Shown: one piece after another, positions 1 to 64,000 of the stretch | Layout: every line of letters starts with the position of its first letter | Numbering within the stretch: position 1 is the first letter of the stretch | Source: an uncultured beta proteobacterium | Lineage (GTDB): Bacteria > Pseudomonadota > Gammaproteobacteria > Burkholderiales > SG8-39 | Assembly: GCA_963827555.1 (NCBI GenBank) | Contig: CAWHBL010000029.1 | Location: 45,054-109,053 of the forward strand | Length of the DNA stretch: 64,000 nucleotides | Reading direction: 5' to 3' | The notes under the pieces: model-generated | The model's database searches: none | The model's input: only the letters and a program-made list of their open reading frames with translations | Told to the model about the DNA's origin: nothing | Position numbers and translations under genes: made by a program

Positions 1-324
1 GCGCACCTGCGTGCGCGCCGGATCGTAGGCGATGAACGCGACGTCCCATTCGCCGCGCGCCGCGCTGTCGAGCACGGCGGACGCGTTCTGGTACCCGACC
101 GCGACGAACTCGGCGCCCAGGTCCCGCGCCAGCGCGCGCGCAAGGTCGACGGCGATGCCTGTCGGCTGGCCGTCCTGCATGCGCACCAGCGCGGGATTGC
201 CGTAGAGGAGCGCGACGCGGAGCTTGCCGTTCGTGACCAGCAGCCGGGACGGATCGGGCGCCGGCGGCGTCACGCACGCCGCCACGAGAGCGGCGGCGAG
301 CGCGATCAGGGCGCGGCGCCTCAC
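1..324 (-). CDS. Periplasmic substrate-binding protein, SBP family 3 (amino-acid ABC type); 5' part only, gene runs off the window edge
   Basis: My own reverse-strand translation from GTG at 324: MRRRALIALAAALVAACVTPPAPDPSRLLVTNGKLRVALLYGNPALVRMQDGQPTGIAVDLARALARDLGAEFVAVGYQNASAVLDSAARGEWDVAFIAYDPARTQVR. Signal/lipobox-like N-terminus and a G-IAVDLA motif typical of SBP_bac_3. Not listed in the ORF track. Confidence 0.6.
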   Translation of the reverse strand, partial: MRRRALIALAAALVAACVTPPAPDPSRLLVTNGKLRVALLYGNPALVRMQDGQPTGIAVDLARALARDLGAEFVAVGYQNASAVLDSAARGEWDVAFIAYDPARTQVR

Positions 325-355
325 CGGCCGTCCTCCGGCAGCGCGCCCAGCGCGC

Positions 356-1924
356 TCAGAACGCCGGCTTGAACAGGAACGCGAGCGTGTACTCGTCGAT
401 CCGCGGCGTGTAGGTCACGCCCTTCCGCGTCGCCCAGGTGTTGATCTGGTGGTGGATCGGAATGATGCCGAGCTCGGTCATCGCGATGCCGACCGCCTCC
501 TGGATCTGCTTCTCGCGGCTCTTGTCGTCGATCGTCGCGAGCGCCTTGTCGAGGAGATCGTTGACCCGCTGGTTGCCGTAGCGGCCCCACGCGAACTCGC
601 CCCAGCCCTTCTCGGGGATGTAGGTCACGAGGTGGGCGCGCAGCGGCGACGACGCCTCCGCGGTGGACGCGCCCCAGCCGAGCATCGCGAAGCTGAACTC
701 GAGCTTGCGCGCGCGCGCGAGGTAGACGCTCATCGGCATCGTCTCGACCTTGGTCTGGATGCCGGCCCGCGTGAGCATCTGCGCGACCGTCTGCATGATC
801 TGGTCGTCGTTGACGTAGCGGTTGTTCGGGCCGTGGATCGTCATCGCGAAGCCGTTCGGATAGCCGGCGTCGGCGAGCAGCTTCTTCGCCGCGTTCAGGT
901 CGTAAGCGTCGGGCTTGAGCGTCGGGTTGTGGCCGAACATCGGCGCGGGAACGAGGTTCGACGACGGGACCGCCAGGCCTTCCATCAGCCGATCCCTGAT
1001 CGCGTTGCGGTCGATCGCCTTCGAGATCGCCTGGCGCACGCGCAGGTCCTTGAGCGGATTCTTGTCGAGCGGCTTGCCGGACTTGTCGAACACGAACGGC
1101 GACGGGTCGCGGAACTGGTCGACGTGATAGAAGATGATGCGGTGCGACGTCTTCGTCGACGTCTGATAGGCGGCGTTCGCCTTGAGCTTCGCGAAGTCGG
1201 GCGTCGGGATGTTCTCGATCGCGTCGACGTCGCCGGAGAGCAGCGCCGCGACGCGCGTCGGGTCGCTCGGGATGATGCGGAAGGTCACCTTCTGCCACGC
1301 CGGCTTCGGACCCCAGTACGCGTCGTTCCGCGCCATCTCGACCCGGTCGCCGCGCTTGAACGACACGAACTTGAACGGTCCGGTGCCGTTCATCGCTTTC
1401 CCCGAGTTGAAGTCGGGGGTCGAGGCGCCGGTCGCCGTCTTCTTCGAGACGAGGTAGATCGTGCTGATGTCGTTCGGCAGTTGCGGGGCGGGCGTGGCGG
1501 TGACGAAGCGGATCGTGACCGGATCGACGATCTGGACCTGCTTGATCGCCTTCGTGTAGGTCGTGAACGGCCCCGGCGAATCGGGGATCTTGCCGACGCG
1601 CTCGATCGAGAACGCCACGTCCTCGGCGGTGAAGTCGGAGCCGTCGTGGAACTTGACGCCCTTGCGCAGCTTGAACTCCCAGGTCGTCGGGTTCACCGCC
1701 TGCCACGACTCGGCCATCGCCGGGATCAGCCGCGAGTCGGGGTCGAGGGTGATCAGCTTGTCGAAGAAGTGTTCGGCGATGTTGTTGTTCGGGAAGAGGT
1801 TGACGAAGTGCGGGTCCATCGAGGTCACGTCGGCGCCCATGCCGATCTTGATTTCCTGGGCGTTGGCGCCGATGGCGAAGCTCGCCGCTAGGGCGAGCAG
1901 GGTGCGGCGGAGAGTGTTGGACAT
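356..1924 (-). CDS. ABC transporter substrate-binding protein, SBP family 5 (peptide/nickel/opine type)
   Basis: 522-aa ORF with signal peptide MSNTLRRTLLALAASFAIGANA and family-5 motifs WEFKLRKGVKFHDGSDFTAEDV and RNDAYWGPKPAW. Clear paralogue of the ORF at 6723..8282 (more than half identical by eye). No permease or ATPase genes adjacent. Confidence 0.9.
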   Translation of the reverse strand: MSNTLRRTLLALAASFAIGANAQEIKIGMGADVTSMDPHFVNLFPNNNIAEHFFDKLITLDPDSRLIPAMAESWQAVNPTTWEFKLRKGVKFHDGSDFTAEDVAFSIERVGKIPDSPGPFTTYTKAIKQVQIVDPVTIRFVTATPAPQLPNDISTIYLVSKKTATGASTPDFNSGKAMNGTGPFKFVSFKRGDRVEMARNDAYWGPKPAWQKVTFRIIPSDPTRVAALLSGDVDAIENIPTPDFAKLKANAAYQTSTKTSHRIIFYHVDQFRDPSPFVFDKSGKPLDKNPLKDLRVRQAISKAIDRNAIRDRLMEGLAVPSSNLVPAPMFGHNPTLKPDAYDLNAAKKLLADAGYPNGFAMTIHGPNNRYVNDDQIMQTVAQMLTRAGIQTKVETMPMSVYLARARKLEFSFAMLGWGASTAEASSPLRAHLVTYIPEKGWGEFAWGRYGNQRVNDLLDKALATIDDKSREKQIQEAVGIAMTELGIIPIHHQINTWATRKGVTYTPRIDEYTLAFLFKPAF

Positions 1925-2077
1925 GTTGTGGTCCCCCGAGAGGTGTGGCGAGGCAAGGATTATAGGCGGGGGGTCGTCTGGTTGCGAGACATCTCCCGGG
2001 GCAGAGTGAAAGAACTACGCTGACCATGTGGAACGGAACTTTCCGTGCCGCTTCTGCTCCCTCATAGGGAGGGCACC

Positions 2078-4588
2078 ATGAGCGCGGAATACTTCTCGGT
2101 CTTGCGTCAACAGATGCTCGCGGAGATTGCCGCCGAGGCGATTTACGTGAGCGCGCGGCTCGGCAAAGCGGCCCTGGACCCTCGGGTCATGGAAGTCATG
2201 GGCGAGGTGCTGCGGCACGAGTATGTGCCGGTCGAGCTGCAGCCTTACGCCTATGCCAACGTTCCGCTCCCGATCGGCTTCGACAAGACGATCTCGCAGC
2301 CGTTCATCGTCGCGTTGATGACGGATCTGCTCGATATCCGCGCGGATGAAACGGTTCTCGAGATCGGTACTGGACTCGGCTATCAGGCGGCGATCCTCGC
2401 GGAGCTGGCGCGGAAGGTCTACAGCGTCGAAATCATCGAAGAGCTCGCGCGCCAAGCGAAGCGACGGCTCGGCCGACAGGGCTACGCCAACATTGAGCTC
2501 AGAGTTGGCAACGGCTACTACGGCTGGCCAGAGCACGCCCCGTTCGATAAGGTGATCGTGACGGCGGCACCCGACCTGATTCCCGCGCCGCTGATCCACC
2601 AGCTGAAGGCAGGCGGCAAAATGGTGATCCCCGCCGGCTTGCCCGAGGCGCAGCAACTCGTCCTGGTCGAGAAAGACCGCCAGGGCCAGGTGACGACGAA
2701 GGAAATCCTGCGGGTGCGGTTCTCGGAGCTCGAGGGAGCTGACCAGGCTGAGCGCTACGCTACGCTCCGGACAAGGAGGCCCGTGGATCTCGCAGCAAGA
2801 GACTTCGTATTCGCCGGCACGCTCGACGAGCTCAAGGCCGAGGGTCGGCGCCTCGTCCGCGGCGCGCACCCTCCGATCCTCGTCGTCTACGACCGTGGCC
2901 GGGTGTTCGCACTGGACAACCGATGCCCGCACATGGGCTTCCCGCTGCACAGGGGGACCGTGGACGACGGCATCCTGACCTGCCACTGGCATCACGCCCG
3001 CTTTGACGTCGAGAGCGGCTGTACCTTCGACCTGTGGGCAGACGACGTGCCGACTTGCCGGGTCGACGTCCGTGACGGCGAGGTCTGGGTGAGCCCCGTC
3101 TTCGGCTTCCTCGACCCGCCCGCCCACTGGCGCCGGCGCCTCGCCGACGGCATGGCGCACAACCTCGGCCTGGTGATCGCCAAGTCGGTTCTTGGGCTGC
3201 TCGCAGCGCGCGTGGCGCCGATCGAGATCGTGCGCCAGGCGGCGGTGTTCGCCGGACGCAATCGCGACGGCTGGAGCACGGGACTTACGATCCTTACAGC
3301 CCTCGGCAGCCTGTTGTCGTTGCTGCCCGAGGAGGAGAGCTACCTTGCGCTGTTCCATGGCGTGCGTCGGGTGGCCACCGACTGCGACGGTGAGTCTCCC
3401 CGGCGCGAACGCACGCCGCTTGCTAGCACGCCGGACCTCGCCGCGCTCAAGAGATGGTTTCGACGGTGGACGGCCGTGCGGCATCGCGAGGGTGCCGAGC
3501 GCACGCTGCTTACCGCGATCGCGGCGCGGAGCTCGCCCGCGGCGCTTGCCGACCTCCTGTTCGCGGCGGAGACCGACCGCGCCTTCGCCGACGGCGGCCA
3601 TTCGCTCGACTTCATCAACAAGGCTTTCGAGTGCCTCGACCTGATCGGCTGGGAACACGCGCCGGCCCTGCTACCTACCGTGGTCGGGCAAATGGCAGCG
3701 GCACGCGGGGCGGAGGAATCGACTGCGTGGCGGCAGCCCGTCGATCTCGTCGATTTGCTCAACGACGCGTTCGACGAGCTGCCGGCGCTCTTCGCTGCGG
3801 GCAGGCACCATGAAGTGTGGCGCCATCACGCAGCGCTCTCGCATGTGGTCCTCGCCGATGACCCGAAGGCGGTGGTCGAGGCGATCAAGGCGGCGATTCG
3901 CGCCGGGGCTGCGCCGGCCGACCTGGGGCGGGCGGTCGCCTACGCAGCGGCGCTCCGAGTGGCCCGCTTTGGTACCGCGAACGAACACGCTGACTGGGAA
4001 ACGGCGCACCACGCCTTCACTTACTGCAATGCGGTGCACCAGGCGCTCAAACGGCTGGGGAACGAACGTGTCGGTGAGAACGGATACGTCGAGGCCGTGC
4101 GCGGTGTGTTCCACGGCGCAATGGCGGTCTATCTCGCCCGTTATCTCAACGTTCCGCCCGCGCGGCTGCCCGGGGAGGAGGGCGAGCCACTCGACCATCT
4201 GCCGTCTGGCGCCGACGAGATCCAGGACGCGCTGCTCGAGGCGTTCGATCGCCAGCAACAGGTGGATACCGCTGCGAGGCTCGTCGCCCGTCATCTGCTT
4301 CTCCGCCACCCCCCCGAGGCGCTGATCGGTACGCTCGCGCACGCGCTTCTGCGCGAAGACGCGAGCTTTCATGGGTACCAGATGCTGGAGGCGGGCGTTC
4401 GCCAGTTCCGCGAGTGGGGCAACACCGACCAGGGCCGTCACATTCTCATCGCGGTGGCTCGCTACCTCGCCGCGCACTCGCCGACCGAGCGAGCGATTCA
4501 TCAGACGGCGGACATTGCGCGGCGCCTCATGCGAGGCGGACAACTCCACGAAGAGATCGATATCGGGACCTCGGCTTCCAAAGACTGA
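2078..4588 (+). CDS. Multidomain fusion: protein-L-isoaspartate(D-aspartate) O-methyltransferase (Pcm/PIMT) domain + Rieske [2Fe-2S] domain + ~500-aa domain of unknown function
   Basis: ORF 2045..4588; preferred start is ATG 2078, preceded by GGGAGGG. PIMT motifs DKTISQPFIVALM, VLEIGTGLGYQAA, PFDKVIVTAA. Rieske ligand boxes CPH (2924-2932) and CHWH (2981-2992). C-terminal half not assignable by eye. Uses more A/T-ending codons than neighbouring genes. Confidence 0.85.
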   Translation: MSAEYFSVLRQQMLAEIAAEAIYVSARLGKAALDPRVMEVMGEVLRHEYVPVELQPYAYANVPLPIGFDKTISQPFIVALMTDLLDIRADETVLEIGTGLGYQAAILAELARKVYSVEIIEELARQAKRRLGRQGYANIELRVGNGYYGWPEHAPFDKVIVTAAPDLIPAPLIHQLKAGGKMVIPAGLPEAQQLVLVEKDRQGQVTTKEILRVRFSELEGADQAERYATLRTRRPVDLAARDFVFAGTLDELKAEGRRLVRGAHPPILVVYDRGRVFALDNRCPHMGFPLHRGTVDDGILTCHWHHARFDVESGCTFDLWADDVPTCRVDVRDGEVWVSPVFGFLDPPAHWRRRLADGMAHNLGLVIAKSVLGLLAARVAPIEIVRQAAVFAGRNRDGWSTGLTILTALGSLLSLLPEEESYLALFHGVRRVATDCDGESPRRERTPLASTPDLAALKRWFRRWTAVRHREGAERTLLTAIAARSSPAALADLLFAAETDRAFADGGHSLDFINKAFECLDLIGWEHAPALLPTVVGQMAAARGAEESTAWRQPVDLVDLLNDAFDELPALFAAGRHHEVWRHHAALSHVVLADDPKAVVEAIKAAIRAGAAPADLGRAVAYAAALRVARFGTANEHADWETAHHAFTYCNAVHQALKRLGNERVGENGYVEAVRGVFHGAMAVYLARYLNVPPARLPGEEGEPLDHLPSGADEIQDALLEAFDRQQQVDTAARLVARHLLLRHPPEALIGTLAHALLREDASFHGYQMLEAGVRQFREWGNTDQGRHILIAVARYLAAHSPTERAIHQTADIARRLMRGGQLHEEIDIGTSASKD

Positions 4589-4596
4589 GGCTACTC

Positions 4597-4674
4597 ATGG
4601 CTCATCTTGATGTCGTTTCGGTCGGTGAGCGCATGGTCGAGTTCAACCAGACGTGGGCTCGCGGCGCCGAGTAA
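4597..4674 (+). pseudogene. Remnant of a PfkB-family sugar kinase gene (first ~19 codons only)
   Basis: MAHLDVVSVGERMVEFNQT then WARGAE-stop. Closely matches the N-terminus of the intact kdgK-like gene in this window (MDRQYDIVALGEPLIEFNQT, start 54800 minus strand). Similarity ends abruptly at about 4655. Confidence 0.45.
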
Positions 4675-4918
4675 ACCCGCGGGGAGCGGCGCGAGGTAGG
4701 GCGGGGCGGTCCGAAATAGGCGCTTCGGTAGTGCGCTTCTTCGGCGTCGCCGTCACCACCTCAGAGCTGCGCCCACAGCGACCGGCGCTACTACAGCGGC
4801 CGGTAGCGCCGCCAGGGGCGTCTCGCGCGCCCCAATCGCAAACTTCTGTCAAAGCTCTAGACGCCGCCCACGGCGGTGTGGGACGTTATGCGTCGAGGCA
4901 ACGACGACCCGTACCGCC

Positions 4919-5200
4919 ATGTCCGACACCTTCATGCGCCGCATCCAGCTCGACTTCTCGCAGGAGCTGATCCCGCAGCTCGTCGAGCTGACCGGCGACT
5001 CGGATCCCGAGGTCGCGAAGTGGGCGGCGGAGAACCTGCGAAGCGAGATCGAGATGGCGCGCTTCACCGCGTGGCTCGCGCGCCGCGGCATCGAGCCGCG
5101 TCGTCTCGCGCTCGAGGAGCCGACCCTTTACGAGCAGTTCCGCGCAGCGAGTCGCCCCAAGCTCGCGGTCGTCCGCCGCAGGTCGACGCGCACCAGCTGA
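4919..5200 (+). CDS. Hypothetical protein (93 aa)
   Basis: ORF with very high third-position G/C content like the host genes. No recognisable motif and no obvious Shine-Dalgarno sequence. Confidence 0.5.
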   Translation: MSDTFMRRIQLDFSQELIPQLVELTGDSDPEVAKWAAENLRSEIEMARFTAWLARRGIEPRRLALEEPTLYEQFRAASRPKLAVVRRRSTRTS

Positions 5201-5365
5201 CGCGCCGCCCCGCCCGCTGGTCGCGCTCCGGCGCGCGGAAGCCCGCGTATCATATTGGCGATACGCTCTTACGCCGGGCAGAGGATGTAGGCGCGCGTCC
5301 TGCTTGGGCGCGACGCGGGCTCCGGCGCTGACGCGCCGGGTCAGGCAATGCCGCGGAGCGTCAGC

Positions 5366-5599
5366 TCAGCGGAAGATCCACTCGTGCTCGAGACCTTCGC
5401 CGGCGCCGTTCACGCACACCTTGCTCGGCCGGTTGGCCGACGCCCAGGCTTTCGCGTAAGTGAGCGCGAGGCTCCGGTCGGCGAAGAAATGCGAGTGGCC
5501 GCTCCCTGCGAGCGCGACCATCCACCCGTAGTCCTTGCCGGGTTGGACGAAGACAAGCGTGTACTGCTTTGTGGCGGGGGGTGTGACTGCGGTATCCAT
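5366..5599 (-). CDS. Hypothetical small protein (77 aa), possibly DUF2188-like
   Basis: Within ORF 5366..5692; internal ATG at 5599 preceded by GAGGGAGG. Sequence MDTAVTPPATKQYTLVFVQPGKDYGWMVALAGSGHSHFFADRSLALTYAKAWASANRPSKVCVNG...; the GW-V...G...F......A...A pattern recalls DUF2188 (weak call). Confidence 0.5.
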   Translation of the reverse strand: MDTAVTPPATKQYTLVFVQPGKDYGWMVALAGSGHSHFFADRSLALTYAKAWASANRPSKVCVNGAGEGLEHEWIFR

Positions 5600-5753
5600 G
5601 GTCGGACCGCCTCCCTCATGTAATGCCCCTGGCATAAGCACGAGGCGCTCCACCCGGCCCGTGCGGCGGTGCGGGAACGTAACAGGCGTCACGCCGCGTC
5701 CGTCCGTGACCCGAGTCCGTGCGAAAATCCGCGCCTTCCGGAAGCCCGCCGCG

Positions 5754-6710
5754 ATGGACGAAGAACGCTACCCCACCGAGTATCCGGTTCCCGACATCAC
5801 GCCCTACCGCCGCGGGAACACCGGCATCGACTACGTCCACAGCTTCGACTCGGGGCGGCCCGGGCCGCACGTGATGATCAACGCGCTCACGCACGGGAAC
5901 GAGGTGTGCGGGGCGTACGCGGTCGACCAGCTGTTCCGCTGGGAAACGCGCCCGGCGCGCGGGAAGCTCACGCTCGCGTTCGCGAACGTCGACGCGTTCG
6001 CGCGCTTCTCGGTCGAGCGCCCGGCCGACAGCCGCTGGGTCGACGAGGACTTCAACCGCGTCTGGAGCGACGACAAGCTCGACGGCCCGGGCGCGAGCTC
6101 CGAGCTCGTACGCGCGCGCGCGCTGCGACCCGTCGTCGCGGCCGCCGACCTGCTGTTCGACCTGCACTCGATGCACCTGCCCGCGCCGCCGGTCACGATC
6201 GCAGGGCCGCACGCCAAGGGACGCGAGCTCGCCCGCCGGCTCGGGCTGCCGGCGTTCGTGATCAGCGACTCGGGCCACGCGAGCGGCGCCCGCATGCGCG
6301 ACTACCGCGGGTTCGGCGATGCCGCGAGCCCGAAGAACGCGCTGCTCGTGGAATGCGGCCAGCACGGCGAGGCGGCCGCGGCGCGGACCGCGCTCGACGC
6401 GTCGCTCGCGTTCCTGCGCGAGTCCGGGATCCTGGCGGGGTCCTTCTTCGAGGCGCATCCGGTGCCGGCCCCGGTGCCGCAGCGCTTCGTCCAGGTGACC
6501 CACGCCGTGACGATCAAGACCGGGCGCTTCGAGTTCGCGCAGCGCTACACCGGCATGGAGACGATCGAGCGCGCCGGCACGGTGATCGGGCACGACGGCG
6601 GCGAGCCGGTCACGACGCCGTACGACCACTGCATCCTGGTCATGCCGGCGCCGCTCCGCTACGTCCGGCCCGGGCTCACCGCGGTCCGGCTCGGCAAAGT
6701 CATCACCTAG
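5754..6710 (+). CDS. Succinylglutamate desuccinylase/aspartoacylase family zinc hydrolase (AstE/AspA, M14-like)
   Basis: In ORF 5535..6710 from ATG 5754 (MDEERYPTEYPVPDITPYRRGNTGIDYVHSF...). HGNEVCG zinc-ligand motif and DLHSM motif. Confidence 0.8.
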   Translation: MDEERYPTEYPVPDITPYRRGNTGIDYVHSFDSGRPGPHVMINALTHGNEVCGAYAVDQLFRWETRPARGKLTLAFANVDAFARFSVERPADSRWVDEDFNRVWSDDKLDGPGASSELVRARALRPVVAAADLLFDLHSMHLPAPPVTIAGPHAKGRELARRLGLPAFVISDSGHASGARMRDYRGFGDAASPKNALLVECGQHGEAAAARTALDASLAFLRESGILAGSFFEAHPVPAPVPQRFVQVTHAVTIKTGRFEFAQRYTGMETIERAGTVIGHDGGEPVTTPYDHCILVMPAPLRYVRPGLTAVRLGKVIT

Positions 6711-6722
6711 GGGGAGGAGGCA

Positions 6723-8282
6723 ATGAAGAAGATCCTGGCGGTCCTGGCGAGCCTCGCTTGCGCGGCGGCGCAGGCGCAGTCGATCACGATCGGGCTGGCG
6801 GCCGACGTGACCTCGATCGACCCGCACTTTCACCTGCTCACGCCCAACGCGACGGTCGGCGAGCACGTTTTCGGCCTGCTGATCCACAAGGACGAGAACC
6901 AGCGCTTCAAGCCGGGACTCGCGGTGTCCTGGCGCGCGGTCGACGAGCTCACCTGGGAGTTCAAGCTGCGCGAGGGCGTGAAGTTCCACGACGGCTCGGA
7001 GTTCACCGCGGAGGACGTGGTGTTCTCGCTCGGCCGGCCCGAGACGGTGAAGAACTCGCCCGGCCCGTACACCGTCTACACCAAGGCGATCACCGAGAAG
7101 ATCGTGGTCGACAAGCACACGGTGCGGCTCAAGACCGCGACGCCGTACCCGCTGGTGCCGAACGAGGTCGGGTCGGTGATGATCGTGTCGAAGCGCGCCG
7201 CGCAGAACGCCACGACCGACGACTTCAACACCGGCAAGGCCACGATCGGCACCGGGCCGTACAAGTTCGTGCGCTGGGCCAAGGGCGACCGCATCGAGCT
7301 CGTGCGGAACGATGCGTACTGGGGTCCGAAGCCGGCGTGGGAGCGGGTGACGTTTCGTCTGATCACCAACGATCCGGCGCGTGTCGCGGCGCTGCTCTCC
7401 GGCGACGTGCAGGCGATCGAAGCGGTGCCGACCTCCGACCTCGTCAAGCTGAAGGCGAATCCGCAGCTCCAGCTCTTCCGCGCGGTGTCGAACCGGCTCA
7501 TCTACCTCCACATCGACTCGAGCCGCGACAAGACGCCGATGGTCACCGACAAGGCCGGCAAGCCGCTCGACCGCAACCCGCTCAAGGACGCGCGGGTCCG
7601 CCAGGCGCTGTCGATGGCGATCTACCGCGACGCGGTCGTCGAGCGCGTGATGGAGGGTGCGGCGCTGCCGGCCGGCCAGCTGATGCCGAAGGGCATGTTC
7701 GGGTACACCGACGCGCTCAAACCCGACAAGTACGACCCGGACGCCGCGCGCAAGCTGCTCGCCGAAGCCGGCTGGCCGGACGGGTTCGGCCTCACGCTGC
7801 ACGGGCCGAACGACCGCTACGTGAACGACGAGAAGGTCGCGCAGGCGATCGCGCAGATGCTGCAGCGGATCGGCGTCCAGACCACCGTGGTCACCATGCC
7901 GGCCTCGGTCTACTTCGGGCGTGCGAACCGGCTCGAGTTCAGCCTGATGTTCGTCGGCTGGGGCACCGACACCGGCGAGCCGGCGGGGACGCTCAAGGCG
8001 CTGCTCGCCACCTACGACCGCGACAAGGGGCTCGGCACCGCGAACCGCGGGCGCTACTCGAGTGCGAAGATGGACGGGCTCCTCGCGCAGGGGCTCGCCA
8101 CGGTGGACGACGGCAAGCGCGAGAAGATCCTGCACGAGGCGATCGCGGTCGCCATGGCCGACCGCGGCATCATCCCGCTCTACCACCAGGTGAACGTCTG
8201 GGCGGCGCGGAAGGGCATCGTGTATGGCCCGCGCACCGACGAGCGGACCTACGCGTTCGACTTCAAGCCGGCGGCGAAGTAA
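6723..8282 (+). CDS. ABC transporter substrate-binding protein, SBP family 5
   Basis: 519-aa ORF with RBS GGGGGAGGAGG before the ATG and signal peptide MKKILAVLASLACAAAQA. Motifs WEFKLREGVKFHDGSEFTAEDV and RNDAYWGPKPAW. Paralogue of 356..1924. Confidence 0.9.
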   Translation: MKKILAVLASLACAAAQAQSITIGLAADVTSIDPHFHLLTPNATVGEHVFGLLIHKDENQRFKPGLAVSWRAVDELTWEFKLREGVKFHDGSEFTAEDVVFSLGRPETVKNSPGPYTVYTKAITEKIVVDKHTVRLKTATPYPLVPNEVGSVMIVSKRAAQNATTDDFNTGKATIGTGPYKFVRWAKGDRIELVRNDAYWGPKPAWERVTFRLITNDPARVAALLSGDVQAIEAVPTSDLVKLKANPQLQLFRAVSNRLIYLHIDSSRDKTPMVTDKAGKPLDRNPLKDARVRQALSMAIYRDAVVERVMEGAALPAGQLMPKGMFGYTDALKPDKYDPDAARKLLAEAGWPDGFGLTLHGPNDRYVNDEKVAQAIAQMLQRIGVQTTVVTMPASVYFGRANRLEFSLMFVGWGTDTGEPAGTLKALLATYDRDKGLGTANRGRYSSAKMDGLLAQGLATVDDGKREKILHEAIAVAMADRGIIPLYHQVNVWAARKGIVYGPRTDERTYAFDFKPAAK

Positions 8283-8298
8283 CGGCTACAATTCCGGC

Positions 8299-9414
8299 AT
8301 GAGCCTCTCACCGACCCCCGAGATCATCGCCGAGGTCAAGGCCGGCAACATGGTGATCCTCGTCGACGACGAGGACCGCGAGAACGAGGGCGACCTCATC
8401 TTCGCCGCCGACTTCGTGACCGCGGAGAAGGTCAACTTCATGGCGAAGCACGGCCGGGGCCTCGTCTGCATGCCGATCACCGAGAGCCACGCGCACCGGC
8501 TCAACCTCGCGCCGATGGTGCCGACGAACCGCTCGGTGCACGGCACGAACTTCACCGTGTCGATCGAGGCGGCAAGCGGCGTCACCACCGGCATCTCGGC
8601 CGCCGACCGCGCGCACACGATCCGCGTCGCCGCGTCGCCGGACGCCCGGCCGGACGACATCGTGCAGCCCGGCCACGTGTTCCCGCTGATCGCCCAGCCG
8701 GGCGGCGTGCTCGCGCGCGCGGGCCACACCGAGGCGTGCTGCGATCTCGCCGGGCTCGCGGGGCTCAATCCCGCGGCGGTCCTGTGCGAGATCATGAAGG
8801 ACGATGGCACGATGGCGCGCCTGCCCGACCTGGTCGAGTTCGCGCGCACGCACCGGCTCAAGCTCGGCACGATCGCCGACCTGATCGAGTTCCGCAGCCG
8901 CACCGAGAGCCTGATCAAGCGCGTGATCGAGCGCGAGATCGACACGATGTTCGGGCGCTTCCGGATGGTCGCGTACCTCGAGAAGCTCCAGGGCGAGACC
9001 CATCTCGCGCTGGTGCGCGGGGAGATCGATCCCGGCGCCGAGACGCTGGTCCGGGTGCACGAACCGCTGTCCCTCCTCGACCTGCTCGAGACCGCCCGCG
9101 GCGCCCACTCGTGGTCGCTGCACGAGGCGCTCGCCGCGGTCGACCGGGCGGGGAAGGGCGTGGTCGTGCTGCTCAACTGCACCGAGAGCGCCGGGCAGAT
9201 CATCGAGCGCGTCGCGGCGCATTTGTCACCGGGTCACGCGGCGCCGGGCGCGCGGCGCGAGCTCCTCTCCTACGGCATCGGCGCGCAGATCCTGCGCGAC
9301 CTGAAGGTGGGCAGGATGCGGCTCATGGCCGCGCCGCGCCGGATGCCGAGCATGGCCGGCTGGGGGCTCGAGGTGACCGGCTACGAGAGCCCGGCCGGCG
9401 CGGCCGCGAAGTAA
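8299..9414 (+). CDS. ribBA: Bifunctional 3,4-dihydroxy-2-butanone-4-phosphate synthase / GTP cyclohydrolase II-like protein
   Basis: ATG 8299 within ORF 8224..9414. Motifs [54 protein letters not shown]; C-terminal GCHII-like domain. Confidence 0.9.
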
Positions 9415-9424
9415 GGCGTCCCCG

Positions 9425-9889
9425 ATGGTCGAGATCAAGCCAGGCCTCGACGGTGCAGGCCTGAAGATCGGCATCGTGCGCTGCCGCTTCAACGAGCCGA
9501 TCGGCGAGGTCGAGCTCGCGGCGTGTCTCGGCCGGCTCGGCGAGCTCGGCGTCGCCGGGTCCGACATCGCCGTGGTCGCCGTCGCCGGCGCCCTGGAAGC
9601 GCCGCTCGCGCTGCAGCGGCTCGCCGCCACCGGGAAGTACGACGCGCTGATCGCGCTCGGTGCGGTGATCCGCGGCGAGACCTATCACTTCGAGGTGGTC
9701 GCGAACGAGTCCGCATCGGGCCTCATGCAGATCCAGCTCGACGCCGGCGTGCCGATCGCCAACGGCATCCTCACCACCGACACCGAGGCGCAGGCCGAGG
9801 AGCGCGCCGCGCCGAAGGGCCGCGACTGCGCCGAGGTCGCAGTGGAGATGGCGCGCCTCGCGCGCGCGATCGACAAGCACCACCGGTGA
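9425..9889 (+). CDS. ribH: 6,7-dimethyl-8-ribityllumazine synthase
   Basis: 154 aa: [12 protein letters not shown]..., [39 protein letters not shown]. Confidence 0.92.
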
Positions 9890-10320
9890 ACGCCTTGAAG
9901 TCCGCCCGCCGCCGCGCCCGCGAGTACGCGTTGCAGGGCCTCTACCAGTGGCAGCTCGCCGGCCACGCCGCGTCCGACATCCGCCACCAGCTCGCCGAGG
10001 ACCCGAATTTCGACAAGGCGGACGCGGCCTACTTCCGCACCGTGCTCGACGGGACGATCGCGGAGGCCGAGACGCTGAAGTCCGAGATCGCGCCCGCGCT
10101 CGACCGCAAGGTCGAGAGCCTCTCGCCGGTGGAGCGCGGCATCCTGCTGCTCGCCGCGTGGGAGCTCAAGCACGCGCCCGACGTCCCGTTCCGGGTGGTG
10201 ATCAACGAGGCGATCGAGCTCGCCAAGTCCTACGGCGGCACCGACGGGTACAAGTACGTGAACGGCGTGCTCGACAAGCTCGCCCCGAGCCTGCGGCCGC
10301 GCGAAGCGGGCAGGACCTGA
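9886..10320 (+). CDS. nusB: Transcription antitermination factor NusB
   Basis: GTG 9886 overlaps the ribH stop (GTGA). [17 protein letters not shown]..., [41 protein letters not shown]. Confidence 0.9.
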
Positions 10321-10325
10321 CCGCG

Positions 10326-11300
10326 GTGCCGTCCGAGTTCGAGCTGATCCGCCGCTACTTCGTGCGCACCGGGCACGATGCGCCCGGCCCCGGGCGCGGC
10401 GCGTCCGTCATCGGCGACGATTGCGCGCTCCTCGCCGCCCCGGCCGGCCTCGCGCTCGCGGTCACGACCGACCTGCTCGCGGAAGGCACGCACTTTCTTC
10501 CCGGGACGGATGCGCGCCGACTGGGGCACAAGGCGCTGGCGGTCAACCTCTCCGACCTCGCCGCGATGGGCGCGGACCCGCGCTGGTTCCTGCTCGGGCT
10601 CGCGCTGCCCGAGGCCGACGAGCCGTGGCTCGCCGCGTTCGCCGCGGGGATGTTCGCCCTCGCCGACGCACACCGGATCGAGCTCGTCGGCGGCGACACG
10701 ACCCGCGGTCCGCGCACGATCACGATCACCGCGATCGGCACGCTGCCGCCCGGCTATGCGCTCCGCCGCGATGCGGCGGCGGCGGGCGAGGACCTGTGGC
10801 TCTCGGGCGCGACCGGCGAAGCCGCGCTCGGCCTCGCGCACCTGCGCGGCCGGGTGAAGCTCGACGCGGCCGCCGCGGCGCAGTGCGTCCTGCGCCTCGA
10901 GGCGCCCGAGCCGCGCGTCGATCTCGGCCGGAGGCTGCGCGGGATCGCGGCCGCGGCGATCGACGTTTCCGACGGGCTGCTCGCGGACGTCGGGCACGTC
11001 GCCGGGCAGTCGAAGGTCGGCGCCGAGATCGACTACGACGCGCTGCCGCGGGCCGCCGCGCTCGCGGCGTGTCCGGATCGCAGCCTCGCCGACGAGTGCC
11101 TGCTCGGCGGCGGGGACGACTACGAGCTCGCGTTCACTGCGCCGCCGGCGAAGCGCGAGGAAGTCGAGCGCGCGGGGCGCGCGGCGGGCGTCGCGGTCAC
11201 CCGCATCGGCCGCATCGTCGCCGGCCCGCCCGAGGCCCGGGTGCTCGCGGGCGGCAAGCCGGTCGCGGCCGCGCGCCGCGGGTTCGATCACTTCCGATGA
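10326..11300 (+). CDS. thiL: Thiamine-monophosphate kinase
   Basis: GTG 10326 in frame with ORF 9948..11300. SEFELIRRYF, IGDDCALL, TTDLLAEGTHF, LAVNLSDLAAMGA, VGGDTTRGP, GGGDDYELAFT. Confidence 0.88.
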   Translation: MPSEFELIRRYFVRTGHDAPGPGRGASVIGDDCALLAAPAGLALAVTTDLLAEGTHFLPGTDARRLGHKALAVNLSDLAAMGADPRWFLLGLALPEADEPWLAAFAAGMFALADAHRIELVGGDTTRGPRTITITAIGTLPPGYALRRDAAAAGEDLWLSGATGEAALGLAHLRGRVKLDAAAAAQCVLRLEAPEPRVDLGRRLRGIAAAAIDVSDGLLADVGHVAGQSKVGAEIDYDALPRAAALAACPDRSLADECLLGGGDDYELAFTAPPAKREEVERAGRAAGVAVTRIGRIVAGPPEARVLAGGKPVAAARRGFDHFR

Positions 11301-11794
11301 GCGCGAACGCGATCTCGCGTCCGGGCGTCGGGTTCCTGCTTTCGCACCCGGCGCATTTCATCGCGCTCGGGTTCGGGACCGGGCTCTCGCCGGTCGCGCC
11401 GGGGACCGTCGGCACGCTGCTCGCGTTCCCGTTCTACGCCGTGCTTGCGTACTGGCTCGCGCCGGAGTGGGTCGCGGCCGCGATCGGGTGCTTCTTCCTG
11501 GTCGGGATCTGGGCCTGCGGCCGCACCGGCCGCGACCTCGGCGTCGCGGACCACGGCGGCATGAACTGGGACGAGATCGTCGCTTTCCTCGCGGTGCTCG
11601 TCTTCACGCCGGCGGGCCTCGCCTGGCTCGCGGCGGCGTTCGTCCTGTTCCGCGTCTTCGACATCGCGAAGCCGCCGCCGATCCGGCACGTCGACCGGCA
11701 GGTGAAGGGCGGCTTCGGGGTGATGCTCGACGACGTCGTGGCGGCGTTCTACACCGTGCTCGTCCTCGCGGTGGCGAAGCGATTCCTGGCGTGA
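11297..11794 (+). CDS. pgpA: Phosphatidylglycerophosphatase A
   Basis: ATG 11297 overlaps the thiL stop (ATGA). LGFGTGLSPVAPGTVGTL, DHGGMNWDEIVAF, FRVFDIAKPPPI, GGFGVMLDDVVAA. Confidence 0.9.
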   Translation: MSANAISRPGVGFLLSHPAHFIALGFGTGLSPVAPGTVGTLLAFPFYAVLAYWLAPEWVAAAIGCFFLVGIWACGRTGRDLGVADHGGMNWDEIVAFLAVLVFTPAGLAWLAAAFVLFRVFDIAKPPPIRHVDRQVKGGFGVMLDDVVAAFYTVLVLAVAKRFLA

Positions 11795-11799
11795 GCACG

Positions 11800-12708
11800 A
11801 TGCTGCCGTCGCTTCTGCGCTCGCTGTTCGGATCGGCCGCCGGCCCGGTGCCCGAGGGCGAGCCGGTGGCCCCCGGCGCGCGCTGGTCGCACCTCGAGCT
11901 GCGGGAGTGGCGGCACGGCCTCGTCGCGTACAACCGCAACGACCAGTACGTGGGCCGGTCGCTCCAGGTCTACGGCGAGTACTCGGAGCTCGAGGCCCAG
12001 TTCCTCGCGGCCTGGCTGCGGCCGGGCGACGTCGTGCTCGAGGCCGGCGCGAACATCGGGCCGGTCACGGTGCCGCTCGCGCGCGCGGTGGGGCCGGGCG
12101 GGCGCGTCCTCGCGTACGAGCCGCAGCGGCTCGTCTTCCAGCTGCTCTGCTGCAATCTCGCGCTGAACGAGCTCGGCAACGTCGTCGCACGGCCGCATGC
12201 GCTCGGCGCGCGCCCCGGCACCGCGCGCGTGCCGGTGATTCCGCTCTCGCAGGCCCACAACTTCGGCGGCGTCGCGCTGTCGACGGACGCCGAGGGCGGC
12301 GAGCAGGTCCCGGTCGAGCACGTCGACGACCTCGGGCTCGAGGCCTGCCGGCTGGTCAAGGTCGACGTGGAAGGGATGGAGGCCGAGGTGCTCGAGGGCG
12401 CGCGCGCGACGATCGGGCGCCTGCGGCCGCTGCTCTACCTCGAGAACGACCGCGCCGAGCGCTCGCGGGCGCTGATCGAACTCGTGCAATCGCTCGGCTA
12501 CCGCGCGTTCTGGCACCTGCCGCCGCTCTTCAACCCGGACAACTTCGCCGGCCGCGCCGACAACCTGTTCGGCAACATCGTCTCGGTGAACATGTTCTGC
12601 GTGCCCGCCGAGTCGCAGCTCCGCCTCGCCGGCCTGGCGGAGGTCACCGGGCCGGACGACACCTGGCTGGGCAAACCCGCGTCCCGCGCCGTGACCCGCG
12701 ATGGCTGA
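11800..12708 (+). CDS. FkbM-family SAM-dependent methyltransferase
   Basis: In ORF 11467..12708 from ATG 11800; alternative GTG 11791 overlaps the pgpA stop as GTGA. VLEAGANIGPVTVPLA, VLAYEPQ, LVKVDVEGMEAEVLEG. Confidence 0.75.
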   Translation: MLPSLLRSLFGSAAGPVPEGEPVAPGARWSHLELREWRHGLVAYNRNDQYVGRSLQVYGEYSELEAQFLAAWLRPGDVVLEAGANIGPVTVPLARAVGPGGRVLAYEPQRLVFQLLCCNLALNELGNVVARPHALGARPGTARVPVIPLSQAHNFGGVALSTDAEGGEQVPVEHVDDLGLEACRLVKVDVEGMEAEVLEGARATIGRLRPLLYLENDRAERSRALIELVQSLGYRAFWHLPPLFNPDNFAGRADNLFGNIVSVNMFCVPAESQLRLAGLAEVTGPDDTWLGKPASRAVTRDG

Positions 12709-13189
12709 CGCGCTCGCCACGCTCGCGACCCTCGCCGGCGCGCGGCTGAAGGCGCGCGGGCTCAAGCTCGTCACCGCCGAATCGTGCACCGGCGGCTGGG
12801 TGGCGCAGGCGGTGACGGCGGTCTCCGGCAGCTCCGACTGGTTCGAGCGCGGCTTCGTCACGTACTCGAACGAGGCGAAGCAGGAGATGCTCGGCGTGCG
12901 CGCCGCGACGCTCGACGCGGCCGGCGCGGTCAGCGAGGAGACCGCGCTCGAGATGGCGCGCGGCGCTCTCGCCTCGAGCCGCGCGCAGGTCGCGGTGTCG
13001 GTCACCGGCGTTGCCGGCCCGACCGGCGGCACCGCGGCGAAGCCGGTGGGGATGGTGTGCTTCGGGTGGGCGCTCGCCGGGGGCGGCGCGGACGCGGCGA
13101 CGAAGCATTTCCGGGGCGACCGCGAGCAGGTCCGGCGACAATCGGTGATATTCGCGCTCCAGGGCGTGCTGGAACGAATCGGAGAATGA
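12701..13189 (+). CDS. pncC: Nicotinamide-nucleotide amidohydrolase / CinA C-terminal domain family protein
   Basis: 162 aa: LVTAESCTGGWVAQAVTAVSGSSDWFERGFVTYSNEAK, VSVTGVAGPTGG. Start overlaps the upstream gene by 8 nt. Confidence 0.85.
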   Translation: MADALATLATLAGARLKARGLKLVTAESCTGGWVAQAVTAVSGSSDWFERGFVTYSNEAKQEMLGVRAATLDAAGAVSEETALEMARGALASSRAQVAVSVTGVAGPTGGTAAKPVGMVCFGWALAGGGADAATKHFRGDREQVRRQSVIFALQGVLERIGE

Positions 13190-13193
13190 GGCG

Positions 13194-14054
13194 ATGGACG
13201 AAGTGAACCTTTCCCGCCGGCGCGCGCTGGTGGCGATCGCGGCCGGCGCGAGCTTTCCGCTGCTCGCCGGCGCGCAGCAGAACGCCGGACCCTACGTGCC
13301 CACGCCGTGGAAGATCGTCGACGACATGCTGCGGCTCGCGGCGGTGCGCAAGGACGACTTCGTGATCGACCTCGGCTCGGGCGACGGGCGGCTGGTGATC
13401 ACCGCCGCGGAGCGCTTCGGCGCGCGCGGCTACGGCGTCGACATCGACCCCGCGCTGGTGAAGCTCGCCAACGACAACGCGGCCAAGGCCGGCGTCGCCG
13501 ACCGCGTGAAGTTCGAGAAGCGCGACCTCTTCGAGACGAACATCGGCGAGGCGTCCGTGCTCACGCTCTACCTGCTGCCGCACACCGTGACCCAGCTCGT
13601 GCCGCGGATCTTCGCCGAGATGCGCGCCGGCTCGCGGGTGGTGTCGCACGACTATCCGCTCGGTCCGTGGCAGCCCGAGCGGCACCTCCAGTTCGACGTG
13701 CAGGAGAAGATCGAGATCAGCGGCACGACGCGCACCGTGCTCTATCTCTACATCGTTCCGGCGCGGGTCGGCGGCTCCTGGAGTCTCGAGCTGCCCCCGA
13801 CGGTGACGAAGCAGCCGGCGCGGCTCGCCTTCGAGCAGGATCCGGCCAGGACGCGGGGCTCGGCGACGGTGGGGAACCGGAAGATCGCGCTCGACGCGGT
13901 GAAGATCACCGGCGAATCGGTGCGCTTCGAGATCCCCGGCCTCGCCGCGGGCGGCAAGCCGCTTGCGCTGCAAGGCGTCGTTCGCGGCAACGTTATCGAG
14001 GGAACCGCAACGACGCCGGGCGGGCCGGCGCCGTGGCGGGCGACGCGGCTGTAG
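13194..14054 (+). CDS. Class I SAM-dependent methyltransferase with twin-arginine-like signal peptide
   Basis: 286 aa. N-terminus LSRRRALVAIAAGASFPLLAGA-QQ. SAM motif I VIDLGSGDGRLVI plus GYGVDIDP. About 110-aa unassigned C-terminal beta-rich part. Confidence 0.75.
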   Translation: MDEVNLSRRRALVAIAAGASFPLLAGAQQNAGPYVPTPWKIVDDMLRLAAVRKDDFVIDLGSGDGRLVITAAERFGARGYGVDIDPALVKLANDNAAKAGVADRVKFEKRDLFETNIGEASVLTLYLLPHTVTQLVPRIFAEMRAGSRVVSHDYPLGPWQPERHLQFDVQEKIEISGTTRTVLYLYIVPARVGGSWSLELPPTVTKQPARLAFEQDPARTRGSATVGNRKIALDAVKITGESVRFEIPGLAAGGKPLALQGVVRGNVIEGTATTPGGPAPWRATRL

Positions 14055-14342
14055 CGGCTAGCGCCGCGAAGCCGACGGCGATGCGGGCGAGGAGGCGGAC
14101 GGCCTCGTCGTTGTCATCGGACATGTCAGCCCCGCCCCGCCTGACGCCTTGGTCGCGGCCGGCCGCGCGGCGGTTCAATCTCGCTTGAAGGGGCCTCTCG
14201 CCCGCCATTGTCGGGCGCGGATGTGCAGTGCGCCACTCGCCCGCTCGGCCTAACCGGAGTAGATTTCGGCGGTGGCCCCCGACCGCAACCCGCTGAGCCC
14301 GCTGGGATTCGCCCGGCCGGCGGCAGGGGTCTTATCGACGCC

Positions 14343-15710
14343 ATGAGCGCAACCCGTACCGCCGCCGTCGCCGGCACGTTCTACCCGGGCGAGCAGACGA
14401 CGCTCGCCCGCGATCTCCTCGGGATGCTCGACGAGACCCGCGACGCGCCCCTCGTGCCCGGCTTCCCGAAGGCGCTGATCGTCCCGCACGCCGGCTACAT
14501 CTATTCCGGCCACGTCGCGGCGCAGGCCTATGCGCTGCTGCGGCCGGCGATGGGGATCGTGAAGCGCGTCGTGCTGCTCGGGCCGTGCCACCGCGTCGCG
14601 GTGCGCGGGCTCGCGCTGCCGGAGGCGACCGCGTTCGAGACGCCGCTCGGACGGGTCGAGATCGACGCCGCGGCCGTCGCCGCCATCCGGGACCTGCCGC
14701 AGGTGTCCGTGAACGCCGCGACGCACGCGCACGAGCATTCGCTCGAGGTGCAGCTGCCGTTCCTGCAGCAGGTGCTGAAGGGCTTCAAGCTGGTGCCGCT
14801 CGTCGTCGGACAGGCCACGCACGAGCAGGTGGCCGGCGTCCTCGACCGGCTGTGGGGCGGGCCGGAAACGCTGATCGTGATCAGCTCCGACCTCTCGCAC
14901 TACCACCCCTACGACACCGCGCGCGCCATCGACCGCAAGACGGTCCAGGCGATCGTGGCCTTCCGCACCGACATCGACCACGTCCAGGCGTGCGGCGCGA
15001 CGCCGATGACCGGGTTCCTCGAGACGGCGAAGCGCCGCGGGATGACGCCCGAGCTGCTCGACGCGCGCAACTCGGGCGACACCGCGGGCGGACGCGACCG
15101 TGTCGTCGGCTACGCGTCGTTCGCGTTCTGGGACCGGCGCGCCGAGTACGAGGCGGAGCACGGCCGGACGCTGCTCGGCCTCGCCCGGGCGAGCGTCGCG
15201 AACGCGCTGCAGGCGGGCGCCGAGGCGGCGATCCCGGACGTCGCGTGGCTGAAGGAGCGCCGCGCGACCTTCGTGACGCTGCTGGAGGACGCGAAGCTCC
15301 GCGGCTGCATCGGCAGCCTGCAGCCGACGCGCGCGCTCGGCGACGACGTCGTCGCGAACGCCGCGGCGGCGGCGCTCGCCGACCGGCGGTTCTCGCCGCT
15401 CGGGCGGGACGACCTCGCCAAGGTGGAGATGGAGGTCTCCCTCCTGTCGGTGCCGACCGCGGTGCTGTTCGCCGACGAGGGCGAGCTCCTCGCGACGCTT
15501 CGCCCCGGGGTCGACGGCGTGATCCTGGCGAGCGGCGACAAGCGCGGCACCTACCTGCCGCAGGTCTGGGAGCAGATCCCGGAACCGCGCCAGTTCCTCG
15601 CCAGTCTCATGCAGAAGGCCGGGATCCCGGCCGACACCCGCCTGACCCGCTGCCAGGTGTGGCGGTACCAGGCGCGGAAGTGGAAGGAATCGGAGCTGAA
15701 GGTGCAGTGA
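14343..15710 (+). CDS. AmmeMemoRadiSam system protein B (Memo-like) fused to protein A (AMMECR1 domain)
   Basis: ATG 14343 in ORF 14208..15710. Memo part: AVAGTFYPG, IVPHAGYIYSG, GPCHRV, HEHSLEVQLPFLQ, SSDLSHYH. AMMECR1 part: ATFVTL, LRGCIGSL, RFSPL, GTYLPQVW. Confidence 0.88.
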   Translation: MSATRTAAVAGTFYPGEQTTLARDLLGMLDETRDAPLVPGFPKALIVPHAGYIYSGHVAAQAYALLRPAMGIVKRVVLLGPCHRVAVRGLALPEATAFETPLGRVEIDAAAVAAIRDLPQVSVNAATHAHEHSLEVQLPFLQQVLKGFKLVPLVVGQATHEQVAGVLDRLWGGPETLIVISSDLSHYHPYDTARAIDRKTVQAIVAFRTDIDHVQACGATPMTGFLETAKRRGMTPELLDARNSGDTAGGRDRVVGYASFAFWDRRAEYEAEHGRTLLGLARASVANALQAGAEAAIPDVAWLKERRATFVTLLEDAKLRGCIGSLQPTRALGDDVVANAAAAALADRRFSPLGRDDLAKVEMEVSLLSVPTAVLFADEGELLATLRPGVDGVILASGDKRGTYLPQVWEQIPEPRQFLASLMQKAGIPADTRLTRCQVWRYQARKWKESELKVQ

Positions 15711-16807
15711 TGGGCGCGGTCGCCGAGAGCAAGTACCTCGGCCGCTGGTGGCACAAGCTCGACGACGGCCGCATCCAGTGCGACCTCTGCCCGCGCGACT
15801 GCCGGCTGCACGAAGGCCAGCGCGGGGCCTGCTTCGTCCGGATGCGCGAAGGCGACCGGATGATCCTGACGACGTACGGCCGGTCGTCCGGGTTCTGCGT
15901 CGATCCGGTCGAGAAGAAGCCGCTCAACCACTTCTATCCCGGCTCGAGCATCCTCTCGTTCGGCACGGCGGGCTGCAACCTCGCGTGCAAGTTCTGCCAG
16001 AACCACGACATCTCGAAGTCGCGCGAGATGGACACGCTCGCCGACCAGGCGACGCCGGAGACGATCGCGCGCGCGGCCGAGCAGCTCGGGTGCAAGTCGG
16101 TCGCGTTCACCTACAACGACCCGGTGATCTTCGCCGAGTACGCGATGGACGTGGCCGACGCGTGCCGCGCGCGCGGCGTGCAGACGGTGGCGGTGACCGC
16201 CGGCTACATCTCGCCGGGCGCGCGCGAGGAGTTCTACGCCAAGATGGACGCGGCGAACGTCGACCTGAAGGCGTTCACCGACGAGTTCTACTTCAAGCTC
16301 TGCGGGGCGCACCTGCAGCCGGTGCTCGACACGCTCGTGTACCTGAAGCACGAGACCAACGTCTGGTTCGAGATCACCACCTTGCTGATCCCCGGCAAGA
16401 ACGACTCGGCGGAGGAGATCGAAGCCGAGTGCAAGTGGATCATGAAGGAGCTCGGACCCGAGGTGCCGGTGCACTTCACCGCGTTCCACCCGGACTACAA
16501 GATGACCGACCTGCCGCGCACGCCGCCGGAGACGCTCACGCGCGCGCGCGCGATCGCGCTGCGGGAGGGGCTGCACTACGTCTACACCGGCAACGTGCAC
16601 GACACCGAGGGCGGCACGACGTTCTGCCCCGGCTGCGGCAACGCGGTGATCGTCCGCGACTGGCATCGGATCCTGAACTACCGCGTCACGCCCGACGGCC
16701 GCTGCAAGGAGTGCGGCCACGCGCTCGCCGGACGCTTCGAGGCGTTCAAGACGCCGTTCGGGCCGCGGCGCGTTCCGGTCCGGCTCGCGAACTTCCACGC
16801 CGCCTGA
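15710..16807 (+). CDS. amrS: AmmeMemoRadiSam system radical SAM enzyme
   Basis: ATG 15710 shares one base with the upstream stop (TGATG). N-terminal Cys cluster CDLCPRDCRLHEGQRGAC, radical SAM motif GCNLACKFCQN, C-terminal CPGCG...CKECG ribbon. Confidence 0.88.
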   Translation: MGAVAESKYLGRWWHKLDDGRIQCDLCPRDCRLHEGQRGACFVRMREGDRMILTTYGRSSGFCVDPVEKKPLNHFYPGSSILSFGTAGCNLACKFCQNHDISKSREMDTLADQATPETIARAAEQLGCKSVAFTYNDPVIFAEYAMDVADACRARGVQTVAVTAGYISPGAREEFYAKMDAANVDLKAFTDEFYFKLCGAHLQPVLDTLVYLKHETNVWFEITTLLIPGKNDSAEEIEAECKWIMKELGPEVPVHFTAFHPDYKMTDLPRTPPETLTRARAIALREGLHYVYTGNVHDTEGGTTFCPGCGNAVIVRDWHRILNYRVTPDGRCKECGHALAGRFEAFKTPFGPRRVPVRLANFHAA

Positions 16808-16819
16808 GGGCGGCCGGCG

Positions 16820-17830
16820 TCAGCCCTCCACCCGCAGGCCGCTCGCCGCGTCGAACCAGTGCGCGCGCGCGGCGTCGTAGCGCACCGGCAGGCGCCCGGG
16901 CTGGGCCGCCATCGACTCCTGCAGGCGCACCGCGACGCGCGCGCCGGTGCCGTTCGCCCCGAGGTGGCCGTACACGAGCGTGTCGGCGCCGAGCGGCTCG
17001 ACGAGATCGACGTCCACGGTCATCGTCGCGTCGCGTTCGCCGCAGGGTTCCAGGTGCTCGGGCCGCACGCCGAGGAGCATGTCGCGCCCGCCGCGCGGCG
17101 TCGGAATGAGGTTCATCGGCGGCGAGCCGATGAAGCCGGCGACGAACACCGTCGCGGGCTTCGCGTAGACCTCGAGCGGCGCGCCGATCTGCTCCGCGCG
17201 CCCGGCGTTCATCACGATCATCCGGTGCGCGAGCGTCATCGCCTCGACCTGGTCGTGGGTGACGAACAGGCTGGTCGTCCCCAGCCGCCGGTGCAGCGCC
17301 TGCAGCTCGGCCCGCATCTGGACGCGGAGCTTGGCGTCGAGGTTGGAGAGCGGTTCGTCGAACAGGAACGCCGCGGGCTCGCGCACGATCGCGCGGCCCA
17401 TCGCCACGCGCTGGCGCTGTCCGCCGGAGAGCTCGCGCGGCCGGCGGCGCAGGAAGCTCGCGAGCTCGAGGATCCCTGCCGCCCGCTGCACCCGGGCGTC
17501 GATGTCGGCCTTCGAGAGGCCGCGGATGCGCAGCCCGTAGGCCATGTTGTCGTACACCGACATGTGCGGGTAGAGCGCGTAGTTCTGGAACACCATCGCG
17601 ATGTCCCGGTCCTTCGGCTCGAGGCGGTTGACGACGCGCCCGCCGATCGCGATCTCGCCGGCGGTGATCGCCTCGAGCCCGGCGACCATCCGGAGCAGGG
17701 TCGACTTGCCGCAGCCCGACGGGCCGACGATCACCACGAACTCGCCGTCGGCGACCTCGGTCGAGACGCCGTGGATCACCTCCACCGCGCCGTAGCTCTT
17801 CCTGACGTCCCGGAACGTGATCTCGGCCAC
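16820..17830 (-). CDS. ugpC: sn-glycerol-3-phosphate ABC transporter ATP-binding protein
   Basis: 336 aa: Walker [10 protein letters not shown], signature [14 protein letters not shown], Walker [12 protein letters not shown], MalK/UgpC-type C-terminal domain. Last gene of the ugpBAEC set. Confidence 0.88.
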
Positions 17831-17831
17831 G

Positions 17832-18680
17832 CTATTTCTCCGTCTCGACCAGGCCCTTCACGAACCACTTCTGCATGAGCACCACCACGATCGCCGGCGG
17901 CAGCATGGCGAGCATCGCGGTCGCCATCACCAGGTTCCATTCGTTCGCCGCGTCGCCGCCGACGATCATCCGCTTGATGCCGATCACCGCCGTGTACATC
18001 GATTCCTCGCTGGTGATCAGCAGCGGCCACAGGTACTGGTTCCAGCCGTAGATGAACTGGATGACGAACAGCGCCGCCATGCTGGTCTTCGACAGCGGCA
18101 CGATGACGTCCCAGAAGAAGCGCAGCGGGCCGGCGCCGTCGATGCGCGCCGCCTCCGCCAGCTCGTCGGGCACCGTGAGGAAGAACTGGCGGAACAGGAA
18201 CGTGGCGGTCGCCGAGGCGATCAGCGGCAGCGTCAGGCCGACGTAGGTGTTGAGCATTCCCAGGTCGGAGACGACCTTGAACGTCGGGATGATGCGCACC
18301 TCGACCGGCAGCATCAGCGTCACGAAGATCATCCAGAAGAAGAAGTAGCGGAACCGGAACCGGAAATAGACGATCGCGAACGACGCGATCATCGAGATCG
18401 TGATCTTGCCGACCGGGATCACGAGCGCCATCACCAGGCTGTTGAACAGCATCCTCGACACCGCCGCCTGCGAGCCCTTGGTGGAGCCGGCCGTCAGCAC
18501 CTGGGAGTAGTTCGCGACGAGCTGGTCCCCCGGCAGGAGCGGCATCGGCACCGACATGATCTGCTCGAGCGTGAGCGTCGAGGCGACGAACGTGACGTAG
18601 AGCGGGAACGCCACGGCGACGACGCCGAGGATCAGCACGCCGTGCGAGAGCACCGTGAGCAGCGGGCGGTTCTCGACCAT
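17832..18680 (-). CDS. ugpE: sn-glycerol-3-phosphate ABC transporter permease
   Basis: Last 282 codons of the 779-aa read-through ORF 17832..20171; ATG at 18680. [21 protein letters not shown] permease loop. Confidence 0.88.
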
Positions 18681-18694
18681 GTCGCTCCCGGCTC

Positions 18695-19576
18695 CTAGTA
18701 CTGGACCTTCCGCTCGACGAACCGGAACTGCAGCACGGTGAGCGTGATCACGATGAACATGAGGATCACCGACTGCGCGGACGAGCCGCCGAGGTCGGCC
18801 GCCTTCACGCCGTCGTAGTACACCTTGTAGACGAGGATCTGGGTCGCGCCCGCCGGCCCGCCCTGCGTGGTCGCGTCGATCACGCCGAACGTGTCGAAGA
18901 AGGCGTAGACGATGTTCACCACCAGCAGGAAGAACGTGGTCGGCGAGAGCAGCGGGAAGACCACCGTCCAGAAGCGCCGCGCCGGCCCGGCGCCGTCGAT
19001 CGCCGCCGCCTCGATGAGCGAGCGCGGGATCGACTGCAGGCCGGCGAGGAAGAACAGGAAGTTGTACGAGATCTGCTTCCACACCGACGCGATCACGACG
19101 AGCAGCATCGCCTGGTCGCCGTGGATGATCCAGTTCCAGTCGATGCCGAACCCCTTCAGCACGTGCGTGACGATGCCGATCGAGGGCGCGAACAGGAACG
19201 CCCACAGCACGCCGGCGACCGCGGGCGCCACCGCGTACGGCCAGACGAGCAGCGTCCGGTAGCCGAGCGCGCCGCGGATCACCCGGTCCGCCATGACGGC
19301 GAGCGCGAGGGAGATCGCGAGGCCGACGAGCGCGACCAGCGCGCTGAACACCGCGGTGATCCTGATCGAGTCGAGGTAGCGCGTATCGGCGAAGAGCGCC
19401 GCGAAGTTCGCGAGGCCGACGAACTGGGTCTTCAGCCCGAACGCGTCCTGCAGCTGGAACGAGTACCAGACCGCCTGGGCGGCCGGCCAGAAGAAGAAGA
19501 CGACGGTGATCGCGATCTGCGGCGCGACGAGCGCGTAGGGCAGCCACGCCGACCGGAAGACGACGCGCTTCTCCAT
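18695..19576 (-). CDS. ugpA: sn-glycerol-3-phosphate ABC transporter permease
   Basis: 293 aa, multi-span. [22 protein letters not shown] (EAA loop). Confidence 0.88.
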
Positions 19577-19645
19577 CGGCGGGGCTGAGCGGAGGGGGGC
19601 GGCGGTGCGCGGGCCGGGGCGCTCGCCCGCCCGGCCGCGACCGCG

Positions 19646-20955
19646 TTACTTGTTCGCCGCCTCGAACTTGCGCAGGATCTCGTTGCCGCGCTTGACCGCG
19701 TCGTCGAGCGCGGTCTTCGCGTCCTTCTTGCCGGCGAACACCGCCTCCATCTCCTCCTCGATCACCTCGCGCCCCTGCACGAAGTTGCCGAAGCGCAGGC
19801 CCTTGGAGTTCTCGGTCGGCGGCTTGTTGGTGAGCTGGCGCACCGGCAGGTCCGCGCCGGGGTTCTTGTCGTAGAAGCCGGACTTGCGGGTGAGCTCGTA
19901 GGAGGCCTGCGTGATCGGGACGTAGCCGGTGCTGGTGTGCCAGTCCATCTGCACCTCCGGCCGCGAGAGGAAGGCGAGGAACCGCGCCACGCCCTTGTAT
20001 TCCTCCGGCTTCTTGCCGCCCATCACCCACACCGACGCCCCGCCGATGATCGAGTTCTGCGGCGCGCCGGCGACGTCGTCGTGGTAGGGGATGAAGTTCA
20101 TCGACCAGTCGAACTTGGCCGCCTTCCTGATCCCCGCCTGTGCGCCCGCGCTGCCGGTGAACATCGCGCACTCGCCGCTCGAGAACTTGGCGTCGCCCTG
20201 GTTGGTGCGGCCGGCGTAGGTGAAGAGGCCCTTCTTCGACAGCTCGCCGAGCATCCCGACGTGGCGCACGTGCAGCGGCGAGTTCACCGTGAACTGGCGT
20301 CGAGCCCGCCCATGCCGTTCTGCTTCGTGCCGACCGGCACGTTGTGCCAGGCGCCGAAGTTCTCGATGTGCATCCACGACGGCCAGCTCGTCGTGTAGGT
20401 GCATTCCTGGCCCGACGCCTTGAGCTTCTCGGCGGCCGCGACGACCTCCTTCCAGGTCCGCGGCGCCCGGTTCGGGTCGAGGCCCGCCTTCTTGAAGGCG
20501 TCCTTGTTGATGTAGAACATCACCGTCGAGCTGTTGAAGGGGAACGACAGCATGTTGCCCTGGAGGTCGGTGTAGTAGCCGGTGACCGTCGGCAGGTAGG
20601 CCTTCGGGTCGAACGGCTCTTTCGCGTCGGCCATCAGCTTCGCCACCGGCACGACCGCGCCCTTGGCGGCCATCATGGTCGCGGTGCCGACCTCGAACAC
20701 CTGCAGCATGTGGGGCGCGTTGCCGGCGCGGAACGCCGCGATCGCCGCGGTCATGGACTCCGGGTACGACCCCTTGAAGGTGGGCACGATCTTGTAGTCC
20801 TTCTGGCTCGCGTTGAACTTCGCGGCGAGCCCGTTGAGCGCCTCGCCGAGCGCGCCGCCCATCGAGTGCCACCACTGGATCTCGGTCTGCGCGTGGGCGG
20901 GTATCGCGAGCAGTCCCGCGCTCGCCAGCGCGGCCGCAAAGGTTCCGATGCGCAT
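19646..20955 (-). pseudogene. ugpB: sn-glycerol-3-phosphate-binding periplasmic protein, reading frame broken once
   Basis: ATG 20955 after AGGAGG. N-terminal 224 codons (MRIGTFAAALASAGLLAIPAHAQTEIQWWHSMGG...GLDA) are in one frame, the rest (QFTVNSPLHVRHVGML...KFEAANK) in another. Junction at about 20294-20300. Span is 1310 nt (not a multiple of 3). Collinear with E. coli UgpB as I recall it. Confidence 0.85.
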
Positions 20956-21021
20956 GGGCTCTCCTCCTGTTTCGATGCCGGCTCTGCCGGTTGACCGGGC
21001 GCCGCAGTATAGCCAAATCGC

Positions 21022-22465
21022 ATGGCGCGAATGCGGCACGCCCGGTCCCGCGCCACAATCGCGCCCGTGACAGCGCTCCTACCACCGCGGCTGATCGCGC
21101 CGCTCCTCGCCGCGATCCTGGTGCCGCTCGTCGCCCTGGCGTTCGCGGAGCGCGCGCTGCGCGAGCTGGAGGGCGCGCAGAACGCGACGGCCGCCGCGCT
21201 CGCCGCGCCCGCCGCGGCCGAGGAGGTTGTCGGCCTTGTCGTGAGCGCGGAAGCGGGGCTGCGCGAGTATTTCACGGCCGGGCGGCAGGAGGCGCTGAAG
21301 ATCTACGCCACCGCGACGGCGCAGATCGGGCGCCCAATGGAGGTGCTCGGCCAGCCGATGCGGGCCGGCGACGCCGCACCGCCGGAAACGGTGGCGCGCT
21401 TCCAGAAGCTCGTCGCGGAGAAGCTCGGGGAGCTGGCCCACGCCGCCGACCTGTTCAGGCAGGGCGCGCGCGCGCAGGCGTTCGAGGTGCTGGTGACCGG
21501 TCGCGGGCGCATGGACGAGCTCCGCGCCGCGGCGCGCGCGGTCGCCGACGAGGCGCCGCGGCTCGCGACGCTCGGCGCGGCGGGCGGGCACCGACCGCAT
21601 CCTGAAAGCGCGGATCGCGACCGGTCTGCTCGCGGCGTTCTCGGTGGCGCTCGTCTTCATCGTCGGGATGTTTTCGCGGCGCGAGGTGAACGAGCGCGAG
21701 CGGCGGACGCAGAGGATGCTCGCCGACCGCAACCGGCTGGAGCGCGCCGTGGAGCAGCGGACCGCCGAGATCTCGGAGCTGTCGCACCACCTGCAGCAGA
21801 TCAGCGAGGCGGAGCGCGCGAAGCTCGCACGCGACATCCACGACGAGCTCGGCAGCCTGCTCGTCGCCGGCAAGATGGACGCGGCGTGGGTGCAGAACCG
21901 GGTGCGTGGCACCGACGCGCCGGCGGCGGCGAAGCTCGCGGGGCTGCTCGGGGTGCTCGACCAGGCGATCGCGATCAAGCGGCGGGTGACCGAGGAGCTC
22001 CATCCGACGCTGCTCGACAGCCTCGGCCTCGGCGCGGCGATCCAGTGGCACGTGAAGGAGGTCTGCGACCGCGCCGGGCTCGTGCCGGACGTCAAGGTGC
22101 CGGCGCCGGGGATCGAGCTGCCGGGGCAGGTCGCGGTCGCGCTCTTCCGCATCGTCCAGGAGGCGCTCACGAACACCGTCAAGTACGCGCGGGCTCGCAC
22201 GGTGACCGTCGCGCTCTCGCGCAGCCCGGCGGGGGTGGCGCTCGTCGTCGCGGACGACGGGGTCGGGCTGCCGCCGCCCGCGGAGCGGCGCGATGCGGCG
22301 CACGGCATGCTCGGGATGCGCGAGCGCGTGCGGGCGCTCCGCGGCGAGCTGGTGATCAAGTCGCAGCCGAACGCCGGGACGTCGATCGAGGTGTTCGTGC
22401 CGATGGCCGCGGGCCGCGGCGACGCCGCGCCCTCGGTCCCGCCGTCGCAGCCCGGCGAGAGCTAG
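21022..22465 (+). pseudogene. Sensor histidine kinase, CHASE3 sensor + HisKA_3/HATPase_c, reading frame broken once
   Basis: N-terminal part in ORF 21022.. (TM, AEAGLREYFTAGRQEALKIY, GRGRMDELRAAA = CHASE3-like). C-terminal part in ORF 21644..22465 (second TM, ERAKLARDIHDELGS H-box, QEALTNTVKYA, DDGVGL, GMRERV). Frame change at about 21575-21595. Confidence 0.8.
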
Positions 22466-22872
22466 TCCGCGCGCCGCGCGTCCGCCATCGCGACGAGCAG
22501 CTCCCGGAGCCGGTCGTAGTCGGTGCCCTTGTCGAGGACGTGGTCGGCGCCGAGCTGCGTGCACTCGTCGCGGAAGTGCGGTATGGCGTAGTTGGTGTAG
22601 ATGATGACCTTGCGCCCGGCCGGGCGGACGGCGGCGAGCGAGCGCAGCACCCCGAACCCGGTTCCCTCGCGGAGGCGGAGATCGAGCACCAACGCGTCCC
22701 ACGGGCGGCCGGCGAGCGCCGCGGTCGCCTCGCGCTCGTTGTCCGCGTGACCGACGACCTCGATCCGCCCCGGGGCGTCGAGCGACTCGTAGATCCGGTT
22801 GCGGAGCTGCGGCGAGTCCTCGACCAGGAACACCTTCACCGTGCCGGCGGACGTGGGGGTTGTCGTGGTCAT
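22462..22872 (-). CDS. Response regulator, receiver domain only (CheY-like)
   Basis: ATG 22872 in ORF 22462..23121. VKVFLVEDSPQL, ALVLDLRLREGTGF, IIYTN...K. No output domain. Stop codon overlaps the kinase stop on the opposite strand (CTAG). Confidence 0.85.
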   Translation of the reverse strand: MTTTTPTSAGTVKVFLVEDSPQLRNRIYESLDAPGRIEVVGHADNEREATAALAGRPWDALVLDLRLREGTGFGVLRSLAAVRPAGRKVIIYTNYAIPHFRDECTQLGADHVLDKGTDYDRLRELLVAMADARRAD

Positions 22873-23023
22873 GACGAGAGCATGCTGGTCGGAGGAGCGG
22901 CAGTGTAGCAGGCCGGGCGGGGGGCGGTAGCTGCGCTCGCCCACCCGTGCCGGACGCGAACCGCGTGCAGCAGCGAATACCTTACACTCCGGCCCGGAGC
23001 GGACAACGCGAAGGACGACTGGC

Positions 23024-24001
23024 TTGCGACGCATCCTCGTCACCGGCGGCGCCGGCTTCATCGGCTCGCACCTGTGCGAGCGGCTGCTGGCGCAGGGCAA
23101 CGAAGTGCTCTGCGCCGACAACTTCTACACCGGCGGCAAGCACAACATCCGCGCCCTGCTCGACGAGCCGTACTTCGAGCTCGTCCGGCACGACGTCACC
23201 TTCCCGCTCTACGTCGAGGTCGACGAGATCTACAACCTCGCCTGCCCGGCGGCGCCGATCCACTACCAGTTCGACCCGGTGCAGACCACCAAGACCTCGG
23301 TGCACGGCGCGATCAACATGCTCGGGCTGGCGAAGCGCCTGCGGGTGCCGATCCTGCAGGCGTCGACGAGCGAGGTGTACGGCGACCCGGAGGTGCACCC
23401 GCAGACCGAAAGCTACTGGGGCCGCGTCAACCCGATCGGCCCGCGCTCCTGCTACGACGAGGGCAAGCGCTGCGCCGAAACCCTGTTCTTCGATTACCGC
23501 CGCCAGCACCGCCTGTCGATCAAGGTGGCGCGGATCTTCAACACCTACGGCCCGCGGATGCACGTCCACGACGGCCGCGTGGTGTCCAACTTCATCGTGC
23601 AGGCGCTGCGTGGCGAGCCGATCACGATCTACGGCGACGGCAGCCAGACGCGTTCGTTCTGTTACGTCGACGACCTGGTCGACGCGCTCGTGCGGCTCAT
23701 GGCGACGCCCGACGAGGTGACCGGCCCGATCAACCTCGGCAACCCGTCGGAGATGACGGTCAAGGCGCTCGCCGAGCGGGTGATCGCCCTCACCGGCTCG
23801 CGGTCGCGGATCGAGTATCGCCCGCTGCCCGAGGACGACCCGAAGCAGCGCCAGCCGGACATCGCGCGCGCGCGCGCGACCCTCGGCTGGACGCCGACCA
23901 CCGCGCTCGAGGAAGGCCTCGCGAAGACCGTGGCGTACTTCGACCGGCTCCTCAAGAGCGGCGAGGCGACGCCGGATCTCTCCCGGCGCGCCGCCGGCTG
24001 A
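23024..24001 (+). CDS. UDP-glucuronate decarboxylase (UDP-xylose synthase), SDR family
   Basis: 325 aa from [79 protein letters not shown]. Confidence 0.88.
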
Positions 24002-24005
24002 GGCG

Positions 24006-24981
24006 ATGCCCGCGATCCTGGTGACCGGCGGCGCCGGCTACGTCGGCAGCCACGCCTGCAAGGCGCTCGCGGCGGCCGGGTACACGCCGGTCGTCTACGA
24101 CAACCTCGGCCGCGGCCACCGCGAGCTGGTGCGCTGGGGCCCGCTCGAGGTCGGCGAGCTCGCCGACGGGGCGCGCCTCGACGAGGTCTTCGCCCGGCAT
24201 CGTCCCGAAGCGGTGATGCACTTCGCGGCGTTCGCCTACGTCGGCGAGTCGGTGCAGGACCCGGCGCGCTACTGGCGCAACAACGTCGGCGGGACGCTCG
24301 AGCTCGCCGAGGCGATGCGGCGCGCCGGCGTCGGCACGCTGGTGTTCTCGAGCACCTGCTCCACCTACGGCGTGCCGGAGCGCATGCCGATCGCCGAGGA
24401 CGCGCCGCAGCGTCCGATCAATCCCTACGGCGCCACGAAGCTCGCGATCGAGCGCATGCTCGCCGACTACGACGCGGCGTACGGGCTGCGCTCCGCGAGC
24501 CTGCGGTACTTCAACGCCGCCGGCTGCGATCCGGACGGCGAGACCGGCGAGCTGCACGATCCCGAAACGCACGTCATCCCGCGCGTGCTGATGGCGGCCG
24601 CGGGCGAGCTCCCCCATGTCGAGGTCTTCGGCACCGATTACCCGACGCCCGACGGCACCTGCCTGCGCGACTACGTGCACGTCGCCGATCTGGCCCAGGG
24701 ACACGTCCAGGCGCTCGACTACCTCAAGCGCGGCGGCGCGACCACTGCGGTAAACCTGGGCACGGGCCGGGCGTTCTCGGTCCGCGAGGTGATCGCGGCG
24801 GCCGCAGCAGGTCACCGCGCGCCGCATCCCGGTGCGCGAGGGGCCGCGGCGGGCGGGTGATCCGCCGGTCCTGGTCGCCGACCCCGCGCGCGCCCGCGCG
24901 CTGCTCGGCTTCGCGCCGCGCTACACCGAGCTCGCGCCGATCGTCGCGACCGCCTGGCGCTGGCACTCCCGCCCGCGATGA
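24006..24981 (+). pseudogene. UDP-sugar 4-epimerase (GalE family), reading frame broken once near the 3' end
   Basis: VTGGAGYVGSH, SSTCSTYG, YGATKL, LRYFNAAG, DYPTPDGTCLRDYVHV in ORF 24006..24860. The conserved tail [35 protein letters not shown]...WRWHSRPR is in the next frame and ends at 24981. Junction at about 24800-24812. Confidence 0.82.
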
Positions 24982-25995
24982 CCGCGCGCAAGGTCCTGGT
25001 GTCGGTCGTCGTCCCCTGCTTCAACGAGGAGGCGGTGATCGGCCTCACCCACCAGCGCCTGGTCGAGGCGCTCGGCGAGCACGCCGTCGCTCGACCTGGA
25101 GATCGTCTACGTCAACGACGGCAGCCGCGACCGCACCGAGGAGCTCCTCTTCGCGCTCGCCGACCGCGATCCACGCGTCAAGGTGGTGTCGTTCACGCGC
25201 AACTTCGGCCACCAGCCGGCGGTGTCCGCCGGCCTCGAGTACGCGAGCGGCGACGCGGTGGCGGTGATCGACGCCGACCTGCAGGACCCGCCGGAGGTCA
25301 TCCTGCGCCTGGTGGAGAAGTGGCGGGAGGGGTACGACGTCGTGAACGCGGTGCGCGAGAAGCGCAAGGAGGGCGTCGCCAAGCGCTTCGCGTACGCACT
25401 GTTCTACAAGCTCTACCGCCGGCTCGCGAGCATCGACGTCCCGCTCGACAGCGGCGACTTCGCGCTGATGGACCGGCGCGTGGTCGACGTCATGAACGCA
25501 CTGCCGGAGAAGAACCGCTTCGTGCGCGGCCTGCGGTCGTGGTCGGGCTTCCGGCAGACCGGAGTCGCCTACGAGCGCGCCGCGCGCGCGGCGGGCGAGA
25601 CCAAGTACAGCTTCCGGAAGCTGCTGCTGCTTGCGTTCGACGGCATCGTCAACTTCTCCACCGCGCCGCTCAGCTTCATCTTCGGGCTCGGCATCGTCAC
25701 CGCGGTGATCGCGATGTGCGCGGGGGCCATCTATCTCGCCGCGCGGATCTTCGCGATCCCGATCTTCGGCTACACCCCGGGCGAGGCGCCCGGCTTCACC
25801 ACCCTCATCCTCACGATCCTCTTCTTCAGCGGCGTCCAGCTCATCTCGATCGGCATCCTGGGCGAATACCTCGGCCGGATCTACCAGGAGATCAAGATGC
25901 GGCCGACGTTCGTGGTGAAGGAGGTGCGGGGCGGCGGACAGGCCACCGCGGCCGAACGCCCCCGGCCGGGCGAGCGGGCCGCCAGGGTGGTGTGA
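24978..25995 (+). pseudogene. Family 2 glycosyltransferase, polyprenyl-phosphate sugar transferase type (ArnC/DPM1-like), reading frame broken once
   Basis: ATG overlaps the epimerase stop (ATGA). VSVVVPCFNEE in the first frame; LDLEIVYVNDGSRD, VIDADLQDPPE and two C-terminal TM helices in ORF 25183..25995 frame. Junction at about 25086-25092. Confidence 0.82.
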
Positions 25996-26096
25996 CCGCG
26001 CGATACCGGAGCGGCAACCTGCTGTTTTCAGGCCGAAAACCCGAAATCGGGTGGCCGGGAGGCGGTCCCGGGCCGAACGTCGTCCCCGCTCCGGGT

Positions 26097-26112
26097 CTGT
26101 AAAAACTGACAG
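26097..26112 (+). promoter_or_regulatory. LexA (SOS) box upstream of recA
   Basis: CTGTAAAAACTGACAG fits CTGT-N8-ACAG exactly. A second degenerate copy, CTGAACGTAAAACCAG, abuts it at 26113-26128. Confidence 0.6.
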
Positions 26113-26134
26113 CTGAACGTAAAACCAGTATTCT
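26106..26134 (+). promoter_or_regulatory. Candidate sigma70 promoter of recA overlapped by the SOS boxes
   Basis: CTGACA (26106-26111), 17-nt spacer, TATTCT (26129-26134), about 190 nt upstream of the recA ATG. Confidence 0.4.
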
Positions 26135-26324
26135 AGGCCGCGTGCGCACCGCCGGCCGTGCTTCGCTCCGCCCCGGCCCCCGTCCCCGCGACGAGGCATC
26201 TCGCGCCGTTTCGCGGGGTGGCTCGCGCCGTGAGCCACCTGCTCCCGCACAATCCCCATCGCTCGAACCGCCAAACCTTTATGGGAGAATAGCCGTGCCA
26301 TCCGATCACAACGTCGTCAACCTC

Positions 26325-27356
<1,032 letters not shown>

Positions 27357-27360
27357 CCGG

Positions 27361-27812
27361 CTGCGAACGAAACCGACCCTGCGGGCGCGGGCGGTCGCGC
27401 TCCTCGCGCGCCGCGAGCACACGCGCGCCGAGCTCGCGGCCAAGCTCGGCCGCGACTCCGGCGACGAGCGCGAGATAGCGCCCCTCCTGGACGAGCTCGC
27501 CCGCAAGAAGCTCCTTTCCGACGACCGCTACGCCGACGCCCGGGCGCACGCGCTCGGGCGCAAGTTCGGCGTCGCGCGCATCGAGCACGAGCTGCGCGCG
27601 CGTGGCGTAGAGCGCCGGCGCGATCGCGCGCGCCACCAGCGGACGCTCGCGCGACCGAAGTCAGCCGCGCCCGGGAAGCCTGGCGCCGCCGGTTCGGCGT
27701 CCCACCGGCCGACCCGCTCGAGAAGGCGAAGCAGATGCGCTTCCTGCGCGGGCGCGGGTTCTCGTTCGAGGCGATCCGGCAGGTGATCGCCGGCGCGGAC
27801 GGCGACGACTAG
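27361..27812 (+). pseudogene. recX: Recombination regulator RecX; no canonical start codon and frame broken mid-gene
   Basis: RTKPTLRARAVALLARREHTRAELAAKL...LLSDDRYADARAH...IEHELRARGVE in one frame. ADARATEVSRAREAWRRRFGVPPADPLEKAKQMRFLRGRGFSFEAIRQVI...stop 27812 in another. Break(s) between about 27610 and 27660. The codon where homologues start is CTG (27361). Span is 452 nt. Confidence 0.75.
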
Positions 27813-28214
27813 ATGCCCCGCGGCTTCTGGCTGATCGTCCTCTTCCTCATCGCCCTCGCCGGTGCGGCCTGGCACTTCTGGGACGATCTGCGCCCGCAGC
27901 TCACGGGCGGCAGCGGGCCCGAGATCACGCCGATCCCTTCGATCGTCGCCGCACCGGTCCGTTACGACGGCAAGGAGGTGACGGTGAAGGGCGTCGTCAA
28001 CTCGACGAGCGACATCCGTCTCGCGAGCGGCGCCGGCTCGCGCAGCTACACGCTGAAGGAAGGCAACGTCGAGATCGTCGTCGTCCCGCGCGACGCGCTG
28101 CCGGCGCGCGGCCAGTCTTACACGGTGACCGGCAAGGTTTCCCGGCCGCCGGGCAGCCCAGGGGCTCGCGCCCGCGCCTCGCCGAAACGAAAGCGCGAGC
28201 GCACTGCCCGTTGA
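27813..28214 (+). CDS. Hypothetical membrane-anchored protein
   Basis: 133 aa. N-terminal TM FWLIVLFLIALAGAAW, then a small beta-rich domain. The Arg/Pro-rich tail may not be genuine. Confidence 0.5.
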   Translation: MPRGFWLIVLFLIALAGAAWHFWDDLRPQLTGGSGPEITPIPSIVAAPVRYDGKEVTVKGVVNSTSDIRLASGAGSRSYTLKEGNVEIVVVPRDALPARGQSYTVTGKVSRPPGSPGARARASPKRKRERTAR

Positions 28215-28762
28215 GGCCCCGGATGTCCCTCGTCAGGCGCTGCGAGCCGGCCGACTTCGCCGCGATCCTCGAGATCGTGAACGACGCCGCCCGGGCCTAC
28301 CGGGGCCACATCCCCGCCGACCGCTGGCACGAGCCGTACATGCCGGCGGACGAGCTCGCGCGCGAGCTCGCGGCCGGCGTGGTCTTCTGGGGCTGGGAGG
28401 AGGCCGGGTCGCTCGCCGGCGTGATGGGACTCCAGGACGTCCGCGACGTCGCGCTGATCCGGCACGCGTACGTCGCGACCGCGCTGCGCGGCCGGGGCAT
28501 CGGCGGCGAGCTGCTCGCGCACCTCCTCGCCGGGACCACGCGGCCGGTGCTCGTCGGCACCTGGGCCGCGGCGACGTGGGCGATCGGCTTCTACGAGAAG
28601 CACGGCTTCGAGCGCGTCGGCACGGCCGAGAAGGAACGGCTGCTGCGGGCGTACTGGGCGATCCCCGAGCGGCAGATCGAGACCTCGGTGGTGCTCGTCG
28701 ATGCGCGCTGGCGTAGACTTCGCCCGTCCCCCGACACCCCCCAGCAGGAGGAGCCGCCATGA
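28211..28762 (+). CDS. GNAT family N-acetyltransferase
   Basis: 183 aa (TTG 28211; ATG 28223 also possible). RHAYVATALRGRGIGGELL acetyl-CoA motif, FYEKHGFE. Confidence 0.8.
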   Translation: MRPRMSLVRRCEPADFAAILEIVNDAARAYRGHIPADRWHEPYMPADELARELAAGVVFWGWEEAGSLAGVMGLQDVRDVALIRHAYVATALRGRGIGGELLAHLLAGTTRPVLVGTWAAATWAIGFYEKHGFERVGTAEKERLLRAYWAIPERQIETSVVLVDARWRRLRPSPDTPQQEEPP

Positions 28763-29433
28763 AGCTCTACTATCACCCCGCGTCGACCACCAGCCGGATC
28801 GTCATGCTGTGCGCCGCCGAGGAGAACATCGCCCTCGAGTACCAGGTCGTCGATCTCTTCACCGGCGAGCACATGAAGCCGCCCTACGCGGCGAAGAACC
28901 CGAGCTGCCTGGTGCCGATGATCGAGGACGGCGATTTCCGCCTCACCGAGTGCTCGACCATCATCAAGTACCTGGTGGATCAGGCCGGCGGGGGCTCCTA
29001 TCCGAAGGAAGCGCGCGCGCGGGCGAAGGTCAACGAGATGATGGACTGGTTCAACACCAACCTCTACCGCGACTTCGCCTACGGGCTCGTGTACCCGCAG
29101 GCGTTCCCGACGCACAAGCGCCGCAGCGACGAGGCGCAGGCGTCGACGCTCGAGTGGGGCAAGGAGAAGTCGAAGGTGTGGCTGAAGGTCCTCGACGAGA
29201 ACCTGATCGGCCCGAAGAAGGCGTACCTGATGGGCGATGCGATCACCGTCGCCGACTACCTCGGCGGGGAGATGGTGGGGCTCGGCGACCTGATCCGGTG
29301 CAACTACTCGGCCTACCCGAACGTCGAGCGCTGGATGCGGAACATCAAGGCGCTCAAGAGCTGGCCCAAGGTGAACGAGGTCTTCTACGGCTTCGCCGGG
29401 TCGCTCAAGGACGCGAAGTTCGTCGCGATCTAG
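28759..29433 (+). CDS. Glutathione S-transferase family protein
   Basis: 224 aa. ATGA overlap with the GNAT stop. MKLYYHPASTTS, CLVPMIEDGDFRLTECSTIIKYL. Confidence 0.82.
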   Translation: MKLYYHPASTTSRIVMLCAAEENIALEYQVVDLFTGEHMKPPYAAKNPSCLVPMIEDGDFRLTECSTIIKYLVDQAGGGSYPKEARARAKVNEMMDWFNTNLYRDFAYGLVYPQAFPTHKRRSDEAQASTLEWGKEKSKVWLKVLDENLIGPKKAYLMGDAITVADYLGGEMVGLGDLIRCNYSAYPNVERWMRNIKALKSWPKVNEVFYGFAGSLKDAKFVAI

Positions 29434-29443
29434 AGGGGGCGCC

Positions 29444-29944
29444 ATGATCAAGGGCCTGCACCACAACGCCTACCGCTGCCGCGATTCCGAGGAGACGCGG
29501 CGGTTCTACGAGGACTTCCTCGGCCTGCGGCTCGCCGGCACCCTCGAGATCGGGGAGACCAAATCGGGCCGCAAGACCTCCGCGCTCCACACCTTCTACG
29601 AGCTCGACGACGGCTCGTACCTCGCGTTCTTCGAGACGCCGGACATGCCGTTCGAGTTCAAGCCGCAGCACGACTACGATCTCCACATCGCGCTCGAGGT
29701 CGAGCGGCCGGTGCTCGAGCCGATGATGGGGAAGGCGAAAGCGGCCGGAGTCGAGGTGCGCGGGATCTCCGACCACAGCTTCATCGACTCGATCTACTTC
29801 CGCGATCCGAACGGCTACGTCATCGAGCTGACCGCGAAGCGGGCGAACCACGACCGGGAGATGGACCCGGCGACGAACGGCGCGCGCGCGAAGCTCGACC
29901 GCTGGCAGGCGGCGAAGCGCGCGACGGCTGGCACGACGGGCTGA
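29444..29944 (+). CDS. VOC (glyoxalase/bleomycin resistance/dioxygenase) family protein
   Basis: 166 aa. GLHHNAYRCRDSEETRRFYEDFLGL, DLHIALEV, SIYFRDPNGYVIEL. Confidence 0.8.
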   Translation: MIKGLHHNAYRCRDSEETRRFYEDFLGLRLAGTLEIGETKSGRKTSALHTFYELDDGSYLAFFETPDMPFEFKPQHDYDLHIALEVERPVLEPMMGKAKAAGVEVRGISDHSFIDSIYFRDPNGYVIELTAKRANHDREMDPATNGARAKLDRWQAAKRATAGTTG

Positions 29945-29968
29945 CGTCGGCGTCGGGGAGGGCGGCCG

Positions 29969-30982
29969 GTGGCCGGGGAGGGCGCGGGCGACGCCTGGCG
30001 CGAGGGGATGCGCGCGGCGCATCTCTATCGCACGATCGCCGGCGTCGAGGCGGGCACCCCGCGCGAGCAGCTCTTCCGCGGCCTCGCGGCCGACGCCGAG
30101 GCACGCGCGGCGAAGCAGGGCGGCGCACCGTCGCGGTTCAAACCCGACCTGCGCACCCGCATCGTAGCGCGGCTCGTGCGCCGCTTCGGCCCGCGCGCGA
30201 CGCAAGGGATCCTCGCCACGATGAACCTGCGCGGGCTGTCGGTGTACCGCCAGCCCGACCTCCCGCCGCCGCGGGCGGCGACGCTCGAGGAGATGCGCGA
30301 GCGCCGCCGCGGCTCCGGCAGCAACCTGCGCGCGGCGGTGTTCGGCGCGAATGACGGCCTCGTTTCGAACGCGAGCCTGATGTTCGGCGTGGCCGGCGCC
30401 ACCGACGGCACCACGGGGGTCTTGCTCGCCGGCGCGGCCGGCCTCCTCGCGGGCGCGTTTTCGATGGCGGCCGGCGAGTACGTATCGGTGACCTCGCAGC
30501 GCGAGGTGTTCGAGCACGAGATCGAGCGCCAGCGCGCGGAGCTCCTGAGCTACCCGGCGGAGACGGTCCAGGAGCTCGCGCGCCTGTACGAGGGGCTCGG
30601 CGTCGAGGGAGACGATGCCGCGGCGCTGGCGCTCGCGCGGCTCGCCGACCAGGAGCGCGCACTCGACTTCCTCGCCCGCGGCAAGCTCGGCCTCAACCCC
30701 GACGAGCTCGGCTCGCCGTGGGGCGCGGCGCTGTCGTCGTTCTTCTCGTTCGCCGCCGGTGCGTTCGTGCCGGTGGCGCCGTTCCTGTTCGCGCAGGGGA
30801 ACACGGCGCTCCTCGTGTCGGTCGCGGCCGCCGCCTGCGCGCTGTTCGCGATCGGCGCGACGATCAGCCTGTTCACCGGGCGGAGCGCGCTGCGCGACGG
30901 CCTGCGCATGCTCGCGATCGGCGGCGGCGCCGGTGCCGCGACCTACCTCATCGGCAGGCTGCTCGGCGTCACTTTATCGTGA
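29969..30982 (+). CDS. VIT1/CCC1 family iron/manganese transporter with an N-terminal cytoplasmic helical domain
   Basis: 337 aa from GTG. LRAAVFGANDGLVSN, SMAAGEYVSVTSQRE, C-terminal TM helices. Confidence 0.78.
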   Translation: MAGEGAGDAWREGMRAAHLYRTIAGVEAGTPREQLFRGLAADAEARAAKQGGAPSRFKPDLRTRIVARLVRRFGPRATQGILATMNLRGLSVYRQPDLPPPRAATLEEMRERRRGSGSNLRAAVFGANDGLVSNASLMFGVAGATDGTTGVLLAGAAGLLAGAFSMAAGEYVSVTSQREVFEHEIERQRAELLSYPAETVQELARLYEGLGVEGDDAAALALARLADQERALDFLARGKLGLNPDELGSPWGAALSSFFSFAAGAFVPVAPFLFAQGNTALLVSVAAAACALFAIGATISLFTGRSALRDGLRMLAIGGGAGAATYLIGRLLGVTLS

Positions 30983-30992
30983 CCCCCCTGTC

Positions 30993-32250
30993 GTGACCCT
31001 GGCGCTGCAGAGCCTCTTCGGCTTCTTCGCGCTGCACGCGCTCGCCTGGCTCGTCTCCGAGCGCCGCGGCGCGATCGCCTGGCGGCCGGTGGTCGCCGGG
31101 ATGGCGCTCACGTTCGTGCTCGCGGTCGTCTTCCTCAAGCTGCCGCTCTTCTCCGAGGTGTTCCTGTGGCTGAACCGCGCGGTCGGCGCGCTCGATCGCG
31201 CCACGCAGGCCGGCACCTCGTTCGTGTTCGGCTACATCGGCGGCGCGCCGCTGCCGTACGAGGAGAAGCCGCAGGTCTCCTCGTTCATCCTCGCGTTCCG
31301 GGCGCTGCCGCTCGTCCTGGTGATCAGCGCGCTCTCGGCGCTTTTCTACTATTGGCGGGTCTTGCCGTGGATCGTGCGCGGGTTCTCGTGGCTGCTCGTC
31401 CGCACGATGCGGGTCGGCGGCGCCGTCGGCCTCGTCGGCGTCGGCGAACGTCTTCGTCGGCATGGTGGAAGCGCCGCTGGTGGTGCGCCCGTACGTCGCG
31501 GCGATGAGCCGCAGCGAGCTCTTCGTGACGATGAGCTGCGGCATGGCGACCATCGCCGGGACGGTGATGGTGCTCTACGCTACGTTCCTCGCGCAGTCGG
31601 TGCCCGACGCGCTCGCGCACATTCTGATCGCGTCGATCATCGCCACCCCGGCGGCGATCGCGGTGGCGCTGCTCATGGTTCCGCCCGAGCCCGGGGAGGC
31701 GGCGGGCGGGACGGACGCGAAGCTCGTGGCGTCGGACGCGACCGGCAGCATGGACGCGCTCACGCGCGGCACGATGGACGGCGTGCAGCTCCTGATCAAC
31801 ATCGTCGCCATGCTGCTCGTCTTCGTGGCGCTGGTGAACCTCGCGAACGCCGCGCTCGCGCTCCTGCCGGACGTCGCCGGGTCCGCCGTCACGCTGCAGC
31901 GGATGCTCGGGACGGTGATGGCCCCGCTTGCCTGGCTGGCCGGGATCCCATGGTCCGAGGCCCACGTCGCCGGGCAGCTCCTGGGAACGAAGACCGTCCT
32001 CAACGAGCTCATCGCCTACCTCGACCTCGCCGCGCTGCCGGCGGACGCGCTTTCGCCGCGCAGCCGGCTGATCATGACCTACGCGCTCTGCGGGTTCGCG
32101 AACCTCGGCAGCCTGGGCATCATGATCGGCGGCCTCGCGACGATGGCCCCCGAGCGGCGCCCGGAGATCGTCCGGCTCGGCGCGAAGACGCTCGTCTCGG
32201 GGACGCTCGCCACGCTGATTGCGGGAAGCGTCGTCGGCGTGATCTACTGA
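30993..32250 (+). pseudogene. NupC/NupG family nucleoside CNT transporter, reading frame broken once
   Basis: GTG 30993. N-terminal ~145 codons in frame of ORF 30615..33221 (LFGFFALHALAWLVSE...VRTMRVGGAVGL). Remainder is ORF 31462..32250 (ANVFVGMVEAPLVVRPY...GFANLGSLGIMIGG). Junction at about 31428-31447. Confidence 0.82.
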
Positions 32251-32255
32251 GCGTC

Positions 32256-33221
32256 ATGTCGCAGGCCCTGGAGCTCATCGCCGAGCACCTCGCGAGTTCC
32301 GCGAGCGGCTGGAGCATCGGGACCTACGGCGTGCTCGCCGAGTTCGCGCGCGAGGCGGGCGAGCCCTGCGAGCATCACGACATGCAGGTCGTAACGGCGC
32401 GCGGCGCGATCCGGATCGAGGCGAATCCGGCGGCGGCGGCGTTGGCCTACGAGGTGCTGAGCGTGCCGCCAGGGCTCTGGCACCACGGCGTGCTCTTCAG
32501 CCTGCCGGACGCCGCGGCGGCGGTGCCGGCGCGGCGTGCGATCACCGAGCTCGGCCCGGACCGGGAGGCGGTCCGCGCGAACGACCGCACGGCCGTGCTC
32601 TTCGACCTCGGCTTCGGGTCGGCAGCGTTCGCGTTCTGCGTGCGGACCGCGGATCCTGCGCTCGCCGCGACGTTGCGACGGGCGGCGGGAACGCCGCTCC
32701 TCGCGGCCGGACGCGAGCTCGCCAGCGCGCTCGTCGCGGCGAGCCCGCATCGGGTCGCGTTCTCGCGGCTCGCGCGAATCGAGGTGTACCAGCCGATCGC
32801 GCCCGAAGGCGGCGCGACGCCGACCGGGCCGCATACCCACGTGCTGCCGCGGTTGCTGCGCCCCTGGCAGTCGCACTCCGCCAACATCCGGCTGCCATCG
32901 GGTACTGTGCCGGGCCTCACGCTGTATCCGCCGCACCCCGCGAAGGACGAGGCGGGCGTGCGCAAACCGTTCTCGCACCGCGAGCACGCCGCCTTTCAGT
33001 CGCTGTTCGGCCGGTTCGCCGATCCCGAGGCGCGCGCGGCGAAAGCGGCCGTGGTCGCCGCGGTGGAGCGCGGCGAACCGCCGGCGCGCAAGCCGGCCAC
33101 GCGCATCGGACGTCAGGCCGCGCGCATCGCGCTTCGCCAGCTCCGCCTCGCCGGCGCGACCGGGGCGGCGCTCGCCACCTGGGAGCAGGCGCTCGAGCCG
33201 CCGGCCGCGCGCGCGGCCTGA
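32256..33221 (+). CDS. Conserved hypothetical protein (321 aa)
   Basis: ATG 32256 in the tail of ORF 30615..33221. High GC3. MSQALELIAEHLASSASGWSIGTYGVLAEF...GPHTHVLPRLL...HSANIRLP. No family recognised with confidence. Confidence 0.6.
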   Translation: MSQALELIAEHLASSASGWSIGTYGVLAEFAREAGEPCEHHDMQVVTARGAIRIEANPAAAALAYEVLSVPPGLWHHGVLFSLPDAAAAVPARRAITELGPDREAVRANDRTAVLFDLGFGSAAFAFCVRTADPALAATLRRAAGTPLLAAGRELASALVAASPHRVAFSRLARIEVYQPIAPEGGATPTGPHTHVLPRLLRPWQSHSANIRLPSGTVPGLTLYPPHPAKDEAGVRKPFSHREHAAFQSLFGRFADPEARAAKAAVVAAVERGEPPARKPATRIGRQAARIALRQLRLAGATGAALATWEQALEPPAARAA

Positions 33222-33332
33222 GATCCGCAACGGGACCAGGGAACACGCCCCCGCCGCGAACCGGTGGGACCGGGTGTTTGCGCTGTCGCTGGATTCCGGC
33301 GAAAATCCCGTATCTTCAATCATTTGCCATCC

Positions 33333-35948
33333 ATGAAATCGGCCGAGATCCGAACCAGGTTCCTGCGGTTTTTCGAGGAGCGCGGGCACGCGATCGTCCC
33401 GTCGTCCCCGCTCGTGCCCGGCAACGACCCGACGCTCCTCTTCACCAACTCCGGGATGGTGCAGTTCAAGGACGTGTTCCTCGGCAAGGAGGTCCGGGCC
33501 TACAAGCGCGCCACCACCGCGCAGCGCTGCGTGCGGGCGGGCGGCAAGCACAACGACCTGGAGAACGTGGGCTACACCGCGCGCCACCACACGTTCTTCG
33601 AGATGCTCGGCAACTTCAGCTTCGGCGACTACTTCAAGCGCGACGCGATCCACTTCGCGTGGGAGCTGCTGGTCAAGGTGTACAAGCTTCCCGCCGACCG
33701 GCTGTGGGTCACCGTCTACCACACCGACGACGAGGCCTACTCGATCTGGGCGAAGGAGATCGGCGTCCCCGAGCGCCGCATCGCGCGCATCGGCGACAAG
33801 CCGGGCGGGCTGCCGTTCCAGAGCGACAACTTCTGGCAGATGGGCGACACCGGCCCGTGCGGCCCGTGCTCGGAGATCTTCTACGACCACGGGCCCGAGG
33901 TCGCCGGCGGGCCGCCGGGCACGCCCGAGGCCGACGGCGACCGCTACATCGAGATCTGGAACCTCGTGTTCATGCAGTTCGACCGCGACGAGTCGGGCCG
34001 GCTCAACCCGCTGCCGAGGCCCTCGGTCGACACCGGGATGGGGCTCGAGCGGATCGCGGCGGTGCTGCAGGGTGTGCACTCGAACTACGAGATCGACCTC
34101 TTCCAGGACCTCATCAAGGCGGCGGCACGCGAGACCGGCACCGAGTACTACTCGTCGAACTCGCTGAAGGTGATCGCCGACCACATCCGCGCGTGCACGT
34201 TCCTGATCGTCGACGGCGTGATCCCGGGGAACGAAGGCCGCGGCTACGTGCTGCGCCGGATCATCCGCCGCGCGATCCGCCACGGCTACAAGCTGGGGCA
34301 GAAGCACGCGTTCTTCCACCGCCTGGTCGACGACCTGGCGAAGACGATGGGCGACGCCTATCCCGAGCTGCCGCAGAACGCCGAGCGCGTGCGGAGCGTC
34401 CTCAAGACCGAGGAGGACCGGTTCGCGGAGACGCTCGAGAACGGCATGAAGGTGCTCGAGGGCGCGCTGACCCGCGAGGACAAGCTGCTCGACGGCGAGA
34501 CGGTGTTCCAGCTCTACGACACCTTCGGCTTCCCGGTCGACCTCACCGCCGACATCGCGCGCGAGCGCGGCGTGCGCATCGACTACGCCGGGTTCGAGGC
34601 GGCGATGGAGCGGCAGCGCGAGCGGGCGCGCGCGGCGTCCAAGTTCCGCATTGGCGCCGGGGTCGAGTACTCCGGCGAGCCGACCGAGTTCCACGGCTAC
34701 GACACGCTCACGCTCGAGGGCACGGTGCAGGCGATCTACGTCGAGGGCACGCCGGTGGAGGAGATCGAGGCCGGCACGGCGGCGGTCGTGGTCCTCGACC
34801 GCACGCCGTTCTACGCCGAGTCGGGCGGCCAGGTCGGCGACCGGGGCGAGCTCGCCGGCGCGAACGGCACCTTCGCCGTCGAGGACACGCAGAAGATCCA
34901 GCCCGACGTCTTCGGCCACAAGGGCACCCTGAAGACGGGGAAGCTCCGCGTCGGCGACAAGGTGCTGGCGGCGGTCGACGGCGTCGCGCGCGCGCGGACG
35001 ATGTGGAACCACTCCGCCACGCACCTCATGCACTCGGCGCTGCGGCGGGTGCTCGGGCCGCACGTCCAGCAGAAGGGCTCGCTCGTCGACCCCGCCAAGA
35101 CGCGCTTCGACTTCTCGCACAACGAACCGATGACCGAGGACCAGATCCGCGAGGTCGAGGCGCTCGTCAACCGCGAGATCCGGCGCAACCACGACGTGAG
35201 CGCGCGGATCATGAAGTACGACGACGCGATCAAGGCCGGCGCGATGGCGCTCTTCGGCGAGAAGTACGGCGACGAGGTGCGCGTGCTCGGCATGGGCGAC
35301 TTCTCCACCGAGCTCTGCGGCGGCACGCACGTCCGCCGCACCGGCGACATCGGGTTCTTCAAGATCGTCGCCGAAACCGGGGTCGCGGCCGGGATCCGGC
35401 GCGTCGAGGCGGTGACCGGGGAGGGCGCGCTCGCCTGGGTGCAGGAACGTGAGGCGAAGCTCGCCGAAGCGGCGGCCGCGCTGCGGACGAGCCCCGACGA
35501 GGTCGCGCAGAAGATCGCGCAGATGCAGGACTCGGTGCGCGCGCTCGAGCGCGAGCTCGGGCGGCTGAAGTCGAAGATGGCGTCCTCGCAGGGGGACGAG
35601 CTCGCCGACACCGCGGCCGACGTGAAGGGCGTGAAGGTGCTCGCCGCCACGCTCGACGGCGCCGACGCGAAGACGCTGCGCGAGACGCTCGACAAGCTGA
35701 AGGACCGCCTCCGCTCGGGCGCGATCGTGCTCGCCGCCGCCGACGGGGCGAAGGTGAGCCTGGTCGCCGGCGTCACCAGCGACCTCACCGCGAAGCTGAA
35801 GGCGGGCGAGCTGGTGAACTTCGTCGCCCAGCAGGTCGGCGGCAAGGGCGGCGGCCGCGCCGACATGGCGCAGGCCGGCGGCACCGAGCCGGCGAAGCTG
35901 CCGGCCGCGCTCGGCTCGGTCAAGGACTGGGTCGCGCAGCGGCTGTAG
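33333..35948 (+). CDS. alaS: Alanine--tRNA ligase
   Basis: ATG 33333 in ORF 33264..35948. [84 protein letters not shown]. Confidence 0.97.
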
Positions 35949-36850
35949 TGACCGATCCGTCGAGCGGGCTCGCGCGCGCGCTCGCGAGCGGCACCTTCGT
36001 CCTCACCGCCGAGCTCTCGCCGCCGGTCGCGACCGACCCGGCCGCGTTCGTCGCGGCCGCGCGCGGCCTGCGCGGGCTGGCGACCGCGGTCAACGTCACC
36101 GACGGGGCGAGCGCGAAGGCGCATCTCTCGAGCCTCGCCGCCGCGCACTTCCTCGCGCGCGAAGGGATCGAGCCGATCCTGCAGATGACCTGCCGCGACC
36201 GCAACCGCATCGCGCTGCAGGGCGATCTCCTCGGCGCGGTCGCGCTCGGGATCCGCAACGTCCTCGTCCTCCGCGGCGACGATCCGTCGGCCGGCGACCA
36301 GCCGGACACGAAGCCGGTGTTCGACGTCGGCACCACCGCCGTGCTGTCGATGGCGCACCGGATGCGGACCGAGCGCCTGCTGCCCTCGGGGGTCGCGATC
36401 GACGGCGCGGTGCCGCTCGTCCTCGGCGCCGCGGAGACACCGGTCGATCCCGCACCGGGCTGGCGTCCGGACGGCCTGATCGCGAAGATCGACGCCGGCG
36501 CCGATTTCGTCCAGACGCAGTTCTGCATGGATACCGGCGTCGTCCGCCGCTACGCCGCCCGGCTGGTCGAGCTCGGCGTCGCGCAGCGCGTGCCGGTCCT
36601 GATCGGGGTCGCGCCGATTCCGTCGGCGCGCTCCGCGCGCTGGATGCGGGAGAAGCTCTTCGGCACGCTGATCCCCGACGCGATCGTCGCGCGGCTGGAG
36701 CGCGCGGCCGATCCGCGGCGCGAAGGGCGCGCGATCTGCGTCGAGATCATCCGCGAGCTGGCGGCGATTCCCGGCATCGCCGGCGCGCACGTGATGGCGC
36801 CGCGCGATCACGCGGCGCTCGCCGAGGTGCTCGCGGCGGCCGGTGTCGGC
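35948..36850 (+). CDS. Methylenetetrahydrofolate reductase (MetF) family protein; 3' end unresolved
   Basis: GTG 35948 shares one base with the alaS stop. AVNVTDGASAKAHLSSLAAA, GIEPILQMTCRDRNRIALQGDLLGA, VLVLRGDDP, GADFVQTQFCMD, GAHVMAP. This frame has no stop until 38500, so the true end (about 36840-36880) is obscured, probably by a frame break. Confidence 0.7.
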
Positions 36851-38060
36851 GGCAAGCGCGCGCGGCGCTGCCGACCTAGCCGCCGAACTTCACGATCGAC
36901 GCCGGCGTTCATCGACACGCCTCCCGAAGAACGACGCGCTGTTCGTCGCCGAGTTCACGCCGGCGCTGTCGCGGAACTTCGAGAACCCGCGGCTGATGCG
37001 CGAGTTCGGCCTCATCCTCGAGAACCTCGACGGCTTCGACGACCTCGAGAACCGCTTCGTCATGCGCGGCGTGCCGCACGTCCTCGGCCTGCGCGTCTCG
37101 GTCGCGAGCCCGCAGGGCCCGCGCACCGGCTGGTCGGGCGACGGCGCGCCGGCGGACGGGTCGCTCCGCGCGTTCGCGACCGGTGCGGTCATCCAGCACT
37201 TCACGAAGACGGCTCGACCGCGTCGCCGGCGTCGACTTCCGCCTCCCCACCGAGGACGAGCTCGACGCGCTCGAGGCGTTCCAGCTCTCGCTCGGGCGCC
37301 AGCAGGACCTCGCGCTGCCGCTCGCGCTCAAGGGCACGGTGCCGAAGCGCGGGCAGGAGATCTTCCTCGACAACGGTCTCGGCAAGTGCAACGTCTGCCA
37401 CGGCAACGCCGGGGCGAACTCGCGCCCCCGGCAACAACGCGAACTTCAACACCGGCGTCGAGGACCTGCCCGATCAGCCGGCGCGGCTCACCGGCGAGCG
37501 CGTGCCGCGCGACGACGGCTTCGGCCGGCCGGGAGACGGCACCTTCAACACGCCGCCGATCGTCGAGGCGGCCGACACCGGCCCGTTCTTCCACAACAAC
37601 TCGATCGAGACGATCGAAGGGCGCGGTCGGCTTCTACAACGGCCAGTCGTTCAACAACTCGCCGTCCGGCCGCTTCCTCGCGAGCACCGACCCGAACCGC
37701 ATCGGCATCCGGCTCGACGGCACCCAGGTGGTCGCGGTCGCCGCGTTCCTCCGTGTGATCAACGCGCTCGAGAACATCCGGCAGTCGATCGAGCTGCTGC
37801 GTGCAGCGCGAGGGGCTCGGGTTCTCGAAGCACGAGGAGGCGCAACGCGCCCTGCGCCGGGCGGCAAGCGAGACGAAAGACAGCATCAACGTGCTCGCCG
37901 GCGGCGGGCTGCATCCGGAGGCGGTCGCGCGAGCTCGAGCGGGCGCTGCGCCTGACCGGGAAGCGCGGCGCGCAGTTCCTTCAGCCAGCACGAGCGCATC
38001 CGCGAGGCGATCGCGGCGCAGGAGAAGGCGCGCGCCGAGCTGGTCGCCGAACCGAAGTGA
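36843..38060 (+). pseudogene. Cytochrome c peroxidase/MauG-superfamily-like c-type cytochrome, reading frame broken at least 8 times; N-terminus not identifiable
   Basis: Sense reading hops +1 each time: PNFTIDAGV / FIDTPP / KNDALFVAEFTPALSRNFENPRL...GWSGDGAPADGSLRAFATGAVIQHFTKT / LDRVAGVDFRLPTEDELDALEAFQLSLG...GKCNVCHGNAGANS / PGNNANFNTGVEDLPD...TFNTPPIVEAADTGPFFHNNSIETIEG / AVGFYNGQSF...INALENIRQSIELL / QREGLGFSKHEEAQRAL...HPEAVA / RELERALRLTGKRGAQFL / SQHERIREAIAAQEKARAELVAEPK-stop 38060. One CxxCH motif plus the FxTPxL...PFFHxxS...LexAVxFY pattern of di-haem peroxidases. Confidence 0.6.
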
Positions 38061-38071
38061 GGAGAAACGCC

Positions 38072-38500
38072 ATGCGCATCCTGTTGAGCGTCACCGGCAT
38101 CCTGGTCGCGCTGCTCGGCACGATCTCCCACGCGCACGGCCAGAAGGCGACCGAGCAGTTCATCCCGATCGGCCAGTCGCCGGGGCTGTCGCAGAAGTAC
38201 ACCTCGATCGGCGAGATCGCGGCGGTGGACCCGGCCGCGCGGACGGTGACGGTCGCCGATGCCGCGGGCCGGCGGACGGTGCGGGTCACCGACAAGACGC
38301 GCATCTGGATCGACCGCACCCGGATCAAGCAGTCGAACCTGAGCGGCAGCTTCGCCGACCTCCAGCCGGGCCGCCGGGCGGAGGTGAAGTACGAAGACCC
38401 GGCCGCGGCCGCGACGCCCGCGCGGCAGCGCGCTCACTCCAGCGTGACGTTGAGCTCGCGGATCACCTTGCCCCACTTGTCCGACTCGGCGCGGAGGTAG
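38072..38500 (+). CDS. Hypothetical secreted protein (DUF5666-like?)
   Basis: RBS GAGGAG, ATG 38072, signal peptide MRILLSVTGILVALLGTISHAHG, then RTVTVADAAGRRTVRVTDKTRIWIDRT. The last ~20 codons overlap the convergent Bug gene, so the 3' end is doubtful. Confidence 0.55.
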   Translation: MRILLSVTGILVALLGTISHAHGQKATEQFIPIGQSPGLSQKYTSIGEIAAVDPAARTVTVADAAGRRTVRVTDKTRIWIDRTRIKQSNLSGSFADLQPGRRAEVKYEDPAAAATPARQRAHSSVTLSSRITLPHLSDSARR

Positions 38501-39393
38501 GTGCCGAAGTCGCCCGGCGTGCTGCCGACGACGATGAAGCCCTGGCTGGCGAGCCGCTCGCGGAGGTCGGGGCGCGCCAGCGCTTTCGCGGTTTCGGCGG
38601 CGAGCCGCGCGACCACCGGCGCCGGCGTCCCCGCCGGCACCAGCATCCCGACCCAGGACTGCGCCTCGAACCCGGCGAGCGTGTCGGCGACGATCGGCAC
38701 TTCCGGCAGCTGCGGCGCGCGCTCCCTGCCCGCGAGCCCGAGCGCCTTGAGCTTGCCGCCCCGGACCTGCGAGGCCACGAGCGGCATCGAGATGAACGCG
38801 AACCCGACCTGCCCGCTGAGGAGATCGTTGATGAGCGGCGCGCCGCCCTTGTACGGCACGTGCAGCGCCTCGTAGCCGCCGCGCTGCGCGAGGAGGAGCG
38901 CCGCGAGATGCCCGGAGTTGCCGGTGCCGGTCGAGCCGAACGCCACCTTGCCGCGGTTCGCCTTGGCGTACGCGACGAGCTCGCCGACGTTCGACGGCGG
39001 GAAGCTCGTCGCGCCGACGAGCAGCAGCGGCGACTGCACCATCAGGCTGACCGTCTCGAAGCCCTTGAGCGGGTCGTAGGGCAGGTTCTTGTAGAGGTGG
39101 TGGTTCACCGCGTGGTTGTCGAACACCACCAGCACGGTGTGGCCGTCCGGCGTCGCGCGCGCCACCTCGGCGGTGCCGATCGTGCCGCCCGCGCCGGCCT
39201 TGTTCTCGACCAGGACCGGCTGCCCGAGCGACTCGGCCAGCGCCGCCGTCACGATGCGCGCGACGAGGTCGGTGGTGCCGCCGGCGGGGTAGGGCACGAC
39301 CACGCGCACCGCCTTGGTGGGGTAGGTCTGCGCGAACGTCGCCGGGGCGACGGCGAGCACGGCGGCGACACCTGCAGCGACGATCTTTCGCAT
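38434..39393 (-). CDS. Bug-family tripartite tricarboxylate transporter substrate-binding protein (TctC-like)
   Basis: 319 aa. Signal peptide MRKIVAAGVAAVLAVAPATFA, YPTKAVRVVVPYPAGGTTD, VENKAGAGG, FGSTGTGNSGHL, VPYKGGAP. Confidence 0.9.
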   Translation of the reverse strand: MRKIVAAGVAAVLAVAPATFAQTYPTKAVRVVVPYPAGGTTDLVARIVTAALAESLGQPVLVENKAGAGGTIGTAEVARATPDGHTVLVVFDNHAVNHHLYKNLPYDPLKGFETVSLMVQSPLLLVGATSFPPSNVGELVAYAKANRGKVAFGSTGTGNSGHLAALLLAQRGGYEALHVPYKGGAPLINDLLSGQVGFAFISMPLVASQVRGGKLKALGLAGRERAPQLPEVPIVADTLAGFEAQSWVGMLVPAGTPAPVVARLAAETAKALARPDLRERLASQGFIVVGSTPGDFGTYLRAESDKWGKVIRELNVTLE

Positions 39394-39403
39394 CTTTCCT
39401 CCT

Positions 39404-40576
39404 TCAGTTCCTGCCCCAGAGCTCCCGCGTCGCGAGCCGCGCGCCGGCGGCGAGCGACTCGAGCTTCGCCCACATGATCGACGGGTGCACCCGCCGGTAG
39501 AACGGCCCCTGCGCGAACCCGCAGTCGGTGCCGGCGATCACGTTCTCGCGGCCCACCAGGCGCGCCAGGCGCACGATGCGCTCGGCCACGAGCTCCGGAT
39601 GCTCGACGATGTTGGTCGCGTGGCTGATGACGCCCGGGACGAGGACCTTGCCCGGCGGCAGCTTCACGCTCTCCCAGACGCGCCACTCGTGGTCGTGGCG
39701 CGGGTTCGCGCCCTCGATGACGTACGCGCCGGCGCGCACCCGGAGAACAAGGTCGACGATGTCCCTGAGCGGCACGTCGGTCGTGTGCGGACCGGGCCAG
39801 CTTCCCCAGCAGACGTGGTAGCGCACGCGGTCTTCGGGGATCCCCTCGAGCGCGCGGTTGAGGACCTCGACGTGGCGTGCGACCCAGCGGCGATAGTCGG
39901 CGAGGCTCGCCGGCGGGACCATGCGGTCGTAGGTGACGGCGGTGCGCGCGTCGTCGACCTGGACCACGAGGCCGGCGTCGACGATCGTCCGGTACTCGGT
40001 GCGCATCGCGTCGGCGATCGCCTCCAGGCACGCCTCGTCGCTCGGGTAGTACTCGTTCTTGCGGTCCGGAATGACGCTCGCCGGCGCGGCGACCGGCAGG
40101 AAGCCCTCGGCGACCGGCGCATCGCGGAGCGCGGCCTTGAAGTTGTCGATGTCGCGACGTAGCGCCGCAACGCCCGTGTACGCGATCGGGCCGACGCACA
40201 CCGCCGATTTCGGGTTCGCGAACCCGTCCTTGGCGTCGAGCTCGGCGTAGAACTCGGCGAACCGCGCCCGGTCGGCGCCGCGCGCCATCGGGTTCGCGCC
40301 CGGGGCGACCGGCCGCTGCTCGAACCCGCTCATGCGCTCGAGGAGGTACTGCGACCAGCTGATCGACTTGCCGAACTCGCCGTCGCTGACGACGTCGACG
40401 CCGGCCTCGGCCTGGCGGCGCACTACGGCCGCGACCGATACAGCGAGGCACTGCGCGTGCGCGCGCTCGTCGTACGCCTGGCCGAGCTGCTTCGCGCGCA
40501 GGTGCTCGAGCAGCTCCGGCGGCCGGATCAGGCTGCCGACGTGGGTGGTGAGGATCCTGTCGTGGCTCCGCTTCAT
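39404..40576 (-). CDS. Cobalamin-independent methionine synthase II family protein (MetE C-terminal-domain-like)
   Basis: ATG 40576 after AGGAG, in ORF 39404..40633. ILTTHVGSLIRPPEL, GVDVVSDGEFGK, VQVDD, HVCWGSW, GTDCGF. Confidence 0.8.
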   Translation of the reverse strand: MKRSHDRILTTHVGSLIRPPELLEHLRAKQLGQAYDERAHAQCLAVSVAAVVRRQAEAGVDVVSDGEFGKSISWSQYLLERMSGFEQRPVAPGANPMARGADRARFAEFYAELDAKDGFANPKSAVCVGPIAYTGVAALRRDIDNFKAALRDAPVAEGFLPVAAPASVIPDRKNEYYPSDEACLEAIADAMRTEYRTIVDAGLVVQVDDARTAVTYDRMVPPASLADYRRWVARHVEVLNRALEGIPEDRVRYHVCWGSWPGPHTTDVPLRDIVDLVLRVRAGAYVIEGANPRHDHEWRVWESVKLPPGKVLVPGVISHATNIVEHPELVAERIVRLARLVGRENVIAGTDCGFAQGPFYRRVHPSIMWAKLESLAAGARLATRELWGRN

Positions 40577-40583
40577 CCGGCTC

Positions 40584-41450
40584 CTACTCGTCGACCGGCG
40601 GCTCGCCCGGCGGCCGCCGCCGGAAGCGAGCATAGCCCCACCAGTACTGCGCCGGGAACCGGCGGATGCAGTCTTCCAGCCCCCGGTTCAGCGCGGCGCA
40701 CGCGCGCGTCTCGTCCGCGTCCGCGACCTCCCGCGGCGCCGGGACGACGTGCAGGACGAAGCCGCGCCCCCAGCCGAGCCGCTCGGCGAAGACGTAGAGC
40801 ACCGCCGCCCCGGTCCGGCGCGCGAGGCGCGAAGCGAGCACCGGCGTGTGCGCGGCGATGCCGAAGAACGGCGCGAACGCGCCGCTGCCTTCGGGCGGAT
40901 CCTGGTCGGGCAGGACGCCGATCGAATGCCCGCGCCGCAGCGACTCGAGCAGCGCCCGCACGCCGCCGCGGTCGCTCGCCACGAGCTGCGCGCCGAATCG
41001 TTCGCGCCCGCGCTTCATCACGTCGTCCCACACGTTGCCCTGCGGCCGGTACATCGAGACGATCGGCTGGCGCCGCGAGAGCTCGAGCCCGGCGAGTTCC
41101 CACGCGCCGAGATGCGGCGAAGCCGCGATCAGGCCCTTGCCGGCCGCGAGCACGCGCGCGAGCTCGTCCTCGCCGCGCACCTCGCGCACCAGCCCGGCGA
41201 CCCGTGCCGACGGTCCGGACCAGAGCACCGGCAGCTCGGCGAGCGCCTTGCCGGATTCGACGACGGTGCCGAAGACCAGCCGCTCGCGCGCGGCGCGGCC
41301 GAGCGCGGGGAGGCAGCGCGCGATGTGGAAGCGCGTCCGGCGCGTGAACTTGTTCGGGACGAGCCACGCGAGCACGCCGATCGCGGCGCCGAGCGCGTGC
41401 GCGAGCGGCAGCGGGAGAGCGGCGGCTCGGCGGTAGAGGAACTGCAGCAC
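40584..41450 (-). CDS. Lysophospholipid/lipid A late acyltransferase (LpxL/HtrB family)
   Basis: 288 aa. ASPHLGAWELAG (HX4E-type box), GVLPDQDP, FPAQYWWGYARFRR. Confidence 0.8.
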   Translation of the reverse strand: MLQFLYRRAAALPLPLAHALGAAIGVLAWLVPNKFTRRTRFHIARCLPALGRAARERLVFGTVVESGKALAELPVLWSGPSARVAGLVREVRGEDELARVLAAGKGLIAASPHLGAWELAGLELSRRQPIVSMYRPQGNVWDDVMKRGRERFGAQLVASDRGGVRALLESLRRGHSIGVLPDQDPPEGSGAFAPFFGIAAHTPVLASRLARRTGAAVLYVFAERLGWGRGFVLHVVPAPREVADADETRACAALNRGLEDCIRRFPAQYWWGYARFRRRPPGEPPVDE

Positions 41451-41563
41451 GTGTCGGTTCGCGAGCGGCGTGGGCGGATCGGGCGGGCGATCATAGCGTG
41501 CTCACCGGACGGGCGAGGCTGGTATAGTCGCCGCGACTCGACGGAGACATCGCGGAGACATCG

Positions 41564-41921
41564 ATGATCGTGCGCGGAACGATTCGAGGCTGGCACGTGC
41601 TCGCCGCAGGCGTGCTCGCGGCGCTCGCCGTCGGCGCGGCCCACGCGCAGGCGCCGATCGAAGCGACGACCCCGTCCGGCGACCGGATCCTGCTCCATCC
41701 CGACGGCCGCTGGGAGTACGCCGATCCGGCGAAGCGCGCCGCCTCGCCCAAGCCCGCACGCCCGCCGCCCGCCGGCTGCCGCGACTCCCGCCGCAGCCAC
41801 GCCGGTCGCCACCGGTGCGTGCCCGCCGGGCTCGCAGGGGCATCTCTTCTACCTCGGGCGCTGCGTGCCGCCGGGCGACGGCGACTACAACCGGGGATCC
41901 CTGAGCGGCAAGGGCCGGTGA
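41564..41921 (+). pseudogene. Small secreted Cys-containing protein, reading frame broken once
   Basis: Signal peptide MIVRGTIRGWHVLAAGVLAALAVGAAHAQA, DGRWEYADPAKR in frame 1. High-GC3 continuation PAAATPAAATPVATGACPPGSQGHLFYLGRCVPPGDGDYNRGSLSGKGR-stop 41921 in the next frame. Junction at about 41755-41775. Confidence 0.5.
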
Positions 41922-41923
41922 GC

Positions 41924-42341
41924 ATGCGGGTCATCGGCGCGATCCTCGGGGTGGTGGTCCTCGTCGCCGCGCTACTTCTGGGTGGTGCTCAGCTGGAACT
42001 ACTCGGACGGCGAGCGGGCGGGCTGGGTGCAGAAGTTCTCGAAGAAGGGCTGGCTCTGCAAGACCTGGGAAGGCGAGATGGCGATGGTGTCGATGCCCGG
42101 GACGACGACGGAGAAGTTCTTCTTCACCGTGTGGGACGACGCGGTCGCCGAGCGCATCAACCAGGCGATGGGCAAGCGCGTGTCGCTGCACTACGAGGAG
42201 AAGGTGGGTCTGCCGACGTCGTGCTTCGGCGAGACGCGCCACTACGTCACCGACGTGACGCGCGTCGAGGAGATCCCGCTCGCGCCCGGGATCGTGGTGC
42301 CGACGCCGCAACCGGCGCCGCCGGCCGCGCCGCCGAAATAG
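41924..42341 (+). pseudogene. Conserved small membrane-anchored protein, reading frame broken after the TM helix
   Basis: ATG 41924 gives MRVIGAILGVVVLVAALLLG. The conserved body (ORF 41982..42341: SWNYSDGERAGWVQKFSKKGWLCKTWEGEMAMVSMPG...CFGETRHYVTDV) is one base out of frame. Junction at about 41975-41983. Confidence 0.55.
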
Positions 42342-42354
42342 GAGGGTCCGTGAA

Positions 42355-43119
42355 ATGGTCCGTCACCGTCGTACCGCCCGCACGGCAGCGCTCGGTTTCG
42401 CGCTGATCGCCTCGACGCCGGTGGCCGCGGCCGAAGTCCTGGTGCTGAGCGGCGGCGCCGCGCAGTCGCCGCTCAACGCGGCGCTGCCGGCGTTCGAAGC
42501 CCGCTCGGGGCACAAGGTGAAGATCGCGTTCGCGCCGGCGGGCGAGATCGCGAAGCGGGTCGCGGCCGGCGAGATCTACGACCTCCTGATCATGCCCGCG
42601 GAGAACGTCGACGCCTACGTGAAGCAGGGGAAGGTCGTCCCGGGCAGCGAGGCGCCGCTCGGCAAGGTCGGGATCGGGGTGGCGGTCAACGAGCGCGCTC
42701 CGTCGCCCGACATCGCCACGCCCGAGGCGTTCAAGCAGGCGCTGCTCGCGGCGAAGTCGGTCGTGTACATCGACCCGGCGCGCGGCACGAGCGGGAAGCA
42801 CTTCGCCGGCGTGCTGCAGCAGCTGGGGATCGCGCAGGAGGTGAACGCGAAGGCGACGCTCGGCTCCGGCGGCTACGTGGTGGCCCCGGTCGGGCGCGGC
42901 GAGATCGAGCTCGGCGTGCACCAGATCACCGAGATCCTGCCGGTGCCGGGCGTGAAGCTCGTCGGGCCGCTGCCGCCGGCGCTGCAGAAGTGGACGACCT
43001 ACACCGCGGTGGCGATGCCCGGCGCGAAATCGCCGGCAGCGGCGCGCGAGCTCGTGGCGTTCCTCACCGGCGCCGAGGCGCGGGCGCTGTTCGAGCCGAA
43101 GGGCTTTTCAGCGCCCTAG
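42355..43119 (+). CDS. ModA-like periplasmic substrate-binding protein (molybdate/tungstate/anion family)
   Basis: 254 aa. RBS GGAGGG, signal peptide, VLVLSGGAAQSPLNAALPAFEARSGHKVKIAF, GEIYDLLIMPAEN, YIDPARGTSG. Confidence 0.72.
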   Translation: MVRHRRTARTAALGFALIASTPVAAAEVLVLSGGAAQSPLNAALPAFEARSGHKVKIAFAPAGEIAKRVAAGEIYDLLIMPAENVDAYVKQGKVVPGSEAPLGKVGIGVAVNERAPSPDIATPEAFKQALLAAKSVVYIDPARGTSGKHFAGVLQQLGIAQEVNAKATLGSGGYVVAPVGRGEIELGVHQITEILPVPGVKLVGPLPPALQKWTTYTAVAMPGAKSPAAARELVAFLTGAEARALFEPKGFSAP

Positions 43120-44114
43120 AAGCCGATCCGGGACTTCCGCGCGTTGCGCGCCCCGGGGAGGTCGTCGGCCTCGATCGCGTCGTGTCCGGCGAGCTTCGCG
43201 TTGCCGAACGCGGCGAGGATCGTGCGGCGCATCTCGCGCGGGCTGGCGGCGGCGAGCCGGTCGAGCACGTCGGCCTCGAGCCGCTCGGGGAACTGCCGGC
43301 CCCAGTCGTGCGAGTTCCGGATCTCGGCGTAGATCGCCTGCGCGATCTTCATCGCGCCGTCGCGGTCGGGCGCCTCGATCGCGTAGACGTTCATCCGGTT
43401 GAGGATCGGGTCGGGGATGCGCGCGGCGTCGTTCGCGGTCGCGACCCAGAACGCGTTCGAGGCGTCGATCGGGATCTCCACGAACTCGTCGATGAACGCG
43501 CGCGCGGTGTCGGTCTCGAGCAGCGAGTAGAGCGCGCCGAGCGGGTCGTACTGCGAGTCGCCGGTCGCCTTGTCGATCTCGTCGACGACGAGCAGCGGGT
43601 TCGCGTACTGGCCGTTGAGGAAGGTCTCGAACACCTTGCCCGGCTTCGAGTTCTTCCACTGCGACGACGAGCCGGAGAGGATCCAGCCGGCGGTGAGCGA
43701 GCTCATCGAGACGAAGCCGAAGCCGGTGCCGAGGAGGTCGGCGATCTTGCGCGCGAAGTAGGTCTTGCCGATGCCCGGCTCGCCGAGGAGCAGCATCGGC
43801 GCGAGCTCGAGCGGGTCCGACGACGACGCGCACAGCGCGATCTGCTTCTTCACGTCGTCGAGCACCTCCCCGAAGTTGGGCAGCTCGTCGTAGAGATGCG
43901 CCATCGCGGGGACGCCGGCGGGCTTCACGGTGAGGCGCGTGCCGCCCGCCTTCAGCATCTTCTCGTAGGTGGTCTTGAGCGCCTCGTTCGCGCCGGCGGG
44001 GAGCTCGGCGAGCGCGCGGTCCACGACGTCGACGTCGTAGACCTCCTTGAACCCCCCGATCGGGATGTTCACCGCCTTCCGCGTCACCGCGGGCAGGTTG
44101 GTCTTCGCCGGCAT
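43116..44114 (-). CDS. AAA+ family ATPase (function unknown)
   Basis: ORF 43116..44153; preferred ATG 44114 is 8 nt after GGAGG. Walker A LLGEPGIGKTYFA, Walker B LLVVDEIDK, sensor WVATAN, PILNRM. Stop overlaps the modA-like stop on the opposite strand (CTAG). Confidence 0.78.
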   Translation of the reverse strand: MPAKTNLPAVTRKAVNIPIGGFKEVYDVDVVDRALAELPAGANEALKTTYEKMLKAGGTRLTVKPAGVPAMAHLYDELPNFGEVLDDVKKQIALCASSSDPLELAPMLLLGEPGIGKTYFARKIADLLGTGFGFVSMSSLTAGWILSGSSSQWKNSKPGKVFETFLNGQYANPLLVVDEIDKATGDSQYDPLGALYSLLETDTARAFIDEFVEIPIDASNAFWVATANDAARIPDPILNRMNVYAIEAPDRDGAMKIAQAIYAEIRNSHDWGRQFPERLEADVLDRLAAASPREMRRTILAAFGNAKLAGHDAIEADDLPGARNARKSRIGF

Positions 44115-44341
44115 CTCGCGTACCTCCATAGCCAGAGGTTCATCCCCGGCCACGCGCTCAAACTAGCATGCGGAGACCGTGACCGTTCAATGCAAAACAA
44201 AGCATGAAACGCGCCCATGCCGCGGCGCACGACGGGGAAAGGTCGCGCCCCGGCGCTGGCAGCCGCTACGCGCGCCTGCTAATCGCCGGGCTTGCCAGAT
44301 CCCCGGCCGGCGTGATTGAATCCCGCCGGACGGGCCCGACG

Positions 44342-44407
44342 ATGCATCGCACCTTCGCTTTCCGGTTCTTCTTCTTTCCCCGGCCGCTGGCGGAGGGACC
44401 CGGTTAG
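44342..44407 (+). CDS. Phe-rich leader peptide of the DAHP synthase gene
   Basis: ATG CAT CGC ACC TTC GCT TTC CGG TTC TTC TTC TTT CCC CGG CCG CTG GCG GAG GGA CCC GGT TAG = MHRTFAFRFFFFPRPLAEGPG, with 6 Phe in 9 consecutive codons. Lies 87 nt upstream of aroG and just before a terminator hairpin. Confidence 0.65.
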   Translation: MHRTFAFRFFFFPRPLAEGPG

Positions 44408-44431
44408 GCTCGACCCGACAGGATTCCGGAA

Positions 44432-44461
44432 CCGCCAGCACCGCAAGGGCTGGCGGTTTTT
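44432..44461 (+). terminator. Intrinsic terminator (attenuator) between the leader peptide and aroG
   Basis: CCGCCAGC (44432-44439), 9-nt loop, GCTGGCGG (44449-44456), then TTTTT. The 3' arm sequence GCTGGCGG also occurs at 44386-44393 inside the leader ORF, so an alternative antiterminator pairing with 44432-44439 is possible. Confidence 0.65.
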
Positions 44462-44493
44462 GCTTTCTGCAGCTCCCCGAACGAGGCAGCGAC

Positions 44494-45635
<1,142 letters not shown>

Positions 45636-45639
<4 letters not shown>

Positions 45640-47225
45640 ATCTGGCGGCGTCGGACCCCCGACGCCTCTTCTGGGGCGCGCTCGCGGTCACGCTCGCGTT
45701 CCGGTTCTGGCTCGCCTGGTGGCTCCCGGTCACCAGCGACGAGGCGTACTTCATCTACTGGGGCGAAGCGCCCGCGCTGGGCGTCTACGACCATCCGCCG
45801 ATGGTCGGGTGGCTGCTCGCCGCGCTCCTCCAGGTGTCGCACGCGCAAGTGTGGCTGCGGCTGCCGGCGATCCTCGCCCCGGCGGCGGTCGCGCTCGCCA
45901 TGCGGCCGCTCGTGCGCGAGCTCGCGCACGGCCGCCCGGACGCGCGCGCGCTCGCCGACTGGGCCGCGCTCGCCTGGCTGCTCGCGCCGATCCAGGTGGT
46001 GAACGTCCTGATCACCACCGATACGCCGCTCCTCGTCTTCTCGTTCCTGTCGATCGCCGCGTATGCGCTCGGCGTGCGGCGCGCGTCGCTCGCGCTGTGC
46101 GCGGTCGCCGGCGCCGCGCTCGGGCTCGCGTTCCTGTCGAAGTACTTCGCGGTGCTGCTCGGCCTCGCGTACCTCGTCTACGTCGCGGCGTTGCGCCGCG
46201 ACCGGCGAGCATGGCTCGAGCTTGCGGTGGTGGTCGCGTGCGCGCTGCCGTTCGGGCTCCTGAACCTCGCCTGGAACTACGAGCACTGCTGGGCTAACCT
46301 GATGTTCAACCTCTACAACCGCCACGGCGAGGCGGGGTTCGCATGGTACCGGCCGCTCGTGTTCGTCGCGCTCCTCGCCTACGTCGCCGGCCCCTTGATC
46401 CTGTTCGACCTCGCGCGCGCGCGGACCGCCGTGCGCGCGGCGGCGCGCGATCCCGCGGTGGCGTTGCTGGCAACGTGCGCCGGCCTGCCGCTCGCGCTGC
46501 TGTTCGCGCTGTCCGCGTTCCGGAGCGTGGGACTGCACTGGGTGCTCGCGTTCATGCCGCCGCTCTTCGCGGCGGCCGCGCTCGCGCTCGGACCCGCGCG
46601 CCTCGCCGCGTCGGCCCGGTTCCTCGGCGCGTTCTCGGCGCTGCACGTGCTCGCCGTCATGCTCGTCGCGGCGCTGCCGCTCGAGACCTGGCAGAGCCTG
46701 CGCAAGTACGACAGCATCGTGATGGGCACCCGTCCGGCCGAGCTCCTCGCCGCGCTCAAGCCCTACGAGGGGCGTTACGTGTTCACCGCCAGCGGTTACG
46801 CGCCGGCGGTGCTGCTCTCGTACCACGCCGCGGCGACCGGCTTCGTCGCTCAGCCCGGGTCCGGGGCGCCGTGGCGCGCGCACTACTTCCCGGTGTTCGG
46901 CCCGGCGTCTGCCCACGCGCGGCACGACGACATCCTCACCGACTTCCGCCGGCTCGACGGCGCGGACATCCTGGTCGTGCGCAAGACCGCAGCCGAAGAC
47001 GACGAGTACCGCCCGTTCTTCCGGGCGATCGAGACGCGCGAGATCGCCGTGCGCGGCGCGAAGTTCTACCTCGTGCTCGGGCAGGGGTTCGACTACGCCG
47101 CGTATCGCGACCGGGTGCTGGCGGAAGTGCGCGACCGCTACTATCGGATTCCGCGCTATCTGCCCCAGGGGCGCTGCTACTTCTGCGAGCGCTACTGGGC
47201 GACCCGGACCTGTCCGGCGCCGTAG
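45636..47225 (+). CDS. Family 39 glycosyltransferase (ArnT/PMT-like polyprenyl-phosphate-sugar-dependent transferase)
   Basis: TTG 45636 overlaps the aroG stop (TTGA); no ATG or GTG nearby. VTSDEAYFIYWGE, YDHPPMVGW, LSKYF. About 10 TM helices plus a soluble C-terminal domain ending in CYFCERYWATRTC. Confidence 0.75.
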
Positions 47226-47326
47226 CGGTGCGACGCGCCGCCCGTCGCTGCGACCGATAATCGCCCGGCGGGGCTTGGGCGCCCCACGGTGGGGCATAAT
47301 GACCGTCACTCTCTCGGCCTGACGCC

Positions 47327-47887
47327 ATGGAACTCGTCGAAACCCAGCGGCTCCCCCAGCTCGAGCACGTCGGCGACGCGACCCAGTTCGCGACCAAGAT
47401 GCACGCCATGATCGGCGGCTCGCCCCTGTTCGAGCAGTTCAACCTGGCCGAGATCCGGCTGATGGGCCACTTCATGCAGACCTACCGCGCCCAGGCGGGG
47501 CAGGAGATCATCCGCGAGGGCGAGGCCGGCGACTTCATGATGGTCGTCATCGAGGGCCGGATCGAGGTGTTCAAGCAGGACCGGTGGAACGCGCCGCGCC
47601 TGATCGCGGTCGTCGAGGAGGGCAAGACCCTCGGCGAGATGTCGATGATCGACGGCGAGCCGCGCTTCGCGACCTGCGTCGCGGTCGAGCCGACGCTGAT
47701 TGCGGTGCTCACCGCGGACCATCTCGCCCGGATCATCCTCGAGCAGCCGATCCTCGGCGCAAAGATCCTGATGCAGCTCGCGTTGATGCTCTCGCAGCGC
47801 CTGCGCCAGACGAGCGTCCGCCTGGTCGAGTATCTCGACCGCCAGCGCGAGCTGAACGAGCAGATCCAGGGACCGACCTTCGTCTGA
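47327..47887 (+). CDS. Cyclic nucleotide-binding domain protein
   Basis: 186 aa. AGQEIIREGEAGDFMMVVIEGRIEVF, GKTLGEMSMIDGEPRFATCVA. No DNA-binding or other output domain visible. Confidence 0.78.
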   Translation: MELVETQRLPQLEHVGDATQFATKMHAMIGGSPLFEQFNLAEIRLMGHFMQTYRAQAGQEIIREGEAGDFMMVVIEGRIEVFKQDRWNAPRLIAVVEEGKTLGEMSMIDGEPRFATCVAVEPTLIAVLTADHLARIILEQPILGAKILMQLALMLSQRLRQTSVRLVEYLDRQRELNEQIQGPTFV

Positions 47888-48007
47888 TCGCTGCCTGGCG
47901 CCGGCCGGCGTCAGCGTTCTGTCAGGTTGGAAGAGGGGCGCCGCGGGCGGCTTGACTTTCCACGCCCTGTGGCAGAATACCTGCCCACCTGAGAGGAGGA
48001 GGGTCCA

Positions 48008-48454
48008 ATGAAAATAAAGGCGCCTAGGGACTTCTGGGCGGGCCTGATGTTCATCGCCTTCGGCGTCGGGTTCGCATGGGTCGCGCAGAACTACCAGATG
48101 GGCACGTCGGTGCGGATGGGCCCGGCCTACTTCCCGACGGTGCTCGGCTGGCTGCTCGCCGTCCTCGGCCTCGCGATCTTCCTCCAGTCGTTCATCAGCA
48201 CCGGCCCGCCGGTGGCGAAGTTCTACTTCCGGCCGCTCGTCCTGATCGTGCTCGCGGTCGTGCTGTTCGGCATCCTGCTCAAGCCGCTCGGCCTCGTGCT
48301 GTCGATCGCGGTGCTCGTCGGCCTCGGCGCGTTCGGCGGGTTCGAGTTCAAGTCGAAGGAGGTGGCGATCCTGTACGTGGTGCTCGCGATCTTCTCGGTG
48401 TGGGTGTTCGTGAAGGGGCTCGGCCTGCCGATCCCCGTCTGGCCCGGCGAGTAG
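48008..48454 (+). CDS. tctB: Tripartite tricarboxylate transporter small membrane subunit
   Basis: 148 aa. RBS GAGGAGGAGGG, four TM segments, directly upstream of tctA. Confidence 0.82.
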   Translation: MKIKAPRDFWAGLMFIAFGVGFAWVAQNYQMGTSVRMGPAYFPTVLGWLLAVLGLAIFLQSFISTGPPVAKFYFRPLVLIVLAVVLFGILLKPLGLVLSIAVLVGLGAFGGFEFKSKEVAILYVVLAIFSVWVFVKGLGLPIPVWPGE

Positions 48455-48465
48455 GAGGCCGACCG

Positions 48466-49968
48466 ATGGAACTGCTCGACAATCTCGCGCTCGGCTTCGG
48501 CGTCGCGCTCTCCTGGCAGAACCTGCTGTGGTGCTTCGGCGGCGTGCTGCTCGGCACGCTGATCGGCGTGCTGCCCGGGATCGGCCCGGTCGCGACCATC
48601 GCGATGCTGCTCCCGGTGACGTTCACGCTGCCGCCGGTCTCGGCGCTGATCATGCTCGCGGGCATCTACTATGGCGCGCAGTACGGCGGCTCGACCACGG
48701 CGATCCTGGTCAACCTGCCCGGCGAATCGGCGTCGGTGGTGACCGCCTTGGACGGCTACCAGCTCGCGCGCCAGGGCAAGGCCGGGCCGGCGCTCGGGAT
48801 GTCGGCGATCGGCTCGTTCTTCGCCGGCTGCGTGGCGACGATCGTGATCGCGCTCTTCGCGCCGCCGCTCGCCGAGGTCGCGCTCAAGTTCGGCCCCACC
48901 GAGTACTTCTCGCTGATGGTGCTCGGCCTGATCGCGGCGGTCGTGCTCGCGCACGGCTCGCTGATCAAGGCGATCGCGATGGTGATCCTGGGACTGCTCC
49001 TCGGGCTCGTCGGGACCGACGTGAACTCCGGCGTGGCGCGCTACAGCTTCGGGATCTCCGAGCTCTCGGACGGGATCGGTTTCGTGACCGTCGCGATGGG
49101 CGTGTTCGGGATCGCCGAGATCATGTCGAACCTGCAGCACAAGGAGACGCGCGACGTCTTCGTCGCGAAGGTCGACCGGATCCTGCCCAACTGGGACGAC
49201 ATCAAGAAGTGCATCCCCTCCATCCTGCGCGGGACGGTGCTCGGCTCGGCGCTCGGGATCCTCCCCGGGGGTGGCGCGCTGCTCGCCTCGTTCGCCGCCT
49301 ACACGTTCGAGAAGAAGATCGCGCGCAAGCCGTCGAACTTCGGCAAGGGCGACATCCGCGGCGTCGCGGCGCCGGAGTCGGCGAACAACGCCGGCGCGCA
49401 GACCTCGTTCATCCCGCTGCTCACGCTCGGCATCCCGTCGAACCCGGTGATGGCGCTGATGATCGGCGCGATGATGATCCAGGGGATCGCGCCGGGCCCG
49501 CAGGTGATGACCGAGCGCCCGCAGCTCTTCTGGGGGATGATCGCCTCGATGTGGGTGGGCAACCTGATGCTGGTGGTGCTCAACCTGCCGCTCATCGGCA
49601 TGTGGATCAAGCTCCTCAAGATCCCGTACCGCCTGCTCTATCCGGCGATCCTCGTCTTCTGCGGGATCGGCGTGTACAGCGTCAACAACAGCTCGTTCGA
49701 CATCTACATGATGGCGGTGTTCGCGGTGCTCGGCTACGTGTGGACGAAGCTCGAGTGCGAGCCGGCGCCGCTGATCCTCGGCTTCATCCTCGGGCCGATG
49801 ATGGAGGAGAACCTGCGCCGGGCGATGCTGCTCTCGCGCGGCGATCCGTCGGTGTTCTTCACCAAGCCGATCTCCGCCGTGCTGCTCGGTATCTCGCTGC
49901 TGCTGCTCCTCATCGTGCTGTCGCCGTCGATCAAGAAGAAGCGCGAGGAGGCGTTCCAGGAAGCCTAG
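48466..49968 (+). CDS. tctA: Tripartite tricarboxylate transporter large permease
   Basis: ATG 48466 in ORF 48076..49968. GVLPGIGPVATIAMLLP, YYGAQYGGSTTAILVNLPGE, AAPESANNAGAQTSFIPLLTLGIP. Confidence 0.92.
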   Translation: MELLDNLALGFGVALSWQNLLWCFGGVLLGTLIGVLPGIGPVATIAMLLPVTFTLPPVSALIMLAGIYYGAQYGGSTTAILVNLPGESASVVTALDGYQLARQGKAGPALGMSAIGSFFAGCVATIVIALFAPPLAEVALKFGPTEYFSLMVLGLIAAVVLAHGSLIKAIAMVILGLLLGLVGTDVNSGVARYSFGISELSDGIGFVTVAMGVFGIAEIMSNLQHKETRDVFVAKVDRILPNWDDIKKCIPSILRGTVLGSALGILPGGGALLASFAAYTFEKKIARKPSNFGKGDIRGVAAPESANNAGAQTSFIPLLTLGIPSNPVMALMIGAMMIQGIAPGPQVMTERPQLFWGMIASMWVGNLMLVVLNLPLIGMWIKLLKIPYRLLYPAILVFCGIGVYSVNNSSFDIYMMAVFAVLGYVWTKLECEPAPLILGFILGPMMEENLRRAMLLSRGDPSVFFTKPISAVLLGISLLLLLIVLSPSIKKKREEAFQEA

Positions 49969-49992
49969 CGCCGCGCGCGCGGGAAGCACCCG

Positions 49993-50028
49993 GAGGACGC
50001 AAGCGACCCTTGCGTCCTCTTTCTTTTC
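49993..50028 (+). terminator. Intrinsic terminator-like hairpin between tctA and tctC
   Basis: GAGGACGCAAG (49993-50003), 5-nt loop, CTTGCGTCCTC (50009-50019): a perfect 11-bp stem followed by TTTCTTTTC. Confidence 0.6.
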
Positions 50029-50042
50029 GACCCGGAGGAATC

Positions 50043-51014
50043 ATGAAGCGACTTGCTGTTGGCGTTGGCGGTGGCGTGCGCGCTGGGCGCGGCGCCGGCC
50101 GCCGCCCAGCCCTATCCGTCCAAGCCGATCCGCTTCGTGGTGCCGTTCCCGCCCGGCGGACCGCTCGACATCATGGGGCGCGGCATCGCGCAGAAGCTGC
50201 AGGAGGCGTGGGGCCAGCCGGTCGTCGTCGACAACCGTCCCGGGCGCGGGCGGCGGGATCGGCGCGGACCTCGTCGCGAAGTCGCCCGGCGACGGCTACA
50301 CGCTGCTGATGGGGGCGGTGAGCACGCACGCGATCAACCCGAGCCTCTACGCGAAGATCCCGTACGACCCGCAGAAGGACTTCGTGCCGGTGGCGCTCGT
50401 CGCGCAGGTGCCGAACATCCTCGTGGTCAACCCCGCGCTGCCGGTGAAGTCGGTGGCGCGAGCTGATCGACTACGCGCGGGCGAAGCCGGGCGCGCTCTC
50501 GTTCGGGTCGGGCTCGACCGGTTCGACCGGGCATCTCGCCGGCGAGCTCTTCAAGACGATGGCCGGGGTCGAGATGGTGCACATCCCGTACAAGGGCGGC
50601 GCGCCGGCGATGCAGGACCTCCTCGCCGGCCAGACGCAGCTCATGTTCGACAACCTCGCGAACGCGCTGCCGCAGGTGAAGGCAGGGAAGCTGCGCGCGC
50701 TCGCGGTGACGACGCGCGAGCGCGCGCCCGCGGTGCCCGATCTGCCGACGGTAGCGGAGTCCGGGCTGCCGGGGTTCGACCTGACGACGTGGTTCGGCGT
50801 CTTCGTGCCCGCCGGCACGCCGCGCGCGACGGTGACGAAGCTGAACGCCGAGATCGTCAAATCCCTGGAGTCGAAGGCGCTTGCCGACCGGCTCGCGACG
50901 ATGGGGACGGTCCCGCCCGCGACCAATACGCCGGAGAGCTTCGCGGCGTTCGTGCGCGCCGAGGCCGCGAAGTACGCGCAGGTCGTGAAGAGCTCCGGCG
51001 CGCGGGTCGACTGA
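50043..51014 (+). pseudogene. tctC: Bug-family tricarboxylate-binding protein, reading frame broken three times
   Basis: RBS GGAGGA, ATG 50043 (MKR). Then [38 protein letters not shown]...VVVDNRPG / [31 protein letters not shown]...ALPVKSVA / [31 protein letters not shown]...VHIPYKGGAP...SSGARVD-stop 51014. Breaks at about 50052, 50245 and 50458, each +1. Confidence 0.82.
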
Positions 51015-51045
51015 CCGGGGCGCGAGGGCGTACCATTCCAGCGCC

Positions 51046-51804
51046 ATGCCCGCGCCGGAACGGCGGGCGGACGAGCCCGTCCGCGCGCCGCATTCGATCC
51101 TCCCCGAGTACTACGCGACGCCCGCCGCGCGGCGCGGATACATCGCGCGCGCGTTCGACGCCGCGGCCGGCGACTACGACCGCGTCGACCGGCTCCTCGC
51201 GCTCCGCACGGGCGCGTGGTACCGCCGCCAGGCGCTCGCGCGCGCCGGGCTCGCGCCCGGGATGCGCGTGCTCGACGTCGCGGTCGGCACCGGGCTCGTC
51301 GCGAAGGAGGCGGTGCGGATCCTCGGCGACGCCCGCGGCGTCGTCGGCCTCGATCCGAGCGCCGGCATGATGGGCGCCCTCGGCCCGGCCGGGATCACGC
51401 TCGTTCGCGGGCGCGCCGAGGCGCTGCCGTTCGCCGCCGGCGCGTTCGACTTCCTTTCGCTCGGCTTCGCACTGCGCCACGTCGACGACGTCGGTGCGGT
51501 GTTCCGCGAGTTCCGCCGGGTGCTCAAGCCGGGCGGACGCCTGCTCATGCTCGAGATCACGCGGCCGGAGAGCCGGCTCGGGGCGGCGCTGCTGAAGGGC
51601 TACATGCGCGGCGCGGTGCCGTGCCTCGCGCGCCTGGTCGCGCGCGACCCGGACACGCCGCGGCTCTACCGCTACTACTGGGACACGATCGAGGCCTGCG
51701 CGCCGCCGTCGCAGGTGCTCGCGACGCTCGCGGCGGCCGGATTCGCGGGCGCGGAGCGCTTCGTGCAGCTCGGGATCCTGTCCGAATATCGCGCAACGGC
51801 CTGA
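51046..51804 (+). CDS. Class I SAM-dependent methyltransferase (UbiE/MenG-like)
   Basis: 252 aa. YDRVDRLLALRTGAWYRRQAL, VLDVAVGTGLV, GLDPSAGMM, LKPGGRLLMLE. Confidence 0.72.
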   Translation: MPAPERRADEPVRAPHSILPEYYATPAARRGYIARAFDAAAGDYDRVDRLLALRTGAWYRRQALARAGLAPGMRVLDVAVGTGLVAKEAVRILGDARGVVGLDPSAGMMGALGPAGITLVRGRAEALPFAAGAFDFLSLGFALRHVDDVGAVFREFRRVLKPGGRLLMLEITRPESRLGAALLKGYMRGAVPCLARLVARDPDTPRLYRYYWDTIEACAPPSQVLATLAAAGFAGAERFVQLGILSEYRATA

Positions 51805-51866
51805 CCGCCGCCGCATTCCGCGCGCTGGTTTAGGATCTCGCGACGGATCCGCACCGGGAGACCGCA

Positions 51867-52571
51867 ATGCCGCGCCACCGCGCCTCGGTTCTGTCGCTCG
51901 TCCCGCTCCTCGCGCTCGGCGCCGGCGAGCTTTCCGCGCAAGCCTCGAAGGTCCCCGACACGCTCGAGCAGCGGCTCCTCGCCTGCGCGATCTGTCACGG
52001 CAAGGAGGGCGAAGGAATCCAGAAGAACGAGTACTACCCGCGCCTCGCGGGCAAGCCGGCGGGGTACCTCTACAACCAGCTCGTCAATTTCCGCGAGCGG
52101 CGGCGCGACGTCCCGATCATGACCTACATGGTCGCCTACCTGTCCGACCCCTATCTGCGCGAGATGGCGGAGTACTACGCCAATCTGCACCCGCCGTACC
52201 CCGCGCCGGCAGGCGGAGCGTCGCAGGCGTTGCTCGCGCGCGGCGAAGCGCTGGCAACGAACGGCGATCCGTCGCGCAGCATCCCCGCCTGTTCGGCCTG
52301 TCACGGCAAGGCGCTCACCGGGATGGAGCCCGCGATCCCCGGCCTCGTCGGCCTGCACCGCGACTACGTCGCCGGCCAGATGGGGAGCTGGAAGGTCGGA
52401 CGGCGCAAAGGCGCGGCGCCGGACTGCATGGCGGAGGTCGCATCGCGCCTCACCCCCGACGACATCGCCGCCGTCAACGCCTGGCTCGGGGCGCAGCGCG
52501 TCGCGCCCGACGCGCGGCCGGCGCCGGCCGGCTCCCTCAAGCCGCCGCTCGAGTGCGGCGGCGTGCAGTGA
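51867..52571 (+). CDS. Di-haem cytochrome c (c4-like)
   Basis: 234 aa. Signal peptide, two CxxCH motifs (CAICH, CSACH), YPRLAGKPAGYLYNQL. Confidence 0.85.
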   Translation: MPRHRASVLSLVPLLALGAGELSAQASKVPDTLEQRLLACAICHGKEGEGIQKNEYYPRLAGKPAGYLYNQLVNFRERRRDVPIMTYMVAYLSDPYLREMAEYYANLHPPYPAPAGGASQALLARGEALATNGDPSRSIPACSACHGKALTGMEPAIPGLVGLHRDYVAGQMGSWKVGRRKGAAPDCMAEVASRLTPDDIAAVNAWLGAQRVAPDARPAPAGSLKPPLECGGVQ

Positions 52572-52596
52572 CCCGGGCCACGAGGAGGAAAAGCCC

Positions 52597-53869
52597 ATGA
52601 AACGCGCGCTCGTCCTCGGCATCCTCGCCGTCATCGTCGTCGTCGCAGCCGTGCTCCTCGTTCGCCGCGAAGAGGGTGCGCCTGCCCCCGCGGCCAAGCG
52701 TGACGACACGCAGATCGGACGCGGCGAGTACCTGGCCCTCATCGGCGATTGCCTCGCCTGTCACACCGTGCGCGGCGGCAGGCCGTACGCCGGCGGGCTG
52801 CCGATCCCGACGCCGTTCGGGACGCTGTACACGCCGAACATCACCCCCGATCCGGAGACCGGGATCGGCAAGTGGACGGCGGACGACTTCTGGCGCGCGC
52901 TGCACGACGGCGTCGGCAAGGACGGCTCGTATCTCTATCCGGCGTTCCCGTACACGAACTACACCAAGGTCACGCGCGCGGACTCGGACGCGATGTACGC
53001 GTTCTTCATGGCGCTGCCGCCGGTCAACCAGCCGAACCAGCCGCACGAGATGACGCTTTCCCTACAACCAGCGGCAGCTGCTGCTCGGCTGGCGCACGCT
53101 GTACTTCAAGGCGGGCGAGTTCCAGCCGAACCCGCAGCAGTCGACCGAATGGAACCGCGGGGCGTATCTCGTGGAGGGGCTCGGCCATTGCAACGCCTGT
53201 CACGGCAGCCGCAACATCCTCGGCGCGGTGCGGGACGACGACATCGGCGGCGGCCTGATCCCGGTGCAGAACTGGTATGCCCCGTCGCTCAGCTCGGCGC
53301 GCGAAACGGGCGTGGGCGACTGGGAGGTCAAGGACATCGTCGACCTGCTACGCACCGGGGTATCGCCGCGCGGCGCGGTCTACGGACCCATGTCGGCGGT
53401 GGTGGCCCACAGCCTGCAGAACGTGACCATCGGCGACCTCAGCGCGATGGCGATCTACCTCAAGTCGCAGGCCCAGAAGAGCGCGCCGGCCGAACCGGCG
53501 CAGGTGCGGACGACGGAGGAGCAGGTGGCGGGGATGCTGAAGCAGGGCGCCTCGCTGTACGAGAAGCACTGCGCCGACTGCCACCAGCCGAACGGCGTGG
53601 GGGTGCCGCGGATCTATCCGCCGCTCGCGAACAACCGCTCGATCCTGACGCCCCATCCGATCAACGCGATCCGGATCGTGCTCTTCGGCGGTTTTCCGCC
53701 GAGCACCGAGGGCAATCCGCGGCCGTACGGGATGCCGCCGTTCTACCAGGACCTGAGCGACGTGGAAGTGGCGGCGGTGGTCACCTACATTCGCCAGACG
53801 TGGGGCAACAGCGCGCCGGCCGTGTCGCACGTGGAGGTGGACCGCGGCCGGAAGGTGGCGGTGGACTAG
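52597..53869 (+). pseudogene. Membrane-anchored tri-haem cytochrome c (dehydrogenase cytochrome c subunit-like), reading frame broken once
   Basis: N-terminal TM, CLACH and LYTPNITPD in ORF 52597.. frame. FPYNQRQLLLGWRTLYF...CNACHG...CADCH...MPPF in frame of ORF 53171..53869. Junction at about 53050-53058. Confidence 0.82.
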
Positions 53870-53876
53870 TCCTTCG

Positions 53877-54800
53877 TCAGCGCCCGAGCGCGGCCCGGAC
53901 CTGCTCCGGGCGCGGCAACGGGGCGACGGCGCCGAAGCCGGTGGTCGAGAGCGCCGCCGCGACGTTCGCCCAGCGAACGGCCGCGGCGGGCGCATCGCCG
54001 GCGGCGATCCGCGCGAGGAAGTTCCCGGCGAAGCAGTCGCCCGCGCCGGTCGCGTCGCGCGCCTGGACCGGATGCGGGGCGACCGGCGTGCGTTCGGCGC
54101 CGTCGTCGAGCAGCGCGCCCTTGCGACCGAGCTTCAGCACGATGCGGCGCGCCCCCGCCGCGCGCGACCAGTCGAGGATCGCCTCCGGCGCGTCGAGCCC
54201 GGTGAGCGTCTGCATGTCGTCGAAGCTCGGCAGGAACCAGTCGGTCGACGCGAGCGTGTCACGCAGGATGGCCCGGGCGCGGTCGCGCGGCCACAGGCCG
54301 AGCCGGAGGTTGGAGTCGTAGCAGACCTGCGTTCCGGCGGCGCGCGCGCGTGCGATGGCGGCGTACACGGTATCGCAGGCGCTGACGCTGATCGCCTGGC
54401 TGATCGCCGAGACGTGCAGGAAGCGGGCGCGCTCGACCAGTCCGTGCGCGAGGTCCGCGGGCTGCATGCGGCTCGCCGCCGAGCCGGCCCGCAGATAGCT
54501 GAAGACGTGGCCGTCGGGGCCGTGGGTCACGAAGTACAGGCCGGTGTGCGCCGTCGGATCGGTGAGCACGCCCGCGTCGTCCACTCCTTCGGCCCGCCAG
54601 AGCGCGCGCAGCTGCGCGCCGAAAGCGTCGTCGCCGACCCGGGTGAGGTAACCGCAGCGCGCACCCTGCCGGGCGGCCGCGATCATCGCGTTGGAGGTGT
54701 CGCCGCCGTAGCCCTGCAGGAAACCCGGCTCGCTCGGGACGGTCTGGTTGAACTCGATCAGCGGCTCGCCGAGCGCGACGATATCGTATTGCCGGTCCAT
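53877..54800 (-). CDS. kdgK: PfkB-family sugar kinase, 2-dehydro-3-deoxygluconokinase-like
   Basis: ATG 54800 in ORF 53877..54857. DIVALGEPLIEFNQ, GGDTSN, DATGAGDCFAG. 16 nt downstream of the dehydratase gene. Confidence 0.8.
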   Translation of the reverse strand: MDRQYDIVALGEPLIEFNQTVPSEPGFLQGYGGDTSNAMIAAARQGARCGYLTRVGDDAFGAQLRALWRAEGVDDAGVLTDPTAHTGLYFVTHGPDGHVFSYLRAGSAASRMQPADLAHGLVERARFLHVSAISQAISVSACDTVYAAIARARAAGTQVCYDSNLRLGLWPRDRARAILRDTLASTDWFLPSFDDMQTLTGLDAPEAILDWSRAAGARRIVLKLGRKGALLDDGAERTPVAPHPVQARDATGAGDCFAGNFLARIAAGDAPAAAVRWANVAAALSTTGFGAVAPLPRPEQVRAALGR

Positions 54801-54816
54801 GTCGCGATGCCGCCGA

Positions 54817-56547
54817 TCAGTGCGACTCGCGTGGTACCGCCGCCCCGCGGCATCCAACCAGGAAGTCGAGATCCGCGCCGCGATCGGCCTGCATGACGTG
54901 ATCGACGTAAAGCCGCTGATAGCCGCCGCGCATCGCCGGCTCCGGCGGCGACCACGCCGTGCGGCGCCGCGCCAGTTCCTCGTCGCCGACCTCGAGATGG
55001 AGTTTCCGCGCCGCCACGTCGAGCTCGATCATGTCGCCGTTCCGAACCAGCGCGAGCGGCCCACCCGCGGCGGCTTCGGGCGAGACGTGCAGCACGACGG
55101 CGCCGTAAGCGGTCCCGCTCATGCGGCCGTCGGAAATGCGCACCATGTCGGTGATGCCCTTGCGCAGTACCTTGGCCGGCAGCGGCATGTTGCCTACCTC
55201 GGCGAAGCCCGGATAGCCCTTCGGGCCCGCCCCCTTCAGCACCAGCACGCAGGTCTCGTCCACGTCGAGCGCCTCGTCGTCGATCCGGTCGTGCAGCTCC
55301 TCGACATTCTCGAACACCACGGCGCGGCCGCGATGCTTGAGCAGCGACTCCGTTGCGGCCGATGGCTTGATGATCGCGCCGTTCGGCGCGAGGTTCCCGC
55401 GCAGCACCGCGATGCCGGCCCGCGGCTTGAACGGCTTGCCGAAGGGGGTGATGACGTTGCGGTCGATGCACTCCGCGTCCTTGACGTTGTCCCAGAGGCG
55501 CTTGCCGTTGACGGTCAACGCGTCCTTGTTCAGCAGGCCGTTGTCGCCCAGCTCGCGGAGGACTACCGGTACGCCGCCGGCATAGTAGAAGTCCTCCATC
55601 AGGAACTGGCCGGACGGCTGCAGGTCGACGAGGCAGGGCACGTCGCTGCCGAGCTCCCAGTCCTCGAGCTTCAGGGGGACGCCGATGCGGCCGGCGAGCG
55701 CGAGCAGGTGCACCACCGCGTTGGTCGAGCCGCCGATCGCGGCGTTCGCGCGGATGGCGTTGGCGAACGCCTCCGGCGTGAGGATGCGGTCCATCGTGAG
55801 GTTCTCGCGCACCATCTCGACGATGCGGCGGCCGGCGAGGTGAGCGAGCACCTGCCGGCGCGAGTCCACCGCCGGGATCGCGGCGTTGCCGGGCAGGCCG
55901 ATGCCGAGCGTCTCCACCATCGACGCCATGGTCGAGGCGGTTCCCATCGTCATGCAGTGCCCGCGCGAGCGGTTCATCGCGCTTTCGGCCTCGATGAAAT
56001 CCTCGCGCTTCATCTTGCCGGCGCGCACCTCCTCGCTCATCTGCCACACGCCGGTGCCCGAGCCGAGCATGCGGCCCTTGTAGTTGCCGCGGAGCATCGG
56101 CCCCCCCGACACCATCAGCGCGGGCAGGTTGCACGACGCGGCGCCCATCAGCAGCGCCGGCGTGGTCTTGTCGCAGCCGGCGAGCAGGATCACGCCGTCG
56201 ATCGGGTTGGCGCGGATCGATTCCTCGACGTCCATCGACGCGAGGTTGCGGAACAGCATCGCGGTCGGGCGCAGGTTCGTCTCGCCGAGCGACATGACCG
56301 GGAACTCGAACGGGACCCCGCCCGCCTCCCACACGCCGCGCTTCACGTACTCGGCGAGCTCGCGGAAGTGCGCGTTGCAGGGGGTGAGCTCGCTGAAGGT
56401 GTTGCAGATGCCGATCGCCGGGCGGCCGTCGAAGACGTGGTGCGGCAGGCCCTGGTTCTTCATCCACGAGCGGTGGATGAAGCCGTCCTTGTCCGTGCGC
56501 CCGAACCACTCCTGGCTGCGCAGCGGCTTGGCTGTGGAGTCGTTCAT
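54817..56547 (-). CDS. IlvD/Edd family sugar-acid dehydratase (arabonate/xylonate/gluconate-type; substrate unknown)
   Basis: ATG 56547 is 8 nt after GGGAGGG, in ORF 54817..56556. ICNTFSELTPCNAHF, AGCDKTTPA, GHCMTMGTASTM, AIGGSTNAVVHL, RISDGRMSGTAYG. Confidence 0.88.
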   Translation of the reverse strand: MNDSTAKPLRSQEWFGRTDKDGFIHRSWMKNQGLPHHVFDGRPAIGICNTFSELTPCNAHFRELAEYVKRGVWEAGGVPFEFPVMSLGETNLRPTAMLFRNLASMDVEESIRANPIDGVILLAGCDKTTPALLMGAASCNLPALMVSGGPMLRGNYKGRMLGSGTGVWQMSEEVRAGKMKREDFIEAESAMNRSRGHCMTMGTASTMASMVETLGIGLPGNAAIPAVDSRRQVLAHLAGRRIVEMVRENLTMDRILTPEAFANAIRANAAIGGSTNAVVHLLALAGRIGVPLKLEDWELGSDVPCLVDLQPSGQFLMEDFYYAGGVPVVLRELGDNGLLNKDALTVNGKRLWDNVKDAECIDRNVITPFGKPFKPRAGIAVLRGNLAPNGAIIKPSAATESLLKHRGRAVVFENVEELHDRIDDEALDVDETCVLVLKGAGPKGYPGFAEVGNMPLPAKVLRKGITDMVRISDGRMSGTAYGAVVLHVSPEAAAGGPLALVRNGDMIELDVAARKLHLEVGDEELARRRTAWSPPEPAMRGGYQRLYVDHVMQADRGADLDFLVGCRGAAVPRESH

Positions 56548-56685
56548 GCCGTGCACCCTCCCGGTCTGGAGCCACGGCTGGGCGGCGGCCGCTGGCCGGT
56601 GCAGGGCGGGCGCGCGGCGCCGGCCGGAACGTGCAGGCCCGAGGCGCCCCGGCGCCGACGATGGAATCTGCCGCGCGGGGTCCTG

Positions 56686-57631
56686 CTAGCGACGCCTGCC
56701 TTCTCGGCGCGAGCCGCTCATTCTCCGAACGCGCGCGCCCCAGATGTCTTGCACAAAGTTGCGTGCAGCGGCGCTGACGTTCTTCGCGCCGTTCGGGCCG
56801 AGATCGACCTGGTAGCGCCCGGGAGTGACGCCGACGATCTCGTGGAAGCAGCGGGTGAAGTGGCTCTGGTCGAAGAACCCGGTCCGCAGCGCGACCTCGG
56901 CGAGCTCGACGCCGCTCCGGAGCAGCCGCTTGGCGTAGATCACCCGCAGCAGCAGCTGGTAGCGGTGCGGCGTGGTACCCAGCCGGGCGGCAAAGAGGCG
57001 CAGGAAGTGGAACTTGCTCAGCCCGGCGGCGGCCGCGAGGTCATCGAGGCTGATCTCCTGGGTGTAGTTCGCGCGCAGGTGAGCGAGCGCACCGTCGATT
57101 GCCGGCGCGTGCCGCGTCGGGCGATCGAACCCGGCGATCTCGACCCGGGTTCCCCAGGACGCGAGGTCGCGGACCGCGCGCCGCAGGCTGGCCTGCGCCG
57201 CCGCGGGCGGGGTGCCGTTCGCGAGCTCCCGGTGCGCCGCGGTCACGGTCGACGAGAGCTCCGGCTCGGCGCGGATGGCGCCGGGCGCGGCCCGGAGCCC
57301 GGTCACCGGCGGCACCGAGCCCTTCAGGCCGACGAGCACCGCCGGGTCGACGCGCAGGGCGAAGAACGAGAAGCCATCGCCGTCCGTCGCCGCTACCGAA
57401 TGGAGCTGCCCGGGCGGCAGCAGCGTGAGCCAGCCCGTCGGGCGCGGAATAGGCCGACCCGTTGAGCTCGATTCGCGCTTCGCCGCGGGTGATCAGCCGG
57501 ATCTCGACGTGGTCGTGGAACTGCTGGCGCTCCGGGGCGGTCACGTCGTCGCCGAGGTACACCTCGGCATCCTGCCACTCGGGGACGGTGAAGTAACGGA
57601 CCCGTTTTTCGTGTTGTAGGTGGTTGTTCAT
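56686..57631 (-). pseudogene. AraC family transcriptional regulator (cupin + HTH), reading frame broken once
   Basis: ATG 57631: MNNHLQHEKRVRYFTVPEWQ...FHDHVEIRLITRGEARIELNGSAYSA. Then one base out of frame: PTGWLTLLPPGQLHS...LDDLAAAAGLSKFHFLRLFAARLGTTPHRYQ...FFDQSHFTRCFHEIVGVTPGRY. Junction at about 57428-57432 in a CCC run. Confidence 0.82.
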
Positions 57632-57729
57632 GCGCGCGATTGTACGGAGGCGACATATACAAAACAAATGAGAGTTTCGCCGATAGCTATTCCGGATTAA
57701 TATAACTTGAGCCACCCGGAGGGCAACCC
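57632..57729. promoter_or_regulatory. Divergent promoter/operator region between the AraC and LysR regulator genes
   Basis: The most AT-rich stretch in this part of the window (ATATACAAAACAAATGAGAGTTT...GGATTAATATAACTTGAG). No individual site can be assigned by eye. Confidence 0.3.
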
Positions 57730-58719
57730 ATGCCGGTCAGCCAGTCCACGCTTATCCGTTCGCGTCTGAAGACGCGGCAGATCCTGCTGCTCGTGCATCT
57801 GGACGAGCAGCGGTCGGTGCTGCGGGCTGCCGCGGCGGCCGGCATGACTCAGCCGGCCGCGTCGAAGCTCCTGGGCGAGCTCGAGGAAGCGCTCGGTGTC
57901 GCGCTGTTCGAGCGGCACGCGCGGGGGGTCGAGCCGACCTGGTACGGGGAGATCCTGGTGCGGCACGCGCGCGCGGCGCTGGCCGAGCTCGCCCGGGCGC
58001 ACGAGGAAATCGAGGCCCTCAGGGCGGGACTCGCCGGCAAGGCATCGATCGGCACCGTCGTGACGCCCGGAACCGGCCTCGTTCCGACGGCCGTCGCGAG
58101 GCTGAAGCGGCGGCATCCGCGGATCCTCGTGCGGATCGACCTGGACCACAGCGAGGCGCTGGTGGGGCGCCTGGTCGCGGGCGAGCTCGACATGGCCGTC
58201 GCCCGGATCCGCGACGCGCAGACCGCGGGCGACCTCGATTTCGAACCGCTCGGGGACGAGCCCCAGAGCGTGATCGCGCGCGCCGATCACCCCCTCGCCC
58301 GGAAGCGTCGTCTGGGCGTCGCGGACCTCGCCCGGCAGGGGTGGGTCCTGCCGCCGTCGGGCAGCGCGCTCCGTGACGAGCTCGATGCGATGTTCCTGGA
58401 GCACGGGCTCGACCCGCCGGCGAACGTGGTCGAGGCCTCGTCGCTGCTCGTCGTCATCAGCCTGCTGTCGTCGACCGACATGGTGGTCTCGCTGCCCAAG
58501 GAGTCGGTGCGCCCCTACTGCGCGGCGGGTGTCCTGACCGTCCTGCCGATCACGCTCAAGGTCCGGATGGAGTCGTTCGGCATCGTCACGCGCCGGGGCC
58601 GCCGGCTTTCCCCCGGGGCGGAGACGTTGCTCGCCGTGCTCCGCGCGACTGCGGCGCGTCTCTACTCCCGCCGGGCGCCGGGCACGCCTCGGCCGCGGAC
58701 GCGCGCCGGCGCCTCCTAG
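57730..58719 (+). CDS. LysR family transcriptional regulator
   Basis: 329 aa. RBS GGAGGG. HTH LLLVHLDEQRSVLRAAAAAGMTQPAASKLLGELEEALGVALFER. Confidence 0.9.
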   Translation: MPVSQSTLIRSRLKTRQILLLVHLDEQRSVLRAAAAAGMTQPAASKLLGELEEALGVALFERHARGVEPTWYGEILVRHARAALAELARAHEEIEALRAGLAGKASIGTVVTPGTGLVPTAVARLKRRHPRILVRIDLDHSEALVGRLVAGELDMAVARIRDAQTAGDLDFEPLGDEPQSVIARADHPLARKRRLGVADLARQGWVLPPSGSALRDELDAMFLEHGLDPPANVVEASSLLVVISLLSSTDMVVSLPKESVRPYCAAGVLTVLPITLKVRMESFGIVTRRGRRLSPGAETLLAVLRATAARLYSRRAPGTPRPRTRAGAS

Positions 58720-58955
58720 GCGCGGGCGCCGCGCACGGCGCGTACGGGCGCTCGCGCGCGTTCGGGCCGCCGCGTCGCGGCGACTCCGGCCGAGCAACTT
58801 TCTCCAAGACACCCCGCACCCGCTCTCTAAAGAATGCCGTTTCCGAGAACGCGTGCGCTCGCCTGGGTCGACGGATGTTCACGTCGCAACGCGGGATGCG
58901 GCTCGCGCACCGTTCGTGCCCGGGCCGCCCCGTCCCGGGCTGCCGCGTGTTGGGG

Positions 58956-60590
58956 ATGCCGATGATCGACTCCAGCTCTCTGAGGCAGCTCTTTCCCCGG
59001 GAAGGCGAGATTCCCGAGGAACACCGGCTGCAAGCGCCGATCCACCAGCGGACCTATTTGGTGAACGGGGTGCTGAAGGCGTGGGACGGGAAGACGCAAT
59101 CCGTGTACTCCCCGGTCTGCCTGCGCAACGCCAAGGGCGAGGCGCAACCGATCGAGATCGGCAGCTATCCGCTGATCGCCGAGCCGGAGAGCGACGAGGC
59201 GCTCGAGGCCGCGGTGGCGGCGTATGCGAACGGCCGGGGCGAATGGCCCACGATGTCGGTCGGCGAGCGGATCGCCTGCATCGAGGACTTCACCCGGAAA
59301 ATGGTGGCGCAGCGGCGCCAGGTCGTCCAGCTGATCATGTGGGAGATCGGCAAGAGCTTCGCCGACTCCGAGAAGGAGTTCGACCGGACGGTCGAGTACA
59401 TCAAGGCGACGATCCACGCCCTGAAGGAGCTGGACAACGCGAACTCGCGTTTCATCGTCGTGGAAGGCACGATCGGGCAGATCCGCCGCACGCCGCTCGG
59501 CGTGGTGCTGTGCATGGGACCGTTCAACTACCCGTTGAACGAGACGTTCGCGACGTTCATCCCGGCGCTCATCATGGGCAACACGATCGTGTTCAAGCCG
59601 CCGACCTACGGCACGCTGCTGTTCCACCCGCTGCTGGAAGCGTTCCGCAGCTCGTTCCCGAAGGGCGTCGTCAACACCGTGTACGCGCGCGGCTCGGTGG
59701 TCGTGCCGCGGATGCTCGGGTCGGGAAAGGTCAACGTGCTGGCGCTGATCGGATCGAGCAAGGTCGCCGACCACCTCAAGAAGCAGCATCCCAAGTCGCA
59801 CCGCCTGCGGGCGATCCTCGGGCTGGACGCGAAGAACGCCGCGATCGTCCTGCCCGACGCCGACATCGAGCTGGCGGTCAAGGAGTGCCTGCTCGGCGCG
59901 CTGTCCTTCAACGGCCAGCGCTGCACGGCGCTCAAGATGCTCGCCGTGCACCAGTCCGTGGTCGAGCCGTTCCTCGCGCCGCTTCGGCGCGGCGCTCGGC
60001 AAGCTGAAGGTGGGCATGCCCTGGGAGAAGGGCGTGAACATCACCCCGCTGCCCGCGCCGGGAAAGACGGCTTACCTGACCGAGCTCGTCGAGGACGCAA
60101 GGCGAAGGGCGCGCGCGTCGTGAACGAAGGCGGCGGCGCGGTCGCCGAGACGCTGTTCTACCCGGCGGTGGTGTTTCCGGTGCGGGAGGGGATGCGGCTC
60201 TATCGCGAGGAACAGTTCGGTCCGGTCATCCCGGTGATGCCGTTCGCGGACATCGAGACCGCGCTCGAGTACGTCGTGACCTCCGACCACGGCCAGCAGG
60301 TGAGCATCTTCGGCACCGACCCCGACCAGATCGGACGGCTGGTCGACCCGCTCGTGAACCAGGTCTGCCGCGTGAACATCAATGCACAGTGCCAGCGCGG
60401 CCCGGACGTCTTCCCGTTCGCCGGCCGCAAGGATTCCGCCGAGGGCACGCTGTCGGTCACCGACGCGCTGCGCGCGTTCTCGATCCGCTCGATGGTCGCC
60501 ACCAAGCAGACCGAGGACAGCACGAAGCTGCTCGACTCGATCGTCACCAACCACAAGTCGAAGTTCCTGAACACCCGGTTCATCTTCTGA
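58956..60590 (+). pseudogene. gapN: Non-phosphorylating NADP-dependent glyceraldehyde-3-phosphate dehydrogenase (GapN-type aldehyde dehydrogenase) with an internal out-of-frame segment
   Basis: ATG 58956 or 58962 in ORF 58875..60590. GPFNYPLNE, FKPPT, SFNGQRCTALK, EEQFGPVIPV. Residues encoded by about 59978-60097 read as Arg/Gly-rich nonsense, while the +1 frame gives RFGAALGKLKVGMPWEKGVNITPLPAPGKTAYLTELVEDA. This indicates two compensating frame breaks. Confidence 0.8.
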
Positions 60591-60620
60591 CCGCGCGCGA
60601 GAGGCCGGGGAGGAGGAGCG

Positions 60621-60857
60621 ATGCGCCGTCAACGCAACGCCAAGATCGTCGCCACGCTGGGCCCGGCGAGCTCGGACGCCGCGACCGTCCGTGCGCTGTT
60701 CGACGCCGGCGCCGACGTATTCCGCCTCAACTTCAGCCATGGCGCCCATGCCGACCACAAGGAGCGCCTCGAGGTCATCCGGCGGATCGAGCGCGAGACC
60801 GGCCTGCCGCTCGGGACCGCGGGCACGACGAACATGCTGCGCATCGCGCAGGTCTGA
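60621..60857 (+). pseudogene. Pyruvate kinase remnant: N-terminal ~62 codons joined in frame to the last ~15 codons
   Basis: MRRQRNAKIVATLGPASSDAATVRALFDAGADVFRLNFSHGAHADHKERLEVIRRIERETG is a canonical PK N-terminus. It is followed directly by LPLGTAGTTNMLRIAQV-stop, resembling the G-TTN-x-RI C-terminal tail. About 400 codons of barrel, B and C domains are absent. Confidence 0.7.
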
Positions 60858-60883
60858 CCGGGGGCGGGTAGCAAGGAGGAAGG

Positions 60884-61510
60884 ATGGACGCATTGGCGAT
60901 CATGAAGGCGGGACCGGTCATTCCGGTGATCGTCATCGGCGACCTGGCGCAAGCGGTGCCGCTCGCGAAGGCCCTCGTCGCCGGCGGCGTGCGAGTGCTG
61001 GAGGTGACGCTCCGCACGCCGGCGGGTCTCGACGCCATCAAGGCGATCGCGGGGGAGGTGCCCGACGCGATCGTCGGCGTCGGCACGGTGACCGCGCCCG
61101 AAGAGTTCGCCCAGGCGCGCGCGGCGGGCGCGAAGTTCGCCGTGAGCCCCGGGCTGACGCCCGCGCTCGCGGAGGCCGGGCGCAAGAGCGGCATGCCGTG
61201 CCTGCCGGGCGTCATGACGCCCTCCGACGTGATCGCCGCGCGCGCGGCAGGTTTCCGGCAGCTCAAGCTCTTTCCGGCGCAGCAGGCAGGCGGTCTCGGC
61301 ATGCTGCGGGCGCTCCACGGACCGTTCCCCGACATCGTGTTCTGCCCGACCGGCGGCGTGACCGAGGAGACGGCGCCGGAGTTCCTGTCCCTGCCGAACG
61401 TGGCGTGCGTCGGCGGATCGTGGTTGACGCCGAAGGCCGCGGTCGACGCGAAGGATTGGGCCGGGATCACCCGCCTCGCCGCGCGGGCGGCCGCGCTGCG
61501 GGCGCGCTAG
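60884..61510 (+). CDS. eda: 2-dehydro-3-deoxy-phosphogluconate / 4-hydroxy-2-oxoglutarate aldolase
   Basis: 208 aa. [49 protein letters not shown]. Confidence 0.9.
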
Positions 61511-61523
61511 ACGGGAGGGACCC

Positions 61524-62277
61524 ATGCACAAGGTCGTCCTGTTGCGGCACGGCGAGTCGACGTGGAACCAGGAGAACCGGTTCACCGGCTGGACCGACGT
61601 CGACCTCACCGACAAGGGCCGCGCCGAAGCGCAGGCCGCCGGCGGGCTGCTGCGCGCCAACGGCTTCGCGTTCGACATCGCCTTCACCTCGGTGCTGACC
61701 CGCGCCATCCGCACGCTGTGGATCGTGCTCGACGAGCTGCAGCGCATGTGGATCCCGGTGCACCACTCGCTGGCGTCTGAACGAACGCCACTACGGCGCG
61801 CTGCAGGGCCTCAACAAGGCGGAGATGGCGGCCAAGTTCGGCGAGCAGCAGGTGCTCGTCTGGCGCCGCTCCTACGACACGCCGCCGCCGGCGCTCGAGC
61901 CCGGCGACCCGCGCCTGGAGGCCGCGGATCCGCGCTACGCGGGCATTCCGCCCGGCGAGTTCCCGCGCACCGAATGCCTCAAGGACACCGTCGCCCGCTT
62001 CCTGCCGCACTGGCACGAGGTGATCGCGCCGACGGTGCGCACGGGCAAGAGCGTCATCATCGCCGCGCACGGCAACAGCCTGCGGGCGCTGGTGAAGTAT
62101 CTCGACAACGTCTCGGACCAGGAGATCGTCGGCCTCAACATTCCGACCGGCCAGCCCCTGGTCTACGAGCTGGACCGCGACCTGAAGCCGCTCAAGCACT
62201 ACTACCTCGGCGACGAGGCGACGATCCGCGCGGCGATGGCGGCGGTGGCCAACCAGGGCAAGGCGGCGACCCCATGA
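61524..62277 (+). pseudogene. gpmA: 2,3-bisphosphoglycerate-dependent phosphoglycerate mutase, reading frame broken once
   Basis: [28 protein letters not shown]...IPVHHS, then one base out of frame: [28 protein letters not shown]...[14 protein letters not shown] (ORF 61825..62277). Junction at about 61768. Confidence 0.88.
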
Positions 62278-63215
62278 AGCCCGTCGTCCTGTCGGTTGCG
62301 CACCTGCCGGATTTCCTGACCGAGCCGCCTGCGCGAGGCATTCGATTTCCGCGACCGGGTGCACGAGCAGGACCCGGCGGCGTTCGACGCGATCGCCCCC
62401 CGGGTCCGCGGCATCGTCGCGAGCGGCGAGGCGCGCGTGACCCGGGAGCTCCTGGCGCGCCTGCCGGCCGCCGAGATCATCGCCGTCTTCGGCGTCGGGT
62501 ATGACGGCATCGACCTCGACGCGACGCGCGACCGGCGCGTCACCGTCACCAACACGCCCGAGGTGCTGACCGACGACGTGGCGGACCTCGCGCTGGGCCT
62601 CATCCTGGCCGTGTCGCGCGAACTGCTCCCCGCCGACGCCTATCTCCGCAGCGGACAGTGGGCGGACGGACCGTATCGGCTGACGCGCAAGGTAAGCGGC
62701 GCTCGCCTCGGGATCTTCGGCCTGGGACAGGATCGGTCGCGCCATCGCGCAGCGCGCCGAGGGCTTCGGCATGCGCATTGCCTACACCGACCGGAGCGAG
62801 ATCGAAGGCGTGACGTACACCTTCTTCCCCACGGCGCGGGAGATGGCCGCGCAGGTGGACTTCTTCGTCGTCAGCGCCTACGGCGGGCCCGCGACGCGCG
62901 GCCTGGTCGAACGCCGAAGTGCTGAACGCGCTCGGCCCGGACGGCATTCTGGTCAACGTCGCGCGCGGCTCGGTGGTCGACGAGCCGGCGCTCGTCGCCG
63001 CGCTGAAAGCGGGACGGATCCGGGGCGCGGGGCTGGACGTGTTCGCTGACGAACCGCACGTTCCCCACGAGCTGCTCTCGATGGAGAACGTGGTCCTCAC
63101 GCCCCACGTCGCCAGCGGCACGCTGCAGACCCGCCAGGCGATGGCGGATCTCGCCTACGCGAACCTCGCGGCGCACTTTGCGGGCAAGCCGGTGCTCACG
63201 CCGATCCCGCGCTGA
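62274..63215 (+). pseudogene. D-isomer-specific 2-hydroxyacid dehydrogenase (glyoxylate/hydroxypyruvate/2-ketogluconate reductase type), reading frame broken three times
   Basis: ATGA overlap with the gpmA stop. [17 protein letters not shown] / RLREAFDF...GVGYDGIDL...GIFGLG / RIGRAIAQRAEGFGMRIAYTDR...FFVVS / [24 protein letters not shown]...TPHVASGT. Breaks at about 62325, 62727 and 62908, each +1. Confidence 0.82.
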
Positions 63216-63250
63216 ACGCCGACCACGCCGGAAAACAAGGAGGAACGTAC

Positions 63251-64000
63251 ATGTCCAGGCCAGCCCTGAAGAAATCGATCCTGTCCGCGGTGCTGCGCCG
63301 CGGCGCTCGTAGCGGCGACGTCCGCCGCCGCCCAGGACATCAAGGACCGCAGCGTCAAGATGCCGATCGTGAACGCGATCGACCACCCGCAGGGGATCGG
63401 GGCGGCCAAGTTCGCCGAGCTGGTCGCGCAGAAGAGCGGCGGCAAGATCAAGGTCAAGGTCTACCCCGGCGGCACGCTCGGCGGCGAGCAGCAGGTCGCC
63501 TCGGCGATGCAGGGCGGCACGGTCGAGGTGTCGATGATGGCGCCGGCCCAGCTGGTCGGGAACTACAAGGAGTTCCTCGTGCTCGACCTGCCGTTCGCCT
63601 TCGCCAACGAGCGCGAGGCGGACATCGTCCTCGACGGCCCGTTCGGGAAGAAGCTGCTCGAAGTGATGCCCGCCAAGGGTCTCGTCGGGCTCGCCTACAT
63701 GGAGCAGGGCTACCGCAGCATCAGCAACAGCAAGCGGCCGATCAACAAGCTGGAAGACATCCAGGGGCTCAAGATCCGCACCATCCAGAACCCGCTGTAC
63801 GTCGACATGCTCAACACGCTCGGCGCGAACGCGGTACCGATGGCCTTCACCGAGCTGTACACGGCGCTCGACACGAAGGCGGTGGACGGGCAGGAGAACC
63901 CGTACGCGACCCTGGAGGCGTCGAAGTTCTACGAGGTGCAGAAGTACATGAGCGCCACCAAGCACATCTACAATCCGCAGCTCCTGCTCGTCGGCAAGAA
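63251..64000 (+). pseudogene. dctP: TRAP transporter substrate-binding protein (DctP family); frame broken in the signal peptide; 3' end beyond the window
   Basis: RBS AAGGAGGA, ATG 63251: MSRPALKKSILSAVL. Then +1 frame: AAALVAATSAAAQDIKDRSVKMPIVNAIDHPQGIGAAKFAELV...GGTVEVSMMAPAQLVG...LKIRTIQNPLYVDMLNTLGANAVPMAFTELYTALDTKAVDGQENP. Junction at about 63296. Confidence 0.82.

Follow-up and report, generated by a model that had tools for sequence, protein, structure and literature searches.

A candidate Phe-codon attenuator of aroG in an uncultured Burkholderiales bacterium and related leaders across the order

The aroG gene in the DNA analysed here, a 64-kb stretch (64,000 nucleotides, called the window) from an uncultured beta proteobacterium, is preceded by a short ORF rich in Phe codons and by an intrinsic terminator. 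We propose that these elements form a ribosome-mediated (leader-peptide) transcription attenuator that controls aroG, and we put the probability of this reading at about 85%; the promoter, the translation of the ORF, the stalling of the ribosome and the response in vivo are the steps that we infer. A preliminary description of the window had suggested that attenuation sensed through Phe-tRNA governs the entry step of the shikimate pathway in this organism, and the anatomy of the leader, its energetics, its conservation and its covariation, all of them computational, support that suggestion. The features of the region are as follows.

43116-44153, minus strand: AAA ATPase gene, upstream of the leader and divergent from it
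44292-44297, plus strand: putative -35 hexamer, TTGCCA, in a TTGCCA-N18-TTGAAT arrangement common to two relatives (L001 and L003)
44313-44321, plus strand: putative extended -10 element, TGaTTGAAT, at a position that matches the conserved TGnTACATT or TGnTTGAAT upstream of the leader ATG of relatives
44342-44407, plus strand: leader peptide ORF as read from the sequence, 21 codons, MHRTFAFRFFFFPRPLAEGPG plus stop, with ATG at 44342 and TAG at 44405-44407
44352-44359, plus strand: region 1, CCUUCGCU, which pairs with GGCGGAGG (44389-44396) in the minimum-free-energy structures of the free RNA
44354-44377, plus strand: candidate regulatory codon run, six Phe in eight codons (F5, F7 and F9-F12), aligned with the aromatic F/Y/W run of relatives
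44386-44398, plus strand: region 2, within the leader ORF and predicted to form the 5' arm of the antiterminator, with an outer part GCUGGCGG (44386-44393) and an inner part GGGA (44395-44398)
44424-44439, plus strand: region 3, predicted 3' arm of the antiterminator and 5' arm of the terminator, made up of the inner part UUCC (44424-44427), GGAA and CCGCCAGC (44432-44439)
44430-44461, plus strand: predicted intrinsic terminator, AACCGCCAGC, loop ACCGCAAGG and GCUGGCGGUU, followed by the U5 tract at 44457-44461; -24.1 kcal/mol
44494-45639, plus strand: aroG, encoding a class I-alpha DAHP synthase of 381 aa, Phe-sensitive type by sequence

Leader ORF, hairpins and the predicted switch

The sequence agreed at every coordinate with the 21-codon, Phe-rich ORF that had been reported in front of aroG, and also with the spacings given for it: 24 nt lie between the stop codon and CCGCCAGC, and 32 nt between the end of the U5 tract and the aroG ATG at 44494. 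The Phe codons of the run are five TTC and one TTT, all within eight consecutive codons. Another aromatic run, on the minus strand at 18330-18370, was considered as a second leader and rejected, because it sits inside a long ORF and has the sequence of a membrane-spanning transporter segment.

A scan of the region upstream of the leader with a strict sigma-70 consensus did not call a promoter. Boxes resembling a -10 element are found in all clades of relatives, and by positional conservation TTGCCA-N18-TGaTTGAAT is a putative leader promoter; in its -10 element, the T at hexamer position 2 is non-canonical. The leader ORF would then follow a 5' UTR of about 14 nt, in which a clear Shine-Dalgarno sequence was not found. 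Since the AAA ATPase gene on the upstream side is divergent, the terminator hairpin does not belong to a preceding gene. A PMT_2 glycosyltransferase gene lies downstream of aroG.

The preliminary description had placed a GC-rich stem of 8 bp before TTTTT. The complementary arms and the T tract are there, with GCTGGCGG at 44449-44456 directly preceding TTTTT at 44457-44461, but the length of the stem was understated, as it comprises 10 bp plus two inner pairs and region 4 extends over 44449-44458. The repeat of the 3' arm inside the leader ORF is present as claimed: a second copy of GCTGGCGG occupies 44386-44393, across the codons P-L-A-E. With region 3, this copy can form an antiterminator 2:3 helix of -26.4 kcal/mol, extended through the pairing of GGGA (44395-44398) with UUCC (44424-44427), and the isolated 1:2 hairpin has -16.8 kcal/mol. 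Region 1 and the inner antiterminator helix are absent from the preliminary description. Taken as a whole, 44330-44500 does not fold more stably than shuffled sequences (z = -0.38).

The alternative structures were then folded under constraint. The mask for the ribosome covered 15 nt before to 13 nt after the first base of the A-site codon, a footprint size that is general knowledge, and the RNA was folded up to 44446, so that region 4 was not yet made. With the A-site on any of the Phe codons 5-11, the probability of the 2:3 helix was about 1. It fell to 0 when the stop codon occupied the A-site, and the terminator formed once region 4 was added. The folds thus bear out the two states that had been postulated, an antiterminator upon stalling and a terminator when the ribosome is at the stop codon. 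For a stall on the last Phe codon (44375), the mask reaching +13 nt overlaps the first bases of region 2. In the equilibrium fold of the full-length RNA the terminator is always preferred, so that antitermination has to rely on kinetics, like that of classical attenuators.

In the mechanism that we propose, the transcript would begin a short distance before the 21-codon leader ORF. A shortage of Phe-tRNA(Phe) would stall the ribosome on the Phe codons at 44354-44374, where it would cover region 1 and leave region 2 free. Free region 2 (44386-98) would pair with region 3 (44424-39) as soon as the latter is made, which would block the terminator and allow read-through into aroG. With ample charged tRNA(Phe), the ribosome would reach the TAG at 44405 and cover region 2, region 3 would pair with region 4 (44449-58), and transcription would stop at the U5 tract (44457-61). 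Without any translation of the leader, region 2 would be held by region 1 (44352-59), and the terminator would again form.

The enzyme under this predicted control is of the Phe-sensitive AroG type by sequence. It scored 541 bits with the NCBIfam model TIGR00034 and 552 bits with the AroG equivalog, slightly short of the cut-off of the latter (568 bits). Its best matches in the PDB were the E. coli Phe-sensitive AroG (465 bits) and the Neisseria meningitidis DAHP synthase (439 bits), compared with about 380 bits for Tyr-sensitive enzymes. The motif F-L-S-V of the window AroG aligns with F209-L-S211-V of the E. coli enzyme. In work attributed to Hartmann et al. from 2003, a Ser at the position of E. 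coli Ser211 is said to mark the Phe-regulated DAHP synthases, and a Gly the Tyr-regulated ones. The same FLSV was found in all leader-bearing relatives; the sole FLGV belongs to a Cupriavidus aroG paralogue (L014), which is also devoid of the leader. The earlier guess that this isozyme is the Phe-inhibited one is thus in line with its sequence, and we infer that AroG would be feedback-inhibited by Phe, in which case both the synthesis and the activity of the enzyme would answer to Phe.

The source organism of the window was seen in metagenome DNA runs from soil and wastewater only. In RNA-labelled runs containing Paraburkholderia fungorum (L055) or Hydrogenophaga (L009), both relatives were represented by contigs only, with flat depth. 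A depth bump over the Hydrogenophaga leader in one run (X47) was considered as a sign of expression and set aside, as it most likely comes from k-mers shared among strains.

The aroG leader in related bacteria

Relatives of the window locus were collected by a protein scan with AroG, one genome per species, which returned 80 loci at 64-78% identity, most of them labelled Burkholderiales or its genera. Most of these relatives have, in the about 200 nt upstream of aroG, a short ORF that contains an aromatic run and also a terminator, CCGCC...GGCGG, that has a long U-run. We aligned 59 distinct leaders with MAFFT (alignment A1) and built a covariance model (R1) from the 58 relatives, leaving the window out. 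When searched against the 64-kb window, R1 gave a single significant match, at 44332-44466, covering model positions 1-148 with 40.2 bits and an E-value of 6.5e-10, which is to be read as rough, as are all E-values of this model. R1 also recovered 8 further genome loci, outside the training set, that a regular expression had missed, bringing the total to 66 of the 80 genome loci. In an independent metagenome scan, it found the element at 59 of 80 loci, always on the same strand and just upstream of aroG. The preliminary description had named missing conservation of the Phe run and hairpins in relatives as an observation that would speak against attenuation; instead, leader and hairpins recur in front of aroG orthologues in both scans, and a model that had not seen the window recovers the window element. 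The 14 genome loci without the element include three Polynucleobacter, Rhodocyclaceae, Rhodocyclus, Methylophilus, Methylotenera, Thiodiazotropha and Psychromonas, as well as the Cupriavidus paralogue with FLGV.

This distribution decides whether a short ORF and a hairpin could have come to lie side by side by chance. GC-rich genomes are rich in stems, the window has 70.6% G+C, and GCTGGCGG occurs 9 times in it, which would speak for a chance adjacency. However, TTY makes up 1.46% of the triplets of the window, from which about 9e-5 runs with at least six Phe in nine codons are expected in the whole window, and the leader is the single such run among 114,381 stop-free 9-codon windows in the six frames. 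The composite pattern of box, spacer, complement, spacer, box and TTTT is found once in the window and in none of 100 dinucleotide-preserving shuffles. Above all, the element is kept in 125 independent loci (genome and metagenome together), and this conservation refutes a chance adjacency, to which we assign a negligible probability.

The architecture of the family is an ATG, a run of aromatic codons, a GGCGG box within the ORF, and then CCGCC...GGCGG and a U-run. In alignment A1, CCGCC (region 3, 59 of 59), GGCGG (region 4) and the U-run are invariant; in the box inside the ORF, two of the G never change, and each of the other three positions is conserved in 50 or more of the 59 leaders. The consensus terminator computed with RNAalifold has 9 pairs, one of which is GC in 38 sequences and AU in 19. 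For the antiterminator, 73.6% of the cells are paired; controls with the partner shifted by 1-3 columns give 29-50%. Covariation across regions 2, 3 and 4 is seen at the position next to the box, which is C/G/C in 28 sequences and U/A/U in 13. The inner antiterminator helix is poorly placed in the MAFFT alignment, where 50% of its cells are paired, and folding sequence by sequence is more informative.

When the mask for the ribosome is placed at the last aromatic codon, 52 of the 59 leaders pair CCGCC with the box inside the ORF; the seven failures arose because a stray aromatic residue near the C-terminus misled the rule that chose the stall site. Folded as free RNA, 58 of 59 leaders form the terminator, and in 46 of 59 an upstream partner sequesters region 2. 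The partner of region 2 is clade-specific: Burkholderia-like leaders have UCCGCCA at codons 2-3, and those of Comamonadaceae have UUCUC...GAGAG. The window element is without the GAGAGG inner motif of most relatives and has GGGA/UUCC instead.

The same alignment bears on whether the ORF is used at all. A real switch could be set by an RNA-binding protein, uncharged tRNA or a small ligand, with the aromatic ORF being incidental; the window ORF has no clear Shine-Dalgarno sequence, and its peptide matches no curated leader-peptide model, both of which would be in line with this. Yet 58 of the 59 leaders start with ATG (L002 with GTG), the ORF always spans region 2, and in all box-bearing leaders the stop codon comes 4-35 nt after the box. 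Moreover, the aromatic run, which in most leaders precedes the box by 8-14 nt, keeps its aromatic identity through synonymous changes between TTT and TTC and between TAT and TAC, and the non-aromatic positions vary. No riboswitch or T-box family of Rfam matched either. Control without translation is thus improbable, perhaps one case in twenty in our judgement, and we retain attenuation by a translating ribosome.

It is equally improbable that the short terminated RNA or the peptide acts mainly in trans, as do rnTrpL and peTrpL of Sinorhizobium, with control of aroG in cis as a secondary effect. Dual-function attenuator RNAs are on record, and within individual clades the peptide seems conserved in its C-terminal half (PRPLAEG, PLADREG and GGREA). 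The conserved C-terminal residues, however, are explained by the RNA box lying there, which is read in two frames in different clades: 28 leaders have GGCGG in frame 0 (-GG-) and another 28 have it in frame 2 (-LA-). Two reading frames for one box, together with its three-way covariation with both arms of the terminator, show that it is conserved as RNA and not as peptide. The element is also always directly upstream of aroG and occurs once in the window, as befits the cis-acting attenuator that we favour.

Searches of curated collections returned nothing for this family. No Rfam family gave a credible match around the element at E-values up to 10, and none reached its gathering score in the whole window or in 12 relatives; a scan of four leader peptides against NCBIfam was also without a match. 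We regard the window element as a divergent, Phe-only member of an aroG leader-peptide attenuator family conserved across Burkholderiales.

Relation to known attenuators

The proposed mechanism is a textbook one, of the pheL and trpL type, and the family is not curated in Rfam. The closest analogue in design is the pheL-pheA leader of E. coli. Both have a short ORF with a Phe run, segments that pair as 1:2, 2:3 and 3:4, an intrinsic terminator, and the charging of tRNA(Phe) as the signal. Unlike pheL-pheA, the window element would control aroG at the entry of the pathway rather than pheA, it has no match to the Rfam Phe_leader family, and its relatives mix Phe, Tyr and Trp codons. Multivalent leaders with codons for several end-product amino acids are known from the thr and ilv operons of E. 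coli; most relatives resemble them in having Phe, Tyr and Trp codons, whereas the window copy is monovalent for Phe. The lineage differs too, the window belonging to Burkholderiales and the genomes of the pheL survey to Gammaproteobacteria (PMC3082878).

Leaders with Phe codons in front of DAHP synthase genes have been described or predicted in two distant groups, and both are likened to the window by description only. In C. glutamicum, a leader peptide with Phe-Tyr-Phe attenuates a DAHP synthase gene (aroR-aroF) and responds to Phe limitation, as Neshat et al. 2014 are summarized in PMC11802643; this system is actinobacterial and its target is named aroF, and it is likely that the window element and the C. 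glutamicum leader have independent origins. In Acholeplasma, the uORFC-13-1 motif upstream of aroF is a predicted uORF with a conserved Phe beside a terminator (PMC8632094); it belongs to Mollicutes, is a different motif and is a prediction only.

For betaproteobacteria, no description of an aroG leader peptide was found in the literature searched, and the sole trace was in the supplement of Naville & Gautheret 2010 (PMC2965389). Tables S0, S1 and S8 of that supplement give the aroG family HBG000409 with 22 attenuator candidates and the system '? (21)', and one candidate, Aave_0852 of Acidovorax citrulli, has a co-oriented terminator 37 nt upstream. In these entries, the aroG cases are listed as 'unknown' with the terminator alone, and no leader peptide or mechanism is assigned to them. 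The premature terminators found there are probably the same elements as those of the family described here.

Through aroG, the proposed attenuator would act on the committed step by which the shikimate pathway is entered. In E. coli, the DAHP synthase genes are under TyrR and TrpR (PMC5343134), and the present family suggests that a large and ecologically important order may set its aromatic flux by attenuation sensed through tRNA charging, as opposed to the repressors of enteric bacteria. Genome annotation pipelines miss the element because there is no Rfam family and no NCBIfam leader-peptide model for it, and the alignment together with R1 could seed a curated family. For metabolic engineering, deletion of the leader would be an obvious route to a deregulated aroG in Burkholderia, Paraburkholderia, Variovorax, Acidovorax and related genera.

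Aromatic codons of the leaders

The leaders differ in the amino acids that they would sense. Summed over the leaders, there are 269 Phe, 103 Tyr and 51 Trp residues; all 58 genome relatives have at least one Tyr codon, 50 have Trp, and most mix Phe, Tyr and Trp. The window leader, in contrast, has six Phe and neither Tyr nor Trp. Among the genome and metagenome loci together, Phe-only runs were found in the window, L083, L081 and L089 only.

Such a reduced copy could also be a decaying relic that has lost its regulation. With 40 bits, the window has the lowest R1 score among the full-length matches, the scores at other loci outside the training set being 54-114 bits, with L083 (44.7 bits) as the exception, and the window has lost the Tyr and Trp codons together with the GAGAGG motif. 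On the other hand, the ORF, the six Phe codons, the three boxes, the U tract and the strong 2:3 helix are all intact. The Phe-only design also recurs in the closest AroG relatives, L083 (85% AroG identity, ...ARFAFFFRPRPLAGGSS) and L081 (81%, MAREFSFSFFRFPGRWRGESG), and its presence in both indicates that the design is maintained. We therefore regard decay as very unlikely and the window copy as a working attenuator in prediction. By its distribution among these loci, the Phe-only run is taken to be a trait of the window's own small clade.

With increasing distance from the window, the other aromatic codons return. Among the next relatives, at 75-80% AroG identity, L084, L085, L086, L088 and L090 combine five or six Phe with a single Tyr and lack Trp. 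We are inclined to believe, at somewhat better than even odds, that these leaders form a mechanistically undescribed, Burkholderiales-wide aroG leader family of which most members sense all three aromatic amino acids, that the input has been re-tuned stepwise toward the window's organism, from Phe/Tyr/Trp to Phe with one Tyr and then to Phe only, with the RNA switch held fixed, and that Comamonadaceae may also translate their leader ORF from a leaderless mRNA. If this is true, the leaders would make up a natural series in which the specificity of an attenuator evolves by codon replacement, and the graded shift from F/Y/W to F only would offer a testable case of such evolution. One further relative, L093, has two Tyr, and below about 73% AroG identity the usual mix of Phe, Tyr and Trp is back.

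Promoter, codons and distribution of the leader among related aroG genes

In the relatives from Comamonadaceae and related lineages (L004-L048 and others), an extended -10 element (TGnTACATT, TAGAGT or TAAAGT in its variants) was conserved in the stretch 10-20 nt before the start codon of the leader. Since only about 7 nt lie between the end of this element and the ATG in these loci, translation of the leader ORF in Comamonadaceae and related lineages may start on an mRNA that is leaderless, or nearly so. The window differs in this respect: 20 nt separate its -10-like box from the leader ATG.

Codon usage was compared between the 59 distinct leaders of alignment A1 and their own aroG genes. 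The leaders favored U-ending codons for both Phe and Tyr: TTT accounted for 63% of the Phe codons in the leaders versus 17% in aroG, and TAT for 43% of the Tyr codons versus 20%. The window leader has five TTC codons and one TTT codon for Phe. Slowly decoded codons in the leader might sharpen the sensor.

Not every related aroG gene carries the leader. Gly at the position of E. coli Ser211 is the mark of the Tyr-sensitive type of DAHP synthase, and Cupriavidus necator (L014) was the sole relative with Gly (FLGV) at this position; no leader was found upstream of its FLGV-type gene. The leader was also not present at the loci of Polynucleobacter (L026, L029 and L034) and Ferrovum (L061), where no more than about 45-55 nt separate aroG from the stop codon of the upstream gene. 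That upstream gene, whose product ends in ...TVGGTA, is also the neighbor of the leader in several Comamonadaceae loci, and the missing leader in the Polynucleobacter and Ferrovum loci looks like a loss in streamlined genomes.

Feedback type of the window enzyme and the gene downstream

44494-45639, + strand: window aroG, product scored against the NCBIfam models
44718-47225, + strand: 835-aa ORF, overlapping aroG in another frame

The window enzyme scored 552 bits against the AroG equivalog, just under the cut-off of 568, and 512 bits against the Trp-sensitive AroH subfamily model, over the cut-off of 463. Automated naming could thus leave its feedback type ambiguous.

The 835-aa ORF as a whole was rejected as a gene, as the real gene occupies only its 3' part (about 45651-47225, + strand) and encodes a PMT_2 glycosyltransferase. 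Because no terminator-like site was found in a scan of the interval between aroG and this gene, the two may be co-transcribed.

Other candidate sites

43116-44153, - strand: AAA ATPase gene, divergent
44201-44221, - strand: terminator-like hairpin followed by a T-run, from the sequence scan
18330-18370, - strand: aromatic run [16 protein letters not shown], from the codon scan

The hairpin is located 48 nt upstream of the AAA ATPase gene start. With 0.7 terminator-like sites expected by chance per 2 kb, it could be a chance occurrence or a 5' element of this gene. The aromatic run was rejected as a second leader, for it lies inside a long ORF that resembles, in sequence, a membrane-spanning segment of a transporter. 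Outside the window, R1 (the covariance model of the Burkholderiales aroG leader) gave a weak match of 26 bits, to its 3' part, in one metagenome locus (L138, 1168-1254). The matched stretch lies at the aroG 3' end and probably represents an ordinary terminator that resembles the model in sequence.
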